Source: Podarcis melisellensis (Eukaryota). From it: 64,000 nt of DNA. Within the stretch, counting starts at the first letter, position 1; every line of letters begins with the position of its first letter. The notes under the pieces were generated by a model. That model saw nothing but the letters and a program-made list of their open reading frames with translations, searched no databases and was not told the DNA's origin. Location: the NCBI GenBank assembly GCA_964234715.1, contig OZ174291.1. The stretch is one strand, 5' to 3'. A program made the position numbers and the translations under genes. Below, one piece after another: positions 1 through 64,000 of the stretch.

Positions 1-964
1 TTCAGGCAGGAGCCTCTCTCTCCCAGCCCTATCCAGGGATTGAACCCAGCATGCAAAGCAGATTGCTCTGCTACTGAGCTATGGCCCTTTACTGACATTC
101 TCAAATGCAAACACAACAACTGCCAAGCAAAAACAACAACCCAGACACAGATTGTGCTAGCTGAGGCGGATGGGAGCTGTAGTCCAAAAACATCTGAAGG
201 GCATCAGGCTGGTCTTGACTGCATACAACTCAGGCTGACAACACATACTGGACTGGATATGAAACATTATTGGAAATCGATGGTAGCATTTCATTCTTTA
301 TACCTACCACCCTGCCAGAACAAATCATGTGCAGTCCAGGGGTGTAACACCAGATACCTCAGTGTTAGTAAAGAAGGTCAAGGGACACCTCCCAGCTTCA
401 CACCTTCCATGGTCCACTAAACCCTCCAACACTCTGCCATTATGTGTTGCATTTTCCCGCCAACCCGGTAATGCAAGAATATCAATTTTGCATGGATAAT
501 TCTTGGTACACCTCCCACCTTCTGGGTATCTCAATTTTAGCTGTGACCAAGAAGAAGACTATCAAGCCCTTGGTACCAGCACTGCCAATGGAGTAGATTC
601 AACCTCAGATCCTGAGCAAAGTGACCCAAAATCTCCTCCTGACCCAATCCCCATCGAGCTCTACTAAGTCATACAGTCTCAATAGACATGAACAGGGGTG
701 GGCGAAGCACCACTGGAGATGCTGTAGAAAAATGGTTCGAGAACAGGGCCCAAGGAATGCTCATGTGGTCCTGCATCTGCAAACTATCAAATTCCCCAAT
801 CTACCACCTACTGAAACCAAGGGGAAAGTGGAACTTCTGCTTCTATCATGAATTTCATTTTTTTTGTACTACCAAGGGATACATGTGCACACCAAAAGAA
901 ACAAAGTGAAGGGGAATTTTACCCTAGGGGTTTAATTCTGTTCCAAATCAGCTTTATGTTGTCA

Positions 965-1255
965 CCAGAATTGGAAGATTTTAGAACAGAACTGGACAAA
1001 TTCACGGAGGAGAAGGCTATCAATAGCTGCTAGATACAATGGCTATTGTTCCACCTCTGCTGTTGGGAGGCAGTACTGTATGCCTCTGAATACCAGTTGC
1101 TGGAAACTGCAGGAGGGGCCAGTGCTGTTGCCACTCAGGTCCTGTTTGTAGGCTTCTCACTGAACCATCTGGTTGGCCACTGTGAGAAAAAGATGCTGAA
1201 TTAGATGGGCCATTGGCCTGCTGTAACAGACAGACTCTTCTTGTAACTTCTTATG
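965..1255 (+). mobile_element. CR1 LINE 3' end
   Basis: Encodes LDKFTEEKAINS followed by the shared CR1 3' UTR. Confidence 0.8.
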
Positions 1256-2885
1256 AGTTGACACTCATAATGCAAACTTGGAACATTGATTTCTTATTTG
1301 TGTTGTTCTTTTTTGGGGCGGCTAGGCTATTTGGTGTTCACTAGACCCCTTTTAATATTTACTATGAACATGGTATTTCACCAAAGCGTTTTTTGTTCTT
1401 GATTTTTGTTCTCTCCTGTTATGAATCCTGTATTTCACCTCTGCTTCTCTTCTGTTTACTCTTCCTGACAGCACAAAACGAGGGATTTAAGTTAACATTG
1501 AGAGGCTCAAAGTACTCCAACAGTCTTTGTGTTGTGCTGTGTTTTTGGAACAGCCTACCAATAACATCCATCTTTTTTTACATTAAACCGGAGCCATTTT
1601 GAAATCAGTCATTAACTTTATTTCCAGCTAGGGCTTCAAAGGGGTCTGCTGAGCCCCAAAAAGCAGATGAATGCTGTCAACAACGGCAAATGATGTTCAG
1701 AAGCCAGCTAGGGCAAAACACAGCAGCCAGGATGTTGGCCCAGATCTGCATTGCTGAGCCTATTATTGCAGTGTTATTTGAGCTCTCAGGTCTCAGGTCT
1801 ACACCCTGATATCTCAGGGTCTGGGATGCTCCTGACCTGGTAATCCTGTTCCTTCCATATTCGTTTCACCAGCTGGTTGGCAAACATCCATGCCCTTCCC
1901 AAAGGCCAATGTTCAAGACGTTCTCATTTCACCAGGAATTTGGACTGTTTTAACTTGGTACCTGGCTACTACAAAGTGTTGCTGTGGGCTAGGGTCAGGG
2001 AGGCTTCTAGTTTGAGCCACATTTGGGGCAGGCTTTCTTATTCCACTCTCCTCAGGTCCATACACAGATATGAATGCCGACTTGAGGATTAAGACACATA
2101 CTCAACAGAGTAGGTAAGGGCCTAGGTCCACAAGGAACTTACAAAGGGACCCAGGGGGCTGCCTCCTCATTCCTTTATACATATTTAAACTGTGTGGCAG
2201 CCTGGCCACAGAGCTGCTCTAAGCAGCTTAAAACATTTTAAAAGTTAAAGGGATAGAGAGACAGGTCCCAGACCACTTTGTAAGTATTTCTTCTTCTTAG
2301 AGTGGGCAGAACGGGGGGCAGGGGTAGGGAGTATGGAATGAAGCCAGCTCAATATACATTTGCAGACTGAGTTTTGCAGTATTCTCATTGTTTGATTTTA
2401 CTGCAGGTAGCTGTCTTTAAATGGTTTCGTAAGCAAACAACCAAAGCACAAATGGAAATGTCTGCATTGATGGTCATATTAAAGAATAATAATTTAGTCT
2501 TGAGAAGGTTGATTCTGAGGTTTGGGACTTGGGAAGACAGATTTTGATATGATTTTAATTAGGAACTAATGAAAACTTGTCAGTTGACCCAGGACTGTTA
2601 TGTACAATGGAGGCTTGGAGTGAATTCTTTCACCCTCCATCTCCTCTGGAGGTTTGCATGCAAAGAATAAAAACCTATTACCTTCATAACCTGTTAGTGA
2701 ATTTCTCATAGGAACCTGGATGGCTGCAGGGAGAACTGCATGCTGGACTAGATGGCCTAATCCAGCAAGACTCTTCTTCTGTCCTGCTTTCTGCACATTT
2801 CAAGAGAGATCGTAGCTCAGGGGTAGAGCGCTCCTGCTACAAGAACACTCGGAAAGCAGAAGAATGAACAGTGCTGGCCCAGGAA

Positions 2886-3130
2886 AGAACGTAAGAAGAG
2901 CCAGCAGGATCAGGCCAATGGCCCTCCTAATCCTGCATCCTGTTCTCACAGTGGCCAACCAGATGCCTGAATGGGAAATCTGCAAGCAAGACCCAAGCAC
3001 AAGAGGCCTCTCACCTCCTGTGGCTTCCAGCAACTGGTATTCAGAAGCATTACTGCCTCTGACCATGGAGGAGGAGTCAAGCCATCCTGGCTAGTAGCCA
3101 TTGATGGGTTCCTCCTCTGTAAATTTGTCT
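2886..3130 (-). mobile_element. CR1 LINE 3' end
   Basis: Shared 3' UTR (ggatcaggccaatggccc...ctgttctcacagtggccaaccagatgcc) and LDKFTEEEPINGY. Confidence 0.8.
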
Positions 3131-4269
3131 AGCAGTCTGAACTGGTGATACAAGGCCGTTTCCAAGGCTCTCATCCTGGGCCCTTTGACAATGGGAGAGA
3201 ACCATACACCTGATAGCAGCCAGCCAGGAAGGGGCAGAGACAGTTGCGCGGAGGAAGCACTCTCTGTGGCACCCACCCAGACCACGGAAGCGGCAGAGCC
3301 TCGCTCACATGCTGGCAACATCTCTGTGAGCAATGGGAGTTTCGGCTTTCCTCCAGGTGCCACAGAAATACAAATAAATAGCTCTAATAACCCCGTTGGC
3401 TCCCCTCCATCTCCCATCGCTCCAGCGTAGCTGTCAGCATCCGAGAGGAGAAAGAAAAAAATAAACCAGAAAATGCTTTCTCCCTCTTCTCTCCCACCCC
3501 CACCACTTTCCACCCCTGCAAAATTAAACAGCTAGATGAGAAAAACATAACAAAACAACAAAACGCTTGTCAAGGCTGGGGAGGGCGATAAGCGGTGGGA
3601 GGGAGGGGATAGAGAATAAATATTCAAATCTCCATGGCAAGCAATTTATTAAAACTGCCAAGCCGGAAATAAAAAATCACGGCTTTCTGTGCTAAAAGGT
3701 GTCATTCCTTCAAACGGCCGTGGCAGCGTGCTCTAATGAGTGAATTATGGATCAAATCCCAAGGAGCCACATTAGCGTATGGCTGCGCAGAGGACATATT
3801 GGAGACGTAATGTGCAGGCTGGGAAAGGGTTGCGCGTGTGTGTGCAAACACATTAAATTCCCTCCCACTGCACAGCGAGATCTATCGAGAGTACAAGTTT
3901 CTTCCTGTGCACCAAACTTCCCAGAAAGAGCAACTGCAATAACTGATTAGATTAACTAACAAGGAAAAAAAAAAGCTCGGTTGCCTCATTAGGCTGGTTT
4001 AAGCCCCCACTAGTGCTGGCAGAATCCAGTCCGTCCTGGAATACACTTGCTGGTTCAACCAGCATATGCAGCTCGGCAGGAGAGTAAAGGGCAGACACAG
4101 AAGGCCTCTTCATGAGTTACGGCCCAGATGACAGCAATGAGATGGGCCAGGCTGGATCAGGGTAGTACCCCCTGGCCCTGGCCCCACTATCATGACCTAC
4201 TGAGCCATGAAAGCATTAGGGGCTGGAGGTTTAAGTGAGGAGCCTATTGTAAGCACACAGAACACTGAC

Positions 4270-4541
4270 TTCTAAGGTGGTTTGCTTTATAAGAAGATCA
4301 TGGTGGGTAAAGCGATCAATGGTTACCAGCCATGCTACTGGAGCCATGCTCTGTCTCCACAGTCAGAGGCAGTAATGCTTCTGGATCCCAGTTGCTGGAA
4401 GCCACAGGGGGGGAGCGATGCTCTTGTGAGCAAGTCCTGCTTGCGGGTTCCCCACAGGCATCTGGTTTGGCCCCTGTAAGAACAGGATGCCGGACTAGAT
4501 GGGCCATGGGTCTGATCAGCAAGCTCTTCTTCATGTTCTTA
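4270..4541 (+). mobile_element. CR1 LINE 3' end
   Basis: KAINGY followed by the shared 3' UTR. Confidence 0.75.
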
Positions 4542-4880
4542 AATAATCCCCACTCCTGTGTTTCAGCCCCAACACTTTGGCAGTATTGAGGCTGTGCAGT
4601 TGGAATGCAATGGAGGGTTGTGGGCAGCAAACCCAGGCCTTACAAGACTGTAGTCATGTAAAGAATGGAAAACAATACTGTCCCTTAACAAAATGCTAGG
4701 AAGCATAACAGCCGATGGGCAGGGTGTGTCTAGATAAAGGCCGATAGAATGTGTCTGCTCTGCAGGTCAAGGGTCAACATCACCTCCCAAAGCAATCTTC
4801 CAGGGGCCACATGCCACTGGTGGGGGCCAGAAGCAAAAGCAGACAGGGCAATGGATATGGCTCTTGGTATTGCCCATTAT

Positions 4881-4981
4881 TATGACCAAACTGCGGGAGG
4901 CAGTGGAGGACAGAGGTGCCTGGCGTTCTCTGGTCCATGGGGTCATGAACAGTCGGACACAACTAAACGACTAAACAACAA
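4881..4981 (+). mobile_element. BovB/RTE 3' tail fragment
   Basis: Same tail as 8905-8974; 12-bp TSD ATTGCCCATTAT (4869-4880 and 4982-4993). Confidence 0.85.
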
Positions 4982-5332
4982 ATTGCCCATTATGCTAGTG
5001 TCATGGAAAAGCCAGAGGTTTCTCCATCCAGGAGAGCAAGAGGCATTACCATAGTTCATCAAGGACACATTCCAGCCAAGCAAAAACACTCAAGGAAGGG
5101 GTGGAGCATAGTCAGTGAGGGGTGTGGCCTAGATAGGAGGTGCGGTCTGAGGAGAGTCCCAAGGTGTCTTGAATCCCGGGGAGACTTCCTGGGGACGGTG
5201 GTGTGATGCAGAGGAGGAGTCACCAATGGGTCACCAATGATAGCTCCTCTAACTCATCTCAACCCTTGTTCTGGTCTGAGCAGCCCCTCCATGATGCCTC
5301 CTTGGGGCTCGGGACACGACACCACTGAGAGC

Positions 5333-5479
5333 AAAAAAAATTCCTTCCAGTAGCACCTTAAAGACCAACTAAGTTAGTTCTTCAATAACTAACTTAGTTG
5401 GTCTTTAAGGTGCTACTGGAAGGAATTTTTTTTTGTTTTTACTATGGCAGACCAACACGGCTATCTATCTGTAACTGGA
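5333..5479. mobile_element. Penelope-like element terminus with inverted duplication
   Basis: Perfect 47-bp inverted repeat (5333-5379 and 5387-5433) and 12-bp TSD ACCACTGAGAGC (5321-5332 and 5480-5491). Family assignment is from recollection of squamate Penelope ends. Confidence 0.7.
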
Positions 5480-5524
5480 ACCACTGAGAGCGTTTGCTTA
5501 TACAGAAGCTGTGAAAGCTCAGGG

Positions 5525-5525
<1 letters not shown>

Positions 5526-5561
<36 letters not shown>
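5526..5561. repeat. (TG)n microsatellite
   Basis: Direct reading. Confidence 0.95.
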
Positions 5562-5562
<1 letters not shown>

Positions 5563-8500
5563 TGTTGGAGTGGACCATACAAATTAGGCGGCATTTTGTC
5601 CAAGTACAATTCAGCACGCTCAACCATCCCCCTCGATGCAGGGCCTTTGCTACGCCACCCTGCCCTGGCAGTCGATCAAACCTTCTGCAGCTGAGGCTCT
5701 CGACTCAGGGTCGCGAACTCTGTGCTGGGATTTTTTTTTACCCAATTCAGTCCATCGACATGCCCTGCCAGCAGCATCTGCATTCTGAAACCTGCACAAA
5801 AATTGTGCACATGTAGCAGAACCGTGTAATTGACAGTTGATGCAGCCAAGTAGCTAAGAGCAGTGGTGTCATCAGGGCAGAATTGGGGGGAGCAGAAGGG
5901 CCCCCCAAACGCAGACATGCTTTGAAAGAAGAGGTGGGGAACCTCAGGTCCAAGTACCAAATGCAGCCCTCTAGTCCTGTCTATCCGGCTTTTGGACTCC
6001 CTCCAGACATCATCCCTCCCACTCTCTGCACTCTGCATCTTCCTCAAGTGCTGGTACCCGACTGGGACATGTCCTTGAACTATGACTAAGTCTCTTGCTT
6101 TTCTCAGTGGTGAGATGCACTGGCCTTTGCATGGCTGGAAAGTGCCCTGCTGCACAAAGGTAATCCATGGCTCTATACATTTTTGCTCCTGGCCCCACCT
6201 ACTACTGCCATGTGGCCCCTGAAAGATTGTTTTCAGGGGAATGTGGCCCCCAGACTACCAAAAAAGTTCCCCAGCCTCATCTAAAAAGCCGTAAATGCTG
6301 TAAAGACAATTAAATCCAAAGATTAATATGATCACTGCCTAAGAAAGTGAGCTCTGAAGTCAGAAACACCCCAGTTCAAGTCCAGTCTCTGCCAAGAACT
6401 CACTAGCCTCTCTTTCTTGGCTTGTCTGCCATGTGTGGAAAAGAATATTGGTACTATCTATAGGATTATATGTCAGAAGGCAACTAGGCTGCTTGTGGGG
6501 CAAACTACCCCCAACATAGAACATCGCTTGTGGGATGTGCACTGGCTACCAATTTGCTACCAGGTCAAGTTCAAGGTGTTGGTACTAACATAAAAGGTTC
6601 TATATAGCTTAGAACCAGGTTACTACAGTATCTCAGATCAGGGCTTTTAGTAAGGCTGCTCCTGCCCTGTGGAATAGCATTCATGTCCAGATATATCAGG
6701 TCCTTACTGTCTTGCATTTTCCACAAAAAAACTGAAGATGTTTCTGTTCCAATGGGCTTTCCCAGCTGGATAAATGGGTCTCTGCCACAAGTGTCCACTT
6801 TTAAACTGTTTTTAATTACAGTATTTTATATGTAAATCGCTTTGAGATAATGGTTTAGAAAGCAATTAATAAATCAACTCTAGTAATTTTTTTAAAAAAT
6901 TTGAACACATAGACAGACAATATGAATAGTACTTTTGCTATTGTAATTTCTCATATTTCACTCAGTTTTTATTTGCTGCCTTTTGTATATTGTTTTTCAT
7001 GTCATTATTGATTTAAATAATGTTTGAAAAGTGTTAATTCTTTTTTATTATGTAAGCTTCAAAGAGCACTTCACATATAAATCCGCAAATAAATAAATCA
7101 TGTTTGGCATAATTGGTTCCGATACGTTTTTATGTAATACATGATATTTTATTGTATGCCTTTTTATTCCACCTTGCCACACAGGAAGCTCAAGGCAGTT
7201 GGAATTATGTATTATTGTTTGTCTCCCCATCGCCGCCCCCCCACCTCCCTGGCTAGGCAGTGAGAGGAACTGTGGAGAGAAACTTATTCAGCCACTCCTC
7301 TCTGGCATCGATTGCCCACATGAACCTTCGAGCCAACTTTCACAATAATGAGAGCTAGAAACTTCCTTTTTTATTTATGATTATCATTTTTTAATAAAAG
7401 TTGATGTTGGCTTTCACGGCCAACATCAAACGCTTTGCACGTAGCCTTGGGCCATTATAAACCCAACCATACACTTTTCCTGGCTCGGAGAAGCCCCTGT
7501 TATCACCTCGGCTCCATCTGATGTTTGAGAGCAAGGTGAGCAAAATGAGAGAATTCTTTAGAATAAGAGAGAGGAAGAGGAAGGTATTAGCCTCACCCAA
7601 CAGGTACGCAGATATCAAGCAGTTTCATGGGGGGGGGGGTGTTGGGGTGAAAATGTGCCTTGCCTGGGACAGCAGCATCCACATTTAAACTGCTGCAAAT
7701 TGTCGTCTAGACTGTCCCTAGGCCATTCCCTCTTGGCGGTGGCGCTTTAATTACTGCGCCACTTATGATTAGATGGGGAAGTAATTAAGCCAGGCTGGGG
7801 AGGGCACGCACTCCTTGCATGCTCTGCTCCCTTTGGGGAGATCCAATCAGAGGGATGCCAGCCCTTCCCTTCTGCCTCCCTTTGATCATCTAATCGAGGA
7901 CAGAAGAATCCAGCTCACGTTCAAGACTAACTAGAGACATGCAGGAAACGGGGCCGAGAGAGCAAATTAAAATCTGCATCTGAGAACTACTTAGTACTCT
8001 AATCTCATATACCAACACCCAGAAACTACCAGGACTGGGGGAATCACAGTGCACCCACAGCCCTGGATACATGTCACCACTCACCTCAATTAATTTACTT
8101 ATTAGGCGCATGCATTTCAAGGTTAGGCAGTGCATAAAAGCTTAGGTGCCCAAGTGCCATTCCTCTGGTATGCAGGAGTTCGAGGAGGAGATTTAAAACA
8201 GAATGTAAGACTGCTTTTGTCAACATAAGAAGTGCCTTGCTGGATCAGGCCAAAGGCCCATCTCGTTCAGCATCCTGTTCTCACAGTGGCCAGCCAGATG
8301 CCCCAAAGAGAAACCAGCAAGCAGGATCCAAGCGCAAGAGCATTCTATTCACCCCTATGGCTTCTCGCCACAGCTATTCAGAAGCATTATTGCCTCCATG
8401 TGGGGGGGGGGTCGGGTATGTGTGTTGGGAGCATATAATTTAAAACAAGATACCACTTTGATATTCTCTGGAGAGTGAAAGGCAGTATAGAATTAGTTTC

Positions 8501-8778
8501 ATTAGCGAAGAAATAAACCAGACATCGTTTTTGTACGCTTCTGATTACATCTGCTAACTGGCAAGACGCCTGCCACGGCGGATGAGGAGGGCAGGTGCAG
8601 CAAGCAGGCTGGCAACTCACAAGGCCAACCCGTTGCAGATGGTTTACAACAAAGACAAAACAATAAGATTATCACCCAAAAAATTAACAGTAATTTTAAA
8701 TGCCTGAACAGTTAAAATAACAATACACTAAAACCAGATTAAAAACTTGCATCAAATTTCTAAGCTTCTAGTTCTAAA

Positions 8779-9014
8779 CAGAAGCAGTTTAGTCCTGCTG
8801 GCCACATGACCCAGAAAGCTGTCTGTGGACAAACACCGGCTTCCTTGGCCTGAAGTGAGATGAGCACCGCACCCCATAGTCGCCTTTGACTGGACTTAAG
8901 TGTCAGTGGAAGACAGAAGTGCCTGGCGTGCTCTGGTCCATGGGGTCACGAAGAGTCGGACACGACTAAACAACAAGTGTCCAGGGGTTCTTTACCTTTT
9001 ATACCCTTACCTTT
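8779..9014 (+). mobile_element. 5'-truncated Sauria SINE
   Basis: Matches the 3' half of the full copy at 32486-32854, has an ACCTTT-type tail and a 10-bp TSD TAGTTCTAAA (8769-8778 and 9015-9024). Confidence 0.85.
8905..8974 (+). mobile_element. BovB/RTE 3' tail fragment inserted in the SINE
   Basis: gcctggcgtgctctggtccatggggtcacgaagagtcggacacgact plus (AAC)n; TSD AAGTGTC (8898-8904 and 8975-8981). Confidence 0.85.
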
Positions 9015-9062
9015 TAGTTCTAAAAAAGAATATTTTTGGCAGGCGCCAAAAAGAGTACAGTA

Positions 9063-9298
9063 TAGTGGTACCTCAGGTTAAGTACTTAATTCGTTCCAGA
9101 GGTCTGTTCTTAACCTGAAACTGTTCTTAACCTGAAGCACCACTTTAGCTAATGGGGCCTCTCGCTGCGCTGTCACCACGCGATTTGTGTTCTCATCCTG
9201 AAGCAAAGTTCTTAACCCGAGGTACTATTTCTGGGTTAGCAGAGTCTGTAACCTGCAGCGTCTGTAACCTGATGCATATGTAACCCGAGGTACCACTG
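9063..9298. mobile_element. Tc1/mariner-pogo type MITE
   Basis: TIR (c/t)agtggtacctc(a/g)ggtta with flanking TA dinucleotides; second copy at 52212-52437. Confidence 0.85.
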
Positions 9299-9754
9299 TA
9301 CAGCGAAGGGGCCTGCCCAATGCCAATGGGCAAGGAGTTCCAAACTGCAAGCGCTGCCACACTGAAGAATCACGTTTTTACAAATGTGGGATGGGAATTA
9401 CGTTCACAGTGGCAATTCTGCCACCACTGCAGCCACGAGAGAGAAAGGGCACCATGAGAGAGAAAGGGCAGGGCAGCTGAGGATTTCCCCAACATGGTGC
9501 CTTCCAGCTGTTTCGGACGGCAAACTCTCCGGAGCCAGGGGCGGTCCGAGGGGAGGCGGTCCGAGGGGGGGGAGGTCCTCTCCGGGTACCATTCCAAAGG
9601 GGGGGGTGACAAAATGCTGACCCTCGATTGGCGACACCCCCCAGGATGCAAGCCATGTCCCCTGGGACAAGCGCCACTTTGGGTACCGGAGCAGGTTGCT
9701 TTGCCTCTGTCGGCAGCCCCAGCCAACACGACTGTGGAGGGCCCTTGGTTCAGG

Positions 9755-9892
9755 GACAGGTCAGTCGGTAGAACATAAGCTTCTGAATCTCAGGGTTGCG
9801 GGTTTGAGCCCCACACTGGGCAAAAAAGATTCCTGCACTGCAGGGGGTTGGACTAGATGGCCCTCGTGGTCCCTTCCAACTGTACAATTCTA
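9755..9892 (+). mobile_element. Short tRNA-derived SINE with CR1-type tail
   Basis: tRNA-like head (tcagtcggtaga...aatctcagggtt) followed by ggttggactagatg...cccttccaac. Relatives at 35566-35685, 42930-43073, 59063-59200 and 61816-61935. Confidence 0.75.
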
Positions 9893-12065
9893 CAAACAGG
9901 TGGGATGCGGCCCACTCCTGGAGGAACAAGGCGCTTTCCTCTCCATCTGGTCTGACTACAGAGCTAGTAGGAGGTTGGGGTGGGGAGGCCGGAACGCCCA
10001 GCTCTTCAGAGCCAAAACTATTAACTAAGCCAGCCGGCCAGCCACGTATAATGCCCATACTGCTGTGCTCAAAGCCACCCCACCTGGCCACGCTTTGACT
10101 CTCCGAGCGCACACAGATGCTACAATTACCACCGCAATTTGCAATCCATGCGAAGACGGGTTGTTCTCCCCGCACCCCACTCTTTTTATGATGCTGCCAA
10201 TAATGGCATAGCGGGCAGCAGCCAAGGCAATAAAAAGCTTCCCTTCATTCTTTATTTTTAAATAATTTGCTCGCTCCATAATTCATATATAAATCCATCC
10301 TCTCCGTGGTCTGGGATTGAACAGCTGCAGAATAAAAACAAGCCCCAGAGAAGACCTGCCCATCCGGGCCAGCACCTCCCTAAGCGCTTTTGTCTCTCTG
10401 GATTAATGCAAAGCAGGGCAGAGACAGGTGAACCTCACGCCTCGCAACCGAGGACAGCACTCAGGGAGGAAAACTGGGCACTGGAATTGGAAGGAGAGAA
10501 GGCCCACTGGTTTGCGGTAATGGCCAAAAAGATAGAAGGCAGCAGACAATCTAAGCCAGGCTTCTCCAGCCTGGTGCCCTCCACCTGTTTTAAATCAAGA
10601 TTCTAGTCCTTAGGACTATGAGGATATGCCTCGATTCATATAGGCTCCATTGCATGCTCAAATCGGAAGGCTGAGTCAGAAAGAAAAGGAGTTTCGTCAG
10701 ATCCATGCAACAAGAGAGGTGCCTATTCCAAGAGGGTTGGTTATGAAGCCCCCTGGAGAAGGGGGAGAAATGTGCTGGGGCCTGGAGGCCTCCAAAGAAA
10801 GGCATCCCTGCGTAAGGAAGACTCCCTCCTCTCCTGCAAGCACTCCCAGCCAATTCCCCGCTTGGCCCTCTGCCTCTTCATTAGTTGCCAGATTGTTGGC
10901 CCTCCGGGTAGGAAAGAACTGCCGTTTTCTCTGTAATGCCGTTGCCGGAGAAATCTAATTAAACCGTGAAGATTCAGCAACTGCTCCTCTGGGCTGCAGC
11001 AGCCGCAGGCAGGGGTGGGCTCGTGGCAGGGCCAGAAAACGTCCAACAGGCCCCCCAATGATGACGACACCCCATCAAAGAGAGCAGCACACATCCTCTT
11101 CGACTGAGCTGCTTAGGGGCCAGGAGTGAACTGATCACCCCCCTGAGCAGCCAGGCTTTGTAATAGAGTTGGCAACAATTAGCAGCGATGGAGGATAAGG
11201 CACTTGAGCAATGCGAGATGCGGTTAAGGCTCCGTTCCCTCCGAATCTCCGTGTTGCTGTTTTGCCACTGCCCTGTAAGATGTTGCAGGACTTCAAGCAC
11301 ACTGGCGGGGGCTGATGGGAGTTGGGGTCCTGCAGCATCTGGGGGGCACCATGTCGATGAAGGCTGCTGTTCTGCATCTTGCACGCACACCCACACCCCA
11401 CTCTCAGCCTTCATTGAGAGCCAGTGTACAGCAGTGGTTTCAAGCACTGGACTGGACTTGGGAGGACCAGGGTTCAAACGTCCACTCAGCCATGAAGCGC
11501 ACTGGGTGGCTTTGGACCAGTCACTGCTTTGGACGTTCATGCCTACCTCTTCCTCTCTTATACAAGCTTATCTTTTGCCACCTCTTCTTAACACCCTCCT
11601 CCAGCCTCCAGCTTCAGGCAGACGCCCCAAGGACTGTCTTGGGCCCTCTCCTGATCCTGTCTCAAGGAAGAACTGCTGCCTGTCTGTCACAAATCTCATC
11701 CTTCCTTTTAAGATTCTACATCGTCTTTTGCCAACTAGGTCCCCTTCAAATGTTTTGGACCACAGTTCCCATCAGCTCCAGCCAGCGTGGCCATTTTGGA
11801 CTCCCGTCAGCCCCAGTCCAAATGAGCCATTATGGTGGAACAGATGAACTGAGTCAGCCCAGGATCCACAGGATCCTGAGCTGGGCATACTGCCACCACT
11901 TGATTGATTTGCCTATCCTCCATCCCTATCCTGCTCACCCAGCCTTCTGCCCCAGATGGGAGGAGCAGCAGGACTGTGAACGCAATAGTGGCTGCACCAC
12001 AGCCCAGCTCTAAAGACTGGATTACAGCCTGAGATCCTTTAGATTGACTAACCAGGCACCCCATA

Positions 12066-12120
12066 AAGAAGAAGAAGAAGAAGAAGAAGAAGAAGAAGAA
12101 GAAGAAGAAGAAGAAGAAGA
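12066..12120. repeat. (AAG)n microsatellite
   Basis: Direct reading. Confidence 0.95.
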
Positions 12121-12604
12121 GCACAACAGGCTCCCCCCCTAAAAAAATGTTGATAATTTAATTATTGTTATGTCTAAAAACCGTAGATAGCAACTGTCAT
12201 TTGGGAAGAGGCATCCCTTTCTTCTTCACCTACACAGGAAGAGGGAATGCTTCTATAATGATGTCTGACACATCATATCCAGGCTCCATGTAAAACAGAA
12301 GAAAGCACTCTTTTCATCTTTAAAAAATATTGTCTTCTTCATAGACAAATATTTGCAGATCTAGTCAATTAACCACTCCAAACTTGTACAATCAATCACC
12401 TAAGATTCCTCTAGGCTGCTGGCAGAAAGAAACTGGATTTTAGATTAACGCCTTTTCTTTCTCCTGAGTGAAACTGTGCTGAATGCCAGCACTGCCAGCT
12501 GAATGTCCCGGCTTAAAATACAGCCCCCCCCCCCTGCTAAAGAGGAACCAAGCGCACAAACCACAACACACCCTGGGCTGCTGACAAATCAAAAAAGGCT
12601 GCTT

Positions 12605-12957
12605 ATCTGTTGGAAGATTCAGGCAGATGAAAGGAAGTGCTTTTGCATGCAGCAGATAGTTAAACTATGGAACTCACTTCCACAGGAGGCCGTGATGGCC
12701 ACCAATCTGGATGGCTTTAAAAGAGGAATGGATAAATTTGTGGCAGTTAAGGCTACCAATAGCTACTAGCCACAATGGCTATGGAGGCAGCAATGCTTCT
12801 GAACACCAGTTACTGGAAGTCACAGGAGGGGAGAGAGCTTTTGTGTTTTAGTCCTCCTTGCTGGTTTCCCACAGGCCTCTGGTTGGCCACTGTGAGAGCA
12901 CGATGCTGGACTAAATGGGCCATTGGCCTGACCCGGCCAGCTCGTCTTATGTTCTTA
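12605..12957 (+). mobile_element. CR1 LINE 3' end
   Basis: IVKLWNSLPQEAVMATNLDGFKRGMDKF followed by a 3' UTR ending cttatgttctt. Confidence 0.88.
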
Positions 12958-15339
12958 TCTGTGCCATGTGAGAACGACACAACCAGATCAGCACCACAAT
13001 CCAACTCTGTTTGCAGAAGCCCTCGACGCCAGAGTGCCGCAGCACACGCAAGGCGCATCATCACTCACTCCTAGGCCACAGACATGTTTTATTATAAGCA
13101 ATTGCCGCTGCCTTGCCGCGATGGTGGGAATTGATGGAGAATGAAACACGCAACGAGCTCATCAGAAACTCTCCAGGGGCTGAACGGGAGGGGGAAGGCA
13201 GACGGAGAGAGGGGTTTGCAACGAGTCCCTGGAACTGGCTGACAACAACAGTTCTTGCAGGCAAACACAGAGATCCAGAGAGGTCAGTGCGTAAGGAGCA
13301 TTGATTAAGCAGGGAGGCAACGATTGCTAGTAACAGATATTAAGACATCTCCATCAAGGCAGCCACACTCCTCTGGAAATGAAGATAGGATATCTCCGCC
13401 GTGTTGGAGGCAGGAGAAAAATGAGAGATGAATCACACGCAAGGCATTAAGGTTGTCCGGGGTGTGGGGGGTAGAGATTAGAGCTGTCTTGCTTGGCTTT
13501 GGTCCCTACTCTAAGCATGTTCTGATGTCCCAGATTTGATTATACCATGCAAATTAAGATTAAGATGTCTTCCACCATGAGTCCCGAGGAGACACTGGCC
13601 AAGTCAGGATAAGCTGTGGGTGGAGTTGGGAAGGGCTCAGCAGGATGGAACAGGCAGCTTGGCAACAGAGGAGTCACCCCAAGAGAAGTTATGGTCAAGG
13701 AGTCGGGTCCTGAGGAGGGACCCAGTGGCATATTGCCCCAGCACTCTGCCCCATCCCCTCTGACGTCACCCAGGTGCTCTGTACCCACTTCAGCCCCGGC
13801 TCCTGTGCCAGCCTCACCTCTGGCACTACTCGGGCCTGCCCCCATCCCATCCTCTCAGGAGAAGTCCACCGCCCAGTGTCATTCAGAGCTGGCACTAATG
13901 CTCCCTCCACCATCGAGGACTTGGGAGACACCAGCACAGGCGTGAACAGACAGCTCAGGCGTAGACCACCAGAAAGAGCTCCCGTTTGTTTGACCATTAA
14001 AAAGGAACATCCTGCTTGCTGCTCTAAAGTTGTGCACACACCCTTCCCATATGATGTAGTGTAGTTCGCTGCTTCAGTGTTTTAGCTTGCTTAGCACTGC
14101 AAGGCACCTGTTGTTCCTTTGAACCCTCTTTTGCTTGTGTACCATACCAATTTGAACATTAAAAGATTTCAGCAGAAAACACAGCACAAGGTCGAGTTCT
14201 TCACCCTCCAGTGACAGCCAAGGCACATGAGTCTTAGGATCCCCTCCCCGGCACCACTGATCAGCAAAACTGGACAAAGGCCAGGGATTATGGAAGTTGT
14301 AGTCTGAGAAGAAAGGCATGGTGTTATATTTGCTCTGCGGTTTGTTTGCTTCTTAAATATTAGCCTACCCCAACCTTCCTCCTCCAGATGTTTTGGACTA
14401 CATCTCCCATCAGCCCCAGTGTCTCCATCAGCCCAAGCATCATGCAAGCATCAAGCTGACTGGGCAGATGGGAGCTGCAGTCCAAAACATCAGTGCCACC
14501 CACTTCCAGCATGTGGCCCGTGGAAGGCTGCCTATGGTTATAACGGCCTTTGCGCTAAAAGGTCACGCACACCAACTGCTTAAGAGGAACCATCCTGTTC
14601 CATCGTTGCCTTTATAGGCACCTTAACTTTACAGAAGTTTCACAGTCCGGATCTTCATTTAAATCTAAAGATCAGTCAATGCCAGACAGAGGAAAGGTTA
14701 AATCAATTACAAATAATCGATCTGCTGGCAGCTTTAATCTTCGCATCCTTGGCATTAGAGTCAAAACAAGTTAAGGGCTGAGTTGATCCTCCCAAGACAA
14801 AAATAAAAAAGCCTCAAGCTGCGCCTAAACACTCGCCTTCAATTTGTCAAGAGCTCTCTGCATAGCCGCAGAGATTCCTGCCACGAGAATGCTGTACCTT
14901 CTAGTACCTCTTACTTTCTATCACCTGGACAGATAAGAGGGGCTGCCGCTGGGAAGGCAGGCTCAGCGGAGATATCAGGGATGCATTGCAGAAAGAAAGA
15001 GATAAAACAGGGAGATTAAGAGGACAGCAAAGATGGAGTTTAAGGAGGCAGGCTAGAGAATAGATGCTCAAAAGGCAGAGGAGTCTGCATCGGAAAGAGT
15101 CAAGGTAGAAGGCTGAAGCTATGCAGGAGGGAATGAAGAGGTGGGAGTGATAACCCTGGATGTGAGAAGATACTTTAAGGTTCCCCCGCCACCCTGCCTT
15201 GTAGGGATATGTCAATTCTGCAGGAGCTGCTGGGGGGACAAGGCCCTGGAAGTGGTTGTGGGTGCTCAAAAGCCGATGCCTCCAAACCGTGCATTTTTAA
15301 ATGGGACTCAAGTTTCTAAACCTCATGGCCACAGAGCAA

Positions 15340-15730
15340 AGCCTGGGAGGATGTGGGCAGTCAATGCCTGCTGAGAAGCCAGAGAGGGGAGGTCCGAATA
15401 AGGTTTATACTAGCTGAGAGTGGGGCTGAGGTGCCCGTGCCCCTCTTATGATCAAATAAAGAAGAATGTGTAAGGAGAGAAAAAGAAAATATGCAAATTA
15501 GCACTATGCAGATCATTTATTCTGGTAGCTGAGTCACGCTTCTCTCTGCTTGGATTAAGGACCTGAGCGAAAGACTGAAAATGTGCTGAAGCAGTAAGTA
15601 GATGCAGCTCCTTGTATAAAAGGAACAGAGGATGTTGCCTTCTGGTGTTGTCTGCGCTGACAGGCAGGAATGGCTCTCCAGGGTTTCAGGCAGAGACCCT
15701 CTTCCAGCCCTACGTGGAGATGCCCCCTGG
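15340..15730. repeat. Copy A of a diverged two-copy module (copy B at 35817-36250)
   Basis: Collinear similarity over several hundred bp; core 15511-15558 versus 36049-36096 is identical at 44 of 48 positions. Confidence 0.8.
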
Positions 15731-16071
15731 GAAGTGGACCTGGGACTTTCTGCATGCAAAGCAGATTATCTCCCACAGAGCAATGGCCCTGCTCCAAAAT
15801 GAAGATTTCAGTGTCTCTTGCTTCTCCTAGACTACCATGGGGCTAACAGTTCCCTGTCTCAGCACCTGCGCCAACGATAGCTAGCCATGACGGTCAGACA
15901 CAGCAGTGCTTCTGAACAGTAGTTGGTGGAAACCACAACGGGGAGAGGGGTCTTGTGCTCGGGTCCTGCTTGCAAGTTTCCCATGGTTGGCCACTGTGAG
16001 CACAGGATGATGGACTAGATGGACCTCCTTTGTCCTGGTCCAGAAGGTGATTCTTGTGTTTTCTTCTGCAC

Positions 16072-16398
16072 TTTGTGCAGTGCAGAGTTAAACTATGGAA
16101 CCCACTCCCGCAGGAGGCAGTGATGGCCACCAACTTGGATGGTTTCAAAAGAGGATTGGACCAATTCATGGAGAGGGCTATCGATGGCTACTAGCCCCAA
16201 TAGCTATGCTCTGCCTCCATGGTCAAGAAGCAGCAATGCTTTTGAATACCAGTTGTTGGGAATCACAAGGGGGCAGAGATGCTGTTACGCTCAGGACCTC
16301 CTGGAGGGCCTCCCATTGGGGCACTGGGTTGGTCACTGTCAGGACAGGATGCTAGACTAGATGGGTCATTGACCTGATCCTGCAGACTCTTCTTATGC
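16072..16398 (+). mobile_element. CR1 LINE 3' end
   Basis: Same family as 12605-12957. Confidence 0.82.
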
Positions 16399-17976
16399 TC
16401 AACACTAGGTGCTGCTCATGGTCAAGCTCTGCCACTGAACCATAGGCTTGCTGACCACTGGCCCACTGGAGCCTAGTTCCATCTTCCTCTGCCCGCTCCT
16501 CAAGACCTCACAGCAACCCTGTCACCCAAGAGCTGCCCAGCTGTAGATGGTGGGGACTGAGACTGGGGAAGATGCAGTGTCCTCTTTGCTCTGCTGCTCC
16601 CTACCGGTCCTAAAAAAGGACCTTGCAAAGTATGAAGATTTAAAATAAAAATGCAGCAACTGGGCTTTTTTTTACCTTTCCCTCTGGAGCTGCGCTTCTG
16701 ATGAGGCTTCGGTTAATTATCCACTGAGCTGTTTGCGCAGTGGGGGCCCAGTTACAAATTAAGCAGAGCGCCTCTTGCCGCTGTGAGGGGTCAAGGCTGG
16801 CAACAGTGGCACTTCAGAAACCAAATATTTACAAGCCAGATCTGTGCCCCTGAAACACAGCCACCCTGACCCAGAGCCCCCGGGTCCGCTTCCCACAATC
16901 CACAAGTAATAATTATTAATAACAGAGGCCGGTAGGCGAGTGGATCAGAGAAGGAAGGCGGGTTTCAAGGCAGGGTAAGAGGCCTCTATTCTGAGGAAAA
17001 GAAGCCGTCCTCAATTTTTAGGAATTGCCTTGCTGCATTGGGTCCAAAGCCCAGAAGTCCAGCTTCCTCTTGCCTGCGATCTTATGATTAGGGTGTCAGG
17101 CTAGGAGACCTGGGTTCAAATCCCCACTCAGCCATGAAGCTCATTTTGGGACCATCACCAGCTGTCAGTCAAGCATACCTTGGAGGACAGTTGAGAAGAC
17201 AAAATGGTGAGGTGGAGAAGGGCAGCACATGCCACCTTGCGCTCCCAGGAGGAAAGAGAGGATAGAAAGGAAATAAGCACATGAGGAGTGTTCTCCTGGA
17301 TCAGGCCAAATGTCTTCCGAATCCAGTTTCCAGCTTTCCACAATGACCAGCAAGCAAGCATGACATGGAGGCAAATTACTACAACAGCTGGCATTCAGAG
17401 ATAGAGCACTCCTGGACATGGAGTCTCCATTTAGCCAACAATTCTAATAACAGCCTCTAATAAATCTCTTGCCGCTACTACTCTCCCCTTTGAAAGCCAT
17501 CAAAGCCAGTGGCGATCAGCATAGTTTGTGGAAAGAGTTTCTCAACCTATAAGAATGTACAAAGAGTGTACTGGATGAGGCCAAAGGGAGCCCCCCCCCC
17601 ATTAAGTCCAGCATCTTGTTCTCACAGTAGCCAACCAGATGCCTCCTCTGGGAAACCTATAAGCAGGACCCAAGTCAAGAACCCTCTCCCTTCCAGGAAC
17701 TGGCACCCAGAAGCTGCCTCCGACTGTGGAAGCAGAGCAGAGCCATCATGGCTAGTAACTCAATCACCCTTTGTGGGGAAACCTTCATTTCATCAGTCCA
17801 GAGCTTACTGCAAACACGTAGCACTGGGTGACCTCGAATTCCAGCATTTACAGGAGAGGGACTGGGGAAAGGGGAGAGAAAATATCCCTTCCACTTCCTC
17901 CACAGAATAACACCCACACAAGTATTTTGCAGGCTGGCTCAATCTGCAAGGAGACTGAAGCCCTCCCACGGCTAGT

Positions 17977-17977
<1 letters not shown>

Positions 17978-18043
<66 letters not shown>
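17978..18043. repeat. (CT)n microsatellite
   Basis: Direct reading. Confidence 0.95.
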
Positions 18044-20946
18044 GCCCGCCAGCCCTCCCTGCTTGCCGCTCTTCCAGCCTTTGGGAGACTTCTGCAGTTT
18101 CTCGTTCCAGAAAGCCGCTCTCCCGTGCACCAGTGTTATTAAGCTTGTGCTATTAAAAAACCAGAGAGCAGTACAAGGAGCCAAAAGCTCCTCTCCAGCC
18201 AAAGACTTTTCAGTATTGTACATGTGTTTTATCCTCCAATTTTGCCCACGGGAAAAATATTTTTGGGGTTGCACCTTACCTCGGATGATTTTTTTTTAAC
18301 AGGCCAACCCAGGAGCTGTGCTCACCCTGTGTGTGTGTGTGCGCGCGCACGTGCGTGCGTGCGTGCAAAGAGACCCAGCAGGTGACTCAGGATATGAATC
18401 CCTGGGGACCTGTGCCCCCCACACTGAACTCTGGACAACCGCCCTCCCCACCTTCCAATAAACTGCTCACAAGGGAGACAGAGGGGTGCAACTGGTTCGC
18501 TCACATTTCCAAGGCACATTCCGTTGGGAGATTAACCCGGCTAGCCACAAGGGGCCCAGCAGGAGGAAGCAGGGGCTAAAGAGAGAGGCAAGGATCTCTC
18601 TGGTTAAGAAGAAACAGATCTGTCTTGGGTGTAACCAGACTGAACTTCATTCAGGGCCAGGCGCTTTGAGTTCTCCAGGTCAAAGGGTGAAATTGGAAAC
18701 CATCCACTGCCCAGCTGTCCCTGTCTTCTGTCCCATCCTCATAGGGATTCTGGAACAGAACGGATTGTTATGTTTTCGCTGCGGACACCCAGAATCCAGG
18801 CCCCCAGCTTGGTCTATCCCTGATGTCCTCCAGATGTTGTGCAACTACATCTCCAGTCAGCCCCAGCCGCGCTGTAAGGGAAGCCTGAGCGCTCGGAGGG
18901 GCTGCCTCACATCACACAAAGCCACCGGGCAAGATGACTCCCTCATGCTTTCCTTTGGATCCACAGTTCTATAAAGGCTAGGGCAGCCTTCCCCAACCTG
19001 GTGCCCTCCAGATTACAAGTTCCAGGCTGGAAGCTGATGGGAATTGGGCCCAAACTTCTAGAGGGCACCGGCTGGAGAAGGCTGGGCAAGGCAGGTGCTT
19101 CCTGGGTGCTCACAAACAAGGCATGGAGGAAACAGCCCCTGCTATTCAGATGTAGATGTTCTAATGGCTAATAACTACTGGCTAGAAAAGCCCAGTGAGG
19201 ACTTGGAGACTACCTAGTGGAGAGGGACTTTCCTACCCCACCCCTTGAGAAATATGAGGACTCCGTAAATATATCTACTGCGGCTTTCTAACATCTCATT
19301 TGATTTCCACTTACATTTCAAGGCTCCTCATCTGTGACCTACCACTCAGCTCCACTAGACCTCTCTGTCTGCCACCCTCTCTCTCTTCTTCCCCTGACAA
19401 AAGTGAGAGAAAAGAGACAACATTCATATCGCAGTGTGTTCAAACCATCATATTGGATTCCAGTCCAGCTCCATTGGCTTTCCTGAAAGGAAGGGTTCAG
19501 AATGGCTCTCTGCTGCCCTCTAGAGACCTGAAAGTTTTCTGTTGCTTCAAAGCTAAATTCAGATTTATTTATTTTTCCTCATGCTTTCTATACTAATTGC
19601 AGTCATGGCTTCCCAAACTCCTCTCACGCTGCAAAACAAAGAAACACACAACAATGGGAGACCACCTACCTCCCCAAGAGAAGATGTACTTTCAAAATGT
19701 GCAGCAATAAGAGCCACACACTCTCAGAGGAGCCCAGTTCCACATGCCCCTCACTAGTTTTGTTTATAGGAGAAAGGTTGGTCTGGACATGCCTCCTTGT
19801 TGGAGTCCAAACCTAGATCTTGGGATGGGGGAGGTATTTGGTCCCATTCACATATAATATGAACATGCCTGATTTGCACTTCCTGAAGCAATGCAAGAAT
19901 CAGAAACGCAGCTATCCTTCAAGATTTGCAGTCCACACACTGCATTCTACAACGGAAAAAAGCTGTGTGTAAAAATTATAGAAAGGGTGCATAAAACTGC
20001 ATATAACTATGAAAATATACAAAGATCTGCTTTAGGGAAAACTGAACATAAATAATTTATTTTAGGAGATGTGTCACGAAATGCTTGTGGGATTTCATAT
20101 TTCTGGTGCGCAAATGTGGCAAACTCCGGTTAAAATTGGAAGAATGAGAAACCGAGAGAAACCAAAACTGGCAGATTTGTCTACCCTCACCTGGAGCAGT
20201 GACTCATGCAGAGATGCAACAGGGAGCTGACCTTCTCCCCCTCCCACCAATGAATTCCAGCATCAGCCTCAGAAAACAGACCCTTTGTGGGCACTCTGAA
20301 ACTGGCAACCAAGTGTTCAAGGTGTTACACAAACATGATCAGAGCAGTTCTTACAACATCCTGGCCAGGTGAGCTGCTTTCATCAGTATTTTATGAAGAA
20401 GGGCTGGCCGGGGGCAGAGGAGGAAAGAGAAGAGGGTTTTTTTTTAAAAAAAAGGTTTTGTCCCAAAGGTGTTTTATTTCTTTAAAAAAAATGTTTAATA
20501 TAAAATCAAAATTACAAACAAGACCAAAAAAAATGATCAAAGCTACTAAGCATAACACAGGAGCAGTACTAAGGTTGTACTTTCCAAATAAATAAAGAGC
20601 AAATAATATAGAAAGAGAAATGCAGCAAGATGCATCATGAGAGCCACATTTTTTAATTTGATGGGGCAAGAGAGTTTTGCATATCTGAATTTAACACGAA
20701 AGAAAAGAATCTCACTAGACATCATTAGAAATGTTCTGGTCTTCCTCACCCTTAGAAATGCATGATTTGTGAATTACTTTCTCTGCAAAAGAGTCCACAT
20801 ATTCTTTTACCCCAGCAAGAGGACTAATCCCAACAGCTGATAACAAATCCCTGTCCATCAGTTGTCTGTTGGGGAAGGAACAAATGCATGGGACGAATTA
20901 AACAGGGTGGATCTGCCCTGGCCCACACTCAAGGGTACCATGCATA

Positions 20947-20980
<34 letters not shown>

Positions 20981-22699
20981 ATTTATGCCCACACCTTTTT
21001 CTTCGCCCCTTTCTTCATTTAATCCCCACCACTACCCTGTGAAGTAGGTTAGGCTGAGAGGCAATGAGTGGCCCAAAGACATCCAAGCAAGATTCATGAT
21101 GGCCCAGTGGGGAATTGAACCTGATCTCCCAGGTTCTTGGGTGGACACTCTAACCATTACACCACCACTGGCTCACTTTTTAAAGGAAATGGGCAGGATG
21201 GAGACATACTGGATCACATGCATATGGAAGTCCACATGAATGCTTGCATCTCCAAATGGTACACTCCGACTCCTTGAAGTGTAACCAGAAAGCACAACCC
21301 AATCAGCTCCCCTACTCCACACACTCACATTTGTCACAATGAACCCCAGAACTAAAATCAACTAAAACCTAGAAGAGTTTTAAGAATGTGACTTAAAGAA
21401 AAAGAAAGTACAATAGATGTGTGATTCATTCATTCATTCTGTCTGACGGCCCTTCAAGCTTCATTCTCGCCCCCCTGTGACAGGGGTGGTGAACGCCTGA
21501 CCTTTTTGCGATTCGGTTCTAAAATGCCAACAAGACAAAACCTGATCAGAGAGCTGTTGGCTGCCAAGATTCCTGGGCTGTTAAAAAGCAGCTAAAGCAG
21601 GATCGACCCAGGGGAGGCTGAAACGAGATACATCCAAATCTGGGGCACAACGCTGCACTCCATTAAGGCAGCCTTTGCCAACCTTAGGTCCTCCAGATGT
21701 TTTGCACTGCCACTCCCACCAGCTCCCAGCCAGCCACCATGCCAAGGGCTGGTGGGAGGTGGGTAGCCCTTTCACAAGCAACACTGGCCTATCACACAGG
21801 GCAGTCAAAAGGACTGTTGGAATAACGTGAATTGCTTTCAATGCTCATGGGCAGAGAACCCCTTTTCAGCCCAAAGAATGCATTCCCCCTTGCAGGGAAT
21901 CTCCTAGGGGGTTGCATGTCAGGTGTGGGCAGGGCCAGGTGCAAAAGTGGGTGTAGCCAAATGGGAAATGGGAGGAGCAACAGGTGCAACTTTTTCTCTT
22001 GTACAGTAGGCAATGTTCCAGCCACACAAAACCAAGAGGCTTCTGCACAAAGCAGATACGCTTCTCCATCCTGGCACACGGCTTCAAGTTCACTTTTTGG
22101 CAAAGCAAACACACTTGAGGAGATGGGCAGAGAAGAGCTTGAAAGGAGTGCCACCCAGGAAGGGTCCTGAGAGCCAGAGAGAGGGGTGTTTGCCCCCTGC
22201 CCCCACCCCGATCCCAAGTTCCCCACACCCCAGACATAACTGGGCAGCTGCAAATAAGTAGCAGCTTTTAAAGGGTTACATATTTGAGTGATGCTGCCGT
22301 CTTATTTTTAGGAATTTTACTGCTTAGACTGTCTTACTGATTTGTTACTTCAAGTACTGCTATTAATCGACTGATTGCCAGCCATCCTGAAATATTTTAA
22401 ATAGAAAAGGCAGGCTATGATCATTTCAAATCAATTATTAGAGTGGCTAAAGACTCACATTTATTTATTTATTTATTTATTTATTTAAGGTCATTAATCC
22501 GCACAAAGCTGCTTTGCTCTCGTGAATTCTTACACCGCAGGGGGTCATTTTGGGGCTGGCGTGGGAATTTTTTTTGGGGGGGATGATGGTTGTGCTTTCA
22601 GTAAGTCCAGCTGATCTCTCTCCGCAGGGGAGGAGCAGGGGAGGCAAAAAAACAACCAGAGGAATTTCATTGTGCCTCACAAGTGGTTCAATAAATGTT

Positions 22700-23400
22700 T
22701 CATTAATATTATTATTCCAGACAATTTGTAAGCTGGTTGATTGTGAAATACCACAAATAAGTTTTCAAAAGAATAAAACAATAAAATCAGTTTAAAAGGA
22801 TTTAAAATCAGAAATAAATAAAAAAAGGATAGATACGCAAGTCAGGAGTCTACATATCTGAGCAGGCTTGTCTAAACAAAAATGCTTTTATCAAGAGCTG
22901 AAAAGAGTACAGCAAAAAGTGTACTGATGTCAAAAGGCAGGGAGTTCCAAAGTGTGGATGCTGCCACATGGAAAGACAGATTTCTTACAAAATCTGTACC
23001 TGTAACAGTGCCAGTTCTGCATATCTAAGCTGCCGAGTGGGCATATATGGGGTAAGGTGATTTTGCAAGTAAACTGGTCTCAAGTCCTCCAGGGCTTTAT
23101 ATACTAAAGGTAACACCTTACACTTGGCCCAATAGCAAATGGGCAACCACAGCTGATCTCTGAGCAGAGTGTTAAAAGCTGATAGGGTCTTGCTCCCGTC
23201 AGCAAACATGCTGCAGCATTCTGCACTAAATAGAGTTTCCAGATCAAGCACAAGGGAAGCCCCACACAGAGCGTGTTGCAGTAATCCAACCTTGAAGTAA
23301 CCAATGCATGAAGTACTGTGGCCAAACTTTCCCGATCCAGGAATGGTTGCAGCTGCTGCACCAGTCGCAGCTGGTAAAAGGTGCTTCTAGCCACTGAGTT
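22700..23400 (-). mobile_element. L2-clade LINE 3' fragment (degraded)
   Basis: Minus-strand ORFs carry VTSRLDYCN, QNAAA and LWLPI...KVLPLVYKAL motifs with a frameshift. Confidence 0.85.
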
Positions 23401-23510
23401 GGACCCAGAAGAACCTCAGACTGAAAACCTGCAAACACCCCAGGGGGAGTTTTGTTTTGCTGGTCCTGTTTAATGTCACTGGAAATGTGGTGGAGAATAA
23501 TGTTAAGGTC

Positions 23511-24186
23511 TGTTATGAGAAATATAAGGACTAAGATATAAAATAAATTCTCATAAATGTACCAGGCAAACATATACATAAATATATAAACTACGTCTGA
23601 AACAGTACAGGAAAACAGTCCTCAAACCATTTTGACTCTCCCAAATTGACCTCAAATGTTTCTCTGCAAGGAGGAAGGAAATGGAAAAACCTTCCCATAG
23701 TCTCTTTGCTCACAGATCCTGTCTCAGGGGCCTACCATATCTGTGTATGACTAGGGTGAGCCTGTGGCCTGGATTCAGGAACTGAGTATTTACCATCACA
23801 AAAGAACGGCCAGGATGCCCAGGTAAAAGCAATCAGTGACCATTATAAGGTATCCTGGCAGACAGGTTTTCTGCTGTAGACCACCCCTTCAGTGATGTAT
23901 ATATGATGTATTGGGGGGTGGCCCTGAGCTACAGGGTAGCAATTTCAAAAATCTATATAAGAGCTTGCACACCAATGTTCTGGGTTCCTCCTCCCTCCTT
24001 CGTGGGGGCGGGGTGAGCACCCTGTTGCAACAGTTTAATAAAGATAAAGCTTACTAGCTGCTTTGATTCTCAATATTCTCTGGTTGGCCTCTGTTATTTT
24101 CTCCTACCGATAGTGAACCTACATAAGGACTCGATTCGGGCTGTTGGGTACCCCATAAAGGGAAGGGTGCAGTTTTTCTTATAACA
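23511..24186 (+). mobile_element. ERV-type solo LTR (676 bp)
   Basis: Inverted termini TGTTATGAGAAA...TTTCTTATAACA, 4-bp TSD GGTC (23507-23510 and 24187-24190), TATATAA at 23954-23960, AATAAA at 24037-24042. Confidence 0.85.
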
Positions 24187-24860
24187 GGTCTTTGGTTCTT
24201 ATCTTTTTGAAAAGAATTTTTGTTTAAAAAAATCCATAATGCAGTAAAATTATAACTGCAAAAAATAGAAATCGAAGAAGTAGAATTTTGAGTCCTCTCT
24301 TAAAAGTAATTCTTAGCCCTTACCACCCACAGAGGACAGTAGCTCCTCCCAGCTCTCACCTGGGAGACTGACATTTCCCTGTCTCTCACCCAGGGCCCTC
24401 CATTAACCATCTACCACTCCCACGGGTATACAATCTCTGGACCTGGATAAAGGTCGCAGACATAGGACTCCAAAGAAATAAGAAAAGAAGAGAAACAAAG
24501 AAGAGAATAAGAAAAAAAGACAGAAAGGGACAATAAAAAGAAAGAGAGACGGACAAGGAAAAAGAAACACTGGAGATCAAGATACAAAAATAAAACTTTT
24601 GATTTTCCTTCTACCAGTAACATAAAAAAAAGAAAAGGGATCATTCAAAACATTCAGTCCATGCTTTTATCTTTTTGATGGGTGCAAAAAATTGTGTGGG
24701 CAAGTAAATGGAAGGACCGGAATCTGCCATCTGTTTCGGAATGGCTCATGAAAAGTGTTGGCAGCGATGAATGCATGTGGAGAGATGGAATTGCTTTGTG
24801 GATTATCGACATGAGAAATATAGAAATGGAAGATTAGAAAGGTACTTTTTTAATCTAGAT

Positions 24861-25493
24861 CACAGCTTCCCAAACTTTTTGGGGGGTCCTGCCCTCTTGT
24901 TTCCATAAACTCATCCCCAGTGTTCCTGAACCCTATCCTACAAAACTCATTATTCACAATAGTGGTTTGCACAACCGCTTGTAAGGAAGACAATAACACA
25001 ATAAAATTCAAAGCAGTGGCAATTAATTGCACACTTATTCAAACTCCAATTAAAACTATTTAGTTCAATCTGACAAAATTCATAACTTGGATACAGTGAC
25101 ACCAGACAGCACATGAAAAAATACTTTTACACATTCTTACTAATGAAAACTTAAGGGTGAAGGAAATTTGTAACTACTTACCAAACATGCCCAAAACCTT
25201 CACCTACCACAGATGTACGGTACTTAATTTGTAAGTAAATCAATAGCCATTACCAATAAATAGCAATCCCATGACTTGTGACACCTCAGAATGATAAATA
25301 CAAACGAATGTGACCGAAGCAAATAGCTTTGAAAGTGAGGAAGGTGTTTCGCTCCAGGCTGCAGCCTGGTCAATCTTAAATAAGCGATCAATACACTCGA
25401 CGTGGCTCACCTCCAGCACTCCCTTGCTTGCAGCACCCCCTAAGTAATCCCACTGCCCCCCGGGGGCAGTATCACCCACCCTAAGAACCACAG
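24861..25493. mobile_element. hAT-Charlie-like non-autonomous element
   Basis: 8-bp TSD ATCTAGAT (24853-24860 and 25494-25501) fits the NTCTAGAN target preference; TIRs are degenerate. Confidence 0.7.
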
Positions 25494-25944
25494 ATCTAGA
25501 TTATGCATTTGACTATGCCTTCCTTTGCTTATCAATGCATTATACTTTTTCTATTAAAAAAACCCCTATAGAAATAATATTTTGTGTGGCCAAGGGCAAG
25601 CGACGACTCAAAACCCAATTCATGATACGCAATATGGTTATTAAAACAACAACAACAAACGAATGAATACTGACAAGGATATGAGAGAAGGGCATTTGGA
25701 GAAGCCATGTGAGGGCCACAGGTCCTTCCCCTTCGCCCATTCCAAAACCCTGAACAATGGAGGACCCTGAGGCAAGGGACTGCTGATGCAAGATGAGTCT
25801 GGCTCAGGCAAACAGCTTAAACAAACAGGACATTGCCAGGGGAGGTGAAAGCTGAAAAGAAAATAGCTGCAGAAATTAAGAGCGGAGACAGGGAGATGAC
25901 TAGAAAGCAAAATAAACAAAACGTCAAAAAAGGTAGAAGATTCA

Positions 25945-26162
25945 AAAGACTCTAGAGCAGGAAGGAACAAATTCATGGAGGAGAGGTCTGTTGATGGCTA
26001 CAAGCCATGATGGCTGTGCTCTGCCTCCACACTCGAAGGCAGCAATGCTGGAAATTGCAGGAGGGGAGAGGGCTCTTGTCCTGCTTGCGGGTTTCCCAGA
26101 AGAGGCATTTGATTGACCAGTGGGCCACTGGCCTGATCCAGCAGGCTCTTCTTACATTCTTA
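25945..26162 (+). mobile_element. CR1 LINE 3' end
   Basis: Same family, internally deleted. Confidence 0.72.
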
Positions 26163-26187
26163 GGTTTTGCCCCTAAAATGCCCCAGG

Positions 26188-28049
26188 TGTCAGGTGTGCG
26201 TGTAGCAGCCAGGCCCTGTGACCAATAGTACTTTGCAGGACTGGGGCCTTCCTAAGTTTGTTCTGGAGGCCCCTTGACTGTCCTCGGGTCCAGTATTGGA
26301 CCACTTCGACCGGATATCTCCAGCCGATGTGGACAGACTCCTCCGAGCTGGAAAGCCCACCACCTGTCCTCTTGACCCGTGCCCGTCTTGGCTGATTAGA
26401 GCGTGTCCAGACGAGGTGCGGGCCCTCCTGGGAGATATCATCAATTTGTCCCTTGGCACGGGGACATTCCCAGGGGAACTGAAGGAGGCAGTGGTGCGCC
26501 CGCTCTTAAAGAAAACATAATTAGATCTATCCAATTACCGCCCGGTTTCGAATCTTCCGTTCCTGGGTAAGGTGATTGAGAGAGCGGTTGCTGAACAGCT
26601 TGGTGGGTTTCTGGATGAAACATCGGCTCTGGATCCATTCCAGTCCGGCTTCCGCGCTGGTCATGGGACCGAGACGGCTCTGGTTGCCCTAACAGATGAT
26701 CTTCGTAGACAGCTGGATCGAGGCGGGTCGGGGCTGCTGATTCTTCTAGATCTGTCAGCAGCTTTCAACATGGTCGATCATGACCTTCTGGACCACCGCC
26801 CTGCCGACGTGGGGATCCAGGGCACAGTCCTTCAATGGCTGTGCTCGTTTCTCTCTGGTCGGGGACAGAGGGTGGCGCTTGGGGGGGAATTGTCATCGCG
26901 CCACTCCTTGGTGTGTGGAGTACCTCAGGGTGCGATACTCTCCCCGATGCTTTTCAACATCTTTATGCGCCCCCTCGCCCAGCTTGTTCGGAGTTTTGGG
27001 CTAGGTTGCCATCAGTATGCCGATGACACCCAACTCTATTTGTGGATGGATGGCCATCCTGACTCGGCCCCAGACACACTGACCAGATGTTTGGAAGCTG
27101 TGGCTGGATGGTTACGTGGGAGCCGGTTGAAGCTAAATCCTTCGAAGACAGAGGTCCTGTGGCTGGGACGGGGCGATATGGGATTGGGGGGGCAACTCCC
27201 ATCTCTTACGGGGGTGCAATTAGTGCCAGCACCGTCCGTTAAGAGTTTGGGTGTAATCTTCGACACCTCTCTTTCCATGGAGGCGCAGATTGCAGCTACA
27301 ACAAAGGCAGCATTTTTTCATCTCCGCCAAGCTAAGCAGTTGGCTCCTTACCTCTCTCGCCCTGACCTAGCCACTGTGATCCACACGATGGTCACCTCCA
27401 GACTGGATTATTGTAACTCGCTCTACGTGGGGCTGCCCTTGAGACTGACCCAGAAACTCCAGCGGGTGCAGAATGCTGCAGCGAGACTCCTTACGAGGTC
27501 TTCGCTGCGAGATCACATTCACCCGGTGCTGTACCAGCTGCACTGGCTCCCGGTGGAGTACAGGATCAGGTTTAAGGTGCTGGTTTAAACTTTTAAAGCC
27601 CTATACGGCCTAGGACCCTCGTACCTACGGGACCGCCTCTCCTGGTATGCCCCACAGAGAAATTTACGGTCTTCAAATAAAAACATCTTGAAGGTCCCAG
27701 GCCACAGAGAAGTTAGGCTGGCCTCAACGAGAGCCAGGGCTTTTTCGGCTGTGGCTCCGATCTGGTGGAACACTCTGTCACAAGAAACCAGGGCCCTGCG
27801 GGACTTGACATCTTTCCGCAAGGCCTGCAAGACAGAGCTGTTCCACCAGGCCTTTGGCAAGGGCACAGCCTGACTCCCTCCCTCGGCAATCTTCGCGGAG
27901 CTCTGGCCCAATGGCTGCCAGTGGCTTGAATTAATTGATTTTATAATGAATGATTTTAGAGTGTTGTTTATGCTGTACTTTTGTACTGTTTTATTGTTGT
28001 TAGCTGCCCTGAGCCCAGCTAAGGCTGGGGAGGGCGGGATATAAATAAA

Positions 28050-28096
<47 letters not shown>

Positions 28097-28435
28097 TGAA
28101 GAGGCAAGGCGCGGCCTCACAGGTGAGGCCGATTGGTAACTCACAGCACCTGGTGGCAAGAGCTGGGAAGGGATTTCCCTTTGGCTCTTTGCCACAGCAA
28201 CACGCTTCCTGCCTTGGGCGTCTTGCTTCCTGATCCTTGAACCTTGACTTCGTGACTCCTTGCTTCCTGACCCGTGGACCCTTGGCTTCTTCACTCCCAG
28301 CTCTCTGACCCTCAGACTCTTGGCTTCCTGACTCCTGGCTTCTGGACCCCCATTCCTGCTCCCACCCCGCCATCTTGCCCCCAGTCCTGAAGTCCCCTGC
28401 CAGGACTTCGATTGCCCGTGAACTGGACCGTGACA
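26188..28435. mobile_element. Solo LTR (about 415 bp) split by the L2 insertion
   Basis: Termini TGTCA (26188) and TGACA (28435), with a perfect 5-bp target-site duplication CCAGG at 26183-26187 and 28436-28440. Confidence 0.75.
26266..28093 (+). mobile_element. 5'-truncated L2-clade LINE: reverse-transcriptase ORF2 fragment, 3' UTR and (TTA)n tail
   Basis: ORFs 26296..26520, 26572..27588 and 27688..27873 share one frame, broken by two TAA stops. Motifs QSGFR, LLDLSAAF, GVPQG, YADD, SRLDYCN, QNAAARL and LHWLPV are present. TTCTG is duplicated at 26261-26265 and 28094-28098. Confidence 0.93.
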
Positions 28436-28849
28436 CCAGGGCCCAGTTAATAGGAGCATAAGAAACTGCCTCACACCAAGTGAGGCCACCGTGGTCCATT
28501 TACCTCAGTACTGTCTACTCTACACTGACTGGCGGCAACTCTCCCAGGTTTCAGGCAGGGGACATGCCCAGCTGGACATGGAGATGCCTTCAGGGGTTGA
28601 ACCTGGGGCCTTCTGCATGCAAAGCAGATGCTCTACCACTGTGCAGAGGCCCCTTTCTTAAAATGGAGGAACCCCAAAATAAGCCAGATGTGTGCTGCAT
28701 GCACACTTCCTCCTTACCCCTTGTACACCCACAGCTGAAGGCTGCTATCACAACAACTTTAAAGTAAGGAAGGTGGGGAGAAGGGAATTCTTTATACAGC
28801 AGATTAAGTTCTGAGCCAAGGAAGACTTTGCGGGGTTTAAGTCTCGTAA

Positions 28850-29170
28850 GTGACTTTTGATACTTTTGGTGTTGTTAATAAATTTGGAACTAGCTCAGTA
28901 TCTATGCTATTTATAGATTATTCAATAATATTCTAATTGGTTCATCTGGGATATCATACCCATTTCTCTTGCCTCCAAAAGCCTTGGATCGCATCACATC
29001 TCCTAAATAAAAGAAAATAGTCCTCATACAGCTTCTCACAACTCCAACAATTATCCTGAGACAGATTATAAATCCATTTTAATTTGTATGGTGTTTCAAA
29101 TACCACTGAGGCAGAGTTGTGTAAAATGAAGTTCCTACAAGAAAGCTTCTCCATTAATTGCCAGAATGGT
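28850..29170 (-). mobile_element. Degraded L1-like ORF2 C-terminal fragment
   Basis: Minus ORF TPYKLKWIY...NCWSCEK...CDAIQGFW resembles the L1 cysteine-rich domain. Confidence 0.55.
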
Positions 29171-30558
29171 TCTGTAAGATTTTGGGATGTAACTACAATT
29201 CCTTATACAGTCAAATCACATCTTGCACAGGGGTTACATTCTGGGGGCATATATGCAAAACCACATATAGGCACGCCGCCCCCTTGGAGCAGCCCCTGCA
29301 TAAGCAATCTTATTTTCTGGAGCTGGCACACCATACTGATCTTACTGTAAGCAAGGCAAAGAACTTTTAAGTTTTCCACCTTGCTAACTGGGGCTCTCAT
29401 GAGACCTCACACGGCCTCTTTCTACGCCAGGAAAATCCTGCACAAAAAAGAGATTTTAAGCTCTCCGCCTGCCATGTGTTTAATTTGTGCGATCTCAACC
29501 GGCCAGCTGTCAACCGTGTAAATTTGAAATCATGCAAGTTAAATAAGCAAAAGTTGTGAGTTGTCTCTTTGCCGGCTAGAGTAAATTATATATGTTAGAG
29601 ACAGTAGGCAATTATTCGTGGAATACATTTGGGACAGGGTACTTGAAAGGATACCTGCTCTCAAGAGAGTCAGCCTGCCCAACAAGAACATCCAGGTCAC
29701 AGCAGGAGCAAAAAAAGAAAAGAAAAAAGAATGTGCCTGTGGTTGGCCGCATAGGTTGGAGTTCCAGACCCTGGAGCACCTTCCTTCCATTTGGGATGTG
29801 CATCTAGCCTAGGGGTTGGGAGCCTGTGGGGCCCTCTAGATGTTCTTGGACTCCCAACGCCCATCTGCCCCAAACAGCATGGCCAATAGTGAGGGGTGAT
29901 GGGAGTTGTAGCCCAGCAACTCTGGAGAGTCCTCTACAAGCTCCCCACCTCCTGCTCCCTTCCCTCTTATCCTTTCCAAAAGGTGTTGAACACCATTTTG
30001 TTCCAAAGAGCCTCTACCAATCCAGTCTGCGTCTGCAGCAGAAGTGTTTTAAAGGTATATTTAGATGTTTTATTACTTGTTGCTTGCTGCCCTGGGCTCC
30101 TTTGGGAGGATGAGCAAGATATAAATTTAATAAAGAACAAAAAATAAAATAACCTCTGTTGATTTGTTCCTCTTGATTTGAAGTTTTGTTTTTGTTTTTG
30201 CCTCGCTCTGTGTATGTGATTTACATTTCAGGTTGTTCTTTTGCTGCTCAACTTATTTATGTTTATTGTTGGTGTTACTGTAGGTTGAATCCAACTAACT
30301 TATACTCAGAATAGAGCCACTTAAATTAACGGCTCTAAGCTAGTAATATACAATAATTTGAGTGAATCTACTCTGAGTAGAAATAACACTGGTGATAATC
30401 AAATATTTTATTCTGGTCTCATGACACGTTGCGTAAAGAAAGTGGCTTACATGTGGCAACATACATTACAGATGTGTTTTTGTGTACATCCTTTGTTTTG
30501 CATGAAAGCTGTTGTCCCCAGCGGGAGTTGCAAGAACCTTTGGCCGATGCAATAAGAA

Positions 30559-30832
30559 CAGGGGTCAGCAACCTAAGGTCCATGGGCTGGAAGCGGCCTG
30601 CGGAGGTCATTTGACCGGCCCACGAGCTGCCCCTGAACCGAGCCACCCGCTCACGTGCTGCACTAAACTGGCGCAGTGAGGCTCAGGGAGTCGTTTCCAC
30701 TGCACCGAAAATCACGCCTGCGCAGGCAGACGCCGAAAATCACGGGCTCACACGCACACACGCGATCCAGCCCGTGGAGGGATCTCCGCAGGACCGATCT
30801 GGCCCAGGCAAGATAAACTTTGCCGACCCCTG
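30559..30832. mobile_element. Non-autonomous hAT DNA transposon
   Basis: TIR CAGGGGTC(A/G)GCAA; 8-bp TSD AATAAGAA (30551-30558 and 30833-30840). Confidence 0.9.
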
Positions 30833-31130
30833 AATAAGAACATAAAAAGAGCCTGCTGGATTAGGCCCATGGCCATCCAGTTCAGGACCCTGTTCTCACA
30901 GTGGCCAACCAGATGACTTTGAAAACCAGCAAGCCAAAGAGCTTACTGTGGTTTCAGCAAATGGTATTCAGAAGCATTTCGTCCTCCAAATACAGAGACA
31001 GAGCATAACCATTGTGGGTGGTAGCCATTCATAGCCCTCTCCTCCATGAATTTATCCAATCCAGTTTTAAAGCCTCTCGAGTTGGTGACCAACACTGCCT
31101 CCTGTGGAAGTGAGTTCCATAGGTCAACTG
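30833..31130 (-). mobile_element. CR1 LINE 3' end
   Basis: Minus ORF LWNSLPQEAVLVTNSRGFKTGLDKFMEE. Confidence 0.85.
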
Positions 31131-32152
31131 TCAAACAGGTTGTCACATTTTGTATAGAGACATCTCATTTTTGGGAGTAACATAAGCAAGTAAACAAAGG
31201 ATGCTTATGGTCAATTTTTTGGCAGGCAGGGGAAGAGAGGGTGGCATGATATTGTGCCAACCCAACAGAAAGGAGAGAGAAATGTATGCCCACTTGCACT
31301 CTTTACTCTGATTGGTACAGAGAGCCATGCATAAATTAATTAAGCAAGCAAGTCACAGCTCCATCCAACCCAGGCCACCTCCCTCCAATCTCTGCCTAAA
31401 GCATTTCCAATAAATCTTGCTCCACAAAACAATGAGGACTAGAGTCGTTTGCCCCCACCATCAGCACCTCCTAAAGTTAAAGTCAAGAAACAGCCAAACA
31501 AATGAGGCACATACCAGGCTCTGATCTTGTACAGAGACCCTGCAGAAATAACGTACAGCAGCCCAGTTCTAGGTATGAACCCTGGGTTATGTATTAAGCT
31601 TTTTCACTGCAGACAGAGAGAGAGAGTCAGTGTCAGAAGCTGATTATTAGTCTGTCTAGAAAGGGTGGCCAGCCTCCTTCCCCCACCCCAAAATCTGGGA
31701 TTCGTGCCACTTAATAGGCAAGAAGAATTCCAAAACTTTGGTCCTGGGGGAAGCAGACACCAACTATCTGATCCTATTTCCAGCGTCCTCAGCAGATCGA
31801 GAGCTTCCTGCAGCGTGGCGATTATTAAAGAGTTCCCTTCGGCGCAAGACATAATTGCCACCTGTCCCCCAGAGCAGCCGCCAACTCTCTCAGAAACGCT
31901 TGAAGCCACACTAGTTAATAAATCCCCAATTTAAAAGGCTTCCCCGTAAACATTCCAGAATGGAGTTGAAGGCTTTCCGTCCCCTCACAGACAGACACAG
32001 CCCACAAGACCTCTCACTTGCAATGCTGGTACCGTTCTGACAGGCGCTGGTATGGCAGGGAAGTTGTGGGAGGACTTCTGGGAAGCAGGGATGAAATCTC
32101 TCTCTCTCGCAACACGAGAGCTCAAGGGGAACCAACAAACCTGAATGTTCAT

Positions 32153-32473
32153 GACTTCTTCATGCAGCGCATATAGTTAAGCTATGGAACTCGCTGCCAC
32201 AGGAGGCAGGGATGGCCAAAACAACTTGGATGGCTCTAAAAGAAGATTGGACAAATTCATGGAGGAGAAGGCCATCAATGGCTACCAGCCATGATGGCTG
32301 TGTTTCTGCCTCCGTGGTCAGTAATGCTTCTGAATACCAGATGCTGGAAATCACAGGAGGGGAGAGGGCTCTTGCACTCAGGCCCCGCTTGTTGGCTTTT
32401 CAAAAGAGGCATCTGGCTGGGCACTGTGAGAAAATGTTGGACAAGTTGGCATGATCTAGCAGGTTCTTCTTAC
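32153..32473 (+). mobile_element. CR1 LINE 3' end
   Basis: Same family as 12605-12957. Confidence 0.82.
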
Positions 32474-32485
32474 GTAAAAAGGAAG

Positions 32486-32854
32486 GTAAAAGGTAAAGGA
32501 CCCCTGACAGTTAAGTCCAGTCGTGAACGACTCTGGGGTTGCCGCGCTCATCTCGCTTTACTGGCCGAGGGAACCGATGTTTGTCCGCAGACAGTTTTTC
32601 TAGGTCATGCATCTAGCATGACTAAGCCGCTTCTGGCGAAACCAGAGCAGCGCACGGAAATGCCGTTTACCTTCCCACCGGAGCGGTACCTATTTATCTA
32701 CTTGCACTTTGACATGCTTTCGAACTGCTAGGTTGGCAGGAGCAGGGACCGAGCAATGGGAGCTCACCCCGTCGCAGGGATTCGAACCACCAACCTTCTG
32801 ATCAGCAAGCCCAAGAGGCTCAGTGGTTTAGACAACAGTGCCACCCGCGTCCCC
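32486..32854 (-). mobile_element. Full-length Sauria SINE (Squam1)
   Basis: tRNA-like head on the minus strand (gggacgcgggtggcactg...ggttcgaatccc), ACCTTT-type tail, 10-bp TSD AAAAAGGAAG (32476-32485 and 32856-32865). Confidence 0.92.
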
Positions 32855-33051
32855 AAAAAAGGAAGAGTGGGTGTTAAAATTGTCCATCTCCTGTTAGCAG
32901 CACCTGGAATGAGCAGGCCCACAGTTCACCTGGTCACAATCCTTCCCACTTTAATGAGGTGTATTGTATTTCTGCTTACATTTCTGTTTCTTAATTGGTG
33001 GCTGCACACATAAATTAGCATGTGTAAATGTAATGCAGATCTGTGCCATCC

Positions 33052-33090
<39 letters not shown>

Positions 33091-33527
33091 GTTGTGGGGG
33101 GTGGGGGAAGCCACCTTAGTCAGTTTTGTCCCTGTACTAGTTGGCCAACAACTGTGGCCCAAAGCCACATTCACGCCATATCTTTAAAGCACTATATCAC
33201 CACTTTATAAAAAGTCACAGCTTCCCCACAAAAATTCTGGGAGCTGTAGTTTGCTCAGGGCGCTGAGAGTTGCTAAGAGACTCATATTCCTCCCCCCGAG
33301 CTACAATTCCCAATGTGGTTTAGTAATCTATCCCTCTTCCCAGGGAAGTATGGGAACTGTAGCTCTGCAAAGGGAATGATGGTGGCATGCTATTATTTTC
33401 CGTGTGTGGTATGAACATGGCCTGGTGTTCTTGAGAACGCCATTAAGATGAAGCAGCGTTTCATGGGAAACTGGGCTCAGAGAATAGCAATACTTTGATG
33501 GGAAATGAAACACACATGGATAAAAGT

Positions 33528-33662
33528 GGCATAGGCAAACTCGGTCCTCCAGATGTTTTGGGACTACAATTCCCCTCACCCCTAGGCTAACAGGACCAGT
33601 GGTCAGGGATTATGGGAACTGTAGTCTCAAAATAACTGGAGGGCCGAGTTTGCCTACGCCTG
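33528..33662. mobile_element. Palindromic MITE (ggactaca..cccatc family)
   Basis: Long inverted arms ggcataggcaaactcgg.cctccag / ctggagggccgagtttgcctacgcc; many degraded relatives across the window. Confidence 0.75.
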
Positions 33663-33684
33663 CATAAAATCCATGAATATTTAG

Positions 33685-33890
33685 AATGTTGGGCTAGGAC
33701 CTGGGAGAATCACTGCCCAGCCATGAAGCTCACTGGGTGACCTTGGGCCAGTCACTGCCTCTCAGCCTAACCTACCTCAAAGGGTTGTTGCTGTGGGGAT
33801 TAAATGAGGAGGAAGAGAACCATGTAAGCCATTTTGAGCTTCAAGGAGGAAAAGGTAGGATATAAATGCAATGAATGAACGAATGAATCT
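33685..33890 (+). mobile_element. MIR-like/CORE SINE (representative copy)
   Basis: gccatgaagctcactgggtgaccttgggccagtcact core. Relatives near 11420-11530, 17090-17260, 20950-21175(-), 39985-40200 and 56435-56645. Confidence 0.65.
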
Positions 33891-33939
33891 GCTGCCTTAT
33901 AAGAATTTGGGTTCTGGATATTTTTGCCTCAGATCAATC

Positions 33940-34560
33940 TAAGACAAAAGGAATACATACTTATATTAGAAATGGAAGTTTGGCACTGAAACAATAGGCA
34001 AAAGACCAGCAGGGGAGAGAAATCATGCTGGTGAGATCAACAGGAAGACGAGGTTAGCTGCTGTAAATATTTATGCTCCTAACATCACTCAAATACCGTT
34101 TCATTTCTATAAAATATCTCTATTACACCCATATGAACCAGATCTTAAAGCTTAAAGAAAAGTGCTAAGGGAGAAACTATTCCAGCTGGGAGAGTTATAA
34201 TGGTGTTATCAATGTGTTTGACACATTATCTATATTTTTAGAACCCACCCCAGTTGTGATTATGATTTGTTTTAAACAGTTTTTAATGCTTTATTTTATA
34301 TTCCTGTAAACCACCCTGGGACGTTTTGGTGAAGGGTGGGCAATAAATCTAATAATAATACAATGGGGAACCTGATAGATCAAACAGGAAGCAAACCCCA
34401 ACCAAGTCAGTGACTTTTACCATGAAGAGGGAAAACAAGCAACGCAGCTTCTATTCCTGGTTAATGTCTGGGGGTATCTGCACCCTACAGAAAAAGAATG
34501 TACCTTTTCTCAATGTTCATCAATCTCATCCAAGAATTGTTTTCTGGCTTAGTAAACACA
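33940..34560 (+). mobile_element. Degraded L1-like endonuclease fragment
   Basis: gtaaatatttatgctcctaac translates to VNIYAPN, preceded by gaccagcaggggaga (DQQGR). Confidence 0.5.
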
Positions 34561-35816
34561 ACAAGAGACCAAAGAACATTTGACCTATTTGATGCAGAGC
34601 ATACTTCAATTTTTAACTGTTTAGATACAGTGCTTAAGTATTTTATTGTTAAAGAATAATATGGTTATGTACAATTCTTCAAGAGCGTTGGATTAAATAT
34701 GTGCAGGTATTGGGGGTCTTACAGTCTGCAACTTATTCAAAGGGCCTGCAATATTCTATATTTCCCCTCCACTTTGCACTAAAACTCCCTTCAGTCCCAG
34801 TCAGTATGATCTTATGCTGCTGGGGATTATGGGACCACAGCTGTGATGGCTGGGGCTGATGGGAGTCCAAAACATCTGGAAGGCCTCAGGTAGGCAAAGG
34901 CTATTCTTAAAGTGTGACTTACTTGATTGTTTGGAGACTCAGGCTATTGTTCCTAAACCATGGTAAGCACAAACTAGAGCGATGTCCGATATCAACCCCT
35001 TTGTGGTTTTCACGAACATACAGATTAACCGTGGTTTTCAGCTGCACTCACGGTTGCTGAGAGGCAACTAGGGCAGGCAAATGGCCCACACGTCTCCTGC
35101 CACACTCACATTTTGTTCCTAGGTCTTGCAAGATGAGAGACTTTTGTTCTGAGGGCTACAGAACAGCTTTTCCGGGGGTGGGTGGAGATTTTCCAAGCAT
35201 TACAAGAGCTCCCCTGCTGGCTTATCAAAAGAGGCCTCTTATCTTATTCAAACCTGGACCTGGGCAGCCTCCATCTGATATCTGAGGTTCAGCTTTGTAG
35301 TCCACAGGGGAAGGATGATGGGGGAGCCGGAGGAGCAAGACGCGGGGGGGGGGGGGGAGAGAGAATACAATGTTCAGGTGCCTGAAAGGCTAATTGGCTT
35401 TGGAAGCAGCTGAAAACAGCCTTTCTTAGCAAAAGCACATAGTGGTTAAAAGAGCACCCAGCAGAGAGGAAGGGGCGGAAAGAAGCACTTTTGGGTCGGC
35501 TCAGATCTATGTCTAGCACTCTGACCTGGCCGACAAATGCACTACCAAGAAGAGGTAGGACTATCATATCACAGAATTGTGGAGTTTAAAGGGACCACAA
35601 GGGTCATCTAGTCCAACCTCCTGCAATGCAGGAATGTTTTCCCTAACATGGGGTTCAAACCCACAACCCTGAGATTAAGTGCCTTGTGATATACCATTTT
35701 TGGATTACAGAACAGGGGTTGGATTACAGAACATTTTTAAGTGCTTCCCTAGGTAAAAAAAAAAAAAAAATCACTGTATGCAGCAAGAGACCACAACAGG
35801 AAGCAGGCTGGCTTAG

Positions 35817-36250
35817 AAGCCTAGGAGGATGTGTGGAGTCAAATGCGGTTGAGATCTCAAAAGCCAACAGAGGAGAGGTCCAAATAAGATTTACACTAGC
35901 TGGAGGTAGGGCTGAGGTGCCCTTGTCCCTCTTGTGATCAGACAAAGTGGAGCGGTTGTTAAGTTGCCTTGAGCAAGATCAAGCGATTTAACTGATTAAA
36001 TAAATAAATGAAACGTGTTACGTAAAATAGAAGATATGCAAACTAGCGGATCATTTATTCCAGTAGCTGAGTCACGCTACTCTCAGCTTGGATTAAAACC
36101 CTGAAAGATTAAAAACGTCTTGAAGCACTAAGTAGACGCGGCTCAGTTTATAATTATTTAACAGAGGAAGCCACTTTCTGGTGCTGCCTCCCCTGTGTGG
36201 CAGCAATGGCTCTCCAGGAGCCTTTTTCAGTCTTACCTGGAGATGCCACT
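35817..36250. repeat. Copy B of the diverged two-copy module
   Basis: See copy A; this copy carries extra internal sequence at about 35950-36025. Confidence 0.8.
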
Positions 36251-36636
36251 GGAGACTGAGCCTGGGACCCTCCATCTCCAAGGGGGCAAGGCCAGTTGCA
36301 GCAGATGAAAGCGCACGCTTGCTTACCTGGGGTGGGCCTGGCACCAATGTCGGTATGTCCCCCGCTCTTCAAAAGGGGAACTCAGGGAGCATGCTGAAGT
36401 CTATTGATGTACCCTAGAGCGCTATATTAATCCACTAAACACGCACCTGTAACCTGGTCTACGTTTAGCCTACATACTGAATTTTGATAATAACGAAGCT
36501 GAGATTCTGAGATTCTCCAAAAGCAGCAGCCAGGACACACACATTCCTCACTCCCAACTTTTAACGGGGGTGGGGCGGGGCTACTTCTTCACCTCCACCC
36601 ACTCCAAAGATAGAGAATAACTGAATATTGGCATTT

Positions 36637-36940
36637 ACGTAAGAAGATCAGAACAGCCTGCTGTGTCAGGCCAATGGCCCATCCAGCCCAGCATCCTTTT
36701 CTCATAGTGGCCAACCAGATGCCCGTGGGAAACCCGCAAGCAGGACCCAAGCACAAGAGCACTCTCCCCTCCTGTGCTTTCCAGCAACTGGCATTCAGAA
36801 GCTTTTCTGCCTCAAGACTGTAGAGGCAGAGCATAGTTGTTTGGGTTAGTAGCCATCGATAGCCCCATGAATTCATTGAACCCTCTTCTAAAGCTGGAGG
36901 CTATCGCTGCCTCCTGCAGAAGCGAGTTCCGCAGTTTAAT
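36637..36940 (-). mobile_element. CR1 LINE 3' end
   Basis: Same family, reverse orientation. Confidence 0.82.
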
Positions 36941-36989
36941 GGTGTCCGTTCTTACCCAGTTCATGACCATTTGGAGTAAGCCTGAGGCT

Positions 36990-37400
36990 AGTCGGCCCAC
37001 ATGTCCCGGGCCCTAAGGAAGTTAGATTAGCTTCAACCAGAGCCAGGGCCTTTTCAACTCTGGCTCCGGCCTGGTGGAACGCTCTGTCTCATGAGACCAG
37101 GGCCCTGCAGGATCTGATTTCTTTCCGCAGGGCCTGTAAGACAGAGTTGTTCCACCTGGCCTCTGGCTTGGAGCCAATTTGATTCCCTCCCCCTCTTTCC
37201 CCCCCCCTTTTCCTCCTGCAATGAGGCTACACTTTAATATTTTAATGTTTCAATATTTTAATGTTGTATTTTAAGTTTGTTTTTAAGTATTATTCATTCA
37301 ACTTTTTTTTATTATTGCTTGTTAGCCGCCCTGAGCCCAGCCTTGGCTGAGGAGGGCGGGGTATAAATAAAAATTATTATTATTATTATTATTATTATTA
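36990..37400 (+). mobile_element. L2 3' end, same family as 26266-28093, with (TTA)n tail
   Basis: Close similarity to 27700-28090 (agagccagggccttttc...gagaccagggccctgc...gccctgagccc...ataaataaa). Confidence 0.85.
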
Positions 37401-40400
37401 GTTCATCAGAGAGATTTAGCTGAACAGGAAACATACCTTCAAGGCCACTGTCCTCCTCTAGAGCATTTGGTCCAATCCTGGCCACCCTTCACACACCCAG
37501 CTTGATGTCCTGGGATCAAAAGAGCAGAACTGTGGCCTGTGGGGATGAGGAGGAATGAAATAAGTTACGGGTCAGCCAAAGCACATCCTCACGCCATGCT
37601 TCTGAATCATTTACCACAAGATCCGCCAACATTACTTTACTTTATACTTTATTGTCACTTGTACAACTTGTATACAGTGAGATTACACGTATAATGAGAT
37701 ACACGTGCCACACCAGGGGTTTTGAGGTACATCAGCCTCAGCCAGTGTGGGATGTCACCCAAACTGTGGCAACACACAAACAGCAGCGGATAATTATACC
37801 TCCAGGCCTCCCCTCAGGCCTGCTTCATGCCCCCTCCTTGAGTGCTTTTGCCTGGCTAGAATGTGTCATCTAAGTGGGATTGTATTTCTTGCTTGCCTTG
37901 CTTGGAGGATGGAGAGAGATCAGGGGAGGAGAGGAGTGTGTGGAAAACTCTGACTTTCACATGACCGAAATGCCGCCTGCCACAAAGGCCTTATCTGCGC
38001 TATGTGTTTAAAGCAGCGTCACTCCACTTTAAACCATCATGGCTTCCACTCTGCAAAGGATCCTGGGAACTATTTGTTACAGGTGCTGAGCGTTCTGAGG
38101 GAAAGCCTATTTATTCCCCTCACAGAGCTACAATTTCCAGAGTGGTGCAGTAGTCAATCCCTTCCCACAGGGAACTCTGGGACAGGAATAGGGGAGTCTC
38201 CTATCAACTCTTAGCACCCTTAAGAAGCTACAGTTCCCGTCATCCATTTTGCGGAGCCATGGCTGTTTAAAACAGTGTGATGGCACGTGAAATGAATAGC
38301 GCAGGGAAGGGGTGAAGTTAAGAAAGACATCCACTACTCCGCCCATTTTCATCTCAGGCCTCACGGACTCACGGCTGGCATGTGGCCCTTGGAAGACTGC
38401 TCCGCAGCCTGTTTTACACGGAAATGTTTTCACTCTTGCTCGCCTGTGCGAGCATTTCAAAGGTGAAACGCCATGTCTGCGACCTGTTTTAACATTTTCC
38501 TGTCTACAGGGCAGATCTACCAAGATCCCATTCAAGAACAGGGGCTGCTCTTGTAACGATTCAGAGACTGAAATGGTCTCTGTGCACCAAAGAAGACAGT
38601 GGACACAGAAGATCTGACTTTGCTCAATATATCGAGCCAGATTAGGTTGGCACACACCCGAGAAGGCCTGTCACTGCCCGTGACAAGAAGATTCCCGAGT
38701 CTAAAGCAACTGTGACAAGATGACAAGCGGGATTAATCTCTGCATCAGCTCAAGTCTCTTGTGGGAACCACCAGAGATCCCCTTTACTCAGGGTGGAAAT
38801 ACCTAAGCAGGGCTCTTGGTACACCACCACACTTCCACCATTTGTGTAGGGCACAGGCAAAGGATGGCCGCATTTTATCTCCTGAGGTACACATGTTCCT
38901 TAACAAGAACAATTAAAAAAAATAGAAACCAGGTTTCTAGCCCCAGAAAAGTTTAAAAAGTCAGGAAGCTGGTTGGCTGAACAGAGTTTTCAATGGCTGA
39001 GGACTGGTGCAGTGCTTCGCTTTACTACTACTACTACTACTACTACTTCGACTACTACTATGAGCCTTTATTGACATGTTAAAACAGTAAAATCATACAA
39101 AGGCATCCAAATACATTGATAATCCTTAGCATATTGTATCTTCCCATGACTAGCTGATACCTGCAAAAGAGAACTTTGGAAGATGCCACAAAAGGACATG
39201 CAATTGGGCACAACCATTGTAAGAATACCACTTTCGATACTATTTTTTCTTAACACATAAGCAGGACTATTACTTGTGCATTTCATTATGAGCGGTTAGC
39301 ATATTGGACCAGAAGAAGGCCCACTGGGCTGAAATGTGTTTGGTTTTAGGCAAACAGTAGTCACAAGAACACTAGTTTGTGGATTAGGCACTCACGTGGC
39401 CAGATTATGGTATTTATTATTATATTAAAGCATTCATATTCATTCCTTTATTCTATGTCATTTAAACATTTTTTTTTTATCCACTGTGGTATTAAAAGTT
39501 TGTTCACTCATCTCTTTGGAACATTTCAGCAGCAGTACGTTTCAATTTCCATCCTTACCCAACTTCTTGTTCTTGTCACAGAACACATTATGCAAAATCC
39601 CTAATGGCAGAGTATACAAACCAAAAAGGAATTATGCAGATACATTTTGCATATTTCATGCAGGTCACAGAGTACAGGTTTTCCAGACGTGGAGACAAAT
39701 TAGCATTCAGGACACACAGTCCTACCCAAAGCCTGGCTGCTGTGATTTTGACAAGTTGGGCAGCACCTAACTACAGACGCATCTGGAACAGCGAGGTGTA
39801 AGCAGGGCTTATCCAAGGAAGGCTGGCTGAGCCGTGGCCAAAGCTCACTCACGAGACCAGCTCAGCCACCTCACTTTGTAGTAAAGGTTGTTTTCTGAGC
39901 CATTCAAAACAGAGTACAAGTTCTTTGGAACATCAGCTCCCAGATCTGTCTCCAGGGATGTCACAGTAGTAGTGTAGTCCAGTGTAGAGCCAGGGTGGTT
40001 ATCGAGTGTTGGAGCCAGGAGAGACCAGGGTTCAATTCCCCACTCGACTATGAAGCTTATTGGGAGACCTTGGGATGGTCACTGCTTCTTAACATACCTC
40101 AGAGGGTTGCTGAGAGGATAAAATGGGGAGGGAGAACCGTGTATGCCACCTTGAGCTCCGTGGAGAAAAAGGCGGGATATAAATGTGATCAATCAATAAA
40201 CGGCACCACACTGCTCTAGGTCAGCCTTCCTAGTGGCCTTGTAGCTTTGGACTAGAGCTCCCATTAGTCTTAGACAGCATGGCCATTTGTGTCCACAACT
40301 TTCGCCATCAGTTGTAGTCCCGCTTAGGACTACAACTCCCATCAGCCACAGCATCACACAGTCTAGAGCTGACTGAGGTTTCAGCCTAAAACATCAGCAG

Positions 40401-40639
40401 AGCACTAAGTTGCTCTCTTAATGCTAGTAGTCTGTTTTTTTCCAGCAAGGTGGAATCCTCTCCCCTTTCCCTTTTGTTGAGGCCCCTGCCTCCAATCTTA
40501 CACAACTCTTATCGTAGGAAGAAAGGCAAAGGTCCCTTTCCACTTTAATCTCATTAAACCTTTCCACACTTCCCTTTTGTTTTTTCAACTCTTGGAACAT
40601 TCAGCTTACCACTGCAGAGCAAAATCAATGATGAGAACA

Positions 40640-40928
40640 AAAAGAAAGCCTGCTGGATCAGACCAGTGGCCCATCGAGTCCAGCATCCTGTTCTCCCAGT
40701 GGCCCAACCCCAATGGGAAGCCCAAAAGCAGGACCCGATCACCAGAGCAACACTCTCCCCTCCTGGGGTTTCCAGCAACTGAGATTCAGAAGGGCAGAAT
40801 GAAGGAGGGAAGAGCATAGCCATCCTGGCTAGTAGCCATTGATAGACCTCTCTTCCATGTATTGGTCTAATCCTCTTTTAGATGGCCAACATTGCCTCCT
40901 GCAGGAGAAAGTTCCATAATTTAACTAA
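40640..40928 (-). mobile_element. CR1 LINE 3' end
   Basis: Same family, reverse orientation. Confidence 0.78.
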
Positions 40929-41819
40929 GCGCTCCTCAAACTATGTGAACTTGCTTCCCCTCGAAGAGGATATTCTAGACCTGGAAAAAGATGCAGAAAA
41001 GGGAAACCAGGATGAGAACGACTTCCTGCTCTGTTTGGAAGCTCCCTAGAGCATCTGGCCAGCTGCTGGGACAGGGTGCTGAACAACGGTGGGCTTCTGG
41101 AAAGGCCCCAACACGGCCTTCCTTGTAACTGAAGCCACCAGGCCGCCTGAATCAGAGCCCTACACCCTTACATTTTTATTCTTCACATTAATGCAGAGTT
41201 TGGACTGAATAATCTCCACATCTCCTTTCCCAACAAATTTTTGGCTGGTTCAACTGCAGCCCTGAACTCTGCCTGCAATGATGGTGCTTCTGCCAATGCT
41301 GGTTCCCCGCAGAGCTGCCCGTCCCCTCCGCAACACTTTCCCCAAAGCATGCTTTTGCCGCATGAAAAGAAAATCCAGTTTAGCAAGCATCACGTGCTCC
41401 CTTTCAGAGCAGCCTGGCCCCAATAGGAAGGGCTCCGGTCCCTGGCAAAGAGTCAGACAGCAGGACCCAGGAGACAGCTCCTTCCCCCTCTCTGGAAAAA
41501 TTACACAAATGTCAATTGAAAGCAAGTTTTTCAAAGGAGGAGTGTGTGTGTGTGTTTGCACAATCATTCTCCTGTAATAATCAAGCATGGAGCTAAGCTG
41601 GGGGAGAGCGGGGTGGAATCCAAACTCTCTTGCATCTGCGGAGGCAGAAAAACACATACAAGCCCAGCAGGGCCACTAACTAAAGTTTTTCAATCCAAGA
41701 CTGGTTGCTGAATGTCATGGGGGTAGAATGGGAAAACCCCTACTAATGTTTATTTCTAAAGAACCGTTGGCATCCAAGGCACAAGCAGAAGACGGGGTGG
41801 CGGGGCGGTGACATTATCA

Positions 41820-42040
41820 TCATAATTTTATTATTTGTATGCCGCCCATATGACTGGGTTGCCCCAGCCACTCTGGGCAGCTCCCAACAAAATATTGAAA
41901 ACACAATAAAACATCAACCATTAAAGGCTTCCCTGAACAGGGCTGCCTTCAGAGGTCTTCTAAAAGTCAAATAGTTGTTTATCTGTTTGACATCTGATGG
42001 GAGGGCGTTTCACAGGGTGGGCGCCACCACTGAGAAGACC
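41820..42040 (-). mobile_element. L2 3' fragment
   Basis: gggagggcgtttcacagggtgggcgccaccactgagaag is the reverse complement of the L2 AFSVVAP.LWN motif. Confidence 0.7.
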
Positions 42041-42929
42041 CACTGCTATACAATAACTTATAATCGTAGAGGAGGAAGGAAGACAGGGAAGTGGTCCCAC
42101 AGGCGCACAGCCAGGCAACTCAAGAATGCAGGCGAAAAGCCAAAGTTTGTAGAAAATCTGGTTTTTAAGAGGGAGGAGGAGAGAGAGAAAGTTTCATCAC
42201 GTGAGTGTCCTGGCAGACAGCACTAGGCCTAGAATCCTCACTTAAGAATGACCCTGCTGGATGAGACCAAAGGTTCATGTAGCTGAGCTTTCTCTCTCAA
42301 AACAAACACCAGCCGTTGCCCCAGGCAACTCACGACTGCAGCACAAATCCAGCAGCTGCCCACTAGCCCCAAGTGGGCACTGAGGGACTTTTGGATAAAT
42401 GCAACCATCCCCCAAGGCTACAGCATATGCCCCCTGCCAAAACAAGTAATCTGCATCCTAGTTTAACCTAGTCCAAGGGATACTCTCCACCTGCTTCCAG
42501 GTTTCCAGAGCAAAACATCTCCCGTGCCAGATGCAGCCGGGTGACGTCTCTCCTCGATTGGCTCTTGGGCAAAGGCCCTTCACTTCTCCCCACGTTCACT
42601 CATGCAAACAACAAGATTAGCAGCCAAGAAAACACAGAAAATGAACCACTGTGGGCAGGGACAGAGGGAAAGGAGCAGAGACTGAGTTATGTCACGGCCA
42701 GCAGGCAAAAACTTTTTCTGTTGCCTTTCAGTCAGACACTATGAAAGCACTGGCAGGTAAAATATGATCTCTTCGTCGGTTACTGCAAGTTATTGGGACA
42801 CTTTTGTTACACCTGGAGAAAAACATTTGGCGGCTGGAGTGTTGCCATCAAAGAAGGGAAGAGGAATGTGGAAGAACTAGTGGGGTTCCTGGTGGTGAAT
42901 CGCCTTAAAGAAGCACAGCGCCAGCACCC

Positions 42930-43073
42930 CACAGAATTGAAGAGTTGGAAGGGACTGCGAGGGTCATCTAGTCCAACCCCCTGCAATGCAGGAAACCTTT
43001 GCCCCATGTGAGACTCGAACCCACAACCCTGAGATTAAGAGTCTCATGCTCTACCGACTGAGCTGTCCCAGCT
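42930..43073 (-). mobile_element. Short tRNA-derived SINE with CR1-type tail
   Basis: Reverse complement of the 9755-9892 family, with a well-preserved head (gctcagtcggtagagcatgagactcttaatctcaggg). Confidence 0.8.
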
Positions 43074-43254
43074 TGGATTACTGCATTTCTGGGACTTACT
43101 GAAGAAGGGAAGAAGAGTCCTACCAGAGCAAGCCAATGTCCCATCTAGTCCAGCATCCTGTTCTCACAAGACCCTGGTCATGAAAAGGCTTAGGAATGAC
43201 TACGCTAGAATGATTATTAATAATCACATCTGCATCAGAATATTATACAAACAG

Positions 43255-43530
43255 CTTGCTGGATGTTCTCACTGTGGCCAACCAGATACCCCAATGGGAA
43301 ATGCAAAAGCAGGACCCAAGCACAAGAGCAACTCTCCCTTCCTGTGACTTCCAGCTACTGGTATTCGGGAGCACTGCTGCCTCTGTCTGTTGAGGCAGAG
43401 CAGTGCCATCGTGGCTAGTAGCCATTGATAGCCTTCTCCTCCATGAATTTGCCCATTCCTCTTTTAAAGGCATCCAACTTGGCAAATATCTCTGCCTCCT
43501 GCGGAAGCGAGTTGCGTGGTTTAAGTACAT
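43255..43530 (-). mobile_element. CR1 LINE 3' end
   Basis: Same family, reverse orientation. Confidence 0.8.
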
Positions 43531-44649
43531 GCTATGCTGACAAGCGGCCACCCCTCCAAGACCCAGCATGGTGGTGGCCTCCTGTGGCTTCAGACCAAAC
43601 CCTGTCTCATTACCTCCGCTGGTTTCACCTCCTTCATCAGACACTTTCTGTGTGCTTCCAGGTCTACCTGGCCTTATACTGAGTTAGACCAACACTGCCT
43701 ACACTGACTGGCAGCGGCTCTCTAGGATTTCAGGGATATAACTCCCCCAGCCCTACCTGCAGTCACCAAGGATTGGACCTGGGACCTTGTGCGTGCAAAG
43801 CAGATACACCTTCCACTGAGCCACAGCATTCTCCAGAGGATTTTTTTTTTAAAAAAGGTAAAAACAGAGGTTCTCATTCAGAACCCACATCATAGATTAC
43901 ACGTTCCTATGTCTTTGTTTTCCTGGAGGCACCGTTTTCTCACAAGCTTTGGCTTGCAAGCCAGGATGGGAAGGAACATCTCTCCAAAAGAAGTATTGCC
44001 GTCAGGCTGCTTTTCGTGCACAGACTTGAGAAAAGCCTGGCTGTGCCAGCAGTTGGCTGGGAAATGTTAGTTCCGCTACACTTGGACAATGTGTTCCTGC
44101 TGGAAAGGGGGCTGGGAGGATGTCCCCCGCTAGGACCCTTCCACCCAGGGCCAAAGGGGAGGAGGGTGTCTGGACAAAATTTCGGCCAAAGATGCAGGCA
44201 AATCAGTAAGAATAACCTCACCCTGAGACCACCCAGTTCTTACGACACAGGGAAAGTAGGGAGCACCGAAATCTGAACAGAAGCATGTGGCAGCCATGTT
44301 GAACTTGATAGTGGCATTGCTTTTTATCAGTGTTTCATCTCACTTGTCCATTTGCCCCTCAAGGTAGTGCACAACAAAATTATAAAAATTAAAAGACCAG
44401 AAACTTTGGCCTCTGTCTCTCCAAGCTCTTCCTTTCCTGCTGTTTGCAGGAAAAACCTGGTCTAGGTTTTTCCTCCTCCCTCCCAAACCCTTTTCCTTTT
44501 GTGTCATGACTAGCAGGGCACTTCCAGACATTCTGTTTACTGGGCATTCATACCGATCAATCTGCAGGGAGATTAGATTACGCTGAGTATCATTCTGATT
44601 AATTTGTGGGGAGGTTAGATAGTGCTGCATCAAAGCAAGCGTTACTCAC

Positions 44650-44787
44650 CCACTTTGCAATGATTTCCACCACCACCACCACCCCGGCTTCATCACTTAT
44701 TGCAAGACGTCTGATCATTTGTGGAAACAACGCTCAATCCACTACAACTGCAGAACCTGAGTGTGCCAGTGTGTAACTGAAACCCAC
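44650..44787 (-). other. Candidate internal 5'-UTR exon (138 nt) of the minus-strand gene
   Basis: Minus-strand acceptor cttccattgtcactatttttAG (AG = 44788-44789) and donor TGG|GTGAGTAA (GT = 44648-44649), in unique sequence. Confidence 0.4.
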
Positions 44788-45519
44788 CTAAAAATAGTGA
44801 CAATGGAAGCCCCCTTAGATAGCTTCAGGGCAGAGACTGTCCTCTCATTCTAAGCCACTCTGGGAGCCTTATTTGGCTGTTGAGTAGGATAAAAATGCCA
44901 AAAAGAACAATAATAATGGAAAAAATAGCTTCAAGGATTGTTGTTTTAAGTGCACAAATTTAAAACACAAAAATGTTCAGCCCGCAGGCATACACACAGG
45001 CTCGTCTTCAACAGGCCTGCCTGCACAAACTGCAAACCACTGGTGCACACATGCTCCTTCTATCTACATTTCATGGGTTGGCCAATCACTTAACATCCTC
45101 ACGGCCTTTGCAGGCCCAATGGGACCAAGCCCCTCCTTGTCCGCCAACATATGACAGTCCTCACCCCACTTGGGAATCCCTGCAAATGGAATTCAGATGC
45201 ACACTGTCTCCAACACTGGAAGCAAAACATAGCCATCATAGCTGGTGGCAAGTGGCTGCCCTAACCTCCATGGATTTGTCTAAAGAACTGTTTTAAAAAT
45301 TTGGTTGCTGGTTACTCAATTGCTCTGGAAACAAAACCAACTCAACAATAAGGGAACCTGGGAGTTTCTGTGTGCAAAGCATTTGCTCTCCCACTGAGCG
45401 AAGGACGCTCAAGAAAAGATCGAGAGCAGAAAAGATTGAAAGAAAATCAGCATTAAGGTTAGAGAAAAGCTTCTATCTGAAAAAACAGTAGAGCCTCTGC
45501 AAGTCAGTGTGGAGTAGAC

Positions 45520-45652
45520 CAGCCTTTCTCAACCTTAGGTTCCCAGATATTGGACTACAACTCTCATCAACCCTCACCACTAGTCCTGATAGCTAGGGAT
45601 GATGGGAGTTGTAGTCCAACAACTTCTGGGGACCCAAGGTTGAGAAAGGCTG
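45520..45652. mobile_element. Palindromic MITE, same superfamily
   Basis: Arms cagcctttctcaacctt / aaggttgagaaaggctg with internal ggactacaact / agttgtagtcc. Confidence 0.75.
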
Positions 45653-46559
45653 GTCTACTGAGATCAATGGTAAGATGATAGAGTTTTATTGTAACATAAA
45701 TTTGCTGGGACAAATGTTAGGTTATGTTGATGTTTGTGTTTTCTACAATTTTGAAAAAGTCCTTCCTATGTCTCCATTTAGGAATCTAAAATAAATTACA
45801 TAAAACTTTTATTAGTGGAGGGCTACCCCCTACTCCACCGCCCTGCTCTCAGGCTACCCCACCCCTTTTTTAGTGTTTTAGTCTGCCTGAAAAGTGCACT
45901 TGAACTGTGATGGTGTCTCTTGCTTGCCTGAAGTGAAGATGGAGAGGAAAGTGTCTGTAAAACCTGAGGAGAGATCTACACCTTGCCCTGGCCCCAGCCA
46001 CCACTGGCATGAGGGTGCCAGAATACAACCCTGGGACAGAATAAAGGTTTCCCACTTTCTGAGCCAGATGGACCAATGGTCGGAGCCAGGATTTCCTTTG
46101 CCTTTGAATACCAGTGGCTGGAGAACAGAAATGGAGGAGAGGTTGTTGTCCATGTGCACTGCTCAGAGGGGCTTTTCACAGGGGCGTGGGGTGGAGATCA
46201 TGGGGCTGGCCGCAGTTCTAGATAGGCCTCTGGTCTCATCCTGCCGCAGCCAAGCTCTCCTGATGTCCTTATAACAGGTCAATGGGAAACAGAAGCAAGT
46301 TATGTTTTGGTTTTGTGGGAGAAATCAATTAATCACTCAATTGGGAAGGAAGAACAGGAAGGGAAGAAGGCTGGTGGGGGAGGGTTCACGTCGGGTGGGA
46401 AGGAAGAGGGGCAGTAAGCCTGGGGGCTGTGAGGCAGGTTCCCGAGAGGGGGAATTAAACGCCCAACTTGGGTCAAAAAGGACCCTCCGAGGGAAGAAAC
46501 GAAAGGGAGGAGGAGGAAGCAAACTGAGCAAAACAAGGAGAAAGACCCTATGAAGGAAT

Positions 46560-47350
46560 GCTGCGGTGGGGGAGGGGAGGGCCCAATGCGGTGGAAGGGA
46601 GAGCGTCAGTGACATCACGGGAGTCGGCCGTGACGTCAGGGAGACGCGGCTGTCACGTGCCTCCCAGCCAGCCTCCGCCGTTGCCTTCATCGCCGCCTAC
46701 CGTCGGTACTCACCGCCACCCGCTCTGTTCGCCGCCGCCGCGCTGCCTTCCCCGCTCGCTGCTTCTCGCCTCCTTGCCAGGCGCCGCCTGGCTCCGCTTC
46801 CTCACCGGGCCAGCCGCAACCCCGCCCATCTCGCTTGTGATTGGCCGCCTAAGTCACTCTCTGGCCTCCCATTGGCTGCCGCCGGAGACGCCTCTGTGGC
46901 CCTCCCCGCGACGGCCCCGCCCACTGTTTGACCCCCGCCTCCCTCCTGTCACTCACGCGCAGTTTCAAGCCTGGCGCCTTCGCGCCGCGTGCCACGCCTA
47001 CCCGGCCTCTGCGCGCCTCCTCATTGGCTGTCGTCCCGTCCGCCTCCTCGCGTTGCTCCTACTGGCTCTACGCCACGCCAGTCTCCTCCGCAAAGCGTCC
47101 CTCCGAACGTACTGCCTGCCCCGTTGATCCCAGACTTTCCATTGGTTGCGTCTCCGCCCTCTCGCCGCCACCTGGAGGCTCCTTCTCCTCCTATTGCTGG
47201 AATGCAAGCGCAGATTGACGAAAGAGGATGAACTTGAGCTGTGGTCGCTGATTGGCTGCCAGAGCTGAGGGAGGCGGAGCATAGTCCTCTAAGGGGGTTA
47301 TAGCGAAGAGTCGATGCACGTGACACTAGACGTGGCAGGTGCTGCACGTG
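46560..47350 (-). promoter_or_regulatory. CpG-island promoter driving leftward transcription; probably the pyruvate carboxylase (PC) distal promoter by synteny
   Basis: Very high CpG density. ATTGG (minus-strand CCAAT) at 46840, 46871, 47023, 47141 and 47251. GC boxes near 46820 and 46915. TGACGTCA at 46631-46638. CACGTG at 46654, 47317 and 47345. Gene identity is inferred only from mammalian order PC(-)/C11orf86(+)/SYT12(+). Confidence 0.75.
46714..46810 (-). other. Putative non-coding first exon (likely PC 5'-UTR exon 1); transcription start approximate
   Basis: Consensus minus-strand donor GCG|GTGAGTA (+ strand tactcac at 46707-46713), just downstream of the GC box and the CCAAT pair. Confidence 0.55.
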
Positions 47351-47664
47351 GAATGCTCGAGGTTTTATTTATTTCATAAAATGTGATATACGTACTGCGG
47401 CTTGTTAAAAAAAAAAGTATTTTACAAAAAGAACGATTAAATTTTCAGCAAAAACATTTAAAATACTGATTTATAAAATTAGCAATAAAGTGACATCTCA
47501 ACATTCTATAATAACTCTTAATAACCCTAATCATTGTTATTCATTTGCAATGTTGCTATTACATTTTTTAAAAAATTAAGAATTAGAGGAAGCTAAGCAA
47601 AAAGCTGAAACTGGGGCGGGGGGGGGTCTGGGCTTTTTTTTAGTTCTGGAAGCACCATTTGTTT

Positions 47665-47900
47665 TGTTTTGGATTTGATATCCCGCCTTTCACTCCCCTT
47701 CAGGAGTCTCAAAGCAGCTAACATTCTCCTTTCCCTTCCTGCCCCACAACAACCACTCTGTGAGGTGAGTGGGGCTGAGAGACTTCAAAGAAGTGTGACT
47801 GGCCCAAGGTCACCCAGCAGCTGCATGTGGAGGAGCGGAGAGGCAAACCCGGTTCCCCAGATTACAAGACTACCGCTCTTAACCACTACACCACACTGGA
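47665..47900 (-). mobile_element. tRNA-derived SINE (Squam3-like)
   Basis: Highly similar to 54123-54374; tRNA-like head on the minus strand (ccagtgtggtgtagtggttaagagc). Confidence 0.8.
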
Positions 47901-48619
47901 ATTATTCCCATCCCCACCCCTGCAACTCTTGCTAGGGCCAAGTAGGGCAAAAGCCTCCTTCGTTTATTTTAATATGTGGGTGTGATAGGTTTGTATACCT
48001 GGAAGAGAGGGGAAGATCTGACACGTTACTTCAAGGGAGCTGGAAAATAGGAAACTGATGTAGAGCACAGTCAGGCACTGTCGCAGTGGCAGAAGGCTAG
48101 AAAGCTTTGTGATTAACATTTTTCCCCCTCTCTCTTGACACCAGAATTCTAGGACTGAGCTGGTCACAATGACCACACACACTTCCTGCATTGCCTCTCT
48201 CATTAGCTCCTTGTGACTTTGACTCAAGTCAAGCGGAAACGTTTCCTTCCTCTGTCCTTCCCTCCTGGCTCAAAGTGTTGGTACCCCATCCAACTGATCC
48301 ATTGTGGACAGGAAAAGAAGCAGACCTGGCTGCTGCGTCCACCTTGGGCCAGGCCTCAGCCATTCTTCCTGGTCTTACTGGTTAAGGAGAAGCCATTTGA
48401 GGGTACAAAGCCCTAGCTTCTTTGCTTCAGAGGCCATTCTTCTCCACAGGGTGTCTTTTGATCCTGTAGGTAACAGAGGGCCATTTTATTAAGATATACT
48501 TGATTCACCACACTAAAGAGTTTGGTATTTTACCAGGAGCACCCGGTCAGAGAGCTGCATTATTATTATTTTTTAAAAATATTAAATGTAAAATAAAAAG
48601 TACAAACAACAAGGACAAC

Positions 48620-49022
48620 TAAGGAACACAAGAGCTCTGCAGGATTAGGCCAAGGGCCCATCTAGTCTGACATCTTGTTCTCACAGCGGTACCAAGAGAC
48701 CTGTGGAAAACCAGCAAGCAGGCAGCAAGCTCAAGAAAACTCGACTCTGCTCTGGTTTCCAGAGGCATTCCTGCCTTTGGGCGTGGAGTGAGAACATAGC
48801 CCATGTGGCTAGTAGTCATCGATGGCCTTTATCTCTTTTAAAGCCATCCATGGTGGCCATCCTTGCCTCCTGTGGCAGTGAGTTCCGTAGTTTAACTATG
48901 TGCTACCCTTTCTTTTCTCTGCCCTGAATCTTCCAACATTCTTCTCCACTGGATGTCCACAGGTTCTAGTGATTGGAGGGAGGGAGAAAGATAAAATTTT
49001 GCTGATCCACTTTCTCCATACC
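48620..49022 (-). mobile_element. CR1 LINE 3' end
   Basis: Minus translation includes TRTCGHP...NVGRFRAE, followed by the CR1 3' UTR. Confidence 0.78.
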
Positions 49023-49049
49023 AGACCTAATTTCATGAGCCAGCATGTC

Positions 49050-49377
49050 ACCTCTTTGCTCTTTGCCCTGTGGTGTGTATCATCACAGGTCCATGCTGAC
49101 CTTTGCACCCACAGAGATATCACTGAGGAGTGGGGAGTTTTGTTCTCATTTTCTTGCTGCTGGGGGTGGGTGGGTCTGGAACCAGATAAGAGAGCTTGCA
49201 CAGAAAGTCCAAAGCGATGGGTTCGGGTTAGCAACAGGGAGCTCCTCCTCTCCCTCACCCGAGGGTGAATCACCCTGCAAAAGAGGAAGGAAAAAGCACA
49301 CGCTCACCAGACCAGCTTGCGACAGAACATCAGCTGTACCAGATTGGCAGCGCCGGCTCCAGAAGTCACACCCAGGC
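49050..49377 (+). promoter_or_regulatory. Putative proximal promoter/5' region of C11orf86 with DR1 (HNF4/PPAR-type), GATA and inverted CCAAT motifs
   Basis: TGACCTTTGCACC at 49097-49109, AGATAAG at 49184-49190, AAAGTCCAAAG at about 49204-49214, ATTGG at 49343-49347. Non-repetitive sequence between a CR1 fragment and the ATG. Confidence 0.5.
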
Positions 49378-49737
49378 ATGACCAACAGTAAGACGTTCCG
49401 GAGGGCCTGCTCCTTGCGGGGGTCCAAGTCCCCCAGCCTCCTGGATCCTGCCTCTGGGAGCTTATGGGACCACCTGGAGGAGGCAGATCCCACCAGGCGG
49501 TCTGTAGGCGCTGCCCTCGGGGGGCACGGCCTGGTCCCCAAGAACAAGGAAGAGGCCCAGCCGAAACCTGCCTGGAGCTGGGGGAGGAGAGCCACGAGTC
49601 TGAGGGTGCGGAAGGCCAGGGGAGAGGAGGCCGCGACGATGGGAGAAGCAGCCCACTCCCTTGGCCCTGGCGACGGGCAGATGCTCATCGGGGAGGCCCA
49701 TGGCAAAGCAGGCGGCAGGATGAAGAAACGTAAACAG
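49378..49737 (+). CDS. C11orf86: C11orf86/FACI orthologue, coding exon 1 (120 codons, phase-0 donor)
   Basis: ATG at 49378 (ggcATGa) lies in frame within ORF 49045..49827. Translation MTNSKTFRRACSLRGSKSPS...WGRRATSLR...SLGPGDGQMLI...KKRKQ matches remembered human C11orf86 blocks (LRSQSLR, RRALSLR, GSLGDTEQLI, RRYQQ). The exon ends at donor CAG|GTGAGA (49737/49738). Confidence 0.85.
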
Positions 49738-51646
49738 GTGAGAAAATGTGAGGAGTCGGCCTGGCACCAAGAGGCAGCATGGTCAGGTGGAAGCCCCATG
49801 GAAGGTGTCTTGCGCATGGACCTCTGAAACTTTGAGCCTGCACTACTCTGCTCCATTGGTTAGGGCAGAGGGCAAGGATTCAAAGGCCACATTCACACCC
49901 TACATTTAAAGCACCATGGTGCTGCTTTAAACCCTGGGAGCTATGGTTTGTTAAGGGTGCTATGAGCATAGGAGCTAACTCCTAGGGGCCAAGGGATCTT
50001 CAGGGGGGCATAAAATATTTGAGGGGGGTCGCTCCCTCCCCAGTTGATGGCCATTGCCATTCAAATCGTGTCATGTGACCAATTATGCGGGGCGTGGCTT
50101 ACCCCTTTTATGAAGATCACCTGCTCTGAGACCCCACAGCTAATTCTCCTCTGGCCTCCTGCTGGCCCAAGTAGGACCAATTCAACCAGCTAGCCCTGGG
50201 GATTATTTAATGCTTATTTCCCCTAAATTGATTTTTGAATTTTATTGTTGTTCATGTTTTTATACTGTATTTTATGCTGTTTTTATAATTAAGTGTTCTA
50301 AATTTGTTGCTAGCTGCTCTGAGCCCGGTTTTTGAACCGGGGAGGCGGGGTATAAATAAAAAAATATTATTATTATTACCCATCCCCCTAATATTCAAGT
50401 TGGCTGAGTCATTAGGAGACCCCTATTCCCCTCAATTCACAGGGACCTCTGGGAATTGTAGCTCTTTGAGGGGAAGAGTGTGTCCCCTAACAACTCGCTG
50501 CACCATCAGCCAACTACATCTCCCAGGATATATATTTTTGGGCGGGGAGTGGTTGGAATCAATGACTGATTAAAGTGCTTTTAATGGATGGTGTGAATGT
50601 GGCCTCAATGCATTTAGCACTGCCAACTAACAGTAAAACAAGCATATCAGCCCTTGTGCCTATGCCAGCAGCTTGATGTGCAGAAATCCATCAGGGGAAG
50701 CTTTCCGTGGCATGGGGTGAAAACTGTGTCGCACATTCCACCAGACTCTGTGCTGCTTTTGCACGCAAGGGCCCAGGGCCCAGTAGCTAACGGAGCTTTT
50801 TCCATCTTCCGGACTGGCCCACTAGAGGGCACTGCGCAAAAAGAAACCTGGGAACTCTTCTTGAGCTGCCTGCCTAGGAGAGTCAAGGTTGTATGCATAC
50901 TATAGTTTTAAAGAATTTTCAAAACCCTACCTTCTCTCAAAGAATTCTGGGCCCTGTAGTTCTACCCCTCACAGAATTACAGTTTCCAGCAACGCTTAAG
51001 GAACTACAGCGCCCATAATTCTTTGAGTGAAAGAATGTGTTTTGAACGTGGTTTAAAGGCATAGTGTGTAAACAGCCAGAAAAGCACAGATTCAATAAGT
51101 GTTACTCTCCTCCTGTGCCTCCTCTTTGTCCCTGGGAAAACCCACTCCATACTGAAACAGAGCAAATTGCAGTCCACAGAAAAACCAATTGACATTTGTT
51201 CTGTTTCAGTGGTAAACAGTGGGTTTTCCAGCTGAAATGTGGCATGACAAATGGAAGTCTGGGTGAATCCTAACATAGTCTGGTGTTTGAAAGCTTCAGG
51301 CTCTTAACATCCCTTATTTCTGAGGGTCCTGGTGTATCAAGGCACAAGCCAAGAGCCTCACCTGGGCAGTGATTTTGCCAAACCACTCTGCGAACATTTT
51401 CCAGCTAAGGAACAGGGTAAATGTGGTAATGAATATTTTTTATTTATTTAAGAACCATTTTCCAGAAAGAAAAATGTTGCTGTCCTCCTCCGGGAGCCAC
51501 TGTCCTCCCTGAACAAGCTAATTCCAGCAGAGCAAGATTGATACCGCCTCGTATCTGGCTGCCCAATGGAGGGCTAGATAACATATCCAGATTTGAAGAC
51601 CTCCAGACCCTCTAACTCTCCTTCTTTGCTCCCTGCCCCTCCGCAG

Positions 51647-51769
51647 CAGGTAAATCGTGCTCTTCGGGAAAGCTGGGAGACCTTCCTGACCAACGTGTAC
51701 AGCTTAACATTGAGCCGCCCGACCAGCAGACCCACCGCTGATGAAGCCCAGGCGGTGGGGACACCGTGA
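51647..51769 (+). CDS. C11orf86: C11orf86/FACI orthologue, coding exon 2 (QVNRALRESWETFLTNVYSLTLSRPTSRPTADEAQAVGTP*)
   Basis: Branch-like CTAAC at 51612-51616, a pyrimidine tract, and CAGCAG acceptor at 51644-51649. The peptide resembles the human C-terminus QVRRRWESFVAIFPSVTLSQPASP. Stop TGA at 51767-51769. Too short to appear in the ORF track. Confidence 0.85.
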   Translation, partial: QVNRALRESWETFLTNVYSLTLSRPTSRPTADEAQAVGTP

Positions 51770-52211
51770 AGGAAAAGACTTCCCTGGACTAAGCATGGAC
51801 TCAGGGAAGGATGCTGAACTGACTCAGGCAGCACCAGGGCTTCTCCCTCTTGGACCCTTTCGGCTGTAACCTCCGTGGGTTGCTGGCAATGTGGCAGGTG
51901 CCTTGGAAGGACTTCTTCGCCAGACCTGGGCATTATTCCTGGGCTTCTCTACTGGATTCCTTATTCTGCATTAATCTAGCTGTGATTCCTGCAGGGAGGT
52001 TGGACTAGATTAACTTTGAGGGCTTTAGCTGCTAGTGGAAAGGTGTTATCCAGACAGGACGTCTCTGCTGCTGGACAGCAGGTCTACCCATTAAGAAAGA
52101 ACAGAAGGGTAGACATGGTATCTGATTTTTTTCAGAGGCCAGATCTACCCAACTCAGTGGATATGGTGCCCAGGCCTCAGTGCCACCCACTCTCCAGATA
52201 AATCAGAAATA

Positions 52212-52437
52212 CAGTGGTACCTCGGGTTACAGACGCTTCAGGTTACAGACTCCGCTAGCCCAGAAATAGTACCTCGGGTTAAGAACTTTGCTTCAGGATG
52301 AGAACAGAAATCGTGCAGCAGCGGCGCAGCAGCAGCGGAAGGCCCCATTAGCTAAAGTGGGGCTTCAGGTTAAGAACAGTTTCAGGTTAAAAACGGACCT
52401 CCAGAACGAATTAAGCTCTTAGCCCGAGGTACCACTG
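52212..52437. mobile_element. Tc1/mariner-pogo type MITE, opposite orientation to the 9063 copy
   Basis: TIR CAGTGGTACCTCGGG...CCCGAGGTACCACTG with TA TSD. Confidence 0.88.
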
Positions 52438-52909
52438 TAGCGAAAACCTGTTCTCTGATGTATATACATACCTTTCCACTCCCTGAAAAATTCCTAGGGA
52501 CCCCCCTTCTCCCCACCCTCCAAAGAGTCCCACAATTGTCCTCCTTTCTAGTTTTCTGGCCACTTTCCACCCTGACACTCCTTGGCACGGGAACATGCCT
52601 GGCAGCTGTCCACCAGACATCTCAAACCAGTTGCCTCCTCTCCTGGCTTGGATTCTGCACCTGCCATGTCTTGCATCACGTTAGCTAATTCAGATAGATA
52701 GCAAATACCTTTGCCTCCTGGGGAGTGAAGGGTTTGCGGAAGGAGACATACAACGGGATATGAACACACCCTGTGGTGACCCAAAGTGTTGCTGAAAGCC
52801 AATAAACCCAGACCCCACCTCTGCTTGGTCTCTTCTAAAACATTCCTCCTTTTTAGGCCTTGGGTATGTTCTTGTGGAAAGGTGGGGTGTATAAATGTAA
52901 TTGATAATA

Positions 52910-53280
52910 AGCTTGATCGCATCCTGATTTGACTACTGCAATGTATTGTATGAGGGGCTGCCCATGAAGACTATCTCTTTGAAACTTCTGCTTCTTCGGA
53001 ATTCAGCAGCCATTCTGCCCAGAAATGGAGCAGCAGCCAGTGACTCTGGCATAAGGTAGGGAGTTGCAAGTTCCCTATAACTGGCGCCAGCCAACCATCT
53101 GGTTGCAGCACTCTGAACCAACCAACAGTTTGCAAGACTTCCTCAGAGGTAGCCCCACATAGAGCATGTTGCAGGGATCTCAACAAGGTCCCTAAGTAAG
53201 GTCTGTATCACCATGGCCACATCTGACACCCCAGGAACAGGCAGGGTTGGTGCACCAGCCTCAGGTGTGCAAGCACAGGT
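52910..53280. mobile_element. Degraded L2 fragments in opposite orientations
   Basis: A + strand tttgactactgcaatg (DYCN) piece abuts a minus-strand VQSAATRWLAG piece. Confidence 0.55.
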
Positions 53281-53599
53281 CTGGGCTTTCCTGCTATGTA
53301 TCTAAACTAAGTGGGTTTGGTTTTGGTTTTGTCCCAGTGCTTTGCCCAGCAAAACCTGCATTTTACCACTGGATTGGAGCAAACAGCAATCAGGTTTCCA
53401 TGAACTGCTGTTTGCTCCGATTCAGTGGTAAAATGTGGGTTTTCCTGGGGAAAATGCTGGGACAAAAAAAGCACTAGGAAACAGACCAGAAAAGCCCAGA
53501 TCTGTGGCTAGAAAGCATGGAGTAAAGGTGAGTGTGGAAAAGGCCTACGATTCAGCTGTTAGGAACAGGCAAATTTGTCAATTTTGACATCCCAGTTTT

Positions 53600-53930
53600 T
53601 GTTTTTAATCTTATTTATTTCATAAAGTTTATATACCACTTGATTGTAAAAACAAACAAACCCTCAAAGTGGTTTACAGAAAGAAAGAAATTATCAAAAA
53701 AATGTTAAAAGCAGCTGTTTAAAATATTCAAAAAATGATTTAAATCAGTGATAAGCTAAAAACAGATTAACACACGTAAGCATTCTAGGCATCTGGGTAA
53801 AGCTTGTCTAAACAAAAATGTGTTTAGCAGGCATAGAACAAAGTACAGCGGAGGCCCCTGCCTGATCTCAACGGGCAAGGAGTTCCAAAGGGTGAGTGCT
53901 GCCACACTAGAAGATCGAGTTCTTGCGTTC
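53600..53930 (-). mobile_element. L2 3' fragment
   Basis: Minus ORF SSVAALTLWNSLPVEIRQGP...FLFRQA; similar to 22700-22990. Confidence 0.7.
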
Positions 53931-54122
53931 AGTTTGCCCCATCTCCAAACTGGCATGAATCTTCCTGTGTCGTTCATCTAAGTTAGGCATTTATTTACAT
54001 AATTTGGCCTCATGTGTGCATTTTCCCAAGCCATTTTGACTAACAGGCTGCACGTTATTGTCAGTCTTCCCCCATTCATTTTTCAGTGCATAGCCCCCTA
54101 AAATGCACTTTGGGCAGTGGTG

Positions 54123-54374
54123 AAGAAGAAGAGAAGAGTTTGGATTTGATATCCCGCTTTATCACTACCCGAAGGAATCTCAAAGCAGCTAACATTCTCC
54201 TTTCCCTTCCTCCCCCACAACAAACACACTGTGAGGTGAGTGGGGCTGAGAGACTTCAGAGAAGTGTGACTGGCCCAAGGTCACCCAGCAGCTGCATGTG
54301 GAGGAGCGGGGAAGCGAACCCGGTTCACCAGATTACGAGTCCACAGCTCTTAACCACTACACCACACTGGCTCT
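54123..54374 (-). mobile_element. tRNA-derived SINE (Squam3-like) with (CTT)n tail
   Basis: Near-identical to 47665-47900; A/B-box-like head. Confidence 0.8.
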
Positions 54375-56654
54375 CACTGGTGGGTGGAGAACTGCAACAC
54401 AAAATTCAGAGGGCAGCTGCATTTTAGCTCTCATATTGATTTTGGAACTGCAAAGGGTTCACATTGACGTGTGGTCGGTTTGCAACAAGATGCAAACCCA
54501 ACTCATTCCCCAATCCTTCAGTGCATGTCATGTCGGGTGGGGGTGGGGAACCGCCGGATACGGGATGCTCTGTTGCTTGGAGGAAAAAGGAAGATGCCAG
54601 TCACCTAAGTGTCCCTTATAGACCTGCCTTTCACTGGAGTTGTGGTGTCATCTTTTCCAAAAGGGAGTAGCAAGTGGCTGACATGCCAAAAGGCCACCCT
54701 GTGGAAGTTGGTCCTCTGTCTTGAGCATGAGAATGTGGTGGCTACGTGGCGCTTAGCAGGATCTCAGTAAAAAGATGAGAGCCCCCTGCCACCCGCCTCT
54801 CCATCCAGGCCTTTGTCCAAGCCAATCATCTCGCCATATCAGGCGCTCCTTTCAGCTGGCTTTGAAAGCCCCATTCAGCTCCAGGCAGTAGGATGGGCCC
54901 TAAACCATCTGCGGCTTGGGCAGAGGGGACAACTGCGCTAAGCTGGCTGCCTTGGAGTGAGAGATGCCAGGGAGCGGGGTGGGGTTGGGGGCCAGGGTTT
55001 TGGAATGCAAAGGCTGCTTTAATAATACAAGAGGCTTCTCAAAGCCCCCAAGTCACACGCTGGCGACCCCATGACCGCAGAGAAGCCAGAGCATCGTGTA
55101 AGGAAGCCTCGCTTTTGCCCACTGAAGGGAGACTTGCAGCATTGTTCGGAGTGAGGTCCCAGATGTGCTGCAAGTCACGACTCTCGATTCGGGCATGAGC
55201 TCTGAGGGTGGATTTATGAGCAGAGAGAGGCAGAGTCTTTCTTGCTGTAGCGCCTCAGTTGGGCCCGTTCTATTATTTCACAGGGGTGAGGGCCACCCTA
55301 AGACATTTTGCCGCCTGAGGCAAAGGGCAATGTGGGGTTCCCCTCTCCGCTCCAGGCTCAGGAGTTGACGGGACTGGCTGTGGAATATTAGGTCAACACT
55401 CAAGGAAACATCCTCCACTGTAGGGCGAGGTATGTGACATACGGGCACCTCACTGCTACCCCTCAGCATCTGCTGCCTGAGGCAGCTACCTTACTCTGCC
55501 TAATATAAGGGCTGGCCCTGCAGGGGATGGAAACATGTTTGTACCATCCCTATCCTCACATTAATAATTATTACAATATTGGGAGGGGGAGGGAGCAGGG
55601 CCAGTCCTACCCTTAGGCCAAGTGAGGAACTTGCCTCAGACAGTGGATGCTGCAAGTCAAGGAAAGCATCCGTGCACATTACTGGAAAACTGCATTGCAA
55701 AAATTCAGAGAATGCAAATTTCAAAGGGTAGCCATGCTTTGGTTCTCGTATTGTTTCAAGAAAGTGCAAATTCAGTTGCTTCAGCTTCAAATGCACATTG
55801 AACCTGCATTTCACCCCCATCCATGACCAGCCATCACCAACTTGGTGCCCTCCAGATATATTCTTGGGCTACAACTCCCACCAGTCTCCACCAGCACAGT
55901 CTAGGAGTTGCCAGTCCTTAGTTCCCAGGCTCTGCCTTCCAGGAATCTGGTAACCAAACCCAGAGCAGAGGAGGTGTCCAGCCAGCCTGGTGGCTTCCTT
56001 TGCAGGGCCTCTCGCGTGGTCTACCAGCATGAGAATTGGGGTCCCTGGGTAGCAGCCTTACACTGCTGGTGCAACTGCTCTGCTCTGAACAGGGACCAGA
56101 TGCCAACTGGCCAGGCAAGAAGCATTTGGTACTAATTGTGGTTTTGAGCCTTCCTTGCTGACTTTGCAGTTCTGCTCTGCCTCTCCGGCTTCAGGCGTCT
56201 CACCGCAAGAACAGCCCCCCCTGCAAGTGAGCTCATGTGCTAAACGCAGGCCCTGGTGAGGTCAGGCTGGGGTTGGCTTGGGAGGTCTCCAGGTTGCTGT
56301 GGAGAGAATCAGAGGCTGATTTGGGAGGAGGAGGAGGAAGAGGAAGATGCCACGTCTATGTGGCCAGGCCTCTGCTCTTGGTCGGTTCTGCTCTTGTGTT
56401 TTGCATGCATTTGGATTCCAAAGCCTTCGTGGTCACAGAGACAGTATGGTATAGTTAGAGTGTCAGACAAGGACCTGGAAGAGACCTGGGTTCGAATCCC
56501 CACATGGACATAAAGCTCATGGGGTGACCTAGGGCCCATCGCTGCCTCTCAGCCTCAGCTACCTCACACGGTTGTAGTGGGGATTAAATGGGGGGGGGGG
56601 GACCATGTAAGCCACTTTCAGGTCCCTGAAGAAAATGCAATAAACTGGTTGACA

Positions 56655-57120
56655 TCTGTCCGTCTTGGGAGACAATGGAGGAGTGAGCCTTCAGGGGTAC
56701 AGTCAAACGGTTGCAGAGTTATAGCGCCTGCTGTGGCTGTAGAGACCTATTTGGGAGAGACAGGTTTTGTTGCAGCTGGGGAAGATGAAGGCATCTGGTT
56801 TCACTGCTGCAGATGCACAGCTTCTCTCTGCCCTCCTCCTGGCAGTCGTTCCTCCGCTGGTCACTGCTATGGATGCACAACCTGTCTGTCTCTAGACACT
56901 GCAGTTGTCTGCAAGAGGTTCCCACATATCATGGTTGATATTGCCAGCCTTCATGTCATGTTCGCAGACATCTTTATAACACAGAGTTGGCCTGCCAACT
57001 GGCCTGGTGCCTGAAGCCAGCTCCCCATAGAGCACGTCCTTGGGGATCCTGCCATCTTCCATTCTGTAGACATGACCCAAGCGAATGTAGTCATCGCTGA
57101 GACAGGAGTGTAAACATGGA
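56655..57120 (-). mobile_element. RTE-clade LINE 3' fragment
   Basis: Minus ORF GHVYRMEDGRIPKDVLYGELASGTRPVGRPTLCYKD is the typical RTE C-terminal region. Confidence 0.88.
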
Positions 57121-57127
57121 ACTAGAT

Positions 57128-57129
<2 letters not shown>

Positions 57130-57174
<45 letters not shown>
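57130..57174. repeat. (GATA)n microsatellite
   Basis: Direct reading. Confidence 0.95.
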
Positions 57175-59244
57175 GATAGGCCATGTTACCCTTTGGTTCA
57201 GAAATAAATTCTCTTAGAGCATTTTTGGATGCATGTTTACTGTGAGATTGGTGCTCCTTCAGCTAGCAAGGTTTTCTATAGAGTCCATCCAATGTCAGCA
57301 TCAACTTTTAATATACATTTGTTAATTAATATTCCACTCTTCCTCCCAAATGAACCCCATTGCACGACCCCTCCTTTCCACTCAATTGGCTGTCATTCCA
57401 TCAGAATTTAGACTGTAATCTCTTGGGAGGCAGAAATCTGCCTGTGCACTTCAATTGCTTTGTAGAAGGCCAGGTACTTTCATCTCACCTCAGAAAGGAT
57501 ATTGTGGAGTTGAGGAAAGTTCAGGCTAATTCTACCACCAGAGCTACAGGTTAAGGGGGAATTTAATCCAGCCCCTGTGGCAGTTTATTTCCTGGGGTAA
57601 AATCCTAAAAACACCTCAACAGCTTCAATCCTAAAAAAAGGTCAACAACTTTGGTTGGCCCTCTGGTCAGTCCCCAAGGCCCTTCACTTCACCAAATCTG
57701 GCCCTCTTTGAAAAAAGTTTGGACACCACTGGGTTAAGGTGTTCCCTAGGCTGGGAAGAGTTCCTCAGCTCTGAGGCGTCACTCGTTCCCCAGGACACAT
57801 CCTGGAAGGACTAAAAAATGCTTCTGGGTCAAGCTGGGATTTTGCTGGAGTAAAACAGCATCCGCTCTGCTGAATGCCCAGCTTCACTACAGCCTAGCGC
57901 TGACACTTCATTTTGCTAAAATTTCAAAACTCTGTTGAATTTGGGAGGGCCTTCTGTATTGAATGTTGTGGGAGGGCAGAAGAAGACCCATCGATATTTT
58001 CTCAAGGGCAAATCTGCACTTCTCTAATCTTGACTTTGACACCGATGGCTGTGGCAGGCAGGCGAAGTTCCACCCCAGAGCTGGCTGCAATTTAGCACCA
58101 TCCTGCAAAGTGGAAACACAACATTAAGAATGGAAGCGTTTAAGAGTTGTAATGAACTGCAGAGGCAGCCCGAGAGGCAGTTGATTTCTCCGGATGAGTA
58201 ATGAAGGCCGGCTTTTGAATTTTTTTCCGTGTTGGGAAGAGAGCCTGGTGCTGGGCATCAGGGAGGAAGCTGCCAAAAGGGACTTTGTGGAATTGGAAAG
58301 ATTTGTGAACACGTCTGAGCCATGGCGGGTTCCTCCTCCTCCTCCCCCCTTTCTTTTGAGGGTTGCAAAAAGAATTAAGTCATTTCTGCTGTCCCAAAAA
58401 AGAAAAGAAAAAGCTTGGACAGGATCAGGGAAGATTTACAGTAAAATGAATCATCTGGAGATCTGTACCTGGCATTACACAGCACCTCCTTGTAAAGCCA
58501 CATTTTGAAGAATAGGAATGCACTCCCAGTCTGCTCATTTTAATTGGGGAGAGCACCCCCCACCAAAAAAAAAAAAAATTAACCTTGGGGAGGGTTAAAA
58601 AAAATCTTCTTAATGGGCAGTTTCTTGCTCCCCTGAACCCCACACCCCAATTATGGCTGCGCAATTATTTTAAACATTTTTAATACAAAAGTAAAACTCC
58701 CCCCAGGAAATAAAACTTGGGTTAGAAAGAGCAAGGCTACCTTTTGTTGTGGGTCAGAGGGTGGGGTCTCATCTTTCAGTTCAGGCCTGGGAGAGGAGAA
58801 CGTGGCTTTCCATGGGAGCCAGCAGGCTGGGAGAGGGTGGGCCTCTGTGGGTCTTTCACAGGCAGCAGAATCAGACGGTGCAAGGCTGGGGGCTGCAGAA
58901 AATGCTTCTGAATCCCAGTTGCTGGAAGCCATGGGGGGGGGGGGAGAAGGCTCTGGTCTTCAGGTCCTGCTTGGGATCTTCCCACAGGCATCTGAGTGAG
59001 CACGGTGAGAACAGGATGCTGGACCAGACGAGCCACTGGCCTGATCCAGAAGGGCTCTTCCTGGATAGCTTGGTTGGTTAGAGTGTGGTGTTGATAACAT
59101 CAAGGTTGCTGGTTTAATCCACATATGGGACAACTGCATATTCCTGCATTGCAGAGAGTTGGACTTGATGATGCTAAGGGTCCCTTCCACCTCTATGATT
59201 CTGTTTCGCATGTCCTTATAAAGCTGCAGTCTTGGAGTCTAATC

Positions 59245-59482
59245 CATGGGTAGGCAAACTAAGGCTGGGAGCTGGAGCCGGCCCAATCGCCCACGGACGG
59301 TCCAAATCAACGTGTTTTTACAAGAGTAGAATGTGTGCTTTTATTTAAAATGTATCTCTGGGTTATTTGTGGGGCATAGGAATTCATTCATAATTTTTTT
59401 TCTTCAAAATATAGTTCAGCCCCCCCGCAAGGTCTGAGGGACAGAGGACCAGCCCCCTGCTGAAAAAGTTTGCTGAGCCCTG
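59245..59482. mobile_element. Non-autonomous hAT DNA transposon
   Basis: Imperfect TIR CA.GG.T..GCAAACT; 8-bp TSD GTCTAATC (59237-59244 and 59483-59490). Confidence 0.85.
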
Positions 59483-60794
59483 GTCTAATCCAGTGGCATA
59501 GCGTGGGTTGCCAGGCCCCCCGGGGCAAGGCAAGTATCCTCAGCACCACCTGCCAATGGGCTGGAACGAAAGGGCAACAGCTTGGCAACCTACCCAAGTG
59601 GTGCTCCATGAGCATCCAGCATGGCGGAGAAGAGGACAGGAGATTGGTCAGGAGTGGGTATCTTTCTAAAGCTCCTACAGAGGGTGCCCTAGCATGTGGC
59701 CATGGCCCAAATCTGCTCTTCAGTCCACCCATGTGAACAGTGGGAGATTTTCTGTGAGACGGGGAGGGTGTGCTTTTTATATGTTGTTACTACTTTCTTT
59801 TTCTTTTGAAACTTTGTGCCGCCCCTAATCATAGCGCCCAGGGCCACGCAACACCAACTGCACTTCATCTGAGAAATTCATCTCCCCTCTTCCGAACCTG
59901 ACTTCTTGTCAGCATCAAGCTTACAATGCTAATCTCTGGCAAATGACTTTCTCCCTCCTGATGAGGGCAGGACCCTGTTACAAAATGGGGTGCTGCCCCC
60001 TGCCCCACGAACCCTTACGGTCCATAGAATTGTGCAGAAGAACACCTGCAATTTGTGCTGATACCACCCGTTTTACAGATAGGTAAGAAAAGGCAGCAAG
60101 ACTGGGGAGGGGGGGCTTGTGGATTCTGGTCTGCAGCCTTTGAACCAGGAGAAGAAGCTGTTCTGGGAAGAGGGGCAGCTGGCTGGGGAGAAAAGCCCAC
60201 TTAGCATTCTAGGCAACACCAATCCCTCACGGGAGGCTGCTGCTACAATAGGCTGTTTGGCAAGAGCCAAATGAATTCAGGTCCCTTTTTCTCACACCCC
60301 GCCCCCCTCCCTCTACTTCCTTTTAGTACTAAGTATTCATCCAGTGGCATTCTCAGAACTGCACTGGCTTCTTAAATATGTTTAAAACTGCTCCAGAAAA
60401 CCATTTTAGTTTGGTGAGGACAAGAACTAGCGAGAGAGGACTAGGGCAGGGTTTTTAAAAACTGGTCCTTTACTGCAATCACTGCAGTGAAATGTAGCAA
60501 ATCTATCTGCACGGAATGAGAGAGAGAGAGGTGATGATTTACATGACAAAGCAGCAGCATCTTAGACTACTGTTAGCTTCTTGGCAATAGGGAGAGGACC
60601 CCACCTCCAACACAAACACACACACACACACACACACAGAGTAGTTACCACCACTGATCTTTCCTTAGGGCTTCTGAATGCTAAAAATGAATCTCAGTCT
60701 GTACAGACACCAGAGCATCAAAATGAATCTTTGTACAGTATTCATAATTCCTATGTTGATTTCAAACCATAGTTAAGCTTAACTATGGCTGAAA

Positions 60795-60919
60795 CAGTGG
60801 CGTAGTGTGGGTTATCAGCACCTGGGGCAAGGCAAGTAATTTGCGCCCCCTAACCCTAACCCCCAGGTGTTGCGCCCGGTGCGGCCGGCCCCCCCTGCAC
60901 CCCCCACGCTACGCCACTG
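60795..60919. mobile_element. Short hAT-type MITE
   Basis: TIR CAGTGGCGTAG/CTACGCCACTG; 8-bp TSD GGCTGAAA (60787-60794 and 60920-60927). A related 5' end starts at 59491. Confidence 0.88.
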
Positions 60920-62146
60920 GGCTGAAACGCAAACCATGGTTTAGCTTAGCATTAGGTCTGAACCAAGGTCTTTGGTTTGTTTCCTCCAAACAAACCATGA
61001 GTGGTAAGCCAAGTACAAACCTTGGTGACAGCATGTGGTGATCAAGAGACAATAACTGAAAAGATGTTATCATTATCATTATCATCATGAATGTATATCC
61101 CACCCTTCCTACCAACAGACCAGGAGTGGGGAACCTTTTTCAACTCAAGGGCTATGTTCTCTCATCGACATATTTCCAGGGGCCTGGTGACAATGGTGGG
61201 CGGAGCAGGGGCCAAAGTGGGTGGAGCAACAAATGTGACTCTTACCTTTGTACTCCAGGCTACCCTGCAATCACCACCACCACCACCATCATCATCATCA
61301 CCTGCACACATCTCCATCTGGGCAAGCTATAGAAGCATTAGCTCAGTTCAAGAACACATTTCAACCAGAGGGAAAAAGCTCAAGAAGGGCTGGGAGCAGA
61401 GGCAATGAGGGGTGTTGTCGTTGGTGGGGGAGCGTTCTGGGGGCCAGACAGGTCTGAAGAGCCGGATTCTCCTCCCCCCCCCCAAATTTCCCAGACCTGC
61501 GCTAGAGAAACATCAAGTGCATAAAAGAACTTAACCTTAACTCTTTGGGATGCGAAAAATGTCAAAAGGGGTGGGGAGGAGAGAGCTCTGACCCTGGGGT
61601 CCCAGGTGGGCGGGAGGGGGCTTCCGCAGATGATCCCCACGCAGCTGTAAACCGGATATCTTCCCAAAGTGTATAGACCCACGCTTAAGGTTGAACGTGC
61701 AGCCCGATCCCTGTGCATGCCTCATCAGAAGCAAGCCTGGCTTACTTCCAGGTAAGCGTGCGTGTAGAAGAGATTGCCGCTTTAGTCTCGGCGGTGTTTG
61801 CTCATAAAAAAGAAATCATAGAATCGCAGAGCTGAAAGGGACCCCGGGGGCCATCTAGTCTAACCCCCTGCAATGCAGGAATCCTGCCCACAGCCGTCTC
61901 TAGGTGGGCTCGAACCACCAACCTTCGGGTTAGCTTTGCGCCACAAGAGCCCCGTGTGCCAGAAAGACCTGTGATACAGCTTTTTGGGGCGGTGGATTGG
62001 GCTCTTCCTCCTTCTTTCTACCCGCCCTCCCCATTAGCTAGCAGGGCATCAGAGGTGTAGGTTTGGATCTTGACAGTCACCCACCTTCAGAGGAACGAAA
62101 TTTTTAAAAATTGGCTTTTTACAGGGTATTGGTCCCAGATGGGCGG

Positions 62147-62148
<2 letters not shown>

Positions 62149-62179
<31 letters not shown>
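62149..62179. repeat. (TAA)n microsatellite
   Basis: Direct reading. Confidence 0.9.
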
Positions 62180-62199
62180 TCGGCTATAAGCCTCGCTGT

Positions 62200-62668
62200 T
62201 TAAGGGTGCATTGGGCTGCGCGCACACACACACGAGCCCAGCCTTGTCTTTGGAGCTCCTCGCGGGCACAGCGGGTGGGGAATTGGGCTGGCATCTGCCT
62301 CAACCTCGTGCTTCCTTTTCCTTTAAGTGGGAGGGGAAGAGGGCGCGAGCGGAGGATTCCCCTCTCTTCCTTCTGCATCAGGGCGACGGAGTGTGTGTCC
62401 TGCTCGTTCGTCCTGGCCGCCGCCGCCGGGCTCCTTTCCACCCTGCCTCTTCTTTTGGAATAAGCTGCTGCAGTTCCCAGCCCTGCATTGCTGCCCCACT
62501 GCAACACTCGCTCGCTCCGAGAGCTGGGAAGGAAAAGTTCTCTCTCCTCCATCCACCGGAGCCTCTATAGCGCAGGCAAGAAGCCGGGCATTTATTTCAT
62601 TTTGCAACGTTTGTTTTATTCTAGTTCAAACTACAGATTCCTTCTTTTTTCTTTCTCCAGTAAAACTG
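62200..62668 (+). promoter_or_regulatory. CpG-rich promoter/first-exon region of a + strand gene, probably SYT12 by synteny
   Basis: CpG-rich patch with a (GCC)n run, GC box GGGCGGGG at 62141-62148, and a strong donor CTG|GTGAGT at 62668/62669. No coding sequence recognised; identity is inference. Confidence 0.5.
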
Positions 62669-64000
62669 GTGAGTAATGAAAGTAATATTTAAAAAAATAA
62701 TAATATTAAGTGATTTGCAATTTGATTCCCCCCCCCCAATGCAACATTAGCAGGTTTTGGGAGGGGGTCTTCCCCAAAGCTGGTGGGGGCAGCATGTGGG
62801 GCAGGGGGCTTCCCCACCAGTGAAAAGCTCTTTCAAATGACATAGGGGTTCCTTATCTCAGAAACAACTCCCCCCTTTAATCAACCCCTCTACAATCTTT
62901 ATTTTAAAGGTTGTATATTGTACATTTGTCACAACCAAAATATAGGACTGCAGGATTCAGCATAAAAATCAGGTGTGTCTCTTAATTTTATAGTGAGGAT
63001 TGGGGGAAGTTGGTGGGGTGCCGGGTTTGCCAACGTTGAGACAAACTGATGCAGTGAAAAAAAAAATCCCTCAAACTTCTGTGACTGCAGTTCTGGCTTG
63101 TTTGCAGATCATTCATTTTCCAGAAGGGCATAACCTTGATTTGGGTGGATTATTGCACTGCCTTAAAACAGCAGCGTGGAAGTCTTTACAGTCAGTCAGT
63201 TTATCTTTCAGGGCTCAGGGCTCCATTGGTCCTCTTTACTCCCCCATTTCCAAATCCGAATCCCTGCCTGAAACACAGGAAGGATTTGAGTGCTCCCCTA
63301 GGTATTAATTGGCTGGCTGGATCAGGCAAAGGGCCCATCAACCCAGTATCTTGTTTCCAGCAGTGCCAAGCAAGAAGCTTCTTCTGGAAACTGTCCCAAT
63401 CAGGGCAGGAAAGTGTTGGTCCTTCCCTGTCCTTGTCTGATGCATCTGGTGGGTACTCAAAGTTATACTGCTCTTAACATGGAGGTTCTACATTACTATC
63501 CTGTGCTTCATTTTCTCTCACTAAAACTGGTAGGCTTTTAAAGTTTCTGTTGCCAAGTGTAGCCGAACTTTGGCCCTTTGTGTATTAAGCTTCTATGGCT
63601 GCATTTTAAGGCCACCATGTGAAATTAATATTTCAAAAACTAGCCAAACTAAATAGATTTTAATACAAATTCCACCTCCCAAACCCTGGACTCCCCAATC
63701 CAGAATAGTCTATGTTGGAAAAATTAAGTTAGGATGTTGCTAGTGAGTCTTATTATTATTATTTTTACGTTTATCCTACATTTTGTACAAGGAGCTCAGT
63801 GCTTAGTCCATCTGCTGAGCACTCATTTTATCTTCACAACAATCCTGTGATATTGCCCAGGGTCACCCTGTGAGATTCCTGGCAGGGTAGAGGTTTGAAC
63901 CAAGATCAGCTGTATTCTTGGAAGCAAAGCCCACTGTGTTCAATGGGGTTTAGTCCCTGGTGTGTTTGCAACAGCTGCTTGGGTCTATCTTCTGTATATG

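Follow-up and report, generated by a model that had tools for sequence, protein, structure and literature searches.

The window, by which we mean the whole 64,000-nucleotide stretch of Podarcis melisellensis DNA that was analyzed, carries on its plus strand two coding exons whose predicted splicing gives a product of 160 aa (Table 1). Exon 1 begins with the ATG at 49378–49380 and comprises 120 codons, and exon 2 adds 40 codons and the stop codon TGA. The donor site of the intron reads CAG/GTGAGA (49737/49738), and the acceptor consists of a polypyrimidine tract followed by ccgcag/CAG (51646/51647). The original prediction had proposed a splice from 49737 to 51647 yielding a 160-aa protein, and this was borne out both by the splice sites and by annotated reptile proteins. 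The same exon junction is found in the proteins of Podarcis lilfordi, P. muralis, gecko, turtle, and Sceloporus, and the P. lilfordi database protein (P0006) displays the identical junction KRKQ/QVNRAL, with 72 of 73 residues matching. The translated exons 1 and 2 of the turtle gene matched the window at 49312–49743 (E 1.5e-14) and 51644–51721 (E 4e-9), respectively, and as sequence matches these are far beyond chance. The gene had also been described as hidden, which is correct in so far as no ORF corresponds to the spliced product, but both exons lie inside listed ORFs (49045..49827 and 51593..51769).

Table 1. Features of the FACI locus in the window
Feature	Position	Strand	Remarks
In-frame open stretch, 111 codons	49045..49377	+	Part of the 271-aa P. 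muralis model; probably non-coding (promoter or 5' UTR)
HNF4-like element GAAAGTCCA	49203..49211	+	175 nt upstream of the ATG; candidate proximal promoter
Coding exon 1	49378..49737	+	Disordered N-terminal region with motifs A–D; motif E begins here with its polybasic part
Motif A, R-A-C-S12-L-R	49402..49419	+	Fits the published R-x-x-S-[LF]-R
Motif B position, W-D-H-L-E-E	49465..49482	+	Y-x-x-L in other reptiles and mammals
Motif C, R-A-T-S74-L-R	49588..49605	+	Second R-x-x-S-[LF]-R; aligns to mammalian RRALSLR (hhalign)
Motif D, D-G-Q-M-L-I, residues 99–104	49672..49689	+	Acidic dileucine [DE]xxxL[LI] at the N-terminus of the predicted helix
Polybasic GRMKKRKQ, exon-1 part of motif E	49714..49737	+	–
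Intron, 1909 nt, GT..AG, phase 0	49738..51646	+	Position conserved in P. muralis, Chelonia mydas, and Sceloporus undulatus
Tandem NAGNAG acceptor (cag/cag)	51644..51649	+	Same cagcag at 4/4 loci compared
Coding exon 2	51647..51769	+	Motif E helix (amphipathic) and its hydrophobic LTLSRP tail, then a short disordered tail
First plus-strand AATAAA past the stop codon, candidate poly(A) signal	52801..52806	+	Consensus match only

If splicing took the second AG of the tandem acceptor (exon start 51650), one Gln would be lost and the frame kept; this junction Gln is missing from the python and Hemicordylus protein models. The candidate poly(A) signal would imply a 3' UTR of approximately 1 kb. The antisense ORF at 49146..49856 (236 aa) was rejected as a coding sequence, the turtle match being E 9e-5 on the minus strand against 1.5e-14 on the plus strand. 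Three blocks common to the window and Sceloporus (46787–46986, 56093–56176, and 58249–58319) were likewise discarded as exons, as their matches are spread over several frames and both strands. No gene neighboring FACI could be recognized in the window, which also yielded no match to the cystatin gene adjoining turtle FACI; in P. muralis and Sceloporus, the annotation shows no further gene within 10 kb of the FACI locus.

The family membership of the product was examined by profile searches of a database of 5.8 billion sequences. The results showed that (i) a squamate profile matched proteins named ‘C11orf86 homolog’ (Pangshura E 3.5e-15, Chelonia 6.9e-13, Sceloporus 1.2e-8), annotated or published reptile C11orf86 homologs as a group giving E-values of 1e-8 to 1e-22, and (ii) a reptile profile matched fish sb:cb1058, with E-values down to 5e-10, as well as mammalian C11orf86 homologs, the best of them at 1.4e-4, and matched no protein named C1orf115 among the 5.8e9 sequences. 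Alignment of the squamate and mammalian sequences with hhalign gave a probability of 96% and an E-value of 4.6e-9 over motifs C, D, and E, and motifs A-B-C-D-E were collinear in all 23 of the sequences examined. The proposed identity as a reptilian orthologue of C11orf86/FACI is upheld by the profile searches and the hhalign result.

The part of the proposed homology check that relied on Pfam gave a different outcome, with no above-cut-off match for squamates. The curated cut-off of PF15464 (DUF4633) is 27 bits, which the turtle proteins clear (43.8 and 35.2 bits) and which the proteins of P. muralis (P0007, 18.7 bits), P. lilfordi (P0006, 15.7 bits), and Sceloporus (P0016, 15.5 bits) miss; the two window exons, each searched apart, returned nothing at E ≤ 10. 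The two Podarcis proteins (P0006 and P0007) stood in for the joined 160-aa product of the window. DUF4633 thus places squamate members of the family under its cut-off, and their failure reflects how the model scores squamates, not non-membership. The Sceloporus protein is still named ‘C11orf86 homolog’ by NCBI, and the Podarcis and gecko proteins are labeled merely ‘uncharacterized’ or ‘hypothetical’ in the databases. Our reading, to which we assign a probability of about 90%, is that a lacertid FACI (C11orf86) gene, intact and with two coding exons, lies in the stretch, and that its 160-aa protein likely works by the motif-based mechanism known from its mammalian homologs.

The acidic dileucine DGQMLI, the two RxxSLR motifs, and the C-terminal helix were each found at the place where they had been predicted. 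DGQMLI aligned to mammalian DTEQLI in hhalign, and the [DE]xxxL[LI] at residue 99 is the sole copy in the window protein. The helix of motif E (RESWETFLTNVYSLTLSRP) is encoded in exon 2, and its LTLSRP tail aligned with mammalian VTLSRP. AlphaFold2 was run on the P. muralis orthologue, which is 95% identical to the window's model, and gave pLDDT values of about 40–55 for residues 1–100, which are predicted to be disordered, and of 84–96 for a long C-terminal helix spanning residues 102–142. The motif E region has a hydrophobic moment of 0.52 and a net charge of +6, and is predicted to form the positively charged amphipathic helix with a following hydrophobic tail by which motif E is recognized.

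In mammalian FACI, motif A is a PKC-alpha phosphosite that binds 14-3-3 once phosphorylated (PMC12302249), and motif D is the AP2-binding site (PMC10114425). The biochemistry of AP2, PI(4,5)P2, PKC-alpha phosphorylation, and 14-3-3 comes from mouse and human FACI only (PMC8938335, PMC12302249, PMC10114425), and it is by homology with these proteins that lizard motif A may act as a PKC and 14-3-3 site and lizard motif D may bind AP2. Motif E would anchor the protein on PI(4,5)P2-rich membrane by means of its basic amphipathic helix and hydrophobic LTLSRP tail, and the neighboring DGQMLI would bind AP2, by which the protein would be placed in clathrin-coated pits. Conventional PKC would phosphorylate Ser12 and Ser74 in motifs A and C and cause release from AP2, whereupon the phosphorylated motifs would bind 14-3-3. 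Expression in liver and gut, which in the FACI family is under CREB-H and HNF4-alpha control, would be expected on the same grounds.

Motif B is the one position at which the window protein departs from this pattern. The window and P. muralis, the only two sequences with Trp, have WDHL in place of its Y-x-x-L and keep the L-E-E part. We treat WDHL as a lineage variant; since orthology rests on descent, the loss of the motif B tyrosine is no bar to FACI orthology. The mammalian YGKL with which the prediction had compared it was confirmed in six of seven non-human mammals. It had further been proposed that the other motifs make up a conserved core and that the tyrosine motif is dispensable. This is right only in part: of the 16 reptile sequences, 13 retain Tyr (Y-x-x-L-E-E), as do all seven mammals examined, and dispensability does not follow. 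One other squamate sequence (P0013) has Cys at the site, which would fit a mutational path from Tyr via Cys to Trp.

The mu2 subunit of AP2 requires the Tyr of Yxx-phi. With Trp in its place, the canonical Yxx-phi contact with AP2 mu2 is therefore probably missing in Podarcis. Because Trp replaces Tyr while L-E-E stays, and because mu2 needs Tyr, it is conceivable, if rather doubtful, that motif B does not serve as a mu2 sorting signal; an aromatic-x-x-Leu-acidic element might be read by another partner with an ATG8/LIR-type or appendage-type pocket, or Podarcis FACI might have lost a secondary AP2 contact. The YxxL motif is said to be conserved in all FACI orthologues, and a YxxL deletion mutant still reaches coated pits (PMC10114425). 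The Tyr-to-Trp change offers a natural variant for probing the role of motif B.

Three other explanations of the locus have to be set against these data. It is unlikely that translation begins with the in-frame ATG at 49045, so that the true product would be a protein of approximately 271 aa, as in P. muralis LOC114587203, with the FACI-like part confined to its C-terminal 160 residues. Although the frame is open from 49045 in both the window and P. muralis, the extension contains 12 non-synonymous differences and 1 synonymous difference (pN/pS 3.66) as against 8 and 8 in the core coding sequence (0.32 in the comparison with P. muralis; Fisher p = 0.02). A purine stands at −3 of the ATG at 49045, but the proteins of turtles, mammals, gecko, skink, python, and Sceloporus all begin at the M-T-N-S/M-A-H-G position, and similarity to Sceloporus DNA starts only at 49377. 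A gecko contig (P0002) also has an open upstream extension; its peptide VNHPAKGEGK, however, matches a different frame of the window (ORF 49265..49381), and thus the upstream frame is not conserved. The conserved HNF4-like element suggests, moreover, that a promoter lies inside the extension. P. muralis has the same 9-mer at −175 and Sceloporus has it at −174, which makes three lizards in all; mammalian FACI is regulated by HNF4-alpha (PMC8938335). In the 271-aa P. muralis model, the start codon is probably placed 111 codons too far upstream.

Birds and crocodiles are reported to have lost FACI, and a silent or decaying relic, in which the ORF is intact and expression or function has been lost in this lineage, would be in keeping with the missing motif B tyrosine, with squamate sequences diverged enough to score under the Pfam cut-off, and with the skink-like sequence P0013, which is without several motif residues. 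We consider this very improbable, as both exons are open, the splice sites are canonical and conserved, and motifs A, C, D, and E are intact. Compared with P. muralis, pN/pS is 0.45 in exon 1 and 0.11 in exon 2, and the overall value of 0.32 suggests that the core coding sequence is under purifying selection. It is extremely unlikely that the protein is instead a lizard member of C1orf115/RDD1, a sister family with a common C-terminal helix. Weak RDD1 E-values similar to or better than those of DUF4633 were obtained (gecko P0005 7e-4, P0016 1.2e-4, P0006 0.026), but the matches are limited to the helix (profile positions about 31–75), a region common to the two families (PMC11757849), and no squamate score over it exceeds 22.7 bits, which is below the curated cut-off of RDD1 (PF15828). 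P. muralis P0007 matches DUF4633 only and has no RDD1 match. When the ESM Atlas was queried with the gecko orthologue, RDD1 clusters ranked second and third (0.84 and 0.83); the top cluster is unnamed, and the search is uninformative for the choice of family. C1orf115 is without motifs A and C and has an N-terminal ExxxIL (PMC11757849), whereas both RxxSLR motifs are present in the window protein, whose sole [DE]xxxL[LI] adjoins the helix. The profile searches yielded only C11orf86 and sb:cb1058 names, and the hhalign alignment to mammalian FACI spans motifs C-D-E.

FACI is a small endocytosis-adaptor gene, and its family, its presence in lizards, the five motifs, and their functions are already known from papers published in 2022–2025. 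FACI homologs in lizards and turtles were stated in 2022 (PMC8938335); Hemicordylus and Pogona, which serve as FACI orthologues (PMC12302249, PMC11757849), were aligned in 2025, with motifs A and C given as conserved "from mammals to reptiles" (PMC12302249). Apart from the short tyrosine motif turned tryptophan in Podarcis, the gene described here is an ordinary FACI gene, and the finding carries little weight beyond annotation: the ‘uncharacterized’ Podarcis and gecko genes can now be named as FACI/C11orf86 homologs. A python carries FACI, contrary to the published ‘absent in snakes’.

Among the known systems, C1orf115 resembles the window protein in its disordered N-terminus, dileucine-type AP2 motif, and basic amphipathic phosphoinositide-binding helix. 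It differs in having a hydrophobic helix after the amphipathic one (PMC11757849), and the window protein has none of the traits that distinguish C1orf115. Fish sb:cb1058, described as the FACI ancestor (PMC8938335), is similar in the C-terminal motif D/E region (E 5e-10 to 1e-6 against the reptile profile), but it is longer (about 210–270 aa) and aligns over just about 13–21% of the query.

The likeness to mammalian FACI includes the small size, the disordered N-terminus, one basic amphipathic helix at the C-terminus that closes with [VL]TLSRP, and motifs A, C, D (DxxxLI), and E in the same order. The window protein has 160 aa compared with about 114–125 in mammals. The longer linker that had been predicted is present, and the extra length is chiefly in the A-B and B-C linkers (18 and 44 residues compared with 8 and 20 in mammals). 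The predicted extension of the tail is marginal, with 15 residues past LSRP and about 11 in the mammals examined. The helix is four residues longer (QVNRALRESW compared with mammalian QQVRRRW), and WDHL and DGQMLI stand in place of mammalian YGKL and DTEQLI in motifs B and D, respectively. The closest correspondence is with other reptiles. FACI of Chelonia mydas and Sceloporus undulatus has the same two-exon structure, intron phase and position, and cagcag acceptor, and in the reptile C11orf86 homologs, including those of Pangshura tecta, Hemicordylus capensis, and Pogona vitticeps, all five motif positions are the same. These homologs keep the Tyr of motif B, whereas the window protein and P. 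muralis have Trp.

The original prediction described a hidden gene in which splicing from 49737 to 51647 gives a 160-aa protein. Direct reading of the sequence confirmed the splice sites and the length of the predicted product, and no N was present within the gene region of the window. The word 'hidden' was only partly apt: the spliced product has no ORF of its own, but both exons lie within listed ORFs (49045..49827 and 51593..51769, one exon in each). Each exon was searched separately; for the complete protein, database entries from close relatives stood in. The exon 1 word search returned squamate proteins only. P0006, a 73-aa Podarcis lilfordi annotation, corresponded to the joined model from M87 to the end with one residue different and contained the junction KRKQ/QVNRAL exactly; the same junction was found in P0007 (P. 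muralis LOC114587203) and P0005 (the gecko Paroedura picta).

Since the DNA of the P. muralis locus (L001) was 92-94% identical, the window comes from a close lacertid relative of that species. P. muralis, the turtle Chelonia mydas and the iguanian Sceloporus undulatus have an intron at the same codon, in phase 0 and with a GT donor, and the translated turtle exons matched window 49312-49743 (E 1.5e-14) and 51644-51721 (E 4e-9). The core CDS differed from that of P. muralis by 8 synonymous and 8 non-synonymous changes, with a pN/pS of 0.32 for its full length and 0.11 for exon 2 taken by itself. In the models of the python and of Hemicordylus the junction Gln is missing, as would follow from use of the second AG of the tandem acceptor. 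The P. muralis intron contains about 1.5 kb just 5' of exon 2 (L001 12778-14323) that is missing from the window, and a 250-nt repeat (L001 11881-12133) that matches window 9056-9300; these extra sequences probably stem from transposon insertions.

Features of the gene and of its 160-aa product, with the published FACI motifs A-E
Feature	Position	Strand	Remarks
Start ATG	49378-49380	+	direct reading of sequence
Exon 1	49378-49737	+	120 open codons
Donor CAG/GTGAGA	49737/49738	+	strong donor after codon 120
Intron	49738-51646	+	1909 nt, phase 0
Tandem NAGNAG acceptor cag/cag/GT	51644-51649	+	conserved turtle to lizards: window, L001, L002 (Chelonia mydas), L003 (Sceloporus)
Acceptor, polypyrimidine tract and ccgcag	exon start 51647	+	direct reading
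Exon 2	51647-51769	+	40 codons, then TGA 51767-51769
Motif A, RACSLR	Ser12		published R-x-x-S-[LF]-R
Motif B, WDHLEE	residues 30-35		published Y-x-x-L
Motif C, RATSLR	Ser74		published R-x-x-S-[LF]-R
Motif D, DGQMLI	residues 99-104		published D-x-x-x-L-I
Motif E, GRMKKRKQ (exon 1) and QVNRALRESWETFLTNVYSLTLSRP (exon 2)	residue 113 onward		basic amphipathic helix and hydrophobic tail

The annotated P. muralis protein has 271 aa, and its start is equivalent to a window ATG at 49045, which lies 111 codons further upstream in the same frame. In this extension (window 49045-49377; L001 10001-10333) the two species differed by 1 synonymous and 12 non-synonymous changes (pN/pS 3.66), a substitution pattern distinct from that of the core (Fisher p = 0.02), and judged by these changes the extension evolves as non-coding DNA. 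All other orthologues start at the M-T-N-S / M-A-H-G position, the DNA similarity of Sceloporus to the window starts at 49377, and the gecko upstream peptide corresponds to another reading frame of the window. An HNF4-like 9-mer, GAAAGTCCA, lies at 49203-49211 (-175 in the window and likewise in P. muralis, -174 in Sceloporus) between unaligned flanks; this spacing fits a proximal promoter position inside the supposed extension, and the 9-mer could be a promoter element conserved close to the gene, which would agree with the reported regulation of mammalian FACI by HNF4-alpha (PMC8938335). On these grounds the longer start was set aside; translation very probably begins at 49378, and the P. 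muralis model is probably over-extended, a point that may be new.

As for the surroundings, FACI of Chelonia mydas is followed at a distance of about 4.5 kb downstream by a cystatin-domain gene (L002 18344-23796, minus strand), and the two genes are merged into one in P0017, an older turtle annotation; no match to the turtle cystatin gene was found in the window. Three window blocks (46787-46986, 56093-56176 and 58249-58319) are conserved with Sceloporus at 69-85% identity; the matches fall in several frames and on either strand, so that conserved non-coding elements are the probable explanation. The block at 46787-46986 sits in a GC-rich stretch. A 338-aa ORF at 26572-27588 (plus strand) looks like a LINE reverse transcriptase fragment, and near it on the opposite strand is an (AT)-rich, poly-I-coding simple repeat.

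The Pfam match expected for the spliced peptide did not materialize: the two exons apart gave no match at E <= 10, and P0007 reached 18.7 bits against DUF4633 (C11orf86, i.e. FACI), below the cut-off of 27 bits. Some relatives scored about as well with RDD1 (C1orf115) as with DUF4633, and the ESM Atlas features likewise pointed towards RDD1 clusters (0.83-0.84). Pfam alone thus left the family undecided. The double signal is explained by the amphipathic C-terminal helix common to FACI and C1orf115; in the latter, motifs A and C are absent and an ExxxIL is present at the N-terminal end (PMC11757849). Profile searches settled the question. Profile A2 (gecko and lacertid sequences), run against 5.8 billion proteins, matched 'C11orf86 homolog' proteins of Pangshura tecta (E 3.5e-15), Chelonia mydas (6.9e-13) and Sceloporus (1.2e-8), and the turtle proteins exceed the DUF4633 cut-off, with 43.8 and 35.2 bits across almost the full model. 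The reptile profile A3 matched fish sb:cb1058 proteins (E down to 5e-10), described as the ancestral form of FACI (PMC8938335), and mammalian 'C11orf86 homolog' proteins (best E 1.4e-4); no protein named C1orf115 was among its matches. A squamate-only profile aligned with a profile built from seven non-human mammals (human sequence left out) with a probability of 96% (E 4.6e-9) over 79 columns across motifs C, D and E. Thus, the predicted C11orf86 membership holds and a C1orf115/RDD1 identity is very unlikely. The failure of DUF4633 on squamates may be a new point.

The gene is an ordinary orthologue of a characterized gene, in a clade already reported to carry it: NCBI Gene lists 228 FACI orthologues, Hemicordylus capensis and Pogona vitticeps FACI have been aligned, and motifs A and C are kept from mammals to reptiles (PMC12302249, 2025). 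The Hemicordylus gene was among our profile matches (P0012, E 1e-22). The original observation was confirmed and its interpretation borne out in part; the family was already known, and the 'deeply conserved core' agrees with the published motif map and adds nothing to it. FACI has been stated to be absent in snakes (PMC8938335). The olive python Liasis olivaceus (Pythonidae) has a 156-aa protein (P0009) with all five motifs (E 3.4e-30 to the lizard profile), and this complete snake FACI may be new.

Motifs A-E (PMC8938335, PMC10114425, PMC12302249) follow one another in the same order in the window protein, as in each of the 23 sequences examined, and every peptide motif quoted in the prediction lies at its implied coordinates. 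The one real deviation is motif B, where both the window and P. muralis have Trp instead of Tyr; since the two share it, the assembly is not at fault. The Tyr is present in every gecko, in a python, in skinks, in Hemicordylus and Sceloporus, in both turtles and in each of the seven mammals, and Cys is found in P0013, one skink-like sequence. In this Logan contig, the Ser of motif C is also replaced, by Asn (RRAANLR), and position -3 of motif A is Gln; it may be a decaying or divergent copy. The Trp is an exception to the stated conservation of motif B in all orthologues (PMC10114425), and the variant is possibly new. The predicted dispensability of the tyrosine motif fits the finding that YxxL deletion weakens coated-pit localization without abolishing it (PMC10114425), but over-generalizes a change confined to one genus.

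AlphaFold2, run on the P. muralis orthologue (95% identical to the joined model) with nine aligned sequences, predicted that the first 100 residues are disordered (pLDDT about 40-55) and that a single helix spans 102-142 (pLDDT 84-96); the hydrophobic moment of the helix is 0.52 and the net charge of the motif E region +6. By homology with mouse and human FACI, in which alone these steps have been shown (PMC8938335, PMC10114425, PMC12302249), motif E would seat the lizard protein on the inner leaflet and motif D would bind AP2, bringing it into clathrin-coated pits; PKC phosphorylation of Ser12 and Ser74 would free it from AP2, and the phosphorylated protein would then bind 14-3-3. At 160 aa, the window protein exceeds mammalian FACI (about 114-125 aa) in length. 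As predicted, the linker is longer, mainly between motifs A and B (18 residues vs 8 in mammals) and B and C (44 vs 20); the helix has four additional residues, and the tail, predicted to be extended, is indeed longer than in the mammals examined, but by only about four residues after LSRP.
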